Of a stretch of 64,000 bases of DNA, positions 1 to 64,000 are shown one piece after another; the first letter of the stretch is position 1, and every line of letters begins with the position of its first letter. The translations under genes and the position numbers were made by a program. The notes beneath the pieces are model-generated. The model saw only the letters and a program-made list of their open reading frames with translations, searched no databases and was not told where the DNA came from. Source of the DNA: Sphaerodactylus townsendi (lineage: Eukaryota); NCBI RefSeq assembly GCF_021028975.2, contig NC_059426.1:155434001-155498000 (forward strand), in the 5' to 3' direction.

Positions 1-934
1 GACAGTTTGGCGGCATTATCAGGAAGTGTACAAATAGGGATTCCAATTTTGGCGTAGGCAAATGCCAGGAAATGTTTGAGAATCATTAAATTGAAGGGGG
101 AAAGATTTGGTTCGGACTCACTCTGGTGCGGTAACAAGTTAAATCAGTGGTGGTCCAGCTTTTTTTTCTTAAATGGAGACTGTAGCCTGGTTGAGCAGGT
201 GTTTTTGCAACAAAGTTTTTTGTGAGTCCAGCAAAACTGTAGCTTCTCTCTTAGGTATAAGTTCATAAATTAACATGTTGACCTGGCTACAAAAAAAGTT
301 AACTTTTTGAGGGTCCGCTATTTTGAGAAACATCCTTCCAAGAAACATTAGTGAACCCACAAGTTAACTTGTGATCAATTTAAGACAGAACTGGAGAGGA
401 AATGAATTAAAATGCTGCACCAAAAAAAAAACCCCAGAACTTTTTTTCCTGCTTTCAGATTCCATCAGTCTTGTTAGAACTGGTTGAAAAATACATTTCT
501 GACTAGAGTTGCTGAGCTGGCAACTGGCAGGAGGATTGGGGGTGACACTGGATACGCCACTATTTCTCTTCTGAGAAAAATCATAGAATTTCCGGCTATT
601 CCTAGAGCTACCCAATGCCACTTCTAGGTTTCCCCTGGAAGTGACTTAGTGGCATAGCTGACACGGCTGTTTTTATTTCTCCCACCATTACTTTGTGAGG
701 CAGTGGAAAACCTGGACTGTCATTTATAGCTACCCTATGTCACTTCTTGGAAACCCAGTGACATAGCTGGCATGGCTGTTTTTCATAGAACCATAGAGCT
801 GGAAGAGACCACAAGGGCCATCAAGTCCAACCCCTGCATGAAGGAACGCACAATCAAAGCATTTTTATTTCTCCTGGCTTTACTCTGAGTGACAGTGGAA
901 AATTCGGACTATGATTTCTAGAGTGATGATTCTT

Positions 935-1175
935 AGTGTTTATTATTTAGATATTTACACCTTCCTTTTCTCCTCAATGGGGACCTAAAGCAGGTGATAA
1001 CATTCTCCCCTACTCCATTTTATCTTCTCAGCAAGAACCCTGTGAGGTAAGTTAGACTGAGAGAGAGAGGCTTTCCCAGGTTCACCCACTGATCTCACAT
1101 AGCAGAATGGGGATTTGATCCTCAGTCAGCCAGATCATAATCTGACATTCCAACCAATGCATCAAGCTGGCTCCT
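935..1175 (-). mobile_element. Older tRNA-derived SINE (second copy near 36775-36985)
   Basis: CCATTTTATC...CCCTGTGAGGTA.GTTAG.CT body, with a B-box-like remnant on the minus strand. Confidence 0.6.
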
Positions 1176-3367
1176 TCAAATGACAGGGACTGAGATCAGT
1201 GGGCATAATTTAATCTGGTTCCAGCTCAGGATTGTTACCTTTCATTTGGTTCTGCTTCTGCTCATTTCATAGCAGCTAGAGAGAATGAAACCATTTCCAC
1301 CATGGCAGGCTTCAGAAGAACAGTGCCCCAAAAACAGTGGCAAGCTTTTCTTGAATCGTCTGACTCTACCAAGTCTCAGCCAGTCATTTGATGACAGACA
1401 GGTGAATGGATGACCCATGATCTGAAAAAGATCTTTCTGACATAGGGTCAGTCATTAAGTAAATAGAGGTCAGTCATCAAGTGGACCCCTGTGAGATGCA
1501 ACCTAAGGTGCAACGTCACAGGGTGTTTGTTGTGAGGGGGGAAGGGCAAGGAGATTGTAAGCCCCTTTGAGTCTCCTACAGGAGAGAAAGGGGGGGGATA
1601 TAAATCCAAACTCTTCTTCTTCTTTTAAGTAGCAACATGGACAAAATTTTGCATGCTATGCAGGTTTTCCATAAGGAATTATTTAAAGTAATGGAACTCC
1701 AAAACATGTAACAGGTTCTCTTAATTTGAAGATGGACAGTGCATTCTACCATTCCATGTAGGCCTGAACTCTGTTGCTCTGCATTTCTTACAACCCATTT
1801 CTCAGACTCGGCCTCCACCTGCCATGGAATGAGATGACAATTCAAAGGTGGCAAAATGATCTGCCTCGTGTCACATCATGGGGGAGTCACATTTTAATGC
1901 TCTCCTGTGTAAAAACTCCCTATAAATAAAAGTTAGCACATCAGAGTGAAAGGTTGTAGGCTAGATTTTAGCACGTTAAACATGTTTCCCACTTACAAGA
2001 AATTATTAATATGTGGGAATTTTGAAATATGCAATCCCTTACTTGCAGTCTGAAGTGGTACCATACATTCTTCCACCTCAAGGTATTACCATTCTGTTGT
2101 ATGTCTAGGGCAGACCTGAGTCAACATTTATAGGGTTAAAATTTTAATGTATTAATCTAACTGATTCACTGGCGAAGCATAGTTGTGAATGAGAGGTGAA
2201 ATTTTTGCTGAAAGTTCTATATGATCACAGAATGCTCCAAATAAAGGTTCATTTCAGACCTTGTCAAATAATTTTTTTTCATAGACACATATATACACAA
2301 TCACAATTAAGCTTTTCAGTTTAAGGAGATATGTGGTGATAACAATAGCAGTAGTTCATTTGAGATGGTTAATCAAAATTCTACCACTTACGGGTCCTCT
2401 GGGAAAAATACACATTTAAGAAGGGAAACCGATGCGTTTTGAAGAGTAAGCTTTCAATATATGCATTCTGTAAACTTCACCTATGTGTTTCATTATAGTG
2501 GAGCCTTGGAGCATTTAAGGGGTTTACAGCTCGGCATAATTATTCACTGTGGGGTACCATTTGGAACAAAATTGATACTTTCCAATTCTCTGCTCTGTTT
2601 AATGAAGAGTCATTCAGCCTGAGCCCTATGCAGCTTTCTTTGCTATCAACATATTCACCGACTTTATTGAAAGAGGTTTGCAAAAGATTATGAGCAGGGT
2701 TTCATGAAATGATTTCCGTGATGTACTTCTGAATTTTAAAATTGCATTGTTGATATATATAAAAACAACAGCAGAGATTTCATTAAGCCAGGCTTTCTCG
2801 GGAACTAAATGTTTGATGGGCAAATGCCTGTGATTTACGCCTAAACCAACATATTTTATGCTATATCAGTTCTACATACAATAAGGTTTGTGCACTCACT
2901 ATGCAGAAGCCCAAGCTAAACACAAACATAAAAACATTTTCAAATTTTAAAAACCACCGTGCAGGTATTTGAGTAGTATTTGACAGTTCAGTGCTTACTT
3001 GAAAATATGTCCTACTGAGTTCCCTGGCATTTGCTCCATGGTTCAGAGTATATAGAAATGCAGCTCTAGCAATTCATGCATCTGAAAGTTTACAAGTAGT
3101 ATATTGCTGTTCCTAGATGGCTGGCTGTTCAAAAAATTATGTATTTTTTATTTCTGTGCCTTTATTATGGTTTTATGCCCTTTTTTGCAATAACGTGATC
3201 TACTTATTGTAAATTACCTTGTCAAAAGCTGGATATTGTAATATAGAGGGGGGGAAACAAATAAACAAAATAGGCATGTCCACATACCAGAGATGATTAA
3301 CATTGCAAAACTGAAAAGCTGCAATAGAGATAAAAAAGAGAAAGCAGCCAAGAATCCCTCCAAGCTC

Positions 3368-3572
3368 CATCAATGGCACTGTCAGAAGGAGGGAGAAGCA
3401 AGTCCCTTCAAATGCCATTGATAGAATCGTCAGAAGGAGGAAGAGGCAAGCAGTCAGGCATTCCTCCAAACGCCACTGATAGAGCCACCAGAAGGAGGGA
3501 GAAGCAAATAGCCAGACATCCCTGCAAAGACCATCAATAGGACCACCAGAAGGAGGGAGAAGCAAAAAAGCC
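3368..3572. repeat. Diverged minisatellite, about 4 units of 50-60 bp
   Basis: Recurring CCA.(C/T)(A/G)AT.G...CAGAAGGAGG(G/A)AGA(A/G)GCAA. Confidence 0.8.
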
Positions 3573-3574
3573 TT

Positions 3575-4650
3575 GTGGAGATGAGCACAGTTGTTCTGGC
3601 AGAGCATAGGGAGAAAGGCGGTCCTGCAAATAAGATGGACCAAGGCCATGAAGGGCTTTGGATATGATGGTCAGTACCTTTAACTGAGCATGGTAATTGA
3701 TGGGCAACCAATAGAGTGACTGCAAAATGGGAGAGATATGTACATTCCACCAAGTTCCCAATAATAACCCATACCCTTTTCCACCAAAAAATCTAAGTGG
3801 AATTGTGAATTAATCTGCCTCTACTTTCTCCTCCTTCTACCCTCCCTCTGCCCTGAACACCAAACCAGGTGTGGGAGGGCAGTGGGAAATTGAAAGTGGG
3901 AAGCAAAGATCCTTCAAGACATCTTCCTTCACAACCAGGATCACTTCCATCCTGTCTGGGTTTAATTTTAATTTATTTGCTTTCAGCCGTTTTGCTACAG
4001 CTATCAGGGAGCTGCTCATGGTGCCTATTGAATCACCCAGGGATTTTGATAGAGATATAAAGCTGGATGTCATCTGCATACTGATGACATCCAGTACCAA
4101 AGCTATGAATGATTTCTCATACAGGCTTTACATACAGGTTGAATAACATGGGGGATAAAGTTGTAACCCGAGGAACTCTACAACGTAACTCCCAAAGTGA
4201 AGATACCTCGTCTCCAATGTCAACACTCCGAGTCTGATTCATGAGGAACAATTTAAACCAGTCCAAGGTATATCTTTAATACCAACTTCTGCCTCCAAAC
4301 AACTCAACAGGCATGGTGTGGTCTACTGTATCAAAAGCTGATGACAGATCCAGAACGAGCAACACGAGGCATAATCTTTGTCTACACTGAGGCAGGGGTC
4401 ATCAACTAAAGCTACTAGAGCCATTGCTGTCCCACGGCCCAACCTAAAACCAGACTAGAAAGGTTGTAGGACCCATGAATTATTCAGGAAGACCTGGAGC
4501 TGGTCCACTACCACTCTTCCCATCACTGTGCCTAGATTGGGCAATAATTAGCAACATCAATTTTTATATAGAAGTGGTTTTAAATAGTCAACGGATGACC
4601 ACCTATTTGAGTGCCTGAGGGAAAGTGCCCTGGGTCAATTATTAATGTAT
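3575..4650 (-). mobile_element. Decayed L2 LINE ORF2 (RT and C-terminus)
   Basis: Minus-strand remnants LDLSSAFDTVD, YADDIQL, KLKLNPDRMEVIL, HISPILQSLYWLPI...GPSYLQDRL; many stops. Confidence 0.85.
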
Positions 4651-7600
4651 TATAGTCATCAAGGACTTGAGTATGTGGTTCTTTGCATGCTCTCTTCATG
4701 GTAAATTTTGAATGCCCATCAGAAATGTGCTGAAACTGGTGTTGCAAAATTTGCAAAATTGATCCAGAAACTTGAGTTCTAGTAACAGATTCTAGATTTT
4801 GTGAACTGTATCATATTTTTTTTCCTAATAAACAATCAGTGTTTAACTTGATGATTTTTGTTATGTGAAGTGTTCGCTGAATGTTGGAATTTGCACAAAA
4901 GAGGCAACCTTTTATCTTAATGGTACCATTAATTTGTTTGATTCATGATCACGGCCGTGATGTCTTCTTGTGCTATGGTTCTTGCACAACCAAAGAGTGA
5001 AAAAAATCCTCAAGCTAGCCCCTTGAGCTAAATTTAACATAACATATTCTGACCTGTTTTCTGCTTGCACGAGATACTGAACAAGCGATTTCCAGTTACT
5101 GAAACATTTTGGGAGGATAGCACTAGGTATTACACAAGATCTTGCACAAGTGGGCCAGGTGTGTTAAATGCTGGTCAGACCACTTCTAGCTCATGGTGAC
5201 CCTATGAATCAATGCCTATGATGCGACCTAAGTCCACCTGCATATCAACAGGCTGGGTTAGGTCCATGGGTTAGGTCCTGCAGTGCTCAAGAGCAAGACA
5301 TATGTGGCTACAGATCTTTCCTGCATACTCCCTTCTTCAGTGATCCCTCTGCACATATGAAAAGCTGTAGGGCCAAGGGGACGACATGGATAAGAAGCAA
5401 AATAATCCTTCTTCTGGCAGCAGAGTATCTTGAACCAGTGGAAGCACTGCTGGAGGAAAAGCCAGAAAGGGCAATTTATTTTCTGAGTTCCCCCTCCTCA
5501 GCGTAGCCTTCCATCCTCACAGCTTTTATCCATACAAATCCCTTGATCCCTGTCATTAACTTTTTGTGGGTCAAAAGGGGTTGCTTGTGGATAGGGAATG
5601 CAGAAGAATCTCAGCTTTCGTTGGCACTTCATAGCATCCAACATCATGTTATTTTCAATACTTTCCAATAATCCTCTAGCAGTACTGGTCAACAAAAAAA
5701 GTGGTTTGGATGCAATCTGGATAACATTGTATTTAGCATTACTCACACATACAATTGTAAAAAGTATGAGATGGCCAAGTATTTCCATATTTTCAAACAA
5801 GCTCAGGTCACTGAGTCCAGTGATTTATAATGGTGGGGCTAGTCTTTTAAAATAATGTATATTATATTGTTGGCATGTAGAGAGTTATGCTGATATAAAT
5901 GAGGCCTAGGAGACCCAAACAACTTGGCCCTATTTTAATGTTTTTAAAAGGCTGGATTTACAAAGTACAGTTCCTGCTGCATGATACAGTTGTACTGCTT
6001 GTGTGATTCACTCTTTGTCTAATCATACTCTGTGCATCAGTTCACTAATTCATAGTTCACAGGTATCTAGTGTACCTAATGAGGGTTAAAATAGGTCCTA
6101 GCTTTCTGCTCTTTACTTAGCATTAAAAGTTTGATTTTTTTTGTCATTAAATGGCCGTTGACTCATGGGAACCTCAAAGCAAGCAATGTTTAGGGACCTG
6201 TTTAACTTCTGAAGTCCTGGCCTAGACTATTCAGGGCTGGGCGGGTGATCATTAGGACCCTCAACCTCACAGGTTTTTCAAGGCAAGTGCTATTTAGGGG
6301 TTCTTAGCTCTGTCTCCCATCCAAATACCAGCTAGAGCCAACCCTGTTCAGATTCTGAGGTCCTAGCCTAGACTATGCAGGACTGGGCAGGTGATCTTAG
6401 GACCCTATAAATTTATATTTTTAACCCAACTCTCTGCACCTACAGTTGTTATCATACTGTTGTCTTTGCAGTGTGATTACCTAACTGTGAATTCTGGATA
6501 TCAAACTGGATCCCTTGTGCACAAATCGGGTCTTTCTCATCTTCCTCTTCTCCAAGCAGCCCCCACAGCTGATGTTTGGGCAGGGCAACAGCCAAGGGTG
6601 TGGCGGGGTGCCTAGTGAAGAGGAAGAAACAAGCAAAATCTCCCTGCTTTTTCTTCCACCTGCAGAGTTCTCATTGCTGTATAAAGGATGAGGTGGAACG
6701 GGGATACTTAGTTCCCCCTCATTTTTCTTTGTTGCAGCCATTTCGTGCCCTTTTGTACAAGAGACTCCCACAATCCCTAGCAGTTTTTTGGGAAATGTTA
6801 GGAAGAGGGGAAAACAGGAAAGATCTACATCTAAATGCCTTCCTCTCGTGCGTCATAATTCCCTGTACTGCATTTACCCATGACTCACAGTTTTTAAAGT
6901 GAAGACGCTTTAAATTGTAAAAATACATCTCAATTCAGACACATCTTAGGTGGAAAAGCTGGGAAAGATCTGTGCTCAAAACCTTGGAGAATCACTTCCA
7001 GTTGGAGTAGACAGGCCAACATAAATATCACATACATGGTAACTGGCAACTGGCCTCCTCTTCTGAAACACTTCCTGTCCTAATGAGAAGAGGTGGGATC
7101 CAGCAGGTTCTCACATGTTCCTGAGAGTAGGTTACTAATTATTTGTGTGTGCCGAGAGGGGGCTACTAATTGGTGATTTTGCCACGTGATTTTTGCCTTA
7201 GTTACGCCTCTCCTCTCAGCAGTAGCACGCGGAACTTGAAGCAGTCTAGCAGGAGGTGCACCGGCGTGCGTGGCAGCCAGCACCTGCGTGCATTTGTTTC
7301 CCGCCCAAGGACCGGTGCAGCGGCTGCGTCCTTGCCACAGCCCCGCCCAGGAATGCCCTGCCCCCGGAATGCCCGGCCACGCCCCCATTGTGCCCCGGCC
7401 AGCCCCATTGGCGCTACGCCACAGTTTGAATCCCACCACCATGAGAACCTGTTACTGAAATTTTTGGATCCCACCACTGCTAATGAGGTAGAGCTTTTGG
7501 GTTGGAGAAAAGATGGTTTGTTGGAAAAGGTAGAGAGCACAATTAAAGGTACCATGGTGGTAATTGGGGATCACTGCTCTGATACACTAGATATGGCTAT

Positions 7601-8733
7601 GGGAGTTAGCAGACAAGTATAGGATGGGTCATAGATTAGATGTTTGCTTGTTCTATTTATAGCCCATAGCACAGAGTGGTAAACTGCAGTACTGCAGTCA
7701 AAGCTCTGCTCACCAGGGATGCACAGTGAAGGTTGGCAGCACACCCTCACCTGTTATATCATATAAATATCAGTTTTACAAAAAATAAATAAATAAATGA
7801 TGATGATGATGATGATGATGTATAAATTTTCAGATTTCTCAACTGATTGGTGATATACATGTCATTTCTGTATGATTCCAATTAATTTTCTTGTCAAAAT
7901 CACCCAGTTTGTGGAACCCACCTGCAAATACAGGTAGAGGCTTGCTGGTGTCATCATAAAACTGTGACAGTAAAACACCAGATGAGGCCGCTATCGATCT
8001 GCTGCACTAAGGAGCATGTCTTGACCTGCCCGATGCACAAGATCCAGAAATATGACCCATTTGATTTAATTGGATTACTTAGAAGCAGCTTTTGGATGGC
8101 GGCCATGCCACCTGATCCTGTTCCTCTCAAGCGGAATATGACACAAATTTATTTCGGGAGGATTTACCTGCAAATACAAACGTGCTTTGGATTGTAGCCT
8201 TGATCACTTTCATTTCAAAGAAGAATCTAGAACATGCGTAAATCTTTCCGAAGAATTCAAAATGATTTAAAATGGCAATATTGACAGTTGCTCTTCTTGA
8301 TAGTTTCTTCTAATATTTATTTGACTAATACTGGCATTACTTAGGTTTAAAGCACTTCACCTCGACTCTAGACAGCATTTCAATTTAGGCTCTGAAAGAG
8401 CTATTACAGATTTCTTTCCAATGGCAATTCTACTTACTGAATCGAATGTAGAATATTATCTAGTTATCCTCATGATACTCTCTCAAGTCTTCCCTGCATA
8501 GTGGCTATGCTTTCTGACATGCAGCAATACTTGAGTTTAAAATTTGAAAGCTGTCACTTGATATTCTTGTTTTAATGGCTTGCTTTAATGGTGTTGGCCT
8601 GTTTTTGTTTTTTTGTCTTTTAAAAAGAAGACACCATTTGTCTTTTTTTACACCATTGGTCTGTTTTTTAACAATGCATTTTTAACTGGTATAACTACTG
8701 GGGTATTTTAATTGCTTTGGCTGTGATGTTTGT

Positions 8734-8874
8734 GGCTCATTCCGCACAAGCAGAATAATGCACTTTCAAACTGCTTTCAGTGCTCTTTGAAGCTGTGCAG
8801 AATGGCAAAATCCACTTGCAAACAGTTGTGAAAGTGGTTTGAAAACACATTATTTTGCGTGTGCGGAAGGGGCC
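8734..8874. mobile_element. PIF/Harbinger-like MITE, subfamily A (141 bp)
   Basis: Ends GGCTCATTCCGCAC / GTGCGGAAGGGGCC; 3-bp TSD TGT. Confidence 0.85.
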
Positions 8875-11200
8875 TGTGTTTCAGTGGTTTTGCTTCATTA
8901 GCCATATGCCGCCTCAAGCAGGTCTCTGGAAAAGTGACATATGTTGTTCACCGCCCGGAGCCCTTCGGGGATCGGGCGGTATAGAAATTGAAGATATAAA
9001 TAAATAAATAAAAATATACATTTTCCTAATAAATAAAGTAAACATTTTTTGCAGTATTTGGTAATTGGCATGCAATGGTATTAAGTATTTGATTGTACTG
9101 AGACCTCCCATGCAATAGCACAGCACAGGCATTGTATGAACTTCCTATCTTTAGGGAAACTAAATGCTGTCAAGGAGCCTCTTTGTATTTGACACCCAAA
9201 ATGCCCACAACTGCACACTGCAGAAGATTCTGGGATATGTTCCAGGATGTATATCCAACTAACAAAGGACATTGCGTGGCCTCCTCTCTACCTTCTGATA
9301 ACTGGAAGGGAGCAGACTTTCATGTTTACTTCCATAATTCTTTTCCCTTTTAAAAAAAAATATCATGCAGCCACAGGGTGAGATGCAGTTTTATGGCAAA
9401 GATCGGAATGGAGGAAGAGAAGCTATTTAATTCCTTGCTCTGATGCCATTTTTCTCCCAAAAAGCACCATTCTCCCAAATGCCTGTGTTACGGAATGATG
9501 TGGAAACAAGTTTTAAAATCTATACAGAGCAATAGCAGCCTGGTAGGGTGGCAATTTGTGGTTGAAAAACCACACAAAGGGAAAGATTTAAATAGCTCAT
9601 TCCCTGTTATGTTGTTCTCCCCCTATAGACTGCAGCCCCTATAGCTTGCGTTTTTTTAAAAAAAAAAGAAGGGGAAATTATTATGGAATTATACTCACTG
9701 AATATTCCACTGTGGCTATAATTGCGCAGAAAGATCAATGGTGGGGGACAGGCAAACTTCAAGCTGTCCTTTTCATTAAAAAAAACTCTGATAAGCTTCC
9801 AAAGCAAAAACCCTCAGAGTTTTCAAAAAGATCTTTGGAAAACCACCCATATATCGTATTTGACAACATCAGGTGCTAATTACTTTAACAGTTGCCACTT
9901 AAGCTGAAACTGTGGCACAAAAAGGAAGCCAAATTTATACAAGTAACAGTTGTCTTGTCTGCAACTGTGTCTTGCATCTTTTAGTTTTAAATGGGTATTC
10001 TGGGAATACTTTTCTAAAATTGCAGTCTTATAAGAGCATAATGTAAGTGAGCAAGGCCCATTTAATGTATATCTTTTAGAAGACTGAGATGGTTTGGATG
10101 CACCATATTCAATGCATTGATTGTACTATTAAACATTATTTGTATAACTGTTGCCTTTACATGTCACTTGTCTGCATAATGTAAATTTGCATAAGCCTTT
10201 ATATAAAATATTCTGAACCCCTAATTTGAGGTTACAGATTATAAATATTTATTTTAAGTGACCTTTAAGATGTTTATATTCCTAATCTTATGGAAAATTG
10301 TATTTCCATCTTTGAGGTAACGGGTGACTAATAAAAAGCTGGGCAACCCCAAGGACTGAATTAAAATGCTGTTTCCTATTTAAATTATTTTGTTTCTCAA
10401 GGTAATATAGTGGAAGGACTGAATGTAGAAAAATGGTGTGAATCATGCATTGCATTGTGCATTCACTTTCATTGGGACTTGAAGGCACAGGCATATCTCG
10501 GGAAAATGTAGCCTGGTGCAAAATCTGAGTCCCCGCACCCCGGTGGGGCCACCGTCCCCCACCACGACCAAACAATTTTTTTTGCACCAGATCTTGAAGT
10601 CAGTGTATAGCACCTGGGGGGGGGGGAGGATGAGGGGTGTGGAGGCAATATTCCCCCACACATGACTAAATGACTGCAGCCTGGGGATATTTAACCCCAT
10701 ATGTCCCCCTGGGTGGTACACCCCTGCTTGAAGGCACAGCCTGCTACTTGTAAGAATATATCCAGACACATGTCGCAAAGGTGAGTTGCCACTAGCATGA
10801 GGTTTTCTTTGCTTCACCTGCAGATAAATGTTCTCTACTTGAATAAGTGCATTAATCTCCTTTAGAAAGCGGTTGCAGGTTGCACTCGTACTTTAAAACA
10901 TTTCAGCAATGCTAAATTCCCCCAAAGCCAGGTAATAATACTTTTTATCAGGATCGACCAAAATAACACAAACCAGTGTACACTCTTTTGAGTTCTCCTG
11001 AATTTTTCATCAGCTGAATGGGCTTTTTCAAAACTTGTGTTTTAATACTGTAGTTTTCAATTGCAAGCTGCCTCCAGCAGAACTCTAAAGAGATGGCACA
11101 AAAATATCCTATGATAAAACAGGGGGCACTGTGAAAGACTATGCTTAAAGTTTAAGGGTTCTTGTAATAGTATCCAGTTTGGATTCCATGGACTCTTAAT

Positions 11201-11361
11201 CAGAGACATAGCTCCAAGGGGGCAGGGGACGCAATGCACTTGGTGCACGCCCCTGTGGGGGTGTGGCGAGGGCATTCCAGGGGCGTGGGGGGGTTCCGGG
11301 TGGGATGGGGGCAGAGGACACACCAGTGCACAGGGAGCTTTTTCCCCTTGCTATGCCTCTG
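11201..11361. mobile_element. hAT MITE
   Basis: CAGAGACATAGC / GCTATGCCTCTG ends; 8-bp TSD CTCTTAAT. Related partial copies near 7200-7425 and 43860-43982. Confidence 0.85.
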
Positions 11362-11671
11362 CTCTTAATTAATGTCCAGTATTGTAAATTATTATGACCA
11401 CAAGTTCCCTCTGTCCTCAGCCTTTTAAGGGACCCACATGTTCCATTATATGCTAGAGAGATATCTGATCAACTGCTGGCTTTTGCATTTCAGGTGGCTC
11501 TTGTTTGCTGTTGATGTTTGTTTTGTTCCCTCTTCCCAGAAGGCCGTGAAGGCAATGGAGATCAGAGCCATTTCAAATCTACATACCTGCTCATTGTTCC
11601 AAGAAAGATTCTTAAGATTGTGACCTGCAGCTTCACCCTCCATCCCCTCTTTTTAAAAACATCCAGTCATA

Positions 11672-11812
11672 GGCCCCTTCCGCATACGCAAAATAATGCA
11701 TTTTCAAACCACTTTCACAACTGTTTGCAAGTGGACTTTGCTATTCCGCACAGCTTCAAAGAGCACTGAAAGCAGTTTGAAAGTGCATTATTCTGCATGT
11801 GCGGAATGAGCC
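11672..11812. mobile_element. Harbinger-like MITE A at the 3' tail of a CR1 LINE
   Basis: Same 141-bp element reversed; TSD ATA. Confidence 0.85.
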
Positions 11813-12405
11813 ATAGAATCATAGAATTGGAAGAGACCACAAGGGCCATCAAGCCCAACCCCCTGCCATGCAGGAACACACAATCAAAGCACTCCTGACA
11901 GATGGCCTCTCTTTAAAACCTCCAAAGAAGGAGACTCCACCACCCTCCAAGGCAGTGAATTCCACTGTCAAACAGCCCTGACAGGCAGAAAGTTCTTCCC
12001 CAGCTCCCTAAGTCTGTAAGGCATGAATTCCAGACCTTGTACCATTTTGGTTGCCCTCCTCTGTACCTGTTCCAGCTTGTCAATATCCTTGTTGAATTGC
12101 AGTGCCCAGAACTGAACAGAGTACTCAAGGTGAGGTCTGACCAATGCCGAGTAGAGTGGTACAATTACTTCCCTCAATCTAGACACTATACTCTGATTAG
12201 TGCATCCCAGAATTGCATTGATTTTCTTGGCTGCCACATCACATGGCTAGCTCATGTTCAGTTTGTGGTCTCCCTATCACATGTGATGTTGTCAAGCCAG
12301 GTATCACCTATCCTATATCTGTGCAATTCATTTTTTTTTCTCCTTAAATGTAGATTCTTACTTTTATCTCTGTCGAAATTCATTTTGTTAGTTTTGGCCC
12401 AGTCA
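11813..12405 (-). mobile_element. CR1 LINE 3' fragment
   Basis: [36 protein letters not shown]; (ATTCTATG)n 3' tail. A tail-only copy lies near 784-862. Confidence 0.92.
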
Positions 12406-13499
12406 GATGAACAGAAGAAGTCAACAACTTATACAGTTTTGGTCCACAAAACAAAAATGACTCTACAGCTTTCCTTTCTGGATTTTTCCAGAACAGAGGT
12501 CAGGGGCAAATGCATAGTGAAAAAGTGACTGAAGATGTACCACTGATGTGTGAAAATGCCTGGCTACTTCCAGGTTCTCCTGGTATTGTCCTTGCTGCTA
12601 ACGCCCAGTGTATTGTGAGATCTACAGTTGCACACCTCACTGGGGACAAAGGTCAAACAAAGTTTGGGCTCTAATCTACACGGAATTTGTGAAGGGAAGT
12701 GCTTTAGGCTGCTTTTTTGTGTCTGGAGAAAACAGATTTACAACAAGAAAGGAAGGAAACTTAGACAAAAATCAAATAAACCATTAGGAAAAATAAGTTC
12801 GATTTGCTAGTGAATGGCAGTTTCCCTCTTCCCTGGAGTTGCCAACAACCTGGTCAAAAATGTCATGTCCCTTTAAGAGAAGCTTAATGTGCAGAAATGG
12901 TCAGCAGAAGTTTTTTCGTGGTAGGGACCTCAGTAACACCCCCTTTAAAAAACACATCTTTTCTCTTAAAGGGATAGGACACTTTTTTTTCTCCAGGCCT
13001 GTTGGTAACAGTACTGTCACCCAATTTGAGACTTTTAAACTTTTGTTTTCCAAAGCCTGGGCAAGACACTCTGCTCACCAACAAGACTCGTGGGCAGGCA
13101 TGTGAAGCTTCCCCCAATTTTTCCCCACTGCAGAGGGACCAGGATTGCTACGGTGTGCTGGGACGAAGCTGAGATCAGCACCACTCCCCAGCCTCGTCTT
13201 TTTAATTCATATGTTATCACCATCTTTCTAAACACTTTATCACACTGGTAATTCGGTTTGGTCACAACAAACTCATGGACAACAATGGATCAAATGAGCC
13301 CTGGCGGATTTCTGCATGGGGTCCTAAAGCGAGTCTCACCTCCCACGCCTCACGGCCATCCATTTATACTCCAGATCTGTGGAAGGCATGGGGTGGGGGG
13401 TGCTTGGATCCTCACCTTTAATAACAGGGAGGAAGAAGGGAGGTGCATTCAACCCAAATGAATGGCACTTGCATTCAAGTAATGTAGTTTTGACGTTAA

Positions 13500-13640
13500 G
13501 GCTCATTCCGCACATGCAGAATAATGCACTTTCAAACTGCTTTCAGTGCTCTTTGAAGCTGTGCGGAATAGCAAAATCCACTTGCAAACAGTTGTGAAAG
13601 TGGTTTGAAAATGCATTATTTTGCGTGTGCGGAAGGGGCC
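13500..13640. mobile_element. Harbinger-like MITE A
   Basis: 141 bp, nearly identical to the 55237 copy; flanks TAA/TGA. Confidence 0.85.
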
Positions 13641-14300
13641 TGAGTGTAAACATTGCTGCTTCACTTAAGAATCGAGACCGTTTTTGATGTAGCGTAGAAA
13701 TTCAGACTCAGTGGAATCTGGAAAACAGGACTGGAGGGAGGTCAGCAGGTTGGTTGAGGGATTATTCCAGCTCAGCATAAATAAACTTCTGGATATAGTC
13801 CTCTCAAGCCTAAAGCCCCAGACCGCCATCTCTCTTTCTTCATGTCCCAAATGATCCGACCAAACTTTTACTTTTCCAATTCGGATTAACTTGGAGCGCC
13901 AAACATGCCTTCCGGGTTCATTCTTATCCCGTGTCACTAGTGCTTAACACAAAATCCTACACTGAACAAGTGTCCACATATCCAGGCATAGACCCTCATA
14001 GTGATTTCCCATGGCCTGCTTCTGAATAGCTACTTTTAATTTCTTTAGTGGGTCCCATGTCTAAAGACTAACCGGAGGCAACCCTGCTTAGCTAACGGAT
14101 CAAGCTAGCCTAGCTTTCAATCATCCTTAATCAGTTCTCAAAGCCAAAATATAAAGACAGAAGATATTCAGAAGTTGTAATCCATTTACACATTTGTCAG
14201 ATAACACATCCCCCCCCCCAAAAAAAAGTCCCAGTTCCATCCAGTACACCAAATTATGTTTCCAATATATCTCTGGGGGAAAGATGTGGATTCTTGCTAA

Positions 14301-14420
14301 GGCCCTTTTGGCACATGCAGAATCATGGCCTTTCAATCCACTTTCACGCTTGTTTGCAAGTGGATTTTATTCCGCACAGCTGCAAAGTGCATTGAAAGTG
14401 GGTTGCGTGCGGAAGGAGCC
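14301..14420. mobile_element. Harbinger-like MITE B (internally deleted)
   Basis: GGCCCTTTTGGCAC...GTGCGGAAGGAGCC; TSD TAA. Confidence 0.8.
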
Positions 14421-14438
14421 TAAGATTTGTTTAGCAAT

Positions 14439-14589
14439 GGCCCCTTCCACACATGCAGCATAATGCACTTTCAATCCACTTTCAATGCACTTTGCAGCTG
14501 GATTTTACTGTGCGAAATAGCAAAATCTACTTGCAAACAATTGTAAAAGTGGATTGAAAGTGCATTAGTCTACATGTGCAGAAGGGGCC
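14439..14589. mobile_element. Harbinger-like MITE B (151 bp)
   Basis: Long imperfect TIRs GGCCCCTTCC.CACATGCAG.ATAATGCACTTTCAATCCAC; TSD AAT. Confidence 0.85.
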
Positions 14590-14914
14590 AATATTGTGCA
14601 AAACTGTGGGGGAAAGTGTGTTCAGAAACTTCCACTTTCCATACGACCCTCCGAGTACTTTTTTAAAAAGTAGCAACTGCGCTGTTCCATTGACACGGGG
14701 TTGTCACAGTAAACATGTCCCATAACGGATGCAAAAAAAGATGCTTTTTAAAACTTTGTTTAGGAGTTTTGTCTTCTCACATCAAATATCCTTCTACATT
14801 CTCACAGCAGGCTCCCAGAATTGTTGATCTTGATGGCAGGGCAACTAGAATTAATCTGGAGCCTTCTGGGTTGTATCAGCCATTTGGGGCTAAGATCCTA
14901 AACTTACTTTCCCT

Positions 14915-15065
14915 GGCCCCTTCCACGCATGGAGAATAATGCACTTTCAATCCAGTTTCACAATTGTTTGCAAGTGGATTTGGCTATTCCGCACAGTAAA
15001 ATCCAGCTGCAACGTGCATTGAAAGTGGATTGAAAGTGCCTTATTCTGCATGTGTGAAAGGGGCT
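14915..15065. mobile_element. Harbinger-like MITE B (151 bp)
   Basis: TSD CCT; opposite orientation to the 14439 copy. Confidence 0.85.
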
Positions 15066-15646
15066 CCTTGGAAGTAACTTCCACGTCACTCAGTAAGATT
15101 TGCCGCTGAGTAAGGAAACTGACTTTGGAAAGTCAGAGACCTCCCAGCCATTAGCAAACGCCAAGTCCAAGAGAAGAACCCCATAGGGGCTTTGCCTGCA
15201 GACGGATGGCCACTAACATGGCGCAGCTGTGCTAGTGAGGTTGCAGACCTGGGAACAAACTCCATGCAAAACAATGAGACTGACTTAAGAGTGTGCATGC
15301 TTAGACTCCCACAACTGCAAACAACTGATTTTTTTTAAAGTCCCTTTTCTCTGGCCCTCTGCAAAGCCTACGCTTCCTGGTGTGAGGCTCAAGGTTAATA
15401 AGCAATGACAATTGCAGAATTAAAATCCCCATTTCTGCAGCCTTCCCCCTCCCCCCCTTCTTTGTACTGAACCGGCCAGAGGCTGCGCAGGCCCCTCCTC
15501 GCCAAGCCTAGACTAAACAAAGGCGTGTTTGGCCCCGGTCTGCCGCGTTTGTGTTGTCTCCTTGGGATCTGGCGCTCAGGGACACCCAAACAAAACACAA
15601 CCCGGGCCAGCGTCCACCTGTGCAACACCTCCGCAAAAGCCACGCT

Positions 15647-15652
15647 TTTATT
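15647..15652 (-). terminator. Candidate GSC polyadenylation signal AATAAA
   Basis: TTTATT on + strand about 180 nt past the stop; GT-rich sequence follows on the minus strand (GGTGTTG..., GGGTTGTGTTTTGTTTGG). Confidence 0.7.
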
Positions 15653-15832
15653 TCAGCGGGATCTCCCTCCTCGGGTCGAGCGCACTATATACAAACGAGA
15701 GACCGTCCCCCTTCCCCGCCGCCGCCGCCGCCTCCTCCTCCTGCAAACGCAGAGTCTGTGCAAGAATCGCGACCATCTTCCCCGGGCAAGTCGCAGCAGA
15801 CAAGACAGTCCGTCCCGCGGCCGCCGTCCGCA

Positions 15833-15985
15833 TCAGCTGTCCGAGTCCACGTCGCTTTTGTGGTCTTCTTGCCTCTTCTCCGGAGAGGTTTTGGACGCTT
15901 TAGTCCACTTCTGGGCGTTTTCGGACTCCTCCGACGAAGACCGCTTTTGCCGCCTCCATTTGGCCCGGCGGTTCTTGAACCAAAC
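15833..15985 (-). CDS. GSC: GSC coding exon 3 (recognition helix and C-terminus)
   Basis: Acceptor GACAG|GTT at 15986/15985; hand translation [50 protein letters not shown] then TGA at 15835-15833 (this frame is not in the ORF track). Confidence 0.97.
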   Translation of the reverse strand, partial: VWFKNRRAKWRRQKRSSSEESENAQKWTKASKTSPEKRQEDHKSDVDSDS

Positions 15986-18900
15986 CTGTCACCCAAATGA
16001 ATTGGAGATTATCAGTTGCAATGGTTGCAATGGAGCGTGCGATAGTCAATAAGCGGCCCGCGTCAGCTTAGGAGTCCCCGCCATCCAGTGGTCTCAAGAG
16101 CAGCGCGCTTCCAAAGACCGGGTTTGCACGCTCAGCTTCAAAGCCCGGGACCCTGAACACGTGAAATCTATGCACGCAGACTTGAATGGGCCACCCCTTA
16201 CACGTGCGCTGAGAAGGCGTCTGGATCCTGAACACGGAGCTTGCGGCTAAGAGCGCCGTCCTCCTGCTTGCCGCTAGCATGCGCAGAATTTAGGATCGGG
16301 TACCCACACCACCGTCCTGCGCACAAAGGGAATTCTGTACTTCCAAGTTAAGGGGGATCTGGGGCCCTATACTTGGAGCGCTGCTAGTGGGATTTGCAGT
16401 TATTTCCGCTCCAGGTGGGAAGAATGTGTGTCACATTGGGTAGCCATGCAATGGACCTGACGAAGGCCCCTTCCGCACATGCAGAATAATGCACGTTCAA
16501 TCCACTTCCAATGCACTTTGCAGCAGTGTGGAATAGCAAAATCCACAAACAATTGTGAAAGCGGATTGAAAGCACATTATTCTGCATGTGCCGAAGGGGC
16601 CAAAAACTGCAAGATCTGCGTGAAATGATGAAAATCGCTTGATCTGAATGCTACCACTACGACTTTTAGAGCCAACTCTAAGCCATGAGTCCTGCAAAGT
16701 ACAGAAGTAATAGCGGTTTTTTAAAAGAGAACTTAACAACACAGTCTTAAGGAGAATTACATGCAGATTGAAATGAAGGGGTTAGACGATAGCAGTTCTC
16801 TTTAGGATGGCACTGTTAGTCTGCAGAAGTTTTCCAGGAATCAGTAATATCACCTGCCTCATCCTAAACCTCTTGCGCAGCATCCTAAATTGACCAGGTG
16901 CTTCAAAACCACAGTAAAAACCCAGCTCATCCTAAATCTCTTGCGCTGCATCCTAAATTGAGCAGGTCCTCTAAAAAACAGAAGGGTGGAGCTGTCCAGC
17001 TCTGCCTGTCTTGCCTAGCAGAGGTGCCTACTAGGAATATACAGGCTGTAGTCACAACAGGGATCTTTTGGCTTTCTCTCCAGTTGCAGACGAAACTGCT
17101 TCCATTAAATGCTTCCATTAAATGCAAGGATCGCCGACTGCGGTTCCGCGCAGTGCCAACCACGCTGCGTAAATGGTGAGCAGCCACTGTAGCCATGGGC
17201 TGGGTCGCCTCAGTCCCAGCGGACTTCACAGCGAATTTGCCTTCGCATGCACACTCCACTTCAAACCCCAGCTATTCTGTCTACAGGAAGTTCCGACACT
17301 CTTCGAGAAATCAAATGCGTCTTTACGGGAAAATTTAGCTGCAGTTCGCCGGACCAACCAACATCCCACTGAACTCCTGAGACTCACTTCCAGGTGAATT
17401 GACACTGGGCAGAATTAAATAAGTCCTGAACAGTTTGCACCCAAGCAAACTCCGATTCTACTGGGGATCCACAGGATCAGAGCTGCAATCCACAAACAAG
17501 CTACCCGGGCACCTCCAGTAGAAACCATTTAACACTACTGACCAATGCGCAGTAGCAGCCGCTCTTGAGGGACACTTTCATTTAAATCTGTTTTGTGGAA
17601 CCTGGGAGGGCTGAATTGAAAGGTTGTCATTACTAAAGATAATAACCTGTAGCGGCTACAGGTGCTGCTGCCGCCGCTATTACCACCGGTGTAACTTCTT
17701 GCGCCAAGGAAACGCGGGGCGCTGCGCGTTAAAACTCAACTTTGTTGGAAGGCAAACCGTCCTTCCTACACCAAAGCCCAAACACATGCAGAATAATGCA
17801 CTTTCCACTTTCACAATTGATTGCAAGTGCATTTTGCTATTCCGCACAGTAAAATTGAGCTGCAAAGTGCATTGAAAGTGGACCGAAAGTGCATGGTTCT
17901 GCACGTGCGGAAGGGGCCAAAGTTGTTGCACAGTCCCCATGCCCCCAGTGCCTTGCGCTCATAATCCACGATCCTTTCCACCCTTCAGCCCAAAAGAAGC
18001 GAGCCCCTTACCTCCACTTTCTCCTCCCGCAAATGCACCCTCCTCGCCAGCTGTTCCCTTGTCCCCACATCTGGGTATTTGGTTTCCTGGAAGAGGTTCT
18101 CCAGAGCCTCCAGTTGCTCGTCCGTGAAGATGGTCCGGTGTCTCCGTTTCCTCCGGCAGTGGAGCTGATTCAGCAGCTGCAGTTCCGTCCGGGACAAGGT
18201 GCCCACGTTCATGTAGGGCAACATCTGGTGGGGCACGGGAGACATGAGGACAGAGCCGGTACCTTCATAGCCTAGTGAGACAGGAGGCAAACGCAGATGG
18301 CCCGGGTTTTGCATGGGGTTCACGATGCAGGAACGATGATCCCGCCACAAAAAACCCAAAATCTGTGAACACACCTGCCAGCTACAGCAAAGGAGGAGGC
18401 GAAGTTGACACAATTACCGTGTTTCCCCAAAAATAAGACAGTGTCTTATATTATTTTTTGCTCGCCAAGATGCGCTATGTCTTCTTTTTAGGGGATGTCT
18501 TATTTTTCTGTGTTCTGTTCGTCGGGCATGCTTCCCAACAAAAACTTTGCTACGTCTTACTTTCGGGGGATGCCTGATATTTTGCACTTCAGAAAAAACT
18601 CTACCACGTCTTATTTTCAGGAAATGTCTTATATTCGGGGAAACAGGTTGACAACTTTGGAATTTTGGAGTTGGGATCGGGGTCCCCTCCACCAGACGCC
18701 GGTGGGATTGAGAACACGCCAGTGAAGTATGCAGGTTGTGGGGATGCACTGTGATGCGAGAGCGGCTCTCTTAGCCCCTTCCGCACATGCAGAATAATGC
18801 ACTTTCAATCCACTTCCAATCCACTTTGAAACTGGATTTTACTGTGTGGAATAGCAAAATCCACTTTCAAACAATTATGAAAGTGAATTGGAAGTGCATT

Positions 18901-21025
18901 ATTCTGCATGTGCAGAAGGGGCCTTTATCCAGTAGCCTCGGAGTAATTTCAGTTTCTCTTCCCCCCCCCCCTCCCACAACATCTCAGTTAGTTTAATTAA
19001 GCTTTACTTGTAGTTGAGCACAACTGTATCATCCTGAAAGGTTAATCTAATTGATAAAATGGAGGATATTTACAGGTTAAGGCGCTAAAAGGCTTAACCT
19101 CTAAAACTATAATCTGGAAAACAGCTTCGAAAACGTTTTTAAAAAGGTCCGATCCGCAGCAGTGTTGACCTAAATTGCAGAGACGCGTAGTGTATAGGTC
19201 TGAAACTACTGGAATGAACTAAAAACATGGATTAAACTGCAACTCCGAGAAACATACACTTGGAAGAAACGTGGAATTCGATTTTGTTTTCTTCTAGGGC
19301 CTCCTTGTCTTCCACGGGGCCGGTGGCTCGGCCCTAACGCATCTACACGTAAACAAACCCTGCAGGCTTTAAGTGGCATCAAGGAGCTTTAGGATCAGAA
19401 AGATCCGGTGCAGTTTAAATCGGCTTCATCTCTGATGTTTAACTGGGTTAAATTTGTAATCAGTTTGCAAATCTAGACTAGCCAACTGCCACTTTTTTGC
19501 GCCTTATTTGGGACGGGTGGGAATTTTACACCTGGATTTTAAATCCGGAAAGCGTGTTTTTGCTTGAGTCAGGAAGTTTTTGTAGGAATCCAAAATAAAG
19601 TACTGTATAATTGAATGCTCAGACTAAACTGGGAGAAGACGCACAAACTCAGAAATCTCCATAGGCTGGCTTTTAAAATACTTCTGCATCTGAATGCTAA
19701 GCCTCCTTACTCTTTGCTTACTCAGAAGTAAGTCCCACTGATTATAACGGGTAGGTGCCTTTGGAACGACCGTTTGACTTGTAAATCAACCTAGTTATTC
19801 TCACTAAACTCAGGCGCGCAAACAATTTTACGCATGGTCCCAGACAATTTAGACGGGGCAACCGCGTGTGGGAAGCATTCGAGCAAACGCGTGACTGAGT
19901 AAAATCTCCCTGCTTTGCTAAGGAGGCCCCTTCCGCACATGTGGAATAATGCACTTTCAATCCACTTTCAATGCACTTTGCAGCTAGATTTTACTGTGCA
20001 GAACAGCAAAATCTACTTGCAAACAATTGTGAAAGTGGATTAAAAGTGGATTATTCTGCATGTGTGGAAGGGGCCACGCCACGGTGTCAAAAGGCTCTGC
20101 TTTTATGGATGACAAGGGGAAGTTGAGAGAACGCAGGCTCCGAAATCCATACCCACCACCGAGTCCTCTGCACATTAACTTGGGCTGTAAATCATAGGGG
20201 AGGTTCACTTCTAGCTGATGGGATGGGATCCCACGCCAGCGGGCCAGCTCGCCATTCGCAGTTATCTTCCCCCCTCCTCCGTCACTTGGGTAGGGGGGTT
20301 AAGGGCCACGATTGGGGCTCTTCGGAAGGGCTTGAGGTTCCTTGAGGGGCGAACAAAGCCGTGCGCTTGAGATCTCGCCACTGTTCAAGGCAGGATCGAC
20401 CTTCCTCCGCGCTGGTGCTGAGCCCCCGCAATCTCTCCCTGCACGGATGCTCCGTTGGTCACTCTGGTGCAGGGGTGTCCACCTCTGGTCCTCCAGATGT
20501 TCATGGACTGGCAGGGGCTGATGGGAAGCGTAGTCCGTGGACCAGAGTTGGATACCCCTGCCGGGAGTTCAGGGCGGGGGAGACGAGGAGTCACCCGGAT
20601 GCCACCCTGGATCCCACCTCCCCAAATAGTCCCCCTCCCAATAGCAACGTCGGTCGCCGTCGCCGAGACTCACCTGTGGTGGGGACGCAGGAGCACTGCT
20701 GAGCGCCTAGGGGAGGCACGGCGCTGCAGCAAGAGGGGCCGACGGCGGACGCCTGGACCTGCAGCTGCCCGTAGTAGTAGTTGCCGTAGCCTCCCAGCCT
20801 GGAGCCGCCGAGCGCGGGCAGGCCGGACGCCGGAGCCACCGCCCGCGAGTAGTATCCGCCGTAGTCGGCGCCGGCCGAGGCGTAAAGCGAGTCCCCCCCG
20901 TGGAGGCTGGCCGAGAAGACGACGGGCGCGGTGCTGGGGGGCTGCAGCACCGCCGAGGAGGGGGCCTCCTTGCAGCGCGGGCGGGCCGCCAGGATACTGT
21001 CGATGCTGAACATGCCGGCAGGCAT
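15833..21025 (-). CDS. GSC: Homeobox protein goosecoid, spliced CDS join(21025-20674,18271-18012,15985-15833), 765 nt, 254 aa
   Basis: Three exons with canonical GT-AG junctions join in frame (352+260+153 nt). N-terminus [12 protein letters not shown] (eh1), homeodomain [58 protein letters not shown] (K50), C-terminus KSDVDSDS*, all typical of Gsc rather than Gsc2. Confidence 0.98.
16465..16601. mobile_element. Harbinger-like MITE B in GSC intron 2
   Basis: Same TIRs, small internal deletions; flanks GAA/AAA. Confidence 0.85.
17776..17918. mobile_element. Harbinger-like MITE B in GSC intron 2, 93 nt from the exon 2 donor
   Basis: Left end degenerate, right end GTGCGGAAGGGGCC; core reversed relative to the 18773 copy. 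Confidence 0.8.
18012..18271 (-). CDS. GSC: GSC coding exon 2 (homeodomain up to the start of helix 3)
   Basis: Acceptor CTCACTAG|GC at 18272/18271; [49 protein letters not shown]...REEKVE; donor GAG|GTAAGG at 18012/18011. Confidence 0.98.
18417..18647. mobile_element. Tc1/mariner-like (Tc2-type) MITE in GSC intron 1
   Basis: TA|CCGTGTTTCCCCAAAAATAAGAC ... GTCTTATATTCGGGGAAACAGG; repeated GTCTTATTTT motifs. Confidence 0.75.
18773..18923. mobile_element. Harbinger-like MITE B in GSC intron 1
   Basis: 151 bp, TIRs nearly intact. Confidence 0.85.
19925..20075. mobile_element. Harbinger-like MITE B in GSC intron 1
   Basis: 151 bp, TIRs nearly intact; no clean TSD. Confidence 0.85.
20470..20560. 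mobile_element. Deleted hAT MITE in GSC intron 1, related to 50295
   Basis: CAGGGGTGTCC...GGATACCCCTG; shares CTCCAGATGTTCA and AGGGGCTGATGGGAA with the 50295 copy. Confidence 0.7.
20674..21025 (-). CDS. GSC: GSC coding exon 1 (eh1/Groucho-binding motif, GY-rich region)
   Basis: ATG at 21025 inside ORF 20591..21199; [19 protein letters not shown]...QQCSCVPTT; donor CAG|GTGAGT at 20674/20673, phase 1. Confidence 0.97.
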
Positions 21026-21315
21026 CCCCCACCGGACGGAGGCGCCGCCGAGCAGGAGCAGGAATCGCGGGCGCGGGCAGGCAGCGCCCAGCCAAGCGGA
21101 CCGCGCTGCGCCCCGCCGGCCAGCCTCGCTGCGCCGGACTCGGGGGCGAAAGGGACCCGCCAAAGTCCTTCCCCAAACTTTACCCCCCCCCCCCCGCAAA
21201 CCCTTCCTGGGACTCTGGCCTCCGAGCCCCCGCCCTTCCCTCGCCTACTCTCGCCCGGCTCCTCCTCGGATCGCCACTGCGCCGAGTCTATAATCCATCC
21301 CAAACCTCTTTCCGT

Positions 21316-21362
21316 TTTTATACCCGGGCGACGTCATCCCGGAACGAGTTGCTGGTTATATA
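21316..21362 (-). promoter_or_regulatory. GSC core promoter: two TATA candidates (TATATAA 21362-21356; TATAAAA 21322-21316) with a near-CRE TGACGTCG between them
   Basis: Motifs read directly, about 300 bp upstream of the ATG and downstream of the proximal element. Confidence 0.65.
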
Positions 21363-21503
21363 TCAGATCGCAAATAAAACCAGATTTCACTCTCCTTTTT
21401 TTTTTGAAGGGGGGTTTGAGAGGAGATGAGGGGGCGGGGCAGGAGGAGCAGAAGGGGGTGGGGCTGCAGGGGATGGGATGGAAGGGGGGGGGGCGGACCG
21501 GTT

Positions 21504-21550
21504 TCTGTGTATTGAGAATTAACCAAATTAAGGTAATCCTCTCCATTAGC
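21504..21550 (-). promoter_or_regulatory. GSC proximal element (PE): homeodomain sites plus FoxH1 site
   Basis: Minus strand CTAATGGAGAGGATTACCTTAATTTGGTTAATTCTCAATACACA resembles the Xenopus/mouse gsc PE as I recall it; FoxH1 consensus AATACACA 21513-21506; K50-type TAATCC 21534-21539. Confidence 0.8.
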
Positions 21551-21631
21551 GGCAATTCTCTCGCCCTCGGATGCGTCCCCCTCGACGTGCCCCCCCCCCC
21601 CGCCGTAATCTCTCCCTGCTCGCTGCTTTTG

Positions 21632-21662
21632 CTAATTGTTTCCCGGGTTAATCCGGTTAATA
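21632..21662 (-). promoter_or_regulatory. GSC distal element (DE, Nodal/activin-responsive, paired-homeodomain site)
   Basis: Minus strand TATTAACCGGATTAACCCGGGAAACAATTAG resembles the Xenopus DE (TAATCAGATTAAC...CAATTAG, recalled) and lies upstream of the PE as expected. Confidence 0.72.
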
Positions 21663-23619
21663 ACATTGCGGGGAACCGGCTTAACGCCCCCGGACTTTGT
21701 CTCCGCTGATTGGGTGCCATTTCCTCTGCCCCCTGCTAACATCGCTCCCCCCCTCCGGATCCCTCCAGCACGCACCGATGTAGGAGGAATAATCCGCGGG
21801 CTTTACCTGCCGAGTAAATGAGTTGAGAGTTTAGGATCAAGGTGTTAGATTCCTGATTCCTGATAGGAATTAGGCGAAGAGGACTTTAGATGTGGATTTT
21901 AAATCCGAGATGCTTACAGCAGAGCCCTCCGCGTGTTTGTGGGGGTGGGGGTGGGGGTGGGGGTGGGGGGCGAAGTCTACCTCTCACCCACCTGGTTAAT
22001 TACTGCGCTGTGTATTGCTGCGTCCGAGCGTGTCTGTGTGTAATTTACACGCATCGATACTTAAGTGTGTGAGTGTTTCGAATCTGATTCCTGATACTTT
22101 ACCAGAGTTGCCTTTCAGCGAACCCGGAGTTCCCAACACATTTATTGGGGGAAACGTCCCGTGGATTTTCGGTGGAACTTTCTTGTCAAGCAAAAAGCCT
22201 AGAGAACCCAATTTGCACTTCGGATCTATTGACCTCCAGAAGAGATGTACTGCTTCACAGTTCGGTTTCACTATTTCTAAACTGAAATAAACTTTTAACA
22301 AAAATCACAAAATTGCTGATCTTTAGGGTTCCTCTCAGTGGGGAATACATTCCAGTTAACTCTCAAACTCTTTCTTTTTGGAAATTAGAAACCCACAACA
22401 ATCCGGTCCCGATCCGGCTAAAGCTGATTTTGAAAAAAAAAAAAGGTGCACTTTTAAGAAAGCTTTCCTAGGAGTAAATCTCGCGGAATAATCCCGAGAA
22501 AGGTTCTGAACAGGATGACTCTGTTGAGCCCCAATGATTGCGACTGGGCGGGTTTAAACCTGTGGTTTAAGGCACTATGAAACCAGCCTTCCGCTTAACT
22601 TGTTTTGCGGACTACTGCGCACGGTCTTTCGGACAGCATTTCGGATCGAGTCATCCTATAACAGGTCGCCCGCTCTGAATTAATTCCCATGCTATCCAGT
22701 AAGGGATTCCTCGTAAGAAAGGGTCGTTTAGGACGGCAGCCCTCTTAACTTCGACGCAGGCGGGAAGAAACAATCGGACAAGATTTTAAAGCGGATTAAA
22801 AACCCACGGAAGGCGGGCGGGGAGTAAGAGCTGCGAGTTTGCACCCTGAAAACGCACCTCTTGGGGCGTCTGCTCCGAACTTTGGTTTCTGAAGAAGGAA
22901 AACTTTGGAAGAAATTAAATTCGTTTTCCTGTTCAGATTTGCGAGCCGGGGCTCTCCCCCCTCGTATAGCTGAACATTTTGCAAGCTTGCGGGGAGGCGA
23001 AGTTTCTTAAAACATTTCTGTTTATTAAGACCGGCGTCTCTCCTGGTAGCCGCGCCTGGTGATTTGCAGCAGCCTCCGTCCGTCACGACCGTCTCTCGGA
23101 ATCCGCAGGAGGTGAAGTGAATCAGATTAGAATATTTATCCCATCAGTTTTCCCTCAAATAAGGCCGGAAATTGTAGGCAAGCGAAGAAAATAAGCTATT
23201 AGGAGGCGATTGAGGAGGCACCTCGTTATATTGTCTTTTCTTTCTGAGGCCTGCAAAAAAAAAATGTATATTTTAGCGCAGGTAGCTTTCTCTGCTCCAC
23301 ATACACACACAGATCCGGACTGATCTCAAAACGCAATACCAGAAGAAAACCTAATAGCCATTCATCCCCCCCCCCTGCCCCCCCATCCTAGTTTACATTT
23401 CAGTGGAAGGCCGAAACCACTTTTGCTTCAAAACGGCCGGAGAAAGCAATCTCCGTGGACTTTCATTGGGAGAAAGGGCAGAGGTGTCTTAATTGTAAGC
23501 TCCTCGCGAGCAAGGACCTTCTCTTTAGGAGCAGGCAACTGAAAAGAAAACAGTCAAATTATTCAAGACAACGGAACGGGTTTTAAACACTGAGATGAAT
23601 TGTAGATGTGTTTCCGCAC

Positions 23620-23783
23620 TCCTACATTCCTGCTGGGTGACCTTGGGCTAGTCACAGTTCTTCGGCGCTCTCTCAGCCCCACCTACCTCCCATGGTGTCT
23701 ATTGTGGGGAGAAGGAAGGAAAGGAGCTTGCAAGTTTCCTTACAAGAGAGAAAGGTGGGATATAAATCCAAACTCTTCTTCTC
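23620..23783 (+). mobile_element. Same SINE family, 3' half (another 3' fragment near 1515-1622)
   Basis: GCTGGGTGACCTTGGGCTAGTCACAG...GATATAAATCCAAACTCTTCTT. Confidence 0.8.
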
Positions 23784-23811
23784 TTAATAGAGAGCAGTAT
23801 CTGGTGTTTGT

Positions 23812-23952
23812 GGCTCCTTTCGCACATGCAGAATAACGGAGTTTCAATCCACTTTCATAATTGTTTGCAAGCGGATTTGGCTATTCTGCACAGCTGCAAA
23901 GTGCATTGAAAGTGAATTGAAGGTGCATTGTTTTGCATGTGTGAAAGGGACC
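23812..23952. mobile_element. Harbinger-like MITE B upstream of GSC
   Basis: Diverged TIRs; TSD TGT. Confidence 0.8.
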
Positions 23953-26900
23953 TGTGTGTGCCTTGCCAGTTTCTGTATCAGTCAAACACTGCCCCAATTT
24001 CCTCCACTCCCCATTTGCTTCCGTGCCCCTCTACCACGGCATCGACTATTTTGAACCGTTGTAGCGCAACCCTATGCGGAGTTATTCCATTCTAAGGGTA
24101 ACTCCGACGTAATTCTCCCCACGACTGTGCTGCCAGCGTCCGAACCATTCCGTGCGAAGTTTTATCGGGGGCTGAATCCATTGCAAACGGGTGGACAGAT
24201 GCCGAAGCAGCTGGCCTGGCACCCACCCCTTCCCCTTCGCAATGTCAGGTAGCAGAACCAGATTCTTGTCCACTGCCTGCGGTGGCTCCAACGCAAGCCG
24301 GTCGCGGCCACTGCAACACGAAACCCCTTTACCTACTGCGCGCTTTGCCGCCCGCCGGTTCGCCGGTTCGCCATCCCGCACCCCCACCCCCCATTAGATT
24401 GAACAGATCTTTGCATACATAGCCTATAAAGCGGGAGTCCGAGATCCCCTTCCAAATAAGAATAGCAACATGGAACAAAGTGGGTCCTTTGACATTGCTG
24501 CAAGGCTGAAGGGATCGGTGGCAGAGACTGTCGGCCAGCAAAAGGTAAGAACAGCAAACTGCAAGGTAAAGAGGAGGAATCTGCAAGGCTTCCTAGAAGC
24601 TCGGTAGGCAACGGTTTCGCCACGACTTCGGGTCGGTCCCCGCGACTGCTTGAGCCTGCTCAATTTCACCGACGGGGCCCGGAGGTTGGCCTCCCCTAGA
24701 GCAGATCCCCAGATCAGAATTCCGCGAAGGTTAAGTTTATAGGATGGGAAAGGGATCATTCTTGGGAAAGGCAGAATTATTCGGACACCCGACCATTCCT
24801 CCCAGGTAAGGGGAACTTGATCCAGATGTCCTTCCAGGGGTACTTGAGCCAGACTAAAACCTGGTCTATCCTTACTGACTGGAGATGGTCCAGAGATCCA
24901 CTAATCAATGGATCTCTGGACCCGCTCTCTTCAAAGGCGCTGTCCGATTTTAGGTAACTTGGGGGGAGTCCTTCCGGTTGTAATTCTTGCAAGGTCACTC
25001 ATCGATCCTGAACTGTTTTAAACTTTAAATGCACTTAATTGAGAGTGGACCTCGTGAAACTCAAGCAGAGTTACATAGGCTCGGACTCTATAATAAAACC
25101 TGTCTGGTTCCTTGGCGACGGTTTCTTCCAAGTAAACAGGCGAGGAACGGGGCGGCAAACTGGACTCCGGCGCAGTGCAATCCTAAACAGAGCCACCGTT
25201 TATAAAACCGTTGGTTTAAATGGCTTTAAAACAGGGCTACTCTGCTTTAGGACTGCCCTGACAGTTCACTTTTTCCCCCCAAGTGCGCCCCGTTTACTGC
25301 AATCCCATGCAGTTTAGTTCCGTCCACACTCACTGATTTCAACAGATTAAGAGAAAATAAATTAGTTTGGGAGTGCAGCATCAGATTCCATAGACACTCG
25401 CGCGACATTATTGTTTTCGAATAAATTATTATTTTTTATTATTATTATTTTATTAGACTTATAGGCCGCCTTATCCCCGGAGGGCTCAATTGCGACCACT
25501 TTAGCTGAGTCGACAGATCGAACGATCTGCAATCGGTCCTCCTCACCCCCTTCCTGGGAAATAGAACCCGAATTACGATTTTAGATCTCGAATGCCCAAA
25601 TCGTGATCAATGCACATTCGTTATGATTGTTGTCGAAGTTTTGAAGTTCCTTGCCCAGAGCCACCGGGTTAACTTTTCGCGCTCATCTTGCGCGCCCTAA
25701 GGCAGGTACGGCGGACAACGCACCTCCTGCCCTGGAAGCCTGCGAAGTTTTTTTAGTGGATGCACGCTCGGCGCTCTTACTCCGGATCATGGTCGAATTT
25801 TTTTTCGTCCACCCTTCCCCCCCCTCCCCCGAATTGGGTGACCTTCTGCGAGCCAGTCTTCCTTCTGGTCCGCCTCCACCCTCCCGCGCCGAACTTCTCC
25901 ATTAAACAAACCACCCCTTGTGTCCCTCATTGGAAGAGGTCGGCATTGGCATAACAAATGAAAGCGAGGCAAATGGCGCGCCGCCGGCTTGTTGCTAAGG
26001 GCTCGTTTGTTGCCAGAGGCCAGGCACAGCGTGGGCCGGGAGCCGCCCGGCCAGAGGGAGATGAGGCCGGCCTGCACGGAGCGCTTAGACCAGGCCTCGA
26101 GTAAACACGAGGCTGATTTTCGACATCGCGACCCGGACACGGTTTCCCGCGAAGCACATCGCACGGGGCAGAAGCCCGTGGAAATGGGCTCGGTGTAGAG
26201 AGAAAGACGGAATAAAAACCTCATTTGGGCGATATTCTAAAGAGGAGGCCAGCTGATTGCAAAGAGAGACCGAAACGCCCCAAGCGGGCACTTTTATGTC
26301 AAGGGGAAATGGCTGCCTCAAAAACAATAATAACAAGATGTTGTCGTCTCCTTCCCAAATGTGCCTCCTCACTTCACCTTAATCCAATTCCACCCTCCAC
26401 CTTTCTGCCCAGAGAGGTCTGCAAATGTAAGGGGCATGGCCGAGGCCCTTTTGGTTCCAGAGAAAAGACTACCCCAAAAACAAAAAAATACAAGATTTTG
26501 TTGTCTCCTTTTGTTTGGCTCCTCACTTCACCCAATTCCTCCTTTGGTCTTTCTGCCCAGAGGTCTGCAATGCACTATAGGAGGGATCCCAAATAGTAGG
26601 TCCAAGCTGAGGCTCGACTGGGAAGGCCTCTCATCTTTCAATTGCTTGCCCGGCTGGGAAAAGCAGGCAGATGGCTCTTCCCTGGCCCCAGAAAAGGGAT
26701 GGTGCTGCTTTAGGCCTACCTACCGGGTTTAGCTGGTGTCAAAGTTTTGGCCGCGTCAAAGTGTGCATTTTTCCTACTTCCCAAACATGGAAAATAAGTG
26801 TTGTTCATCTTTAAGGTGCCCTGCATTTGGGGTTTATTTTGCTACCCCAAACTAATATGGTTTCCCTTCGGCACTTATGTGAAAGCAGCTGCATTTGTCT

Positions 26901-27177
26901 GGTAGTGTGGGAATCTATTAACCTCATCAGCTCCCCACACACTCACATATGCTCCTCCTGTCTTCCCCATAAGAAAGATTCCCAGTTCAGGTATCTGAAA
27001 AAGGAAGCTGTGACTCATAAGAGAATACATCTTGTTCCTTTTTAAAGGGTCACTGGACTTTTGTTTTAAATTGAATCAACAAGAAGCAATGTCACAAAAA
27101 TCAGGGAAAATATTTAAATTACTACTACGACTACTGCTACTAGTAATAATAACAATAACAGTAACAACAACAACAAC

Positions 27178-28962
27178 ATTAAGCAAGGAATTTTCCCAGG
27201 TGATTCACTATCACCCTTACTGTTTATCATTGCCATGATCCCACTAACAGTAATTTTAAAGAAAACAAAGTTGGGATATCAAATGGGCAAAGTCTTGGGA
27301 AAAATCTCACATTTGCTGTACATGGATGATTTGAAGCTGCGTGGGAAATGAGACACAGAAATCCAGTCACTAGTAAACGTAGTCTGAATATTCAGCACAG
27401 ACATTTCAGTGGAATTTGACCTGGAAAAGTTTACCACTGTGGCAATAAAGAGGGGCAAGATCATCAAGAGTGATAGCATAGAAATGCCTGATGGCCAACT
27501 CATCAATTGCAACCAGGAGGCAGCTTATAAATACCTGGGCATTTACAGCTGGATAACATCAAGCACGGGTAAGTGAAGACTGTGGTCAGCAGCGAATATA
27601 CCCAGAGAGTCAGGAAAATTTGAAATATAAATTAAACGACGGGAATATCATCCAGGCCATCAACACTTGGGCCATACCTGTCATCAGGTACACTGCGGGA
27701 ATCATCAACTGGACACAGGCTGAGCTGGATGCATTGGATAGAAAAACTCGGATGCTTATGACAATGCACCATTCCTTACACCCACGCAGTGATACTGATA
27801 GATTATACCTTCCATGGACATCTGATGGCAGAGGCTTACTGCAACTACAGCAAACAGTGGAGGAGGAGAAACGTGCGCTGGCCGATTATGTGAATAAAAG
27901 TCAAGAACAGGCATTGATTAAGGCGAAGAACAGACATTTGCTGAAGACCCAGGAAACCACACAAGGGCCCCTTCCGCACACGCAAAATAATGCGTTTTCA
28001 AACCACTTTCACAACTGTTTGCAAGTGGATTTTGCCGTTCCGCACAGCTTCAAAGAGCACTGAAAGCAGTTTGAAAGTGCATTATTCTGCATGTGCGGAA
28101 TGAACCAACAATTCAGAAAAAATGTAATTAAAATGAGAACCAAAAGCTGGCACTACAAAGCTCTACTTGGCCAATTTCTGGAGAAGATCAAGGACAAGGT
28201 GGACAATGAAAAGACCTGGCTGTGGTTAACAACTGGAAGTCTGAAAAAGGAAACTGAATCCCTGGTTTTAGCCACTCAAGAGCAAGCCATTAGAACAAAT
28301 TCGATCAAGGCCAGAATTGAAAAATCCTCGGATGATGCAAAATGCAGATTGTGCAAAGAAAAGCTGATGAAACTGCAGATCATGTCCTCATCTGCTGCAA
28401 AAAGATTGCCCCAACTGAGTACAGAGGCACAACTCAGTGGCCAAGATGATCCACTAGAATTTATGCAAGAATTACAATATAAGATCAGATAAAAACTGGT
28501 GGGAACATTGTCCAGAGAAAGTAATGGAAAATGAGAAGGTCAAGATCCTGTGGGACTTTTGAATCCAAACGGAACATAATACACAAGACATCACAGTGAT
28601 CGAGGACAAGAAAGTGACCATCATTGACGTAGCAGTGCCCGGTGACAGCAGGGTCATTGAAAAAGAACATGAGATGATCACTAGATACCACAATTTGAAA
28701 ATCGAGCTTCAACATCTATGCACAAACCAGCCGAGGTCATCCCAGTGGTAATCGGCATGCTGGGCACCATCCCGAAAACACTAGGGCAACACTTGAAACA
28801 TCTTCAAATCGACAAAATTAACATCTGTCAGATTCAGAAGGCGGTCGTCAATACATTACAACTTCCAAGGACTCTGGGTGAGGCTCGAATTGTAATGAAG
28901 GCCAACAACCAGCTAAAGAGCTGGCAGCTGTGAAATCAACTAACAACAACAACAACAACAAT
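27178..28962 (+). mobile_element. 5'-truncated R4/Dong-clade LINE (RT, zinc motif, restriction-like endonuclease)
   Basis: GIFPGDSLSPLLF, HLLYMDDLKL, AINTWAIPVIRY, LHPRSDTDRLYL, CRLC, KILWDF, IIDVAVPGD; bounded by (TAA/CAA)n on both sides. Confidence 0.85.
27966..28106. mobile_element. Harbinger-like MITE A interrupting the R4/Dong LINE ORF
   Basis: 141 bp; LINE protein similarity stops at LLKTQETTQ and resumes at QQFRKNVIK. Confidence 0.88.
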
Positions 28963-29831
28963 ACATGCTTTATGTAGTAATCCCTTCCTAAAGAGGAGTG
29001 GGGTTCACCGTGCTTCCACTTTTATTTTGGTGTCACTTCAGAAGAACTTTCTGGAAATATTTTGACTGGACTCTTGGAGCTTAGCTGAGTTCAAGAATGT
29101 AGGGGTGGGGTTTGATTTAAATCTGTTTAAGAACCCATGCTGCAGCACTGATTTTAAACAGGCTTAAATTCAAACACTTTTGCTTGAATGGGGTTTAGGG
29201 CAAGTCAATGGAGTGTATAAAATCGCGGCTGCGCCACTGCGTCTTTCTCAGTCAAATTTGCTGTTAATGCAATGAGGCTGTGATCCTGTGCATATTTACT
29301 TGAGAGCTCTACTGCAGTACTTCAAGAAAAGGTTCCAAAAACAGCAGCAGCAACTGATAAAGACAGACTTGGAAGAAAGGCTAATCGCTTGTTTTATTTT
29401 TAAGAACAGGTAAGGGGGACAAAATGTGATTTTAAATTTTATTTATTAATTAATCTTATATAGGAGGATGTGAATGATATTATGCAAGACTAAAAAGATG
29501 GCATCAAAGTATTTTTCCCTCTCCCGTAATACAAGCATCAGGCCGCCTTCTGAAAAGCCCCCCCCCCCAAAAAAAGCCCTTCAAAAATTGTCTTATGAAT
29601 TTTACAGCTTTCACTGCCACAAGACCACCACTAGCATGTAGAGGAGATTATCCAAATTCATGGAAGGCAGGTCTGTGAGTAGTGATTCCTCATAGATAAG
29701 AGAGTCTCCATCTACAGAGGCAGTATCTTTTCAATTGCCATTTATGGGGGACAAATAACAGGTGAGGTCTGTTACCTTCATGGCTTGCTTGCCAACATCT
29801 ACCTGGTTGCAGAATGCTGGGCTAGATCGAT

Positions 29832-30107
29832 CAGGGGTGTCAAACATGAGACCTTAGGGGTGGATCTGGCCCCTTGAGTGGGCTTATCAGGCCTATGAAC
29901 CAGCTGAAGTAGTGAAGGGAGCAGGGGAGTGAGGTTGCCTCATCTGGTTTGAGGGTTTGATAAGCCCTCTCAAGGGGCTTGTCCAGGCACACCACTCTTT
30001 CCCATTCTGGGGGGAGCCAAGGCAGCCACTTCCCTCCAGAGCCCAATCCGGCCAAGTCACATTTATGTCATATCCGGCCCTCGTAACATATTACCTCAAC
30101 ATTCCTG
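29832..30107. mobile_element. hAT (Charlie-like) non-autonomous element
   Basis: CAGGGGTGTCAAAC start, TCCGGCCC subterminal motifs, degenerate ...ATTCCTG end. Confidence 0.6.
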
Positions 30108-33100
30108 AGGTAGATTTTTTTTTCTGATCCAGCAAAGCTCAAATCACCTTGGAAATGATTGCTTCTGCCTTGAAATGAAAAGTTTGCCTCTTTGCCCCTC
30201 AAAATGGTAAAGACAGAGTTAGAGCTATCCCTTCAAAGGTATTTTGTGCATGTTCAGAGGCGGTCTTGTTTATTATTGCTCCACTTATTCTGGGGCTCGT
30301 TGAAGAACTAAAATCAGTTTCTGGATGAACTTCTATACTGGGACTGATAACATGACCAGAAACACAAATATTGATGCTGAGTGTTTGTGTTACAGTTAGA
30401 ATAGCTGTCAGAGCCTTTCAGGGATAGGGCGGTATATCAAATTCAATAAATAAATAAATAAAATCTTAAACGCAGTCATGTGACAGCAAGTTCCACTGGA
30501 ATCCATTCAATTCATTCATGACAGCTTGGCTCATCTGAACAGGGTTTTCTGCCCGTGCCACTGCAACTACAAATAGGCAACATCAGTAACAGCCCATAGA
30601 CATGACTTCTCTGTTGTGGTTCCCACCTTATGGCATGGCTTGTTGGAGAAGTTCAGAAAAGCTCCCATTCTTCTGGCTTTCTGCAAACTGTCCAAAGCAG
30701 AATTATTCAAAAGGGCTTTTCTACACAGGTGATGGCACTGTACAAAAAGATTAACAAATTTACTGGAATAAACTATTAGGGATAGCAGTCTATAATACTT
30801 TCTATAGCTTGCTGTAAGTAGGATCCTACTATGTAACTTTGCATCATTTAATGGGTTGTATCAATACTTGCACTTTGCTTCAATTCTGTTTTTATATTTC
30901 TGCTTGTTTCTGCAGCATATTGCAATTGTTATTGAAGGTCACATCTTGTTGATTGTATTGATTCAGGCTGTGTAATCCATCTTAAGTCCCAGAGAGAAAG
31001 GCAAACTATAAATAACGTAAAGAAATGTAATAAAATAATTGCTTCCAAATAATGGTACTTTGGGTTACTGTGTAGCCAAAGCTGATAATTAAAAAAAACC
31101 CTCTTCAGTTTAAATAGTAGATTGCAATCCTAAACAGAGATCCTTCTCAATCCATTGAAGCTTAGAGACTCTATTAAGTTTATACATGGTCAGTTCATTT
31201 TTTAGATTGCTTCACAGAGATTGCCAGTATTGTTTTTGTATCCTCAGTTTGTTCTATTTAGTCTCTCCTCCCATTACTTAAAATGCTAAGCCAGGGTGAT
31301 ATGGTGACATTTCCATGGGGAATGTGGGCCTGTGTGTGTCTCCCATCTCCTCATCTAGTGAGTCAAGAAAAGCGCATGTGAAAACTGCAGAAATGATTTC
31401 AGATTTTTGAACCCAGACATTCCTGCTGTGGTTCTGATTCTCTCTTGTGCAAATCAAACCCACATTTCTTTATTTGCACACCACTCACTGAATTTTTCCC
31501 CAATGAAGTTTATGAATTTTTCTTAAGAAAGTTTTATTTATTTTGCACATATAGACAACATATGCAGAAAGAGAAAAAAGTGCAACTCTGGTCTCCCCTC
31601 CCCTACGGTAATAATAGTAAAAGAAAAAAAAACACACATATCCCTACACACATATATATAGTGACTTCCAGCTATCTCATTATGGATCAGAATGCAAATC
31701 TAGTTCCGTGCTTATGGTTAATATCTACATTTTTTTCACTTTTAGTTCTTCTTATGAAACTACTTTAGTGCAATACGCTGTTTTCAATTAAATCTCGAAT
31801 CCTGACATTATTTCCCTATTCATGTATGTGAAGTGTACTAATTTTTCACCATTTTCTGCTCATTCACAAATCAGTGGGCATTGTATGTATTAATACTGCT
31901 GCACCAAATGCATATAAAAACCATACAGTGTGTATATACAATACCAACTGAGCTAGAAAGCTAATAGCAAAAATGTGGAGAACTAAAACCATTGCTTTAT
32001 AAAAAAATAGACATTAATGTGAACAGAAACAAAATAGGGGATGTTTGCTCATAGTTAGAAAACACACAGTGACAATGAATGGTTGCTAGAGGAAGGGGAG
32101 TCAAAGAAAGTGCTGCTTTGCTCTATGCGGTTTCTTCTACACAGACACGGTGCCCATAGTGGATTGAATCAAGCCCCTCTAGTACAACAGTATGGTATCA
32201 TTTGTTCCTAGAATAAACTTCTCTTGAACTGATTAAGAAAGTTAAGTCCTGTTTGAAAATACACACACAGCAAAAAAAAAAATCCAAAAAAACCTGCAAA
32301 GTCGCTGTTCCCTTATGTTTCCCTCAAACAATATCGGCTTCTAAAGTTTTCATTCACATAAACCTTATTAATGAAGATCTTTGCCTGAAATGTCAGGGGG
32401 GATTTTGCAAATTTCAAGTAAATGATGAAGCTTGCATGTCTTGCCAAGTCATGGGTCAAATGCATTTGTGAAAAAAAAAACTGCTAAAAGAGGCATATGG
32501 TTTGGAATTTTTCTACAATGACTAGTGTTTAAATAAATTGCTTGTACTGCTTAACTTCATGTATAATTTTGACAGAAATTGGCCTATAGCCTTTTGATAT
32601 GTAAACATTTCAGGCCTTTTATGCGGTAGAAAAAGACACTCGCTCCTTCGGATCAGCTCAAGCAGTCACCCAGTAATTCAGAAAACTGGCACCTACCATT
32701 AGAGCTCTTGCTGCATTTCGGCTTTCAAGTGGCAACATTAAAAGCCCGGGAGGGGGACGAGGGTGGATTTCAAAAGCAATGTCATTTGGAATTTTTTTGA
32801 AAGGAAAAAAAATGGCAAATGAGGTGAGAACGTGCATTTATTCTCTGACTGAAATGGATGAATCACAGCTTCTGTCATTTTCTCTCTTTCTTTTTTTAAG
32901 AAAAGGAAAATTAGAGGGGAGAAACACTTAACATAAGATTCTGACTCGCTTGCTATTGAATGAACGTCTTCTAACAAATCAATCACTGATAAAGCATTGA
33001 AAGGTGCTGGGGAGAAAGGGAAAGTTATCACTTTTGGACAGATAGCCATTAAAATGCTTCCGTCGGTGACTTGTCTGGATTCAAATTAAAACAGACTAAA

Positions 33101-35399
33101 TGCCTAGCAGGTTGCAGCGCTGCTTGAAAATAGGGAGCAAGGTAGCAGAGAATCATTTCATTATATTTATATTTTGTTCCATCCCAAAGGCTCTGAACAA
33201 GTCACAAAAATATTTAAACTTTTCAATTAAAATTCTCATGACTTTCCTAAATATTCTATTGATCAGCTATTGTCCCAGTAAGTCTGAGAGTGGTTTGCAG
33301 TTTTATGCATGTTAGAGGTGACTGTCCAGTGACTGAGATGTGATCACCCTTCCCATAGCTTTCTACTCGATGGAGCTGAACTGGCAGAGGAAGGGAAATG
33401 GAATCAAGCTCCCAGAAACTGGAACCAAGCTATCTTCCCTTGATGGTATTCTTGCTGTGAGTGCGGAAATGCAGTCTTGAATCTGTTCTTCCTCCTTCAG
33501 TAGGGAACCAGGGCCATATTGTCCTTCTTTCTTTCTCTGTGACACCCTGCTAACTGATTCCATCAAAAGTACTTCTTTTGTGAGTACTTAAGTACTGATC
33601 TTAAGTACATCTAAAGATCTAATTTATTATGATTTTTAAACCAATTAATGTGTGGTGGCTAAGATCTCCTAGAATTGAAGCTGATCTCCAGGTGACATAA
33701 ATTTCCCACAGAGAAAATAGCTGCTTTGGAGGATGGGGTCTATAACATTATACTCTGCTGAAGTCCCTCACTTCCCCAAACATCACCTTCCCCAAGCTGC
33801 ACCCAAAATCTCCAGGCATTTTACAACCCAGAATCGGAAATCCTATTTGCGGACTGTTTTCTAACCCCCAAATAATATTTATTGTATTAGCCATTTTTGA
33901 TTCCTACAGAATTTACTTCAAGGAGGGAGGGAATGAAGGACATTGAACATACTACTTCAGTCTTAATTTCACAGAACTCTCAATGACTTCTGAAACCTTT
34001 GTCCCTGTGTAAAGACTAAGTAAAGTTAGAGTAAGGGCCCAAAAGTATCCATTTCTTTCAAAAGGTAATGACAACAGTAAATGCAGGAACCCTTCTTTTG
34101 AGGTAATAGGTGTAACATCATAATACAACACTTGTTCTATTTATTTATTTGTTGGTTCAAATATTACTCTGAAGTGTAACTCAGAAACCCATAATTAATA
34201 GGTGGAAAGGTGGCTTAAAATGGTTTGGATCAATCAATAAACAATTTAAAGTATCAGTTCCCTTGTTCTGTGTTTCTTGAAATTACCAGGCGAGTCTATG
34301 CCAAGCATCCTTAAACGAAACTGGTTTCAAATGTGTATAAATCCTGCGAGCTACTGAATAAATCCCCTTATTGCTAATATATTTGCCTGACATAAATAAA
34401 TCTCGTAAAGTTGATTGGATGGATAAGCTTCACCCCTGTGCTAGACAGAACAAAACCTGGAGAGTTGCCTGGTGCCAGACAGCTCAATATGTTTATTTCC
34501 TGTGTGCCTTAGTTGGGGCTAAACCGAAGCTGGAAAGGGGATTGGAATGAACGATATAATTTCAATCTGTTACTGTAGTAAAATGCATATTTATTGTATA
34601 TGTCAGTTTGTCATGCACAGATTTCTTAAGACACACTGCCCCTTTTGTTAGCTCTTGAGGTAAACTCTTCCCTCACACACACACACAACTCACAATTAGA
34701 ACAATGACACTTTTCGTCATATATAATTTAGATGCTGTAGCAATATAGAATTGATTAATAACAGTAACACATTTTCAAGTGGTGACAACAATTTTTTCAG
34801 GACAGAATCCCACAAAGTTATCTATAAAGGTGAATAGCCAGAGGCAAAAGAAGTATATGTGAGTTTTATGTCTGTTTGAAGCAAGTAAAGAAAAAAATTA
34901 AAAATATATAGTTCTTGCTTCTCATGATTTTGAAAGCCAGCACAGAAGTAACTGCAGGGAATCATTCTTTACATGTTCCTTTGTTCCTAGGGTACAGCAA
35001 TAACTATTTTGCTTGTCTATCATTCCCTGATGTCACAACAATTCCCACCTTATCCTGTACATTGATTTCTCCCTCTTTCCACTTCTGTTTTTAACAACAT
35101 TCAGACAGAGCAATCCTCTTTATATGTGCAAGACAAGATTTTCTTGCGGTTGTGGGTTTTTTGGGGCCATGGTCTGGTAGTTTTAGCTCCTGCTATTAGA
35201 CACTAGAAACTAAAATGACTATACTGAGGATGTCATACTTTGGTCACAAAATGAGAAGACGAGTCACTGGAAAAGACAGAAATACTTGGAAAGATTGAAG
35301 ACAGCAACAAAAGAAGGAGACCCAACATGAGATAGTTTGACTCTTTATTAATAATTATTATAATATAATAATAATAATTAATTATAATAAAACAAAACC

Positions 35400-35573
35400 A
35401 CTAGGGCGGCACTTGAAACATCTTCAAATCAACAAAATCAACATCTGTCAGATTCAAAAGGCAGCCCTGCTGGGATCCGCACAAATACTACATTGCAACA
35501 TCCTAGGCCTCTGGGTGAGGCTCGAGTTGTAATGAAAGGTCAACAACAACCAGCTAAAGAGCTGCCAGCTGTG
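35400..35573 (+). mobile_element. R4/Dong LINE 3' fragment
   Basis: Close match to 28781-28931; preceded by TAA-rich sequence. Confidence 0.85.
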
Positions 35574-35574
35574 G

Positions 35575-36036
35575 TTTAGCTAGATCATCCCATGCTAAGT
35601 AGCATATTGGGCAACGTGCCCTCCAGCATCTCCAGTCTTGGGTGAGCTTCAGCATCTTCCCATGCAATATTCAGTGCTTTCATGTTTTGCTCGAATGTTC
35701 TCCTCCAGGTGTTTTGGGGGAATCCTTGCTGTTGTTTGGCATCAAGAGGTATCCACCTCATTGTTGTCTTTGGGATCCAACCATTATCCATGCAAAGGAC
35801 ATGGCCCATCAAAGTCTTCTGTGTGCAGTGGTGGTATGGAGTTTTCACATGCCGCTCTTTTGCCGCTTCGTTAATGATGTGGTCATAATATTGGATCTTC
35901 AGGATTCTGCGTAGGTACTTCTGTTGGAAGACGCCGAGCCTGTTGTTGATACTTGTTGATGCCTTCCAGGTCTTGCTAGCATAAATGGCTGGTGGGATCA
36001 CAATGGAGGTGAATAGGCGGAGCTTGTTCTGTAGTG
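35575..36036 (-). mobile_element. RTE-clade LINE 3' fragment
   Basis: IVIPPAIYASKTW...FQQKYLRRILKI...MGHVLCMDNGWIPKTTMRW, typical of the RTE ORF2 C-terminus. Confidence 0.8.
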
Positions 36037-36084
36037 CAACAACAACAACGACAACAACAAAAGCAACAACAATAATAAAAGGTT

Positions 36085-36560
36085 GCCCTTCCCCTTACGG
36101 GCTCAGGGCAGTTTGCAAGATGCAAGTTTAAAATATCCAAAGTAGATGTGTAATCTTGGCATAAATTATAACTTAACTAGAGCAGAGGAAGGAATGGAAC
36201 AAGGGAACAGACAAGGTAAAAGGAAGGGGAAAGGTCAACTCTGTTGGAAAATTACCATTGTTATCTTCAACCATATACCTGGTGTATCATCTCTGTCTTA
36301 CAGGCCCGGCAGAACTGCAGCAAGTCCCACAGAGTCCTGGTCTCACTTCACAGAGTGTTTTACCAGGCAGTGGCCAGAGCTGAAAACTCTCTGGCCCTGG
36401 TTGAGGACAGCCAGACACTTTTTGGGCCAAAGACCACCAATAAGTTGTTATTCATAGAGCGTAACATTTTTTGGGGGGTGCATTGGGAGAGGCAGTCCTG
36501 CAGATATGATGGCCCCTGACCACTTAGGGCTTTAAAGGTTAAAATCAAAACCTTGAACTT
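36085..36560 (-). mobile_element. L2 LINE 3' fragment
   Basis: ILTFKALSGQGPSYLQDCLS...TRAREFSALA. Confidence 0.75.
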
Positions 36561-38771
36561 TCATAAGGCCTGAGCAAGGCTGTTAACAATAGGACATTTT
36601 GAAGGACATTGATTCATAGGATTACCATGAGTCACAAATGACTTGACAGCACTTAACACACACACCAGACCACAGCTACACAGCCCAAAAAACCCACAGC
36701 AGGGATTTAATTCCTGCCAAGAAAGCCTTCAACAAGACAAGGCTTCCCTTATTTATTGGATATTTATACCCTAGATATATTTGAATGTTTATATCTTGTT
36801 TTTCTCCTCAGTGAGGAATCCAAAGTGGCTTACAACATCATTGTCCCTTTAGCCACATTATCCTCACAACTCTGAGGTAGCTTAGGCTATGTGTGACTGG
36901 GCCAAGATCTCCCAGCTAGCTTCCATATTATAATGGGGATCCAGACCTGGACCTTCCAGATTTTAGCCAGACAATCCACTTCCATCATAATCACAACCAC
37001 TTCCTTTATCTGTGCTTGCTTCCTATTGCTTTCCAATTATATTTCAAGGTTCTATAAATTATAATTCCAGTTAAAATTCAAGGTACTATAATGCCAGTCA
37101 TTTTGTTTGGCCTTCTCTCAGTGATGCCTCCATGCTGAATGTTGTAATTGTTACTATGTTTTTATGCATATTTGAGCTCTGTTTTGTTTTAATGATGTAT
37201 GAGGTGTTGGTTAGTTTCAATGATTTTAAAATGTGATTTTATTATGTATGTTTTAATTTGTTGGGCAGAAAGGCAGCATACACATTTTGTAAAATAAGAT
37301 AAAATTTTAGAAATAATGCTGATCCATCCAGTTTTGTCCATGCTGACTAGAAATGGCTCTCTAAGGCCTTTGTCTGAGAAAGGCAACATTTACTTACTAC
37401 TTGTGTATCTACACTACCTCTTATCTAGGTTGATCAAAATCTTGCGATTTTTCACAGATTACAGGTCTTAACTATCTTTACAGAACCCATTGCAGGTGTT
37501 AAGTAGCTTAACAAAACTAACAAATTATCTCTGTATTTATCTTGATTAGATTTGGATTTTACATAATTCCGTTTCAACATGTAGTTTCTGCATTTCATGG
37601 TCCCTGAATAGAATTGCCAGCCTCCAGATAGTAATGCCTTCAAGCAATACCTTCAAGCACAGAAGCTGCAGAATTTGGAAACCTATGCATAGGTCAGAAG
37701 TATCTCAGTGACACATCATGGCTATTAATCATATTCAGCAGCTTCTTCTGGTAACATTTTAAAGACATCAAAACTGGTGCTATGAAATATATAGAATGTG
37801 TTCTTTTCATAGCATACCCAATGTCTCAGGGCAATTTGTTCTTATAAGCAACATCATCAATAACTCACCAGGTGTAACTGAACATACAGATTAATCAAAT
37901 ACTAGTAAAAAGGACAAAAGCCAGTTTGTCCTCGTAATAAATGTCTCCTCTAGGAAATAAGTCCTCTAGGACTCATCAAAATCTGATTTACAGTGACAAG
38001 ATCTATCTATAAAGCAGTATTCCCATACCTGCATCATTTACTAACTTATTATTTCATTTGTAATCACCAAATTTGACAAATAAATAGAACATGGAGCTCT
38101 CCCAATATTACAGCTAAAATCCTACTACAGAGCTCATTTTCCTTGGAGAAAATGACTGCTTTGGAGGGTGCAGTCTATGGCATTACATGCCACTGAGGTC
38201 CCTTCCCTCCCCAAACCCATCCCTGCCCAGGTGCCACTACCACATTCAAATATCCAGGTATTTACCAACAAAGTTGGCAACATTGCCCCTTGATCTTCCT
38301 GGGTTCCCCCACCCCTTAACTCTATATAAAATAACTGCATAGTTTGAATCCAGTAATTGCTGAAGAAGCAGGATCTGATCCTCAAACGTTCATACTGGAA
38401 TAAAGCTTTTTTTTAGTCTGTAAAATTCGACAAAGCTCCTGTTTGTACTACTCCCACGATATTTTAATTGCAAAATCTTGGGGACTGAATAAGGGATCAT
38501 TTTATTTAAAACACTCACTCTGCCTTTGAGTCATAAAGTAGTAAAGTGGAGGGAGGGAGTAAATTCCTTGTCTCCACCTTCTGTGGTTCTGATCCAAATT
38601 GATGCTCTGTTCAGCATCTATTACTTTTTAACAGTACTATAGAGATCTGGCCATAAAATTCCCAGCATCACATCTGTTCTGGCTGTGAGTCAGGTTTTTA
38701 ATGTGGCTTAGTAGATAAACTTTCCCCCTTATCTTATCCTAGATTTGCAATTGATTACCATGCAAAAAATA

Positions 38772-39031
38772 CCCCTTTCCCCCCAAAATAAGACAAGGTC
38801 TTATATTAATTTTTGCTCCAAAAGATGCATTAGGGCTTATTTTCAGGGGATGTCTTATTTTTTCCCATGATTTTGTGCCCCCCCCCCCCGTGCCCAGATC
38901 AGCTGTGCCGGGGAATCTGTAACTAGGGCTTATTTTTGGAGTAGCACTTACATTTCAAGCATCCTCCAAAAATTCTGAAACTCATGCTAGGGCTTATTTT
39001 CTGGGTAGGTCTTATTTTCAGGGAAACAGGG
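38772..39031. mobile_element. Tc1/mariner-like MITE, same group as 18417
   Basis: TA on both sides; CCCC.AAATAAGAC / GTCTTATTTTCAGGGAAACAGGG. Confidence 0.75.
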
Positions 39032-39349
39032 TATGTACCAGACTACCTGCCCACACATAGACAATGTGGTTCTTCATCACTCAAAAACTAAAAGGAATTT
39101 CATTTGGTGTATAGATTTTTCTTACCAAGTGACCATGGCAAGAACTATTGAAAAGGTTGTCTTATTCTTTTTTGAAACTCTGAATAACAATTTTTCACAC
39201 AGTTATTTACTGGGCTTTTTCATTGAATGTATCTGAAGGAGCCATGATTTGGAGACAAGAAGTATGACATGGTGGGTAAAGTTCTGAGCTATAATGTAAT
39301 TCATGTGCTTATTAAGTAGCATTAGGCAAGCCACCCCTTCTCAGACTCA

Positions 39350-39834
39350 GGCCCCTTCCGCATGGGCGGAATATGGAGCCCTGCGGATGGCAAAAACGCC
39401 GTCCCCAGGGAGCCATTTGCACAGGGGGCGCAGCTACTTCGCAGCCGCGCCGCCCTCGCTCCGCCCGACCGGTGCGAAGCTGCCGTTTTCCGACCTCGCT
39501 TGGGAAGCGAGGTTTTTGGAAAACGGCGGCTTGGAGCCGCTGCCGTGCGAATGGCAGCAGCTCCAAGGCGCCCTCCCTCCCCCCTCTTCACGTACCGTGT
39601 CTGTGGCTGTCCGGCGCGTCGCTGAGGTCTGGGGACACGCCCCCCTGCCCTGCGACGCTGGAGCAGTTGCGCAGGGTAGGGGGGCATGTCCCCAGACCTC
39701 AGCGATGTGCCGGACGGCCACAGACACGGCAGGTCGGCCGGGGGCGACGGCGCTCCACGGCGCCGGTCCCAGGGGGGTTGGGTCGGCGTGGAATATGCCG
39801 ACCCAAGCCCGATCGTCGCTGTGCAGAAATGGCC
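39350..39834. mobile_element. GC/CpG-rich non-autonomous Harbinger-like element
   Basis: Ends GGCCCCTTCCGCA / TGCAGAAATGGCC; TSD TCA; long internal inverted repeat about 39595-39730. Confidence 0.8.
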
Positions 39835-40471
39835 TCAGTCCCACCAAAAGATCAGAATCATACTACTAGTTAGTGAGAGGCCAGTGTGGACTAGTGGTTA
39901 TAGCCTGGACTTTAATGTGAAGATCTGAGTGAAAATCCCTGCTTGGGGCATGGAATTCTATGGACAATTTCAGCCAGCTAGCTGAAGTTACGTCATAGGG
40001 TTGTGATGAACAGAAAAATGGCACCCTGACAATGTAATCCCCTTGAGGAAGGTATGTACGTTATTGCCATCAAGTCACAACCAGCTTATGGTGACCACAG
40101 CATGGGGTTTTCAAGGCAAGTGATTAAGCTGAGGTGGTTTGCCTTTCCCTCCCTCTGCAGAGTGTTCCTTTGTGATCTTCCATCCAAGTACCAACCCTTC
40201 TTAGCTTCTGAGATCTGATGAGATACTATATTCCTGAAGGAATATAAATCCAATGAATTACTAAATATCTACTATTACTAACATGCCTTTACAGATTGTC
40301 AAGAAGCACTTCAAACATATAAAAGTGCTACACAAATGCTAAAGCATCTCCACGGAGAAGCTAATAAATCAACACCTCAACACTTTTCAACACCTTTTCC
40401 ATGAATGTTCAGCTTTCATTTAAAACAAAGATTCTAGTTCTTTTAGATTCTGAAGTATTCAGTGGGCCTAA

Positions 40472-40601
40472 GGCTCATTCCGCACACGCAAAATAATGCA
40501 CTTTCAAGCTGCTTTCACAACTGTTTTTGCCATTCCGCACAGCTTCAAAGAGCCCTGAAAGCAGCTTGAAAGTGCATTATTCTGCGTGTGCGGAATGAGC
40601 C
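40472..40601. mobile_element. Harbinger-like MITE A variant (130 bp)
   Basis: Both ends GGCTCATTCCGCACACGCA; TSD TAA. Confidence 0.88.
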
Positions 40602-42469
40602 TAAGTTTGTTATGTCTAGCTGGTTTCAGCAGTTTATTCGTAACTACTGAGCAGCAGTTGAACATTTTTAGTCAGGAACATACTGGTTCCAGTTTCATCC
40701 AGTAGGCTGCAGTGATTTGTAAGAACTCTGGAGTCAGCCATTCAGTTCAGATCACTTAAACTCTGGGGTCTGTACCCAACTTAGATACATGTCCTTCCCA
40801 GGCTCCATTCCCAAATATCTTGGTGTTTCCCAGCCTGGGTCTGGCAACCATCTCTGACACCCACCCACCCCACTTCAGGACAGGGGCACAGATGAAGGAC
40901 GGCGAGCGGGGCAGCTGGCTCTAACCCTAACCCAATACCCATCTCCATATGCAGACTGGAGCAGCAAGGTCCTCAGCCCAGGGCTCAGCCAGGTTGGATC
41001 CAGCTCTAAGCGGCAGGCTGGAATCCTGCTGTTTAAAGCTGGATCCAAGCCTGGCTGAGGCCAGAGACAAATGGGCCCTTGCCCCTCCAATTTCCCCATG
41101 GAGACTGGGGGTCCAAACTCCATTTGGAGATGGGAGTGGGGTAAGCCCTGCTCACTGGGCTTCAACTGCGGCCCTACCTGGAATTCCATGGGGAGTTCCA
41201 GACCACGGTGCAGTTGCAAGGGAGAGTGTGGCCTTAAAATGTGCCCCCTGGAAGTGGCACACAGAGGTTCAGTCCCCTCACACTCCCTAGCTATACCATT
41301 GATTATTTCTCCACTTACTACTCAAACAACACAATCCTATACCATTCCAAGCTGACTAACTTTTATGGACTGAGAAGTGTATGATTCTGCTTTTACTCTC
41401 ATAGTCCAATATGGAGCAACACACAGTGACTTTGGTCAGCAAAGACATACAAATAATTTTTTGTAGTTGGAGAAGCCTCACCAAAGATCAAGACTCTGGA
41501 AATGCTGAAACATTAGCAACACTGGTTTAGACCAAGCAGTTACTAGGATGGGTGGGTGATCATTTTAAAGGCGGCTAATTTGAATTAGATGTTTCAGTAC
41601 TGGCCCTGCTCTCTGAGAGAACAATAAGCTAAAAACTGAAATGTGTGAATAATAAAATTGAGACAACGTTTGAACCAATCACGTAAATTAACATCTCCCA
41701 CAGTTAGTTGCAGTGACCAATAATTGGGGAAGAGGTACCATAAAATAAAAAACATGTAGTGAAATGTAAGCACGTTTCACGTAATTAGGAAACCTCTCAG
41801 CCTTAGACCAGGTTTCAGTAAAATTACATTGCTGAATCACTCTTATCCCTGTTATAGTTCTAATTTATGTATTTAGGACAGGAGGGGTAGTCTGTTCTTC
41901 ATAATGATAGTTTGGGGAATTCAATGCAATTTCCAAATGCTAAGGAGCTCAACTAAAACCCTATGTCTACATGATACTGCAGAATTAACTACTCCCAGTG
42001 GGTTCTGAGGTTTTTTTCTCCATTTGTAATTGCTTGTAGGCCTTCTAGTCTTTGATACATCTCAGCCGACTTTAACCCCCTCCCCTTTCCCACAAGGTGA
42101 CATTTAGAAAGTTATGACCAAATACAATTCAACCATGATATATTTTTTTAAAAAACAGCTTTGTGCTGGAGTCATAGAAAAATTATTGTGTATGATACTG
42201 AAGAGCAACAAGGGGCAGAAGCTGGCATGCTAAAGGCGAACCTGGGTATCAATTTTAGCTCTTACTCTATGTGAATGACCTAAAAACATACCATCGCGTT
42301 CCATCCCCCCCCTTTTCCAAGTGTAATGCGAGAGCTACTAGCATCGGGCTGGGACACCTGGTTTTTGTAAAGATGCAAACCCCATACTAAATATTTCACA
42401 GATCCTTGGAAATGCATTGTTGGAAGAATGTTTTTCCAGTGAATTCTACTGGGGTACTCCTATGAGACT

Positions 42470-42727
42470 GGGGTTGTCAGGTCCCACTGGCTACCTGCAG
42501 AGGATGGGGGGCAGGAGGGGGGTAGGGGTATGTTGCCAGATCCAGGCTGGGAAACTCCTGGAAATTTGGAGACAGGGCCTGGGGAGGACGGGGACCCAAA
42601 TGGGGCACAAAGCCATAGAGTCCACCCTCCAAGGCATCCATTTCCTCCAAGGCAACTGATCTCTATAGTTTGGAGATGAGCGGTGATTCTGGGGATTTCC
42701 AGATCCCACCAGAGGCTAGCATTCCTA
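42470..42727. mobile_element. Old hAT-like repeat with (TA)GGGTTGCCA-type ends; related copies near 33660-33845, 38090-38285, 49070-49262 and 53958-54183
   Basis: Shared blocks GTTGCCAGATCCAGG, CACCCTCCAA.GCA.CCATTT.CTCCA and CTGATCTCT.TAGT.TGGAG in all copies. Confidence 0.65.
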
Positions 42728-44454
42728 TGTGGGACACTGACCTTTTCCCTGTATGTAGCATTCAAGAGAATCAAGAGGCCATCTAAGTCAAGAATTTACT
42801 GTAAGCAGGTGTCACCCACCTATCCATCTTCCCTCTTTCCTCATATCTATTTCAGACCACAATGTACCACAGGCAGAAGGACAACCACTCAGCAGAAGGG
42901 ATTCACACACCTCATCACAGAGAACTGGCTGTACTGGCCAAAAGAAAAGAGGAAAGGTTGTTTTACTTTCTGCAACACACTAACAGGGAAAATCTGAGCA
43001 GACAAAAAATGACGGAGCTGGGTGGAAAGAAAGGAAGAGGAAAACAGACTGATGGAAAGAACAGCCTTGTTAGGAGGCTGCAGTTTGGCAATGGCTGCAG
43101 CAGCCATGAGCTGTGCTAGATGGTCTTGCCTTGCTCCAGTGCTGGCTTGATTGTAGTAAACATTGCAGAAAGCCTCTACTATCAGAAAGCAGAGCTACTG
43201 ATCACTGAGTTCGGCTTTTCCTGCACTCTTAGCGGATTGCAGTGTGGAACTGCAGAACAAGCTCATTCTCCCTTCTGTGGGGAGCAGGATCTACATTTTT
43301 TTTGAAGGACAAAAGCACAAAATTATTTCCCCCATATATTATATATATATTTTTTTATATGTATATATTAGCAACATATATAATCAATGTATATAATATA
43401 ATGTAATGTAATGCAGCATAATATAATATAATCAATAACTTTTAAATGAACGAATAAATTGTGTTGACCTCTAGGAACCATTAATGAATAATTTGATTTT
43501 TACATTATCTTATCTATCTATGTTTGAATATTCCTTCCACCTGTCTGCATCCATAAAAACCTAATCCAAGGAGAAAGTTTTTCAGCCGAACCTTTTCCCA
43601 GATATTTTTAAAAATAAAGTGCAGATAACTTTCAGATGGAAAACACCAACATACCTCATGTTTCTTTGCAGACTGATAAAGTACTGCCCAAGAAAAGGAT
43701 TAGTTGGTAATTATGCTGCTAGGAGCTAAAATGACGGAATGTGAAGATACTGTACTTTAGTCGCTAGAAAAGACTGCCGCCACTCCATCTTTCCCTGCCA
43801 TCTGCTCTCCCTAGCCCCCCCCCACTCAAACAGAGGCAGAGGCAGAGTGAGGGGAAACTGTGTTTGGGGTGTTCGCACATGCTGTGCCCCTGCCACGGTG
43901 TCCCCTGTTCCACCCCGGAATGCCCCGCCACTGCTCTGCCTGGGGCATCGCACCCCCCCATCCCATGGGCACTACGCCACTGCATTCAGATGCAGCCCTG
44001 ATCCTATATTTCCCACCCAATCCAGCCTCAAATTGTAGTAAGAATGACCACGATGCAAGGCTGCCAAGAGGAGTGGGACTGGGGAACACAAAATGTTCTA
44101 GGGTCCAAGTCAAGAGGAAGGCCCTTGAAACCAGCATCAAGCTGCATTCAGAACTGAACTACAAAATGACATTGAGCTGAAGTCAAATTTAAGCAAACTT
44201 ACCAAAGTTTTAGTTAAGGAAAAGGTTGTCCCATGTGCAAGCATTAGGTTCTTACTGACCATAACGTTTACTGGACGGACCGTGTTTACAGGGTAATTTG
44301 TCGTTGCTTTCCCCAGTTGTCTACACTTTACTCCCAGCAAGCTGGGTACTCATTTTATCAGCCCTGGAAGGATGGAAGGCTTTGTCAACCAGAACCGGCT
44401 ACATAAAACTGGTTTGTCTGCAGTACTGCAGCTTACCTCTCTGTGCCACAGGAC

Positions 44455-44986
44455 TTTTCAAGAGTTTTGTTTACAGAGGGAAATTTCTGATCGGTATCCA
44501 GCACTATGGACAGTGCTTAAGAATCTCCTTACTGCATTTTCAGGTCTATACCTAGTAGAATGTCGTTTTAGTATTGTCATCCTGATTACTGAATGTTATG
44601 ATTCAAGACTCCAGCTGAGTGACTCTAAACCAAACATTACGAAACTGGTATCACTTCACCAAACCCATCCATCACATTAAGAATTTATTGGACAGTGAAG
44701 CATTTACTATAGGTGGTGGTATTAAAGATTGTTGCTAAATAACTATCAGATTTTTAAAAGCTGATATCACTGGATCAAGTTCATCAATTTTGTTGAATAA
44801 ATTAAACTAAAAAGTTTTAATTGGATTTTGAATAAATGTGCAATTAATTGTTACTGCTTTGAATTTTGTTGTTATCTACCTTAGGAGATTGTGTGAACTG
44901 CTATTCTGAATAATGCTTTTTTTTATAAGGGGATGAGTTTGTGGAACCACATGTGTGGCAGCCAGATACGGTTTGGGAAACATTGC
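44455..44986 (+). mobile_element. hAT/Charlie transposase C-terminal remnant and 3' end
   Basis: YPALWTVLKNLLTAFSGLYLVECRFS...RLQLSDSKPNITKLVSLHQTHPSH resembles the Charlie/Buster dimerisation domain; ends GTTTGGGAAACATTG. Confidence 0.75.
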
Positions 44987-45704
44987 TCTAAGATCAGAAC
45001 TACCTCTTCTTGGGAAGCAGTCCTCCTTGGATCTACTCAGAGTCAAGACCCATGTTATTCAGTGGTTTTTTTCCTAGTAAAATGTCCTTAGGATTCAAAA
45101 CGGTGCTGTTCAATCAAGACAAATCGGTTGTCTGTGCCATCAGTTGTAGAGAACAATTTAAGTTCACTGTCTGGTTAATAACAATCAATTGAGTCTTAAC
45201 TGATGTTTAGCAGATCAGCTGGTTTTTCTAGTGTGTTAACAGCTGGAGATTTTAACTAATAAACAGGTCATTAACTTCTGGTCATAGTTTGGCAGAGATC
45301 ATTTATCATTTTGGAAACAGACGTTGTCTTTTAAAACATGTTCTGGGTAAGCAACTGCAAAACTGTGCTTCTTGATATCAGTTAGGTTATCGAGTGTCAT
45401 AAAATTAAACTATCTATGTTCTTCAGATGAATTGATTGTTATTAACCAAACAATGTAAGGTAGCCTGAAGAAAAACATTCCATTGTTTTAGAAGAGGCTT
45501 AATTAATGGAAATTGGAAGTTGAAGCTTACCATGAAATGTAGGTAAATAATATCAAATGGTAAACAACCTCCCATTAAGACTCTGCTAAAGGGACAGGAC
45601 TATTTTCCTCTAGGTCAACTGGGAACCCTATAATGTGGGTACATTTCTTTTTGTTTTTAATCTCTAATTTTTCATGATAGCAAAAATTACTGAGAAACAT
45701 ATGT

Positions 45705-45843
45705 NNNNNNNNNNNNNNNNNNNNNNNNNNNNNNNNNNNNNNNNNNNNNNNNNNNNNNNNNNNNNNNNNNNNNNNNNNNNNNNNNNNNNNNNNNNNNNNN
45801 NNNNNNNNNNNNNNNNNNNNNNNNNNNNNNNNNNNNNNNNNNN
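45705..45843. other. Assembly gap (139 N)
   Basis: Run of n. Confidence 1.
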
Positions 45844-46113
45844 TCCCTTTCTCTCCTGGAGGAGACTCAAATGGGCTTACAATCTCCGTGCCCTTTTCCC
45901 CTCACAACAAACACCCTGTGAGGTGGGTGGGACTGAGAGAGCTCTGAAAAGCTGTGACTAGCCCAAGGTCACCCAGTTGGCATGTGTGGGAGTGCACAGG
46001 CTAGTCAGAATTACCCAGATAAGCCTCCCCAGCTCAGGCAGCAAAGCGGGGAATCAAACCTGGTTCCTCCAGATTAGAATGCACCTGCTCTTGACCACTA
46101 TGCCACTGCTGCT
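45844..46113 (-). mobile_element. Same tRNA-derived SINE, 3' end lost in the gap
   Basis: Reverse-complement match to the 49988 copy. Confidence 0.85.
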
Positions 46114-49100
46114 CAAGTTAGGTTTTTCATAATATGACCAAGCTACATGTTATGATGACTAACATTAGTCTGGGTTTCCTGGACCCAACTCATTTTCTCT
46201 ACAGTCACATGGGAGCTGAAGGAAGAGTCATTTTAAAAATCTGAGAGGGTCTGATTTGGCTCAGGACCCCGGGATGAAAGGAGGAGGGACTCTGTTTTCC
46301 TGGGTTGAAATGGCTCCAGAAGTTACCTGTTCCATTTTGGAGCTGCACGCAGGCTGCTCAAATCTAAAATTTCCAGCAATACAATCCTAAGTGGGGATAT
46401 ACTTTTCTAAGCCCATTAACTTCAATTACTTTAGAAGGGTGTAACTGCATAGGATTGCAGTATAGAGCTGTCAATAATTCAATGTAAGGAAGTCAGTGAA
46501 CAAAAAATTTTCATATATATCCTTTCTGTTGACCATTTTTAACCCTCATGCTTACGTACGTACTCATTGTAACCAGCATATGACCACATATTTAAATGTA
46601 GGTTCCCACCCACCCTGTGTTTATTAGTTCAAGAATGACTAATATAATGCAATTTACATAGGTCCTTTCCATTAACAATTTTTGCAGAGCATAGCAGCCA
46701 GATGGGGTCAAGCTATCCAGAACATCTGTTATTGGGTCTGAAGTTCTGCCAGTTATAGCCAATAAAATTCCAAATAGCTTTGGATCCTGTTTACTTTTGG
46801 GAATGTCTCTTTCTATATTAACCTGTGAGATTCTTCTTGTCAGCTGGAGACCACTTATTTAAAAAATCCATCTGGTATGCCAACTTTGATCAGTAAAGGC
46901 CGTCTCAGTAGTAGCTCCCTCTGTGCAGAATTCATTGCCTAAAAGCCATTGTATGCAACTTGATCTACTCATGGAGGAGGAGGATGAAGCGGCATAATCT
47001 TGAGCGGACTGGACCATGTCAGACTATATTGTGGAATGTCATTTTTAATACTGTGTCAAAATACCTCTGGAAACTGATAAACAAATGCAACAAGAAAAGG
47101 ATGAGACAGAAATTTTTCTCCTCTGTTTTCTGTTTTCAGGGAGGTTTGTGTGAGCAACTATTTATTGATTTGATACATTGATTTCTTTAAAATATTTACA
47201 CACCTGCCTTTCTCCTGATCAGCTGCAAATTTTAACATCTTTTCTATGTATGTGTCACAGTCTGGATGGGGACTGACCAGAGCAACAGGCAGTTCCAAGC
47301 TAGGAAATGCATGCGCAGGTCATATGGTCCGAGGTCAACCACAAAGAGTCAGAGTCCGACGAGTACTTCAAAAAGCAAGAGTTAGATCTTGTCAGTCCTT
47401 CAGATGGCCCAGATTCTACCATCAAAATCAAATAGCATATTAGTGATATAACTCATTTTGTGTGTCACAGAACAGCCACACCATATGCACATGTGCAAGT
47501 GTAAGCTCTGCAGTAATAAAAGAGTTAAGGATGTTGTTTGTGGGTAAACAGATAACTAGATTAGCATAGCTAATAGCGCCTTGAGTTATTCTTTCCCACC
47601 AAAAGATCTGAGTAGAATTGTACATTTATCCATCATTTCTTCCTGAACCTTCTTTGTAGAATGATTTGCAGGGGTCCTAGTGCCGTCCTTGTTCTGTTGT
47701 TCTAGCCATTTTCTGTCAGCTTCGGGAGCCTCTCTGCTACCATCGCCATTTTAAGAATGTTCCAGTGATACCATCCCCACACTGCAAGCCTATTTGGAAG
47801 AAAGCCCTATTGCATTCACTGAGGCTTGCAGAGGCCAGGTCATTTAAAATAAACAAGCAAAAGAAAATGACACATTTTTCTTCACAACAGAAACAGGCTT
47901 ATTAACAGAATGTTCTTTCATTTATTAACAAAAATGACATGTTTTTAGCTACATTTATGAGGTGATTCACTGGCTGTCATTGATTAAACAATATGTATGA
48001 TGCCAATAAAGGCTTTGTGTGTGTGTGATTAAACAATATATTGTCGTATGGAATGTGCAAGAAGTCATGTAAGCAACCTGAGAGGAAGCTGTAAAAATAA
48101 CTTCCCCTCTTTCCCCTCAGTCATACTTTTCGTAATGTAGAAACAGCAAGCAGATCAGCTTAGACAGGATTCTTTTATTGTTTTTCTTTCCATGTACCCT
48201 TCCCTTCTCTTTTTCTTAGTAAAATTTACTATAAGCTAGCCAGCAGCATCTGTGATTATTTCACTCTGCTAAACTGTATATTGTTACACAACAACATGTT
48301 CCCTTTGGGTCATGCTCAGACTGTCCCAAAAGCTCTTTGGAATAGTTCTGTTTTATTGCTTCACCAAAAAGCCAGAATAGTAAGATTCTTCTTGCCCTCT
48401 TCTGGGAAACAATTTCACAGTTATGGAGTAGCCACCGAACAAGCCCATGCTGGGGCTGTTATAGAATAGGATACCAAAAACCTGGAGAAAAATGTCCCAT
48501 CCCTTTGATTGAGGGTTCCTTTGTTAGGTCATATGATTTATCTCCATGCTGGAAAAACATCAATTGTCAATTTTCTCATGTTAAGCCTTTGTTAAAGGGG
48601 CAGGGCATTTCCCCTCCAAATTGTTATTGCAGAGTGCACTGTAAATAGAGGAGGCATATCCTATAGGATAGATCCTGTAAAGAAAAGAAAAGTTACCACA
48701 TCAAACCTGCAAGGAGAAGTCATCCTCAGTTTTGTAGGCCCCACATCTTGAACGTTACAGAGTGGCATCTTTCACATGCAGGGGCACTCTTAGTGATTCT
48801 GGGGTCCTAAGCTAAACTCCAGGCATTCAAGGATCACTGCCAGCCCCCACAAGGCCCCGTGCAACACCTACCTCCCATCATTGGAGTCAGGGGTTGGCCC
48901 TCGCCTTGTGTGAGGCAGGTGGGAGCTGGTGCCAGAAGCTAATTGCATAGATGGAGCAGGTGTGTGTGGCCACTGTGCTTAGCTAGCTGCCCCTCCTCTG
49001 TCAGCATACTGTCGAGCTCAAAAATCAGCCTTGCAGCTGGGGTAGCTATGGGGGGGGGGGATGGGGACACAGAGTTGCCAGATCCAGGTTGGTAAACTCC

Positions 49101-49987
49101 TGGATGTTTGGAGTCTGGGGAGAACAGAGACCTCAATGGGGTACAATGCCGTAGAATCTATCCTCTGAAGCATCTAATTTCTCCAGGTGAACTGATCTCT
49201 GTAGTCTGGAGAAAAGCTACAATTCTGGGGAATCCCCAAGTCATACCTGGAGGTTGACATCTCTGCCTGCAGCCCAATCTAAATGTGGGAGAGAAAAACT
49301 TACCCTTGTTATGTTGCACAACCCCAACATTTCATGTAAACAAGGCTGCTGCTGATGGAGTCCTGTTACATGTGCAAAGTCAGCACTCCAGCACAACGCT
49401 TGCCTGGGTTCCTGAGCTGTACTTTGCTAAAATTGCATACTGAAGGCACATACAATGTTCCATAAGCAAGTTATTCTGACTTGGCATCACTGAAATTGGG
49501 TTTGCATGATGCAAATACACACTGGCAGTCTGTTGGGCTACCGTCCAGGATTCTACCACCTCAGTATATTACCTCAATCTGCACCCTGTGTGACCCAGCT
49601 CTGAGACTAGAGATAAATGTGATACTGGTGCATAAGGTTTTACTCAGGCAATGTTTAAAACATCCAGCTTTTCATTTCACTCGGGCTTTCAGCTAGCTGC
49701 TTTGTGCACAAACTGTAGCATGCCAGAGATTCATAGCCTGAGTGGGCATCCCACTGGTATGTTAATGCCACACATAGAGTTTCTGGAGAAACCAGATAGA
49801 CATCCCATTTCTGTCCACATCAGAATTCAGAATCTCCATGACTCCCTCCTCACTCTTCACTCCCTGACTTTCCTGTAACCCCTACTCATTTAATATTTCT
49901 ATCAGCATCCCAGTCATAAGAGACTTTCTCACACAGGAGGACTGTGACTCCAGCAATTTCTTTAGCCCATCTAGGGATGAAGGGATT

Positions 49988-50286
49988 GACATAGTAGTGG
50001 TTAAGAGCAGGTGCATTCTAATCTGGAGGACCCGGGTTTGATTCCCAGCTCTGTCGCTTGAACTGTGGGGAATTCAGATTAGCCTGTGCACTCCCACACA
50101 TGCCAGCTGGATGACCTTGGGCTAGTCACAGTTCTTCTGAGCTCTCTCAGCCCCACCACCTCACAGGGTGAGGGGGGAAGGGAAAGGAGATTGTAAGCCC
50201 CTTTGAGTCTCCTACAGGAGAGAAAGGCGGGGGATATAAATCCAAACTCCTCCTCCTCCTCCTCCTCCTCCTCCTCCTCCTCCTCC
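49988..50286 (+). mobile_element. tRNA-derived SINE with (CCT)n tail
   Basis: A-box-like ATAGTAGTGG, B-box GGTTTGATTCC, body GACCTTGGGCTAGTCACAG, tail GATATAAATCCAAACTC. Confidence 0.85.
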
Positions 50287-50294
50287 TTCTATAC

Positions 50295-50442
50295 CAGGGG
50301 TAGGGAACCTGCGGTTCTCCAGATGTTCAGGAACTATAATTCCCATCAGCCTCTGTCAGCATGGCCAATTGACCATGCTGGTAGGGGCTGATGGGAATTG
50401 TAGTTCCTGAACATCTGGAGAGCCGCAGGTTCCCTACCCCTG
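50295..50442. mobile_element. hAT (Charlie-type) palindromic MITE
   Basis: Near-perfect palindrome CAGGGGTAGGGAACCTGCGG...CCGCAGGTTCCCTACCCCTG; perfect 8-bp TSD TTCTATAC; sits at a SINE tail. Confidence 0.92.
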
Positions 50443-52399
50443 TTCTATACTAACCCACCACATACTGGACCTTCTTCATTATAGAATGTTTCATTTGGGT
50501 CCTAGTGCATGTCTAGTCCCCCCCCCCCCCCAGCGCCTTGTTCCGATGCAAAAATAAAAACTAAAATGGTAAGACAACCAAATGGAGCCAGGTTAAGTCT
50601 TCCATGGAGGCTCCCTGCGTGGCTGGGGAGTGGGCAGGGAAGACCTGACCAACAGAGATATCAGAGAAGTTGGGCATGGGAACAGAAGATACAGTTTGCA
50701 AAAGGCAAGTATTACTGATAGTTGTTCAATGCACTATAAGTGCTCTTGTATCAAAGTATCATGTTTAAATAATGCAGCACTTTAAAATGAATGTTAATTC
50801 TCATCTTCATTTGGGACTATTTTCTAATGTGGAAGCATACTACTTTCTCTTCTACTGCAACACAATTGACTGTGCTTTAATCTTTCAGTGGAACAGAATA
50901 TATAAAAAATCAAGCTGACCTTAAACTGCCATCATGGATACAACTCGACTTGCCAGGGCAAAACAAACAAAGCATTTGCATGCTTTCTGTTAAAGCGCTT
51001 CTGTTTAATTGTTTCAGGAAGGAACATTTTTATTTGTGTAAAACATTTTATTTTATTTCTAGACGCACTCTGCAGAGAGATATTTGGCTCTCATGGCAAA
51101 TAATAAGATGCTTGGAAGTCAGCCAAATGACTGGTTCTCCAAGGCTATTTGGTGTTCCATATACAAGGAATCTGGAATTTCGTATGTTTGCAGACTCCGA
51201 AGGCTAGTTTCAGTGTTCCAAGGGAACTGTAAGAGACAAACCTTCCCTTGGACGCCACTGGGTAAGATTAGTGACTTTCAATGGTTACAATATGTAGCTG
51301 CAACTCTGGGTCCCCTTTTCTCCCTTTATTTATTGTATTTATTGTATTTAAACCAGTTAACCCCACCTTTCCAAAAGCTCCCTGTGGCCAATAAGAAACC
51401 AGGATTTTTGTTTAAAAACACTTTAGTAAAAGTGTTTACATTTAGTGGAGGGAAAATGGCCCAGTGCTAACATCGTCCTTACTCACTTGCAATACTGTCA
51501 GTATTGGGGAGGGGAGCCTTTTGGAGCCACCACAGGTGGTAAGAGACAGAAAAATCCCACTTTGCCTGTATAAATCATTTTCTCGGCACTGCAGAGATAT
51601 TTTGGTGGGATCCAACCTTGTCTCCAGCTACTGTTATTCAAAGATCTATTTCCCACAATGGTCAAACTAGTCACAGTCAAATTCTGCTTCTTATACCACC
51701 TCAGGATATTTCTATAAAATGGTCTATCTAGGCTGTATGCTCTTATAGCATTTTTTTTTAAAAAAACGCATTTACAGCATTGTCTCCCAAATACCAGGAG
51801 AAATATCTATAATCTATTTTTCAGATCAAGTACTTGAGGGGTTTCCAGTGGCGGGAAACTAAAGCTCGTAAATTCTCTCTCAATTCCTGTTTAATAGTTT
51901 CCTGTTCCCGAGGCAAGAGAGACGGTTGTCTCCTAAAGTGTGTTCATAAATTGCACCAGGACTATTTCCTTGGAAATCCATTTCTAATCCAATAAAAAGA
52001 AAAATGTAATGGAATTAATTGTTTGGAAATGTCATTGGGGTAGCACGTGCTTTAACTGATTGAAAATAAGTGTATCACAGTGCAATCCAAAGCAGACTGG
52101 TGCCCTGCTAAATCTGTTGAAATCAATGGTCTTAGAAGGGTGTAGCAGTGCTTAGAGTTGTATTGCAAATGTATTAAAAGAACACTTGTGTAAAAGACCC
52201 TGGGAAGCAAAGCAATGAAATATTCCTGGTCAAATTGATCAATTCTGCAATATTTTCGTTATTTAGAAATTAGCTGCAGTGGAGGCCTTAGATAGCAGGC
52301 TGGCTATCAGATAGGGCCATCTTAATGCCCAGTACATGGGAACACTCTGATACTACCTCAGCCAGAGGAGGGCTTGTAAATCTATATAATAAATAATTT

Positions 52400-52590
52400 T
52401 ATGCCCTGAAGTCATAACGGACTCCTGGTGATCCTATATAGGTTTTCCAAGGCAAAAGATGAGCAGAGGTTGTTTGCCCACTGCCTTTCTCTGCATAGCA
52501 ACCATGGTCTTCCTTGGTGGTCTCCCATCCAAGTCCTAACTGCGTCCAACCTTGCTTAGCTTCCAGCCTCTGACAAGACGAGGCTTAGGT
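52400..52590 (-). mobile_element. 5S rRNA-derived SINE (5S head, RTE/Sauria-like tail); copies near 6140-6390, 13985-14125, 40055-40235 and 53030-53190
   Basis: GGTCTCCCATCCAAGTCCTAAC...CCTTGCTTAGCTTCC is the reverse complement of the 5S internal promoter region; joined to a GGTTTTCAAGGCAA...GAGGTGGTTTGCC-type tail. Confidence 0.75.
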
Positions 52591-52657
52591 GGGCTCTTAG
52601 GTTACCACAAATCTGTATATCCTCTTTATTATTTCACTTCTCCCAGTGCTCTGAAAG

Positions 52658-52735
52658 TTCTAAGGAATGACTTGTCAGTCATGTTGCTGTGAAGAGTTCT
52701 AAGGAATGACTTGTCAGTCATGTTGCTGTGAAGAG
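52658..52735. repeat. Perfect 39-bp tandem duplication
   Basis: TTCTAAGGAATGACTTGTCAGTCATGTTGCTGTGAAGAG x2. Confidence 0.95.
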
Positions 52736-52986
52736 ATTCTGGGATCATTAAACCCTAAACCATTCCAAGTATTGTGAGGACCTATCACTGCAGTCTGAAA
52801 CATGACTCAGGACCATAACACTGAGCACTACTGTGTAATTGTGGCTGCATTTCAAAGTTTAGCTTTGTGCTTCAACTTTAGTAGAATTCTGGATATTTCT
52901 CAGTGAGTAGCAGTTGGAAGAATGGATTTGTGACAGAAGGCAATGCCATCTAGTATAGTTTTGACCAGTCACCAATAGAAAAGATG

Positions 52987-53030
<44 letters not shown>

Positions 53031-54294
53031 GACATCAAGTCACACCTGACTTTTGGCGACTCCAGCAAGGGGCTTTCAAGGCAAATGCTGAAGCAGAGGT
53101 GGTTTGCCATTGCCTTCCTCTACAGGGTCTTTCTTGCAAGTACCAGCCCTAGTTAGCCTTTGAGATCTGACAAGATTGGGCTATAAAAGTCACCTCCTCT
53201 CATTCTGAGAAGTACAGACCCATGGTAGTCAATGTTCCCTATGTGCAGCAGGGGTCGGCTCCACGGGTGGATTTCCACTCCAACTTTCTGTGGTGTCATA
53301 TCCATCACCATTAGTATTAAGTGAATTCATTTTGGGTTAATCCAGAATTTGCAAGCTTTCTTGCCATACATTTTTTTAAAACTAATGTTCCCAGTAATAT
53401 TCCCAAGTTGGCACCGTTAGCACCTGAACAGTGTACACTGTGCCTTTCATAATTGTGTTTCCTAGCCCTTAACATGAAGATATTAGAACTTTAACCACCA
53501 CTCTACCAAAACCAACACACCCAGCACAGGACCAGTTTACTTCTGGATGGGAGATTAAACCCCATAAAAGAAAAAATCTGAGAGGGTTGATCCACTGAGG
53601 ATTAATTAATGGTTTTCGTGAAAGTAAGAACTTATCATCTTCACATGCATTGCAGTCCAGGGGGCTTTGTGGTTTCACAAGCTCAGCCTGGGTGTCAGTG
53701 AGAGTTGTATCAAGAGTAAGGATATAACATTTTGGGGGAAAATCCATTCACTTTTACGAGAGTTTGCTGACCAGGCTGCCGGCATGAACTTGTTTTTACA
53801 TTCTGAGACAGAAATGAAGCTCTTGGATTAATGACGCTCAATTAATAATACACCTGAGCATTATGAACCAGTTTATTCAAATTTCAGCCACAAATGAATG
53901 CCATGAACAACCTGATGAGGATAGATATAATGGACTTTCCCCAGTGTGCTTGTCAGGTGGGGTTGGCCATGGGCACAGATTTACTGTGTTCAACTCCAGA
54001 TTAGGAAATTCCTGGATTTGGGGGGGGGGGGAAGGAACCTGGGGAGAGCAGAGCTTGGAAAGGGTCCTCAGTGGGTATAAGTCCACCCTGCAAACTAGCC
54101 GTTTTCTCCAGGGAAAATCACAAATGTATGTAGTCTGGAGATCAATTGTAATTCTTGGCCTTACCTGGAGATCGGCAACCCTACTCAGACAACCTGAAGA
54201 TGCTGATCTTCAGAGGGTGAGCCAAGTGGGTCTGAGACTGGTCCAGACCAAGTTGGTAGATTTTAAGCTGCATGTAGAAGAAGGGTAGAAGAAG

Positions 54295-54493
54295 AGAGAC
54301 TCAAGGTGGCTTTCCCTTCCTTTCCCCCAACAGACACCTTATGAGATAGATGGGCCTGAGAGAGCTCCAAAGAACTGTGACTAGGTCAAGGTCACCCAGC
54401 AGGAATGTAGGAGTGTGGAAACATGTCTGATTCACTAGATAAGCCTCTGCCACTCAGGTGGAGGAGTGGGGAATCAAACCCGGTTCTCCAGAT
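54295..54493 (-). mobile_element. Same SINE family, partial
   Basis: CTGTGACTAGGTCAAGGTCACCCAGC...GGGAATCAAACCCGGTTCTCCAGAT. Confidence 0.8.
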
Positions 54494-55236
54494 GTGTAGG
54501 GATAGATTGAGATGTGATTCTGTGTTTTGGAGGGTGTGTGCTTTTATACAGTAATTGTAAGGGATATCGTGAAGTAAAGGACAAGGATGGCTTTGAAATT
54601 TGCTTTGTCTTGAAAAACTGACCTTGTTGTCAAAACATTTTTAGAGTATTTACAAATATGGAAGTTTCGGGGGTGGGCTTAAAAGCCCTTAATTTTCACC
54701 ATCCGTGGCAATAAGATTTTACAAATGAAACAGAGAGCATTTATTTCATAAACAGGCCTATTAATTTGGAAAAGTTCTCCCAAAGCAACAGTTTACAAGC
54801 AGAGGTTTAAAGTTCAATCATTTGTTTATTTTACATGGTTTATTTAGAGTCCACTTACTTGGCTAAGACTGGAACAAAGTTTTAAAGCAATGCACTGGAA
54901 CAATATAAGATTCACAATGCAATAAGAAAGGATTAAAATTAGAAAACAATGAAACCTACAATAAAGAATGTGATTAAAAACTGCAAGATTTTTCTTTGCC
55001 AATGTTATAACTACAGCTTTATTTCCTTTATAAGAGAGCTCTCCTGAACACTTCCATTTTAACACAGCCCTGTTCCCTTTATTGTACTGCCTTCCTGAAG
55101 AATTCCATTTTACACAACAGAATGATAGAAGTGTGGGAGACTTCCTGACCTCATCAGAGGAATGAGGTTCCACCAGATGGAGCACAACAGAGAGTGTTTG
55201 GGTATGGTCCGCTGTGGATCTTTCCAGGGAACCTTT

Positions 55237-55377
55237 GGCTCATTCCGCACATGCAGAATAATGCACTTTCAAACTGCTTTCAGTGCTCTTTGAAGCTGTG
55301 TGGAATAGCAAAATCCACTTGCAAACAGTTGTGAAAGTGGTTTGAAAACGCATTATTTTGCGTGTGCGGAAGGGGCC
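55237..55377. mobile_element. Harbinger-like MITE A
   Basis: 141 bp; TSD TTT. Confidence 0.88.
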
Positions 55378-55889
55378 TTTGTTCAGATAAGGGAAGCTTG
55401 CATAGCAGAGCATCTCAAGAAAAGTCATCCTGTGGGCCCACCATCATGAAGGACTTCCAGAATGGTATTCCATAGGGTAGCCATGTTAGTCTGGCAAAAC
55501 AAAACAGAAATCCACCTTACCCAACAGTATTCATACCAGCTCTGACTCTCAAAAACTCATGCTAAAATAAACTCCATTACTGTCTAAGGTGCCATAGGAC
55601 TGCTGTTTTGTGGCCATCTGCTTCCTGAATGTGGCTATATACACACTACAGATTTAGGATTCATTCTGACCTTGCTCATTAAGAGATTTGGTCCAGATAT
55701 AAAAACTATCTACAAAATGATGCTGTGTCCTATGTTATTCCAACAGTGAAGGGGGGATTGCCTAGCTAATGAACCGGCCCTACTTTCTATACATGTTTTG
55801 CAGCTTGATCAGATTTATTGTATTTTATCTTTTTTGAATGATTGCATTTTATGGTGTGTGTATGTTCTTATGTGTATTTTACAATTTAT

Positions 55890-55927
55890 ACCACTGAGGA
55901 AGGCCTATTGGCTGAAATGCATTTGGT
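55890..55927 (+). ncRNA. Candidate minimal type I hammerhead ribozyme (Penelope-type)
   Basis: ACCA-CUGAGGA-A-GGCC(UAUU)GGCU-GAAA-UGCA-UU-UGGU: both core boxes, stem I, stem II and a palindromic stem III. Confidence 0.55.
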
Positions 55928-56376
55928 TTTGAGGACATTTTTATTTATTTAAAATGTATAAGATAGAATTATTTATTCATAGTCCATAGACTCCATACAT
56001 TTTAAATAACGAATAGCAGATAAACAAGTAATATAATTGTGTGGAATTTAAAACAGCGTAAAACAGTGCTATATTATTATACAATACAAAAGTATAACTT
56101 TGTTATCTTAGCCAATCTGATTCTTGAGGCTTGAGATAAAAACTTTGTAACTTCTAAAGTTAATTTAAAAACTCTGTCCTCTAGTAGGTATTTAACCTTT
56201 GACAATTCAGAACTGAAAGATCTATTATTTAACCATGGGAATAAGAAATGTATGAAGTTTTGTATATTTCAGAGATACAACATTTCAGAGGTAATTATTG
56301 TGTGATGGTGGGAGGAAAGGTGAAGTTAAGAGGCTTCAGGTCTATCTTGTCATGAATTTTCCTGGCGTGATTCCCT

Positions 56377-56739
56377 GGCCCTTTCTGCACGGGGCCAAAA
56401 ACAGCTGCCCAGGGACGGAAAACCACCAGTCCCTGGGGAGCTGTTCGCACAGGCAGTGCTGCTGCAATGCAGCAGCGCCGTCCTGTGCAGTCCCGAGTGG
56501 CGTGAAGGTGCTGCTTTCCACCTCCCTTCCCAGGGGAGGTTTTTAAAAAGCGCCGCATTCCCATTGGTGCGGTGCAAACAGCACCACACGGAGCCGCCTC
56601 TTCTGCATCCCCCCCCAACTCACCTTGTCCTCCCCTGGAGGTCGGAGGGCAGCATGGGCGGGTTCCTGCAGCCCTCCAGACCGACGCTGGAGGACGAGGT
56701 GAGTGGGGGGGCTGCTCGCACGCTCCCGTGTGAACGGCC
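56377..56739. mobile_element. GC-rich non-autonomous Harbinger-like element related to the 39350 copy
   Basis: Ends GGCCCTTTCTGCAC / GTGTGAACGGCC; shares GGGGAGC...GCACAGG and GAGGTTTTT blocks; internal inverted repeat about 56608-56712. Confidence 0.7.
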
Positions 56740-58349
56740 CCCTCCCCTCCACCGGCATAATTTCTGCCAGTGGAGGGGCGCCCTCAATGAACAACTTTGT
56801 AAATTTCAGTACCTTGCACTGAACCCAGAAATTAATTAATTCATTCATACCCAATGGAATGACAGAAGAATGAATATAATGTTCACACTCTGCCTTGCTC
56901 TTGATAATAATACAACTGCCATACCAGCTGAAATTTCTGAATAGTTTTCAGGGGCAGACCCACGTAATGTATGTTGCAAAAGTCTAGCATTGAGGTTACT
57001 GTGGCATTAATCCAGATTGGTCAGGTCGGTGTAAGAAATCATCTTCTAAGCTAAATAAGGATTTTTCACAGCAAAATTAACTTGCTTCTCTAGCAATAAT
57101 GCACATTTCAGGATAACCTCTAGACACTTAACTGAGCAATGCAAGATGGCTGTGCAAGAAAAGAAGACAGTATCATTTTTAAAGTCCAAATGTGCAGGCC
57201 TGACCTTTGTAGGAAGATGCACATTTTCACAAGACTCTGAGCTGATCTGTTCTTTCGTTAGCTCCGAAGAGATTGGAGGGAAATCAAACTGAAATGCACA
57301 CTTACTTCGTCTAGTTGTTTAAATAAGGCTTCAGTGATTGTCGGTCTGGATTTGTTCTGTTTTTCTGATTAGCTGTCCATCCCGAATTTCCAGAGTGAAT
57401 GAATAGCTGACTATTTTCTCAAGAGAATCAGTCACGGCAAATTCTCAGATGCTCACTTTAGAAATGACTATGATCACCATGTATCTATATAAATGCTTTC
57501 CAGGGTTAACAACAGTTTCTCTTAAGGGCATAATTCTCATCTTTGCTGATGATTAAAGTTTAAGATTCTGGCACTTTAACAACTGACCTTGATGAATGTT
57601 TTCAGTGGCCTGTCATAGAACTGAAAGAGCCTTGGACATCAAGCAATTATTTAGTGATGGACATAAGGATGAATATTCCCTGAAATAGATAGCAAGGGCA
57701 AAAAAATATAATCATAAAGTCAAATTTTGATTTACATGTGTCTGCCGTTCAGCACTATCAGTTTCCCTTTTCAATTTCTGTCAGCTGGAAATGTACCAAA
57801 GGTAAAATTTAAGACTTCACAATAAAATTGTATCTTGGCAAGGTTATCATATAAAAGATGAAGGTCTGGAGTTTAATGTCAAATCAAATCAGAGCATACT
57901 TAACATTGGATTTGTTGTAAATGCTGTTTGCATTTGGCTACTAAGCTTGTTTCCTAGCTTAGAGAACCAACATTTCTTAGTGCCATATCCAAGAGCCCCT
58001 TATTTCCTCAGGAGAAAAATGATTTGGTGGGGGAGTTGGAGGAAAGAATCAGAGATGGAGGAAGAACAAACATATAAAGGATTCAGCATCCCCTTCTGCT
58101 TTCTGCTTGGACTTTTCTTCACGCTGCTTGATTATAGATGTGTTGCTAAGATTTGTGTTCGAATTCAAATGGGTTCAAATTCAAAGAAAGCCAAATCAAG
58201 CCACAAGAAGTATTTTGCCTTCAACGTGGACAGAGTTTTGGAGGTATCACCCTTCAGCAGGGTGATGGTTTTCTGTAACAAGGTGAAAACGGAAAGATCC
58301 CAGTCCATTACAGAAGTAACCAAGCTAAGTGTCTATCAAATCATACTTT

Positions 58350-58890
58350 GGCCTTTTTTGCACACACAGTTTGTTCTAGAATTAAAGCAATCTGCATCGA
58401 CATCCTGACCTTTTTGTTGCTGTTTCGTCGCTCGAGAGCATTCACACATCACCAGGTTGTTACGGATCTTCTGGTTGCTTCACAACTCCTGTGTTTTTGG
58501 ATCGCCCTGGAATGCGGTGCCAACGACGATTCCGATTGGCTGTTGTGCCGTCCAGGGGCGGGTTCCATGTGAAATGTGCGCACACAACTGGCAAGCTCAA
58601 TCGCATCCTGATTGGTTGGAGGAAATCGCATCACACAGTGGGCGTGATCCCTCGCAGTCGCTTGCTCCAGTTGTGTTTTGCACCTAGGCACCAGATTGTG
58701 GGGGGAATCCGTTTTATCCAAGAAAGTTGCACAATTATCGAGCGACAGGAAAAATGTGGGACAAAGGCTGAAATGAGGTACAGATTAGGGGTCGGGCCAC
58801 ATTACAGCTCAAGTGTGTGCGAAAAAAAGGCAGAAACCGTGACGACCTCACATATTAAATCAAGAACAAACCGTGTGTGCGAAAAAGGCC
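58350..58890. mobile_element. Non-autonomous Harbinger-like element (541 bp)
   Basis: TIR GGCCTTTTTTGCACACACAGTTTGTTCT / AGAACAAACCGTGTGTGCGAAAAAGGCC; TSD TTT. Confidence 0.85.
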
Positions 58891-60399
58891 TTTGAGTAGC
58901 ATTCCTCAAAAAAAATGTTTCACGTCCTTTGGACGTTTTGTATAATAAAGGTCCAGATATTCACAAGCAAGTACATCTGTCCATCCCGCTTCTCCTCTGG
59001 TGCTGCTTCACTGTCATGGATACAACAGACATACAAAAGCAGAGAAGGATGGAAAGGTGATCAATTGTATTTAGGATAATGGAATGTTGATCTTTTATCT
59101 GGGACTTCTCTCAGCTAGAAATGTGTCAGATGCAAGTGCTCAGTTTAGATCAGGCCTATGCAGAAAGGATAGAGAGGGCTTAATTCTTCCAGTCCTTTGT
59201 TATCAATGCTGGCCCTCCCTCCCATGGCGCTATTTAAACAAAACAAAACAAAAAAAAGACAGGCACCTGTTATTTGCCTGTCTTCCTTCTTCCTTCTTCC
59301 TTCTTTGCCTGTCTTCCTTCTTTCTTGCCTGTCTTCCTTCCTGGCAACACAGCATCGCCTCATCTGTTTCATACCTTGGATAAGTTTAACTGGATATGAC
59401 AGGGATTTTACCCTTCATCATGCAACACATGAGCTTCACTTCTGAGCTATGGTTCTCTCCTATGCAATTTGTAAATACAGTCTGGGTTTGGTCTCCAATT
59501 TTTCCATTCTCTCCTCAGAGACTATAAAATCTAACCCCAAGGTATTTTTTTAAGGTTAAAGACAGAGCACATTTTGAAAGTTTCCATAGCTTCTGCCTCT
59601 ATAATAAATCCATACCAGTTCTTTATATTCCACTGAATTTTTTTTCCCTGTAATGACAGGTTTGGGTTTGGGGTTTTCTGTTTTGTTTTTTTGCCTTTTA
59701 TCATTGAAGTGTCCTTTGCAACAGACCATCTCATTTATCAATTCCAGGCAATCAGTAAGGATTTAACACACTCCCGCTGTTGAATGGTCAAATGCAATGT
59801 AAGAATCTGACATTTATTTATATTTTACAGAACATTAAGATGGTATGAAAGATCAAGCTGCTTTCCCCTCTCCTATTCCTTTGCTTTTCACGCATGCACC
59901 AATTTGGGCTTAGGTTGCAACCAGATGGTTCTGATTGTGGGGATCAAAAACATTGCTTAAGTTCCTCCAGTACATACACACAAACGTGCCATGGACTTTG
60001 GGCTCCACTGATTTCCCATTCATCCATGTTCTTATCTTCATGGACTGACTTCTTGCCATAAGCAGGGAGGGTTCCCAGAAGAAACAGATGTCTGCCTTTC
60101 CACATATACTTTCTGTATTCCCTTCTGTACCCAGGTGATCCAAAACCCTACATCAAGAACAGGTTCATATTGTGGCCTGTATATGAGATGCCAACAGCAT
60201 CATTTTGAATCCTGTCATTGTTTACTTTTTGTCCTGTACTTTCACGTTTAACTTCATGGCCATAAAGAACAGAATTTTCCTTTAATGGTGGGAGGAGGTA
60301 ATCATTCAATTAAATTTTGCACCCAATACCATATCCGGTGTCTCATCCCCATCCCCAGTGCTCCAGCAGAATCATAGTATACACACACAGCACTGTGCG

Positions 60400-60521
60400 C
60401 AGAGGCGTAGCTATCAGGGGACCGGGGTGTGTGTGTTGCACTGGGAGCGTGCCCGGGGGAGTGGAAAATCACCCCCGCCCCACCCCCGCACCGGGCACAC
60501 TCTGGCCCAGCTACGCCTCTG
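60400..60521. mobile_element. hAT MITE
   Basis: CAGAGGCGTAGCT / AGCTACGCCTCTG TIRs; 8-bp TSD ACTGTGCG. Confidence 0.9.
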
Positions 60522-61227
60522 ACTGTGCGTGCTATTGAGAATAGAATGCCAAAAGATGTCATTGATGAATCAAAATGGAAAATGTGAGATTCTGTAAATG
60601 AAACTTAAAGAGGTGGAGAGATAACCAATCACCACATATTTCTTGGTGGGCCAAAGGTAGGAGCTGCTGCCAAGTTTGTGAATGTTTTAACATAGCCATC
60701 TCCCCCACCCCCACCCCCAAAAAGAACCTTACATAATTTGATTTTAGCTTTGCAAATGGTAATTGTCTGATCTGGTTGAAATAAGTTCTCATACACAGCT
60801 TCTTCAGGAAGGGATCACATTAATTAGAATTAGTTCCACAGCTTGAGAATGCTCCTGAATCCAGTGCCACTTCAATCCGTCCAGATTACAAGTGTGACTG
60901 GGATTGCTTTTTATCAGCTTCTGTGGGAGAGCCAAATGCACCCATTTCTGGAGAAGATGGACCCAGGCACAGTCCTTCTTGCCTTAGAAGCATCCAGATC
61001 TGATTTTAAACCACTTAATGGAAATTTCCACTGGTTTAGAACACAGTCCCTTGATTGTATATCACACAGAACACCATAACTCCTATATTGCGTCATTTTC
61101 ATTGGCTGCCTATTCAACACCACTGGGCCAGTTCACTGATTTTTAACCTTTAAATCCCTACACTTAACATTTTGCAATTGCTAGGAACTAACTGGAGCTG
61201 AGGACTTCCTTCCTCTACATGTTGAGG

Positions 61228-61678
61228 CACCCACCCCATTGGAAACACCTGCAGGGGGTGGGGCCTGGCAGCTACAACAGGAGCTCCACCAGCAGCCCAA
61301 GGCAGCCAGCCTTTCAGCCCTGCCTGGGACAGATCCTCCTGTTGGTCTGCCTGCCTGCCAGCCGAGCGGAAGTCCACCGGGTGAGCTGCCGCCTGCTGCC
61401 ACTGGGAAGGAGTGAGAGTCCTTCCCCACCCACCCCATTGGAAACACCTGCAGGGGGTGGGGCCTGGCAGCTACAACAGGAGTTCCACCAGCAGCCCAAG
61501 GCAGCCAGCCTTTCAGCCCTGCCTGGGACAGATCCTCCTGTTGGTCTGCCTGCCTGCCAGCCGAGCGGAAGTCCACTCTGGGAAGGAGTGAGAGTCCTTC
61601 CCCACCCACCCCATTGGAAGCACCTGCAGGGGGTGGGGCCTGGCAGCTACAACAGGAGCTCCACCAGCAGCCCAAGGC
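61228..61678 (+). repeat. Tandem monomers (199 bp, 176 bp, partial 76 bp) at the LINE 5' end
   Basis: Units start CACCCACCCCATTGGAA at 61228, 61427 and 61603 and are nearly identical. Confidence 0.92.
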
Positions 61679-64000
61679 TTGTCATAGACTGTCTTGTTTG
61701 TATTAGTGTTGAATTAGTGGGTAGGTTATAGTTAGCTTGCCCAGCTCAGTGGTAGTTTAGGCTTTGTTTAAGCTGGTGATATTTATTAGCAGAGCTGGGC
61801 CCACCTTTAGTGGGGGGGTTATTTCAGTCAGGCTCTGGGTGGAGGGAATTTAGCTGAGTCATGGGGGCACCAACTTTGGGGCTAGGGATCCCAGTGCTGA
61901 TGGGACGGGGAAGATATTGCGGTAGGCGGGCGCCATATGATAGAAGGCGCACGAGATATGGCTATGCTCGTTCGCCTTCTGACCTCCGACCTATCCCGAA
62001 GAACGATGGTGGTTGGGATCAGGGACACTCTGCTTCGTCCTTGGTGTTGATTAATGCCAGGTCCATTAACAATAAGACCAAGGTGCTCCAGGATTTTCTC
62101 GGAGCCCAGCAGGTGGACCTGGCGTGTGTCACCGAAACCTGGGTCTTGCGCGAGGGTGAGACCGTCGCCTTGTGCGAGGTCGCGCCACCAGGTTTCGCGT
62201 GTCTCCACCAACCGCGAACACAGGGCCGGGTGGCGGGGTGGCATTGTTCGTCCGGAGTCTATTCCCTTCAGGGCGCCTCCCCGTCCCAGAGATCACCGCA
62301 TGGAGTGTGTCGGCCTAGAGTGGCTGGCCCTGGAGAGGTTGGCTGTTCTTCCTGGTGTACCGGGTCGCCTAGCGCGCCGGGAAGCAGCCTGCCGCTGCTG
62401 CTGGAGGTGGTGTCGGACTGGGCGTCGCGGTTCCCCAGGCTTATTGTCTTGGGGACTTCAACGTCCATGCCGATGCCGCCTCATGCACAGCGGCGGCGGA
62501 CCTAGTGTCATCCATGGCGACGCCAGGCCTCTCCTTAGTAAATTCGGGCCCCACTCACGGTGTCGGCACACGCTGGATTTGGTCTTTGGGTCGGGATTGA
62601 TTTGGTCGTGGTTCCTTCTGTCAACAGAGTGCCATGGTCCGACCATTACGCCCTGTCGGTCCGGATGGACATACCCACCGCCTCTGTCTAGGCGACGGGC
62701 TGATTTATGCCGCCCGCGGAGACTTATGGATCCACTTGGTTTCCTGAATGCTCTGGGCGGACCCTGAACCCGCCGGGCACACTCGATGAGCAGGTAGAGG
62801 ACTGGAATTCCCGGCTCTCTGATGCCATCGAAGTTCGCTGCCCCCCGGCGGCCTCTATGCCCCCACTCTCGGCGTGCTCCATGGTACACAGAGGAGTTAC
62901 GCTGTATGAAACGGGCAGCTTAGACGCCTAGAGCTTAATATGGAGGAAATCTCAGGACGAAGCTGCGGGAACATCTTATAGGACGCTTATGAAAGCTCTA
63001 TGAGATGGCTTAACGGCGAAGCGAAGAGAACTTTCTTCTCCTCCTCTCTCGATCCGCTAGCTCTCGCACAATTGTTTCAGATAATTCGGTCTTTAACCTC
63101 CTTATCGGAGGGTTCTTCAAATTCCCAATTGAGCATTAGCTGTGAGGCATTTATGAGCTTTTTTATGGATAAGGTCGCTGGGTCGCTCCGCCAGGACCTT
63201 CCTCCTACGTTGGATACAATTAGTGAACTGGAGGCCCCCTTGCCGCCCTCAGGCCCTTGCATGGCCCAGTTTTCCCTGCTCTCTGAAGCCGCTGTTGACA
63301 GGGCCTTAGCTGCTGTTAGACCTACTACCTGTCCTCTGGATCCGTGCCCCTCCTGGCTTGTAAAAACTTGCCGGGAGGAGCTACGACCCCATCTGTTGAG
63401 TATCATCAATGCCTCCCTTGAGCAAGGAGTCTTTCCGATGGGTTGAAGGAGGCAGTGGTCCACCCACTCTTAAAGACCATCGTTAGATCCGAGGGATCTG
63501 GCCAATTACCGCCCCATCTTGAATCTTTCGCTTCTGGTTAAGGTAATTGAGAGAGTGGTGCTGGAGCAGCTTCAAGGCTTTCTGGATGACACATCGGCTT
63601 TTGACCCCTTCCAGTCCGGCTTCCGTGCTGGGCATGGGACGGAGACTGTTCTCGTCGCTGTCACAGATACACTCCGTATACAGCTTGACCGAGGCGGATC
63701 GGCGCTGCTGGTATTGCTAGATCTTACCGCAGCGTTTGATATGGTCAATCATGACCTTGACCCACCCCCTGGCAGCCTGCGCAGTACGGGGCATGGTCCT
63801 TCAATGAATTGTCTCGTTTCTCCGGGGCCGGAATCAGTAGTGAGGCGCCGGATCAAGCCTCCCAGAAGTGCCCGCTTTCGCGGTGTACCCCAGGGGGCTT
63901 ATTATCCCCGCTATTATTTAACATCTATGTACCGACCCCTTGCTCAGCTGGTACGGGAGTTTTGGGCTGGTCTGTCATCAGTATGCGGATGACACCCAGC
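61228..64000 (+). mobile_element. L2-type LINE, 5' part (APE endonuclease and RT), runs off the window end
   Basis: LINARSINNK...DLACVTETW (APE); TCPLDPCPSWL; DPFQSGFRAGHGTETVL, LLDLTAAFDMVNH, GVPQG, YADDT (RT); many frameshifts. Confidence 0.93.

Follow-up and report, generated by a model that had tools for sequence, protein, structure and literature searches.

Inverted MITE copies around the homeodomain exon of GSC in Sphaerodactylus townsendi: probably tolerated insertions at a local hot spot

Introduction

Inverted transposon copies on the two sides of an exon are known to affect its splicing. In mouse Tbxt, an Alu pair with 77% identity leads to exon skipping (PMC10901737), and in minigenes the deletion of an Alu reduced skipping in seven cases out of eight (PMC13019944). 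Among human exons flanked by inverted Alus, folding energy barely separates the skipped from the constitutive ones (d=-0.12; PMC13019027). A second outcome is back-splicing, which needs inverted repeats of only 30-40 nt (PMC4201285); among ZKSCAN1 exons, those of up to 400 nt circularised poorly, even if exons of 336 and 360 nt did circularise, and duplex stability alone is no predictor of circles. In rice, only 72 of 2354 circRNAs have MITEs on both flanks (PMC4647462). Altered expression has been described for the transposon-rich Hox clusters of Anolis (PMC6791295).

The GSC gene and the repeats of its introns

The window analysed here, a stretch of 64,000 nucleotides, carries on its minus strand the GSC gene of S. 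townsendi, which codes for a protein of 254 aa; the closest named homolog of exon 1 is bird GSC, with 74% identity. Introns 1 and 2 have a length of 2402 and 2026 nt, respectively (Table 1). Exon 1 contains an N-terminal motif, presumably of the eh1 type, that has no Pfam match, and no match was obtained from an Rfam search of positions 13000-24500.

Four copies of a MITE family, named A to D in the order of transcription, are found in the introns. The earlier note had placed copy C just past the exon 2 donor, in an orientation opposite to that of A and B, and this layout was confirmed; C is also opposite to D. The identity of C is 84.9% with B over 139 nt and 86.5% with A over 141 nt. Contigs of three related organisms enter copy C from its unique flank and end within the repeats; the GSC copies are common to all three organisms, one of whose runs may be the assembly's own sample. 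Intron 1 also contains two repeats of other kinds: the first, a short self-folding one, we take to be hAT-like; the second, which was absent from the earlier note, is an inverted-repeat element that we assume to be Tc1/mariner-like.

Table 1. Positions in the window of the GSC exons and of the repeats around them (energies are predicted, in kcal/mol)
Feature	Position	Strand	Description
GSC exon 3, to AATAAA signal	15647-15985	-	normal stop 15835-15833; shifted-frame stop 15902-15900
MITE copy D	16465-16601	+	intron 2; competes for C within intron 2 (ddG -49.5)
MITE copy C	17776-17918	-	intron 2; 93 nt from exon 2 donor; intact AAA target duplication; self-hairpin -59.6 (weakest)
GSC exon 2	18012-18271	-	260 nt; homeodomain positions 1-46; skipping shifts frame
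Second inverted-repeat element	18415-18647		intron 1, between B and exon 2; repeat block, self-fold -59; very high summed contig depth
MITE copy B	18773-18923	+	intron 1; some 502 nt before the acceptor of exon 2; self-hairpin -100.2 (strongest); pairing with C at ddG -47.7
MITE copy A	19925-20075	+	intron 1; member of the old 151-nt subfamily; at equilibrium, C pairs best with this copy (ddG -66.4)
Short self-folding repeat, other family	20466-20572		intron 1; self-fold -46; random genome (800 kb) has up to 15 overlapping matches
GSC exon 1, coding part	20674-21025	-	352 nt, phase 1; putative N-terminal eh1-type motif
MITE hot spot	8734-23952		11 of the 14 copies of the window, in 15 kb around GSC

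Elements of the PIF/Harbinger superfamily are recognised, in their MITE form, by a short non-coding sequence, long terminal inverted repeats, a 3-bp target duplication and a high copy number. The family found in GSC is non-coding and about 151 nt long, with terminal inverted repeats beginning with GGC; 37 matches are present in 800 kb of random genome, which extrapolates to about 84,000 copies genome-wide. The 3-bp target duplication is exact in 20 of 39 copies, with two of the three bases matching in nine more, whereas a control offset gives 1 of 39; the preferred target site is C-WNW-G. Harbinger transposase domains are abundant in the genome (152 matches), and at the seven of these loci that were examined there was no autonomous element sharing the MITE ends; a name for the family was not found in the literature. 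By its sequence features, the family appears to be a PIF/Harbinger-like (Tourist-like) MITE, resembling these elements in length (about 150 nt), in the long GGC-starting terminal repeats, in the 3-bp duplication and in the very high copy number, while it differs from them in the duplication of WNW, not strictly TWA, and in the lack of an autonomous element with these ends at the loci checked.

A rare arrangement in a MITE-rich locus

Among 7549 overlapping pseudo-exon positions from 80 random 10-kb stretches, none had an inverted bracket with an inner span of up to 1 kb and 16 had one with a span of up to 4.4 kb, which rules out that brackets are common chance events genome-wide. Brackets were also found in 1 of 52 other homeobox exons, a set that includes one duplicated locus (L123/L124) twice, and in none of 40 kinase exons. 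Given two copies in each intron, the probability of at least one inverted cross pair is 0.875; the bracket is likely only because of the local density of copies. Thus, the exon 2 bracket is rare for the genome yet expected at this locus.

The 10 kb around GSC contain eight MITE copies, compared with a mean of 0.43 and a maximum of five in 171 control stretches, and seven of the eight belong to the old subfamily. Homeobox loci have twice the density of old copies (23 in 51 stretches, versus 26 in 120 others; binomial P=0.012), a difference that is not significant by a per-locus rank test (P=0.12); the duplicated locus was dropped from these counts, as from those of the splice matrices and of the target duplications. 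Copy number also correlates with CpG o/e (rho 0.23, P=0.002). These data, together with the Anolis precedent, would be consistent with a cluster acting as DNA, with copies gathered in open chromatin by a CpG-rich developmental gene and possibly adding enhancer or silencer activity; however, the enrichment can be explained by insertion bias alone and is lost in the rank test, and we regard this role as quite unlikely. Local hopping as source of the cluster is unsupported, since the GSC copies are not mutual nearest relatives in a tree that is poorly resolved. The orientation of neighbouring control copies is unbiased (13 same, 15 opposite).

Predicted pairing: equilibrium and folding order

The pairing across exon 2 that the earlier note had proposed is borne out by prediction, with 131 inter-copy pairs for both A:C and B:C. 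The same holds for the competition by D, whose duplex with C has 119 predicted pairs, and for the ability of each copy to fold on itself (-60 to -100 kcal/mol). At equilibrium, the cross-exon duplex is predicted to prevail over the self-hairpins, with an advantage of 48-66 kcal/mol; in the minimum-energy structure of positions 16400-20150, A is paired with C over exon 2. The dominance of self-hairpins, which according to the earlier note would have spoken against its proposal, is not seen at equilibrium. Near-palindromy does not make orientation irrelevant: the median gain is 44.1 kcal/mol for inverted pairs (n=120) and 3.9 for same-orientation ones (n=60), and the same-orientation GSC pairs A:B, A:D and B:D gain 0-3 kcal/mol.

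Conversely, the order of transcription is predicted to favour self-hairpins over the cross-exon duplex. Those of A and B (-91 to -100 kcal/mol) would form before C is transcribed; heuristic refolding barriers, computed with findpath as upper bounds that ignore helicases, are 51-65 kcal/mol when both copies are already self-folded and 20-27 kcal/mol for nascent C, which at a length of 60-80 nt would gain 10-25 kcal/mol with B or A. Clusters of A-to-G editing would not discriminate between the structures, because each self-hairpin is itself a long dsRNA. By prediction, 34 positions of C are single-stranded in its self-hairpin while taking part in both duplexes, for example the transcript adenosines at 17872, 17868, 17850, 17841, 17828, 17818, 17817 and 17794.

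The pairing bears no sign of the tuning of GSC by transposons that had been suggested, its complementarity not being beyond the background of the MITE family. B:C is equalled or exceeded by 48 of 120 random inverted pairs of the old subfamily and A:C is stronger than 115 of them, in a set that counts the duplicated locus; compared with 41 random partners of C, B pairs more weakly than their median (-54.2) and A lies between the 5th and the 25th percentile. Identity of C is 83-85% to its GSC partners, 82% on average to unrelated copies and 89-93% to its best matches in the genome.

Splice sites and the fate of exon 2

Splice sites were scored with matrices of 20 donor and 8 acceptor sites, recovered from 51 homeobox loci by a pattern that missed the rest of them. 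The exon 2 donor scores above all 20 control donors, whereas the acceptor of this exon, with 14 pyrimidines out of 17, outscores only one of eight controls, on a matrix that is very small. Poor in pyrimidines (9/17), the exon 3 acceptor falls below all eight.

A first possibility is that an A:C or B:C duplex arises often enough for 5% or more of the transcripts to lack exon 2, which would reduce functional GSC in this lineage, with a mostly inert 145-aa product. This would agree with the equilibrium gains of both pairs (Table 1), with the minimum-energy fold, with the insertions common to three organisms and with the Tbxt and minigene precedents; a short downstream intron and a possibly modest acceptor are also features of Alu-skipped exons (PMC13019027). 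Nevertheless, such an extent of skipping appears unlikely, in view of the self-hairpins with their refolding barriers, the competition by D for C, the strong exon 2 donor, a homology of about 140 nt against about 300 for Alu, and a frame shift that is not produced by the skipping of TBXT exon 6.

Abundant production of a 260-nt exon 2 circRNA, driven by the inverted pair, is very unlikely. The short repeats sufficient elsewhere and the position of C near the donor are in its favour, as is the poor exon 3 acceptor, which could slow the removal of intron 2; but the exon is below the size that circularises well for ZKSCAN1, stability alone is not predictive, MITEs on both flanks are infrequent among rice circRNAs, and, by title and opening of the abstract, none of the 15 literature matches listed out of 21 reports a GSC circRNA.

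As for the skipped mRNA, the computed translation of the exon 1-exon 3 join gives 145 aa with the tail described in the earlier note, and the product would retain the N-terminal motif and lose the homeodomain, as had been stated there. Escape from NMD is likewise predicted, because the shifted stop sits in the last exon, 67 nt ahead of the normal one. The skip tail was found in none of 23 homologs of GSC exon 1 (64-205 aa), and a protein search with the tail itself found nothing; this absence is weak evidence against skipping.

The frame, the last-exon stop, the retention of the motif and a RAX-like homeobox gene with the same layout (a 242-nt frame-shifting exon, ddG -62.7) might be taken to indicate a regulated switch, in which an eh1-only GSC titrates Groucho/TLE and tunes organizer repression. 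We consider this highly improbable: skip-type proteins were not found in the searches above, the pairing has no sign of selection, Gsc without homeodomain is inactive in a Xenopus gain-of-function assay, where the phenotypes are abolished, although this is not a dominant-negative test (PMC5318956), and human GSC disease is recessive (PMC11050951). A broader version is highly improbable as well, namely that old Harbinger-like MITEs piled up at paired-type homeobox genes (GSC, RAX-like) and built TBXT-like loop-out switches in this gecko lineage, where homeodomain-exon skipping would yield NMD-immune proteins with only the repression motif, or dose cuts, shaping organizer, jaw or eye development.

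Discussion

The four intronic MITEs of GSC are probably tolerated passenger insertions at a hot spot, with no more than a low level of exon 2 skipping or circularisation as their effect. A and B, transcribed first, would fold into self-hairpins of 91-100 kcal/mol; the strong exon 2 donor would emerge 93 nt before C, so that exon 2 may be defined early, and C would mostly self-fold or leave with the excised intron 2. In the smaller share of transcripts it could invade A or B, forming a duplex of about 131 bp over exon 2 that would generate a little mRNA with exon 1 joined to exon 3, together with an exon 2 circle. NMD would spare this skipped mRNA; since the 145-aa protein made from it has no homeodomain and is probably null, the net result would be a slight drop in GSC dose and not a regulated switch. 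Against the passenger reading stand the equilibrium duplex, the strength of A:C among random pairs, the gain predicted even for nascent C, the upper-bound nature of the refolding barriers, the low rank of the exon 2 acceptor, the Alu precedents and the presence of the copies in three organisms. Of the earlier note's interpretation, geometry, equilibrium pairing, reading frame and NMD escape stand, while the regulated eh1-only switch is unsupported, given the folding order, the lack of tuning, the strong donor, the small exon, the searches that found no skip-type protein and the inactivity of homeodomain-less Gsc in the Xenopus assay.

If skipping does occur, a classic organizer gene would offer a counterpart, outside primates and based on a DNA transposon, of the TBXT mechanism of tail loss. 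The locus would also be a natural test of the ability of self-palindromic MITEs to loop out exons in spite of the hairpins that they form. Otherwise, a key developmental gene tolerates a local MITE excess of about 20-fold, which fits the transposon-rich developmental loci of squamates.

Compared with known systems, GSC resembles hominoid TBXT, where an AluSx1-AluY pair causes exon 6 skipping (PMC10901737), in that two inverted transposon copies, one in each neighbouring intron, enclose an exon in the gene of an organizer/axis transcription factor, and in the imperfect duplex (228/297 identical in TBXT, about 85% over 140 nt in GSC). In TBXT, however, the skip is in frame and was demonstrated by RT-PCR and deletion, whereas in GSC it would shift the frame and remove the homeodomain; each GSC arm has half the length and is a strong self-hairpin. 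With inverted-Alu loop-out in general (PMC13019027, PMC13019944), GSC shares exon-flanking inverted repeats within 0.5-5 kb and a short downstream intron; the Alu effect is a statistical one, many constitutive exons have such pairs, and the repeats are primate SINEs instead of a palindromic DNA-transposon MITE. Finally, ZKSCAN1/HIPK3 back-splicing (PMC4201285) and the rice MITE circRNAs (PMC4647462) likewise involve two arms, complementary to each other, in the introns on either side, with one arm near the donor, but the GSC exon is only 260 nt long, a rival partner (D) lies in intron 2, the arms form self-hairpins and the circle is only predicted.

MITE copies within the goosecoid gene

The goosecoid gene (GSC) lies on the minus strand, its full product has 254 aa, and its introns contain four copies (A to D) of a Harbinger-like MITE. 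Homeodomain positions 1-44 fall within exon 2 (Pfam); exon 1 has no Pfam match, and its N-terminal motif is presumably eh1. This labelling is consistent with PMC5318956.

GSC exons and intronic MITE copies (window positions)
Feature	Position	Strand	Length	Remark
Exon 1, coding part	21025-20674	-	352 nt	
Exon 2	18271-18012	-	260 nt	
Exon 3	starts 15985	-		
MITE copy A	19925-20075			intron 1
MITE copy B	18773-18923			intron 1
MITE copy C	17776-17918			intron 2; reversed vs A, B, D
MITE copy D	16465-16601			intron 2

The earlier note had placed a copy, reversed relative to those of intron 1, 93 nt past the donor of exon 2; coordinates and BLAST (copy C 86.5% identical to A, 84.9% to B) agree, and its description of layout and skip product is correct.

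At least four elements make up the mosaic of intron 1, among them two self-folding repeats of other families (18415-18647 and 20466-20572), the former of which cuts the effective distance between copy B and the exon 2 acceptor. Intron 2 carries at 16858-16976 two direct 51-nt copies, 68 nt apart (88%).

Nature and age of the repeat

The repeat is non-coding, near-palindromic and about 151 nt long, with a younger subfamily of 141 nt; judged on superfamily hallmarks, we take it to be a PIF/Harbinger-type MITE. An exact 3-bp target duplication is found in 20 of 39 copies with both ends, a further 9 matching at two of three positions (control offset, 1/39), and insertion flanks prefer C-WNW-G. The 37 matches in 80 evenly spread 10-kb stretches extrapolate to about 84,000 genome-wide, and to about 63,000 of at least 110 nt. 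Harbinger transposase-domain matches number 152, and these MITE ends surrounded the transposase at none of the seven loci examined; no paper naming the family was found, those retrieved being unrelated as judged on titles. Contigs of three related organisms continue from the unique flank, which diverges by about 3% (17-18 differences in 529-539 nt), into copies C and B; thus both insertions predate the splits of these organisms.

Within the young subfamily, a variant with an internal deletion and complete palindromy is present both at 40472-40601 and at the unlinked locus L129 (position 8916) with near-zero tree distance, which suggests a recently mobile sub-variant. Other near-perfect palindromes lie at 50295-50442 (92%) and 39595-39729 (86%), and positions 61228-61678 hold a tandem block (90% over 275 nt).

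Chance and orientation

Inverted MITE brackets are rare genome-wide, since one with an inner span of at most 1 kb was absent from all 7549 overlapping pseudo-exon positions and all 40 kinase exons, and enclosed a single one of 52 other homeobox exons. What is unusual at GSC is the pile-up of copies rather than their orientation: its 10 kb hold 8, whereas 171 control stretches average 0.43 and never exceed 5 (negative-binomial P 1.6e-4, with no correction for the picking of the locus), and two copies per intron in random orientation yield an inverted cross pair in 87.5% of cases. In control stretches the orientation of neighbouring copies is unbiased (13 alike, 15 opposed). The density of old-subfamily copies roughly doubles around homeobox exons, with 23 copies in 51 stretches vs 26 in 120 elsewhere (P=0.012 by binomial and 0.12 by rank test), and copy counts increase with CpG o/e (rho 0.23); squamate developmental loci are described as admitting transposons (PMC6791295). 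A DNA-level role of the cluster appears very unlikely.

Positions 8734-23952, around GSC, contain 11 of the window's 14 copies. Three lie 3' of the gene (14301-15064), and the inverted two (91% over 151 nt, 323 nt apart) would give long dsRNA if transcription continues beyond the poly(A) signal.

Folding of the pre-mRNA

Predicted self-hairpins reach -91.0 (A), -100.2 (B), -59.6 (C) and -85.8 kcal/mol (D), and cross duplexes gain over the summed hairpins 66.4 (A:C), 47.7 (B:C) and 49.5 kcal/mol (C:D). In the predicted minimum-energy structure of 16400-20150, A and C form 130 bp across exon 2 while B and D stay self-folded, which at equilibrium supports the proposed pairing of C with intron 1 copies over the exon. 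The self-hairpins, also proposed as competitors, lose at equilibrium, given gains of 47.7-66.4 kcal/mol, and would be favoured in transcription order, where heuristic barriers are 20-65 kcal/mol. A and B are finished some 850 to 2000 nt ahead of C; heuristic refolding barriers, upper bounds from condensed constructs with proteins ignored, are 51-65 kcal/mol for two completed hairpins and 20-27 for a nascent C of 60-75 nt, which at 60-80 nt gains 10-25 kcal/mol from the duplex. From this modelling we infer that the cross-exon duplex would form in a minority of transcripts.

No sign of tuned A:C or B:C pairing emerged from 120 random inverted old-copy pairs, 48 of which match or exceed B:C in pairing strength and 5 of which do so for A:C, or from 41 unrelated partners of C (median -54.2), compared with which B falls short of the typical value and A surpasses it yet stays within range. 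Copy C is 83-85% identical to its partners, 82% on average to unrelated copies and 89-93% to its best genome matches.

Splicing signals and the predicted skipped product

The exon 2 donor is strong by score, exceeding all 20 control donors from homeobox loci. Pyrimidines fill 14/17 positions at the acceptor of the exon (controls 10-16), which ranks above only 1 of 8 controls with a very small matrix; that of exon 3 has 9/17. The MITE copies are probably passengers with a minor leak, and appreciable exon 2 skipping is unlikely.

Joining exons 1 and 3 reproduces what had been claimed for loss of the 260-nt exon, a shifted frame and a 145-aa product with its stop (15902-15900) in the last exon; because of this position, the skipped mRNA would escape NMD by the usual exon-junction rule. 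All 23 homologs of exon 1 (64-205 aa) lack the shifted-frame tail, the majority continuing into intron 1 and two being odd gene models, and a shifted-frame search gave two candidates and no match; these weak negatives would speak slightly against a skip-type protein. In Xenopus, homeodomain deletion removed Gsc-induced closure defects and eh1 was dispensable (PMC5318956), in an assay that does not address dominant-negative action. In humans, GSC-associated disease is inherited recessively (PMC11050951). A regulated switch to an eh1-only GSC is extremely unlikely.

Other homeobox loci

A second such bracket occurs at L131:4239-5489 (a control locus on contig G000:C7, near 18.93 Mb), where an inverted pair of the GSC MITE (span 947 nt, ddG, the duplex gain over self-hairpins, -62.7) encloses a 242-nt homeobox exon, frame-shifting if skipped, of a gene that from its homeodomain sequence we take to be RAX-like; the 10 kb hold 5 old-subfamily copies. 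This layout keeps alive the bolder reading, that old MITEs built loop-out switches skipping homeodomain exons at both genes; hot-spot chance fits equally well.

A presumably SHOX/SHOX2-like locus is found twice in inverted order (L123/L124, contig G000:C8, 93.29-93.32 Mb; 94% identical over 10 kb, MITE copies shared), from either recent duplication or an uncollapsed haplotype.

Comparison with known systems

The closest case is TBXT, where, as at GSC, an inverted intronic transposon pair surrounds an exon; the skipping that AluSx1 and AluY (228/297 identical) cause there is in frame, whereas the skip predicted at GSC shifts the frame. Mice with the AluSx1-AluY pair had low skipping and no tail phenotype, and a perfect 220-bp pair gave more skipping (PMC10901737). 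Genome-wide, exons that can be skipped have an excess of inverted Alus around them, and fold energy barely distinguishes skipped from constitutive ones (PMC13019027); of 8 pre-selected reporters, 7 skipped less after Alu deletion (PMC13019944). An abundant exon 2 circle is very improbable: although short repeats are enough for circRNAs, ZKSCAN1 exons of at most 400 nt performed poorly (PMC4201285); only 72 of 2354 rice circRNAs have MITEs on both flanks (PMC4647462); and no GSC circle appears in the titles and abstract starts of the goosecoid-circRNA matches listed. GSC resembles the TBXT, Alu and circRNA cases in layout, as a candidate member; it differs from them in its short arms, each its own best local partner.
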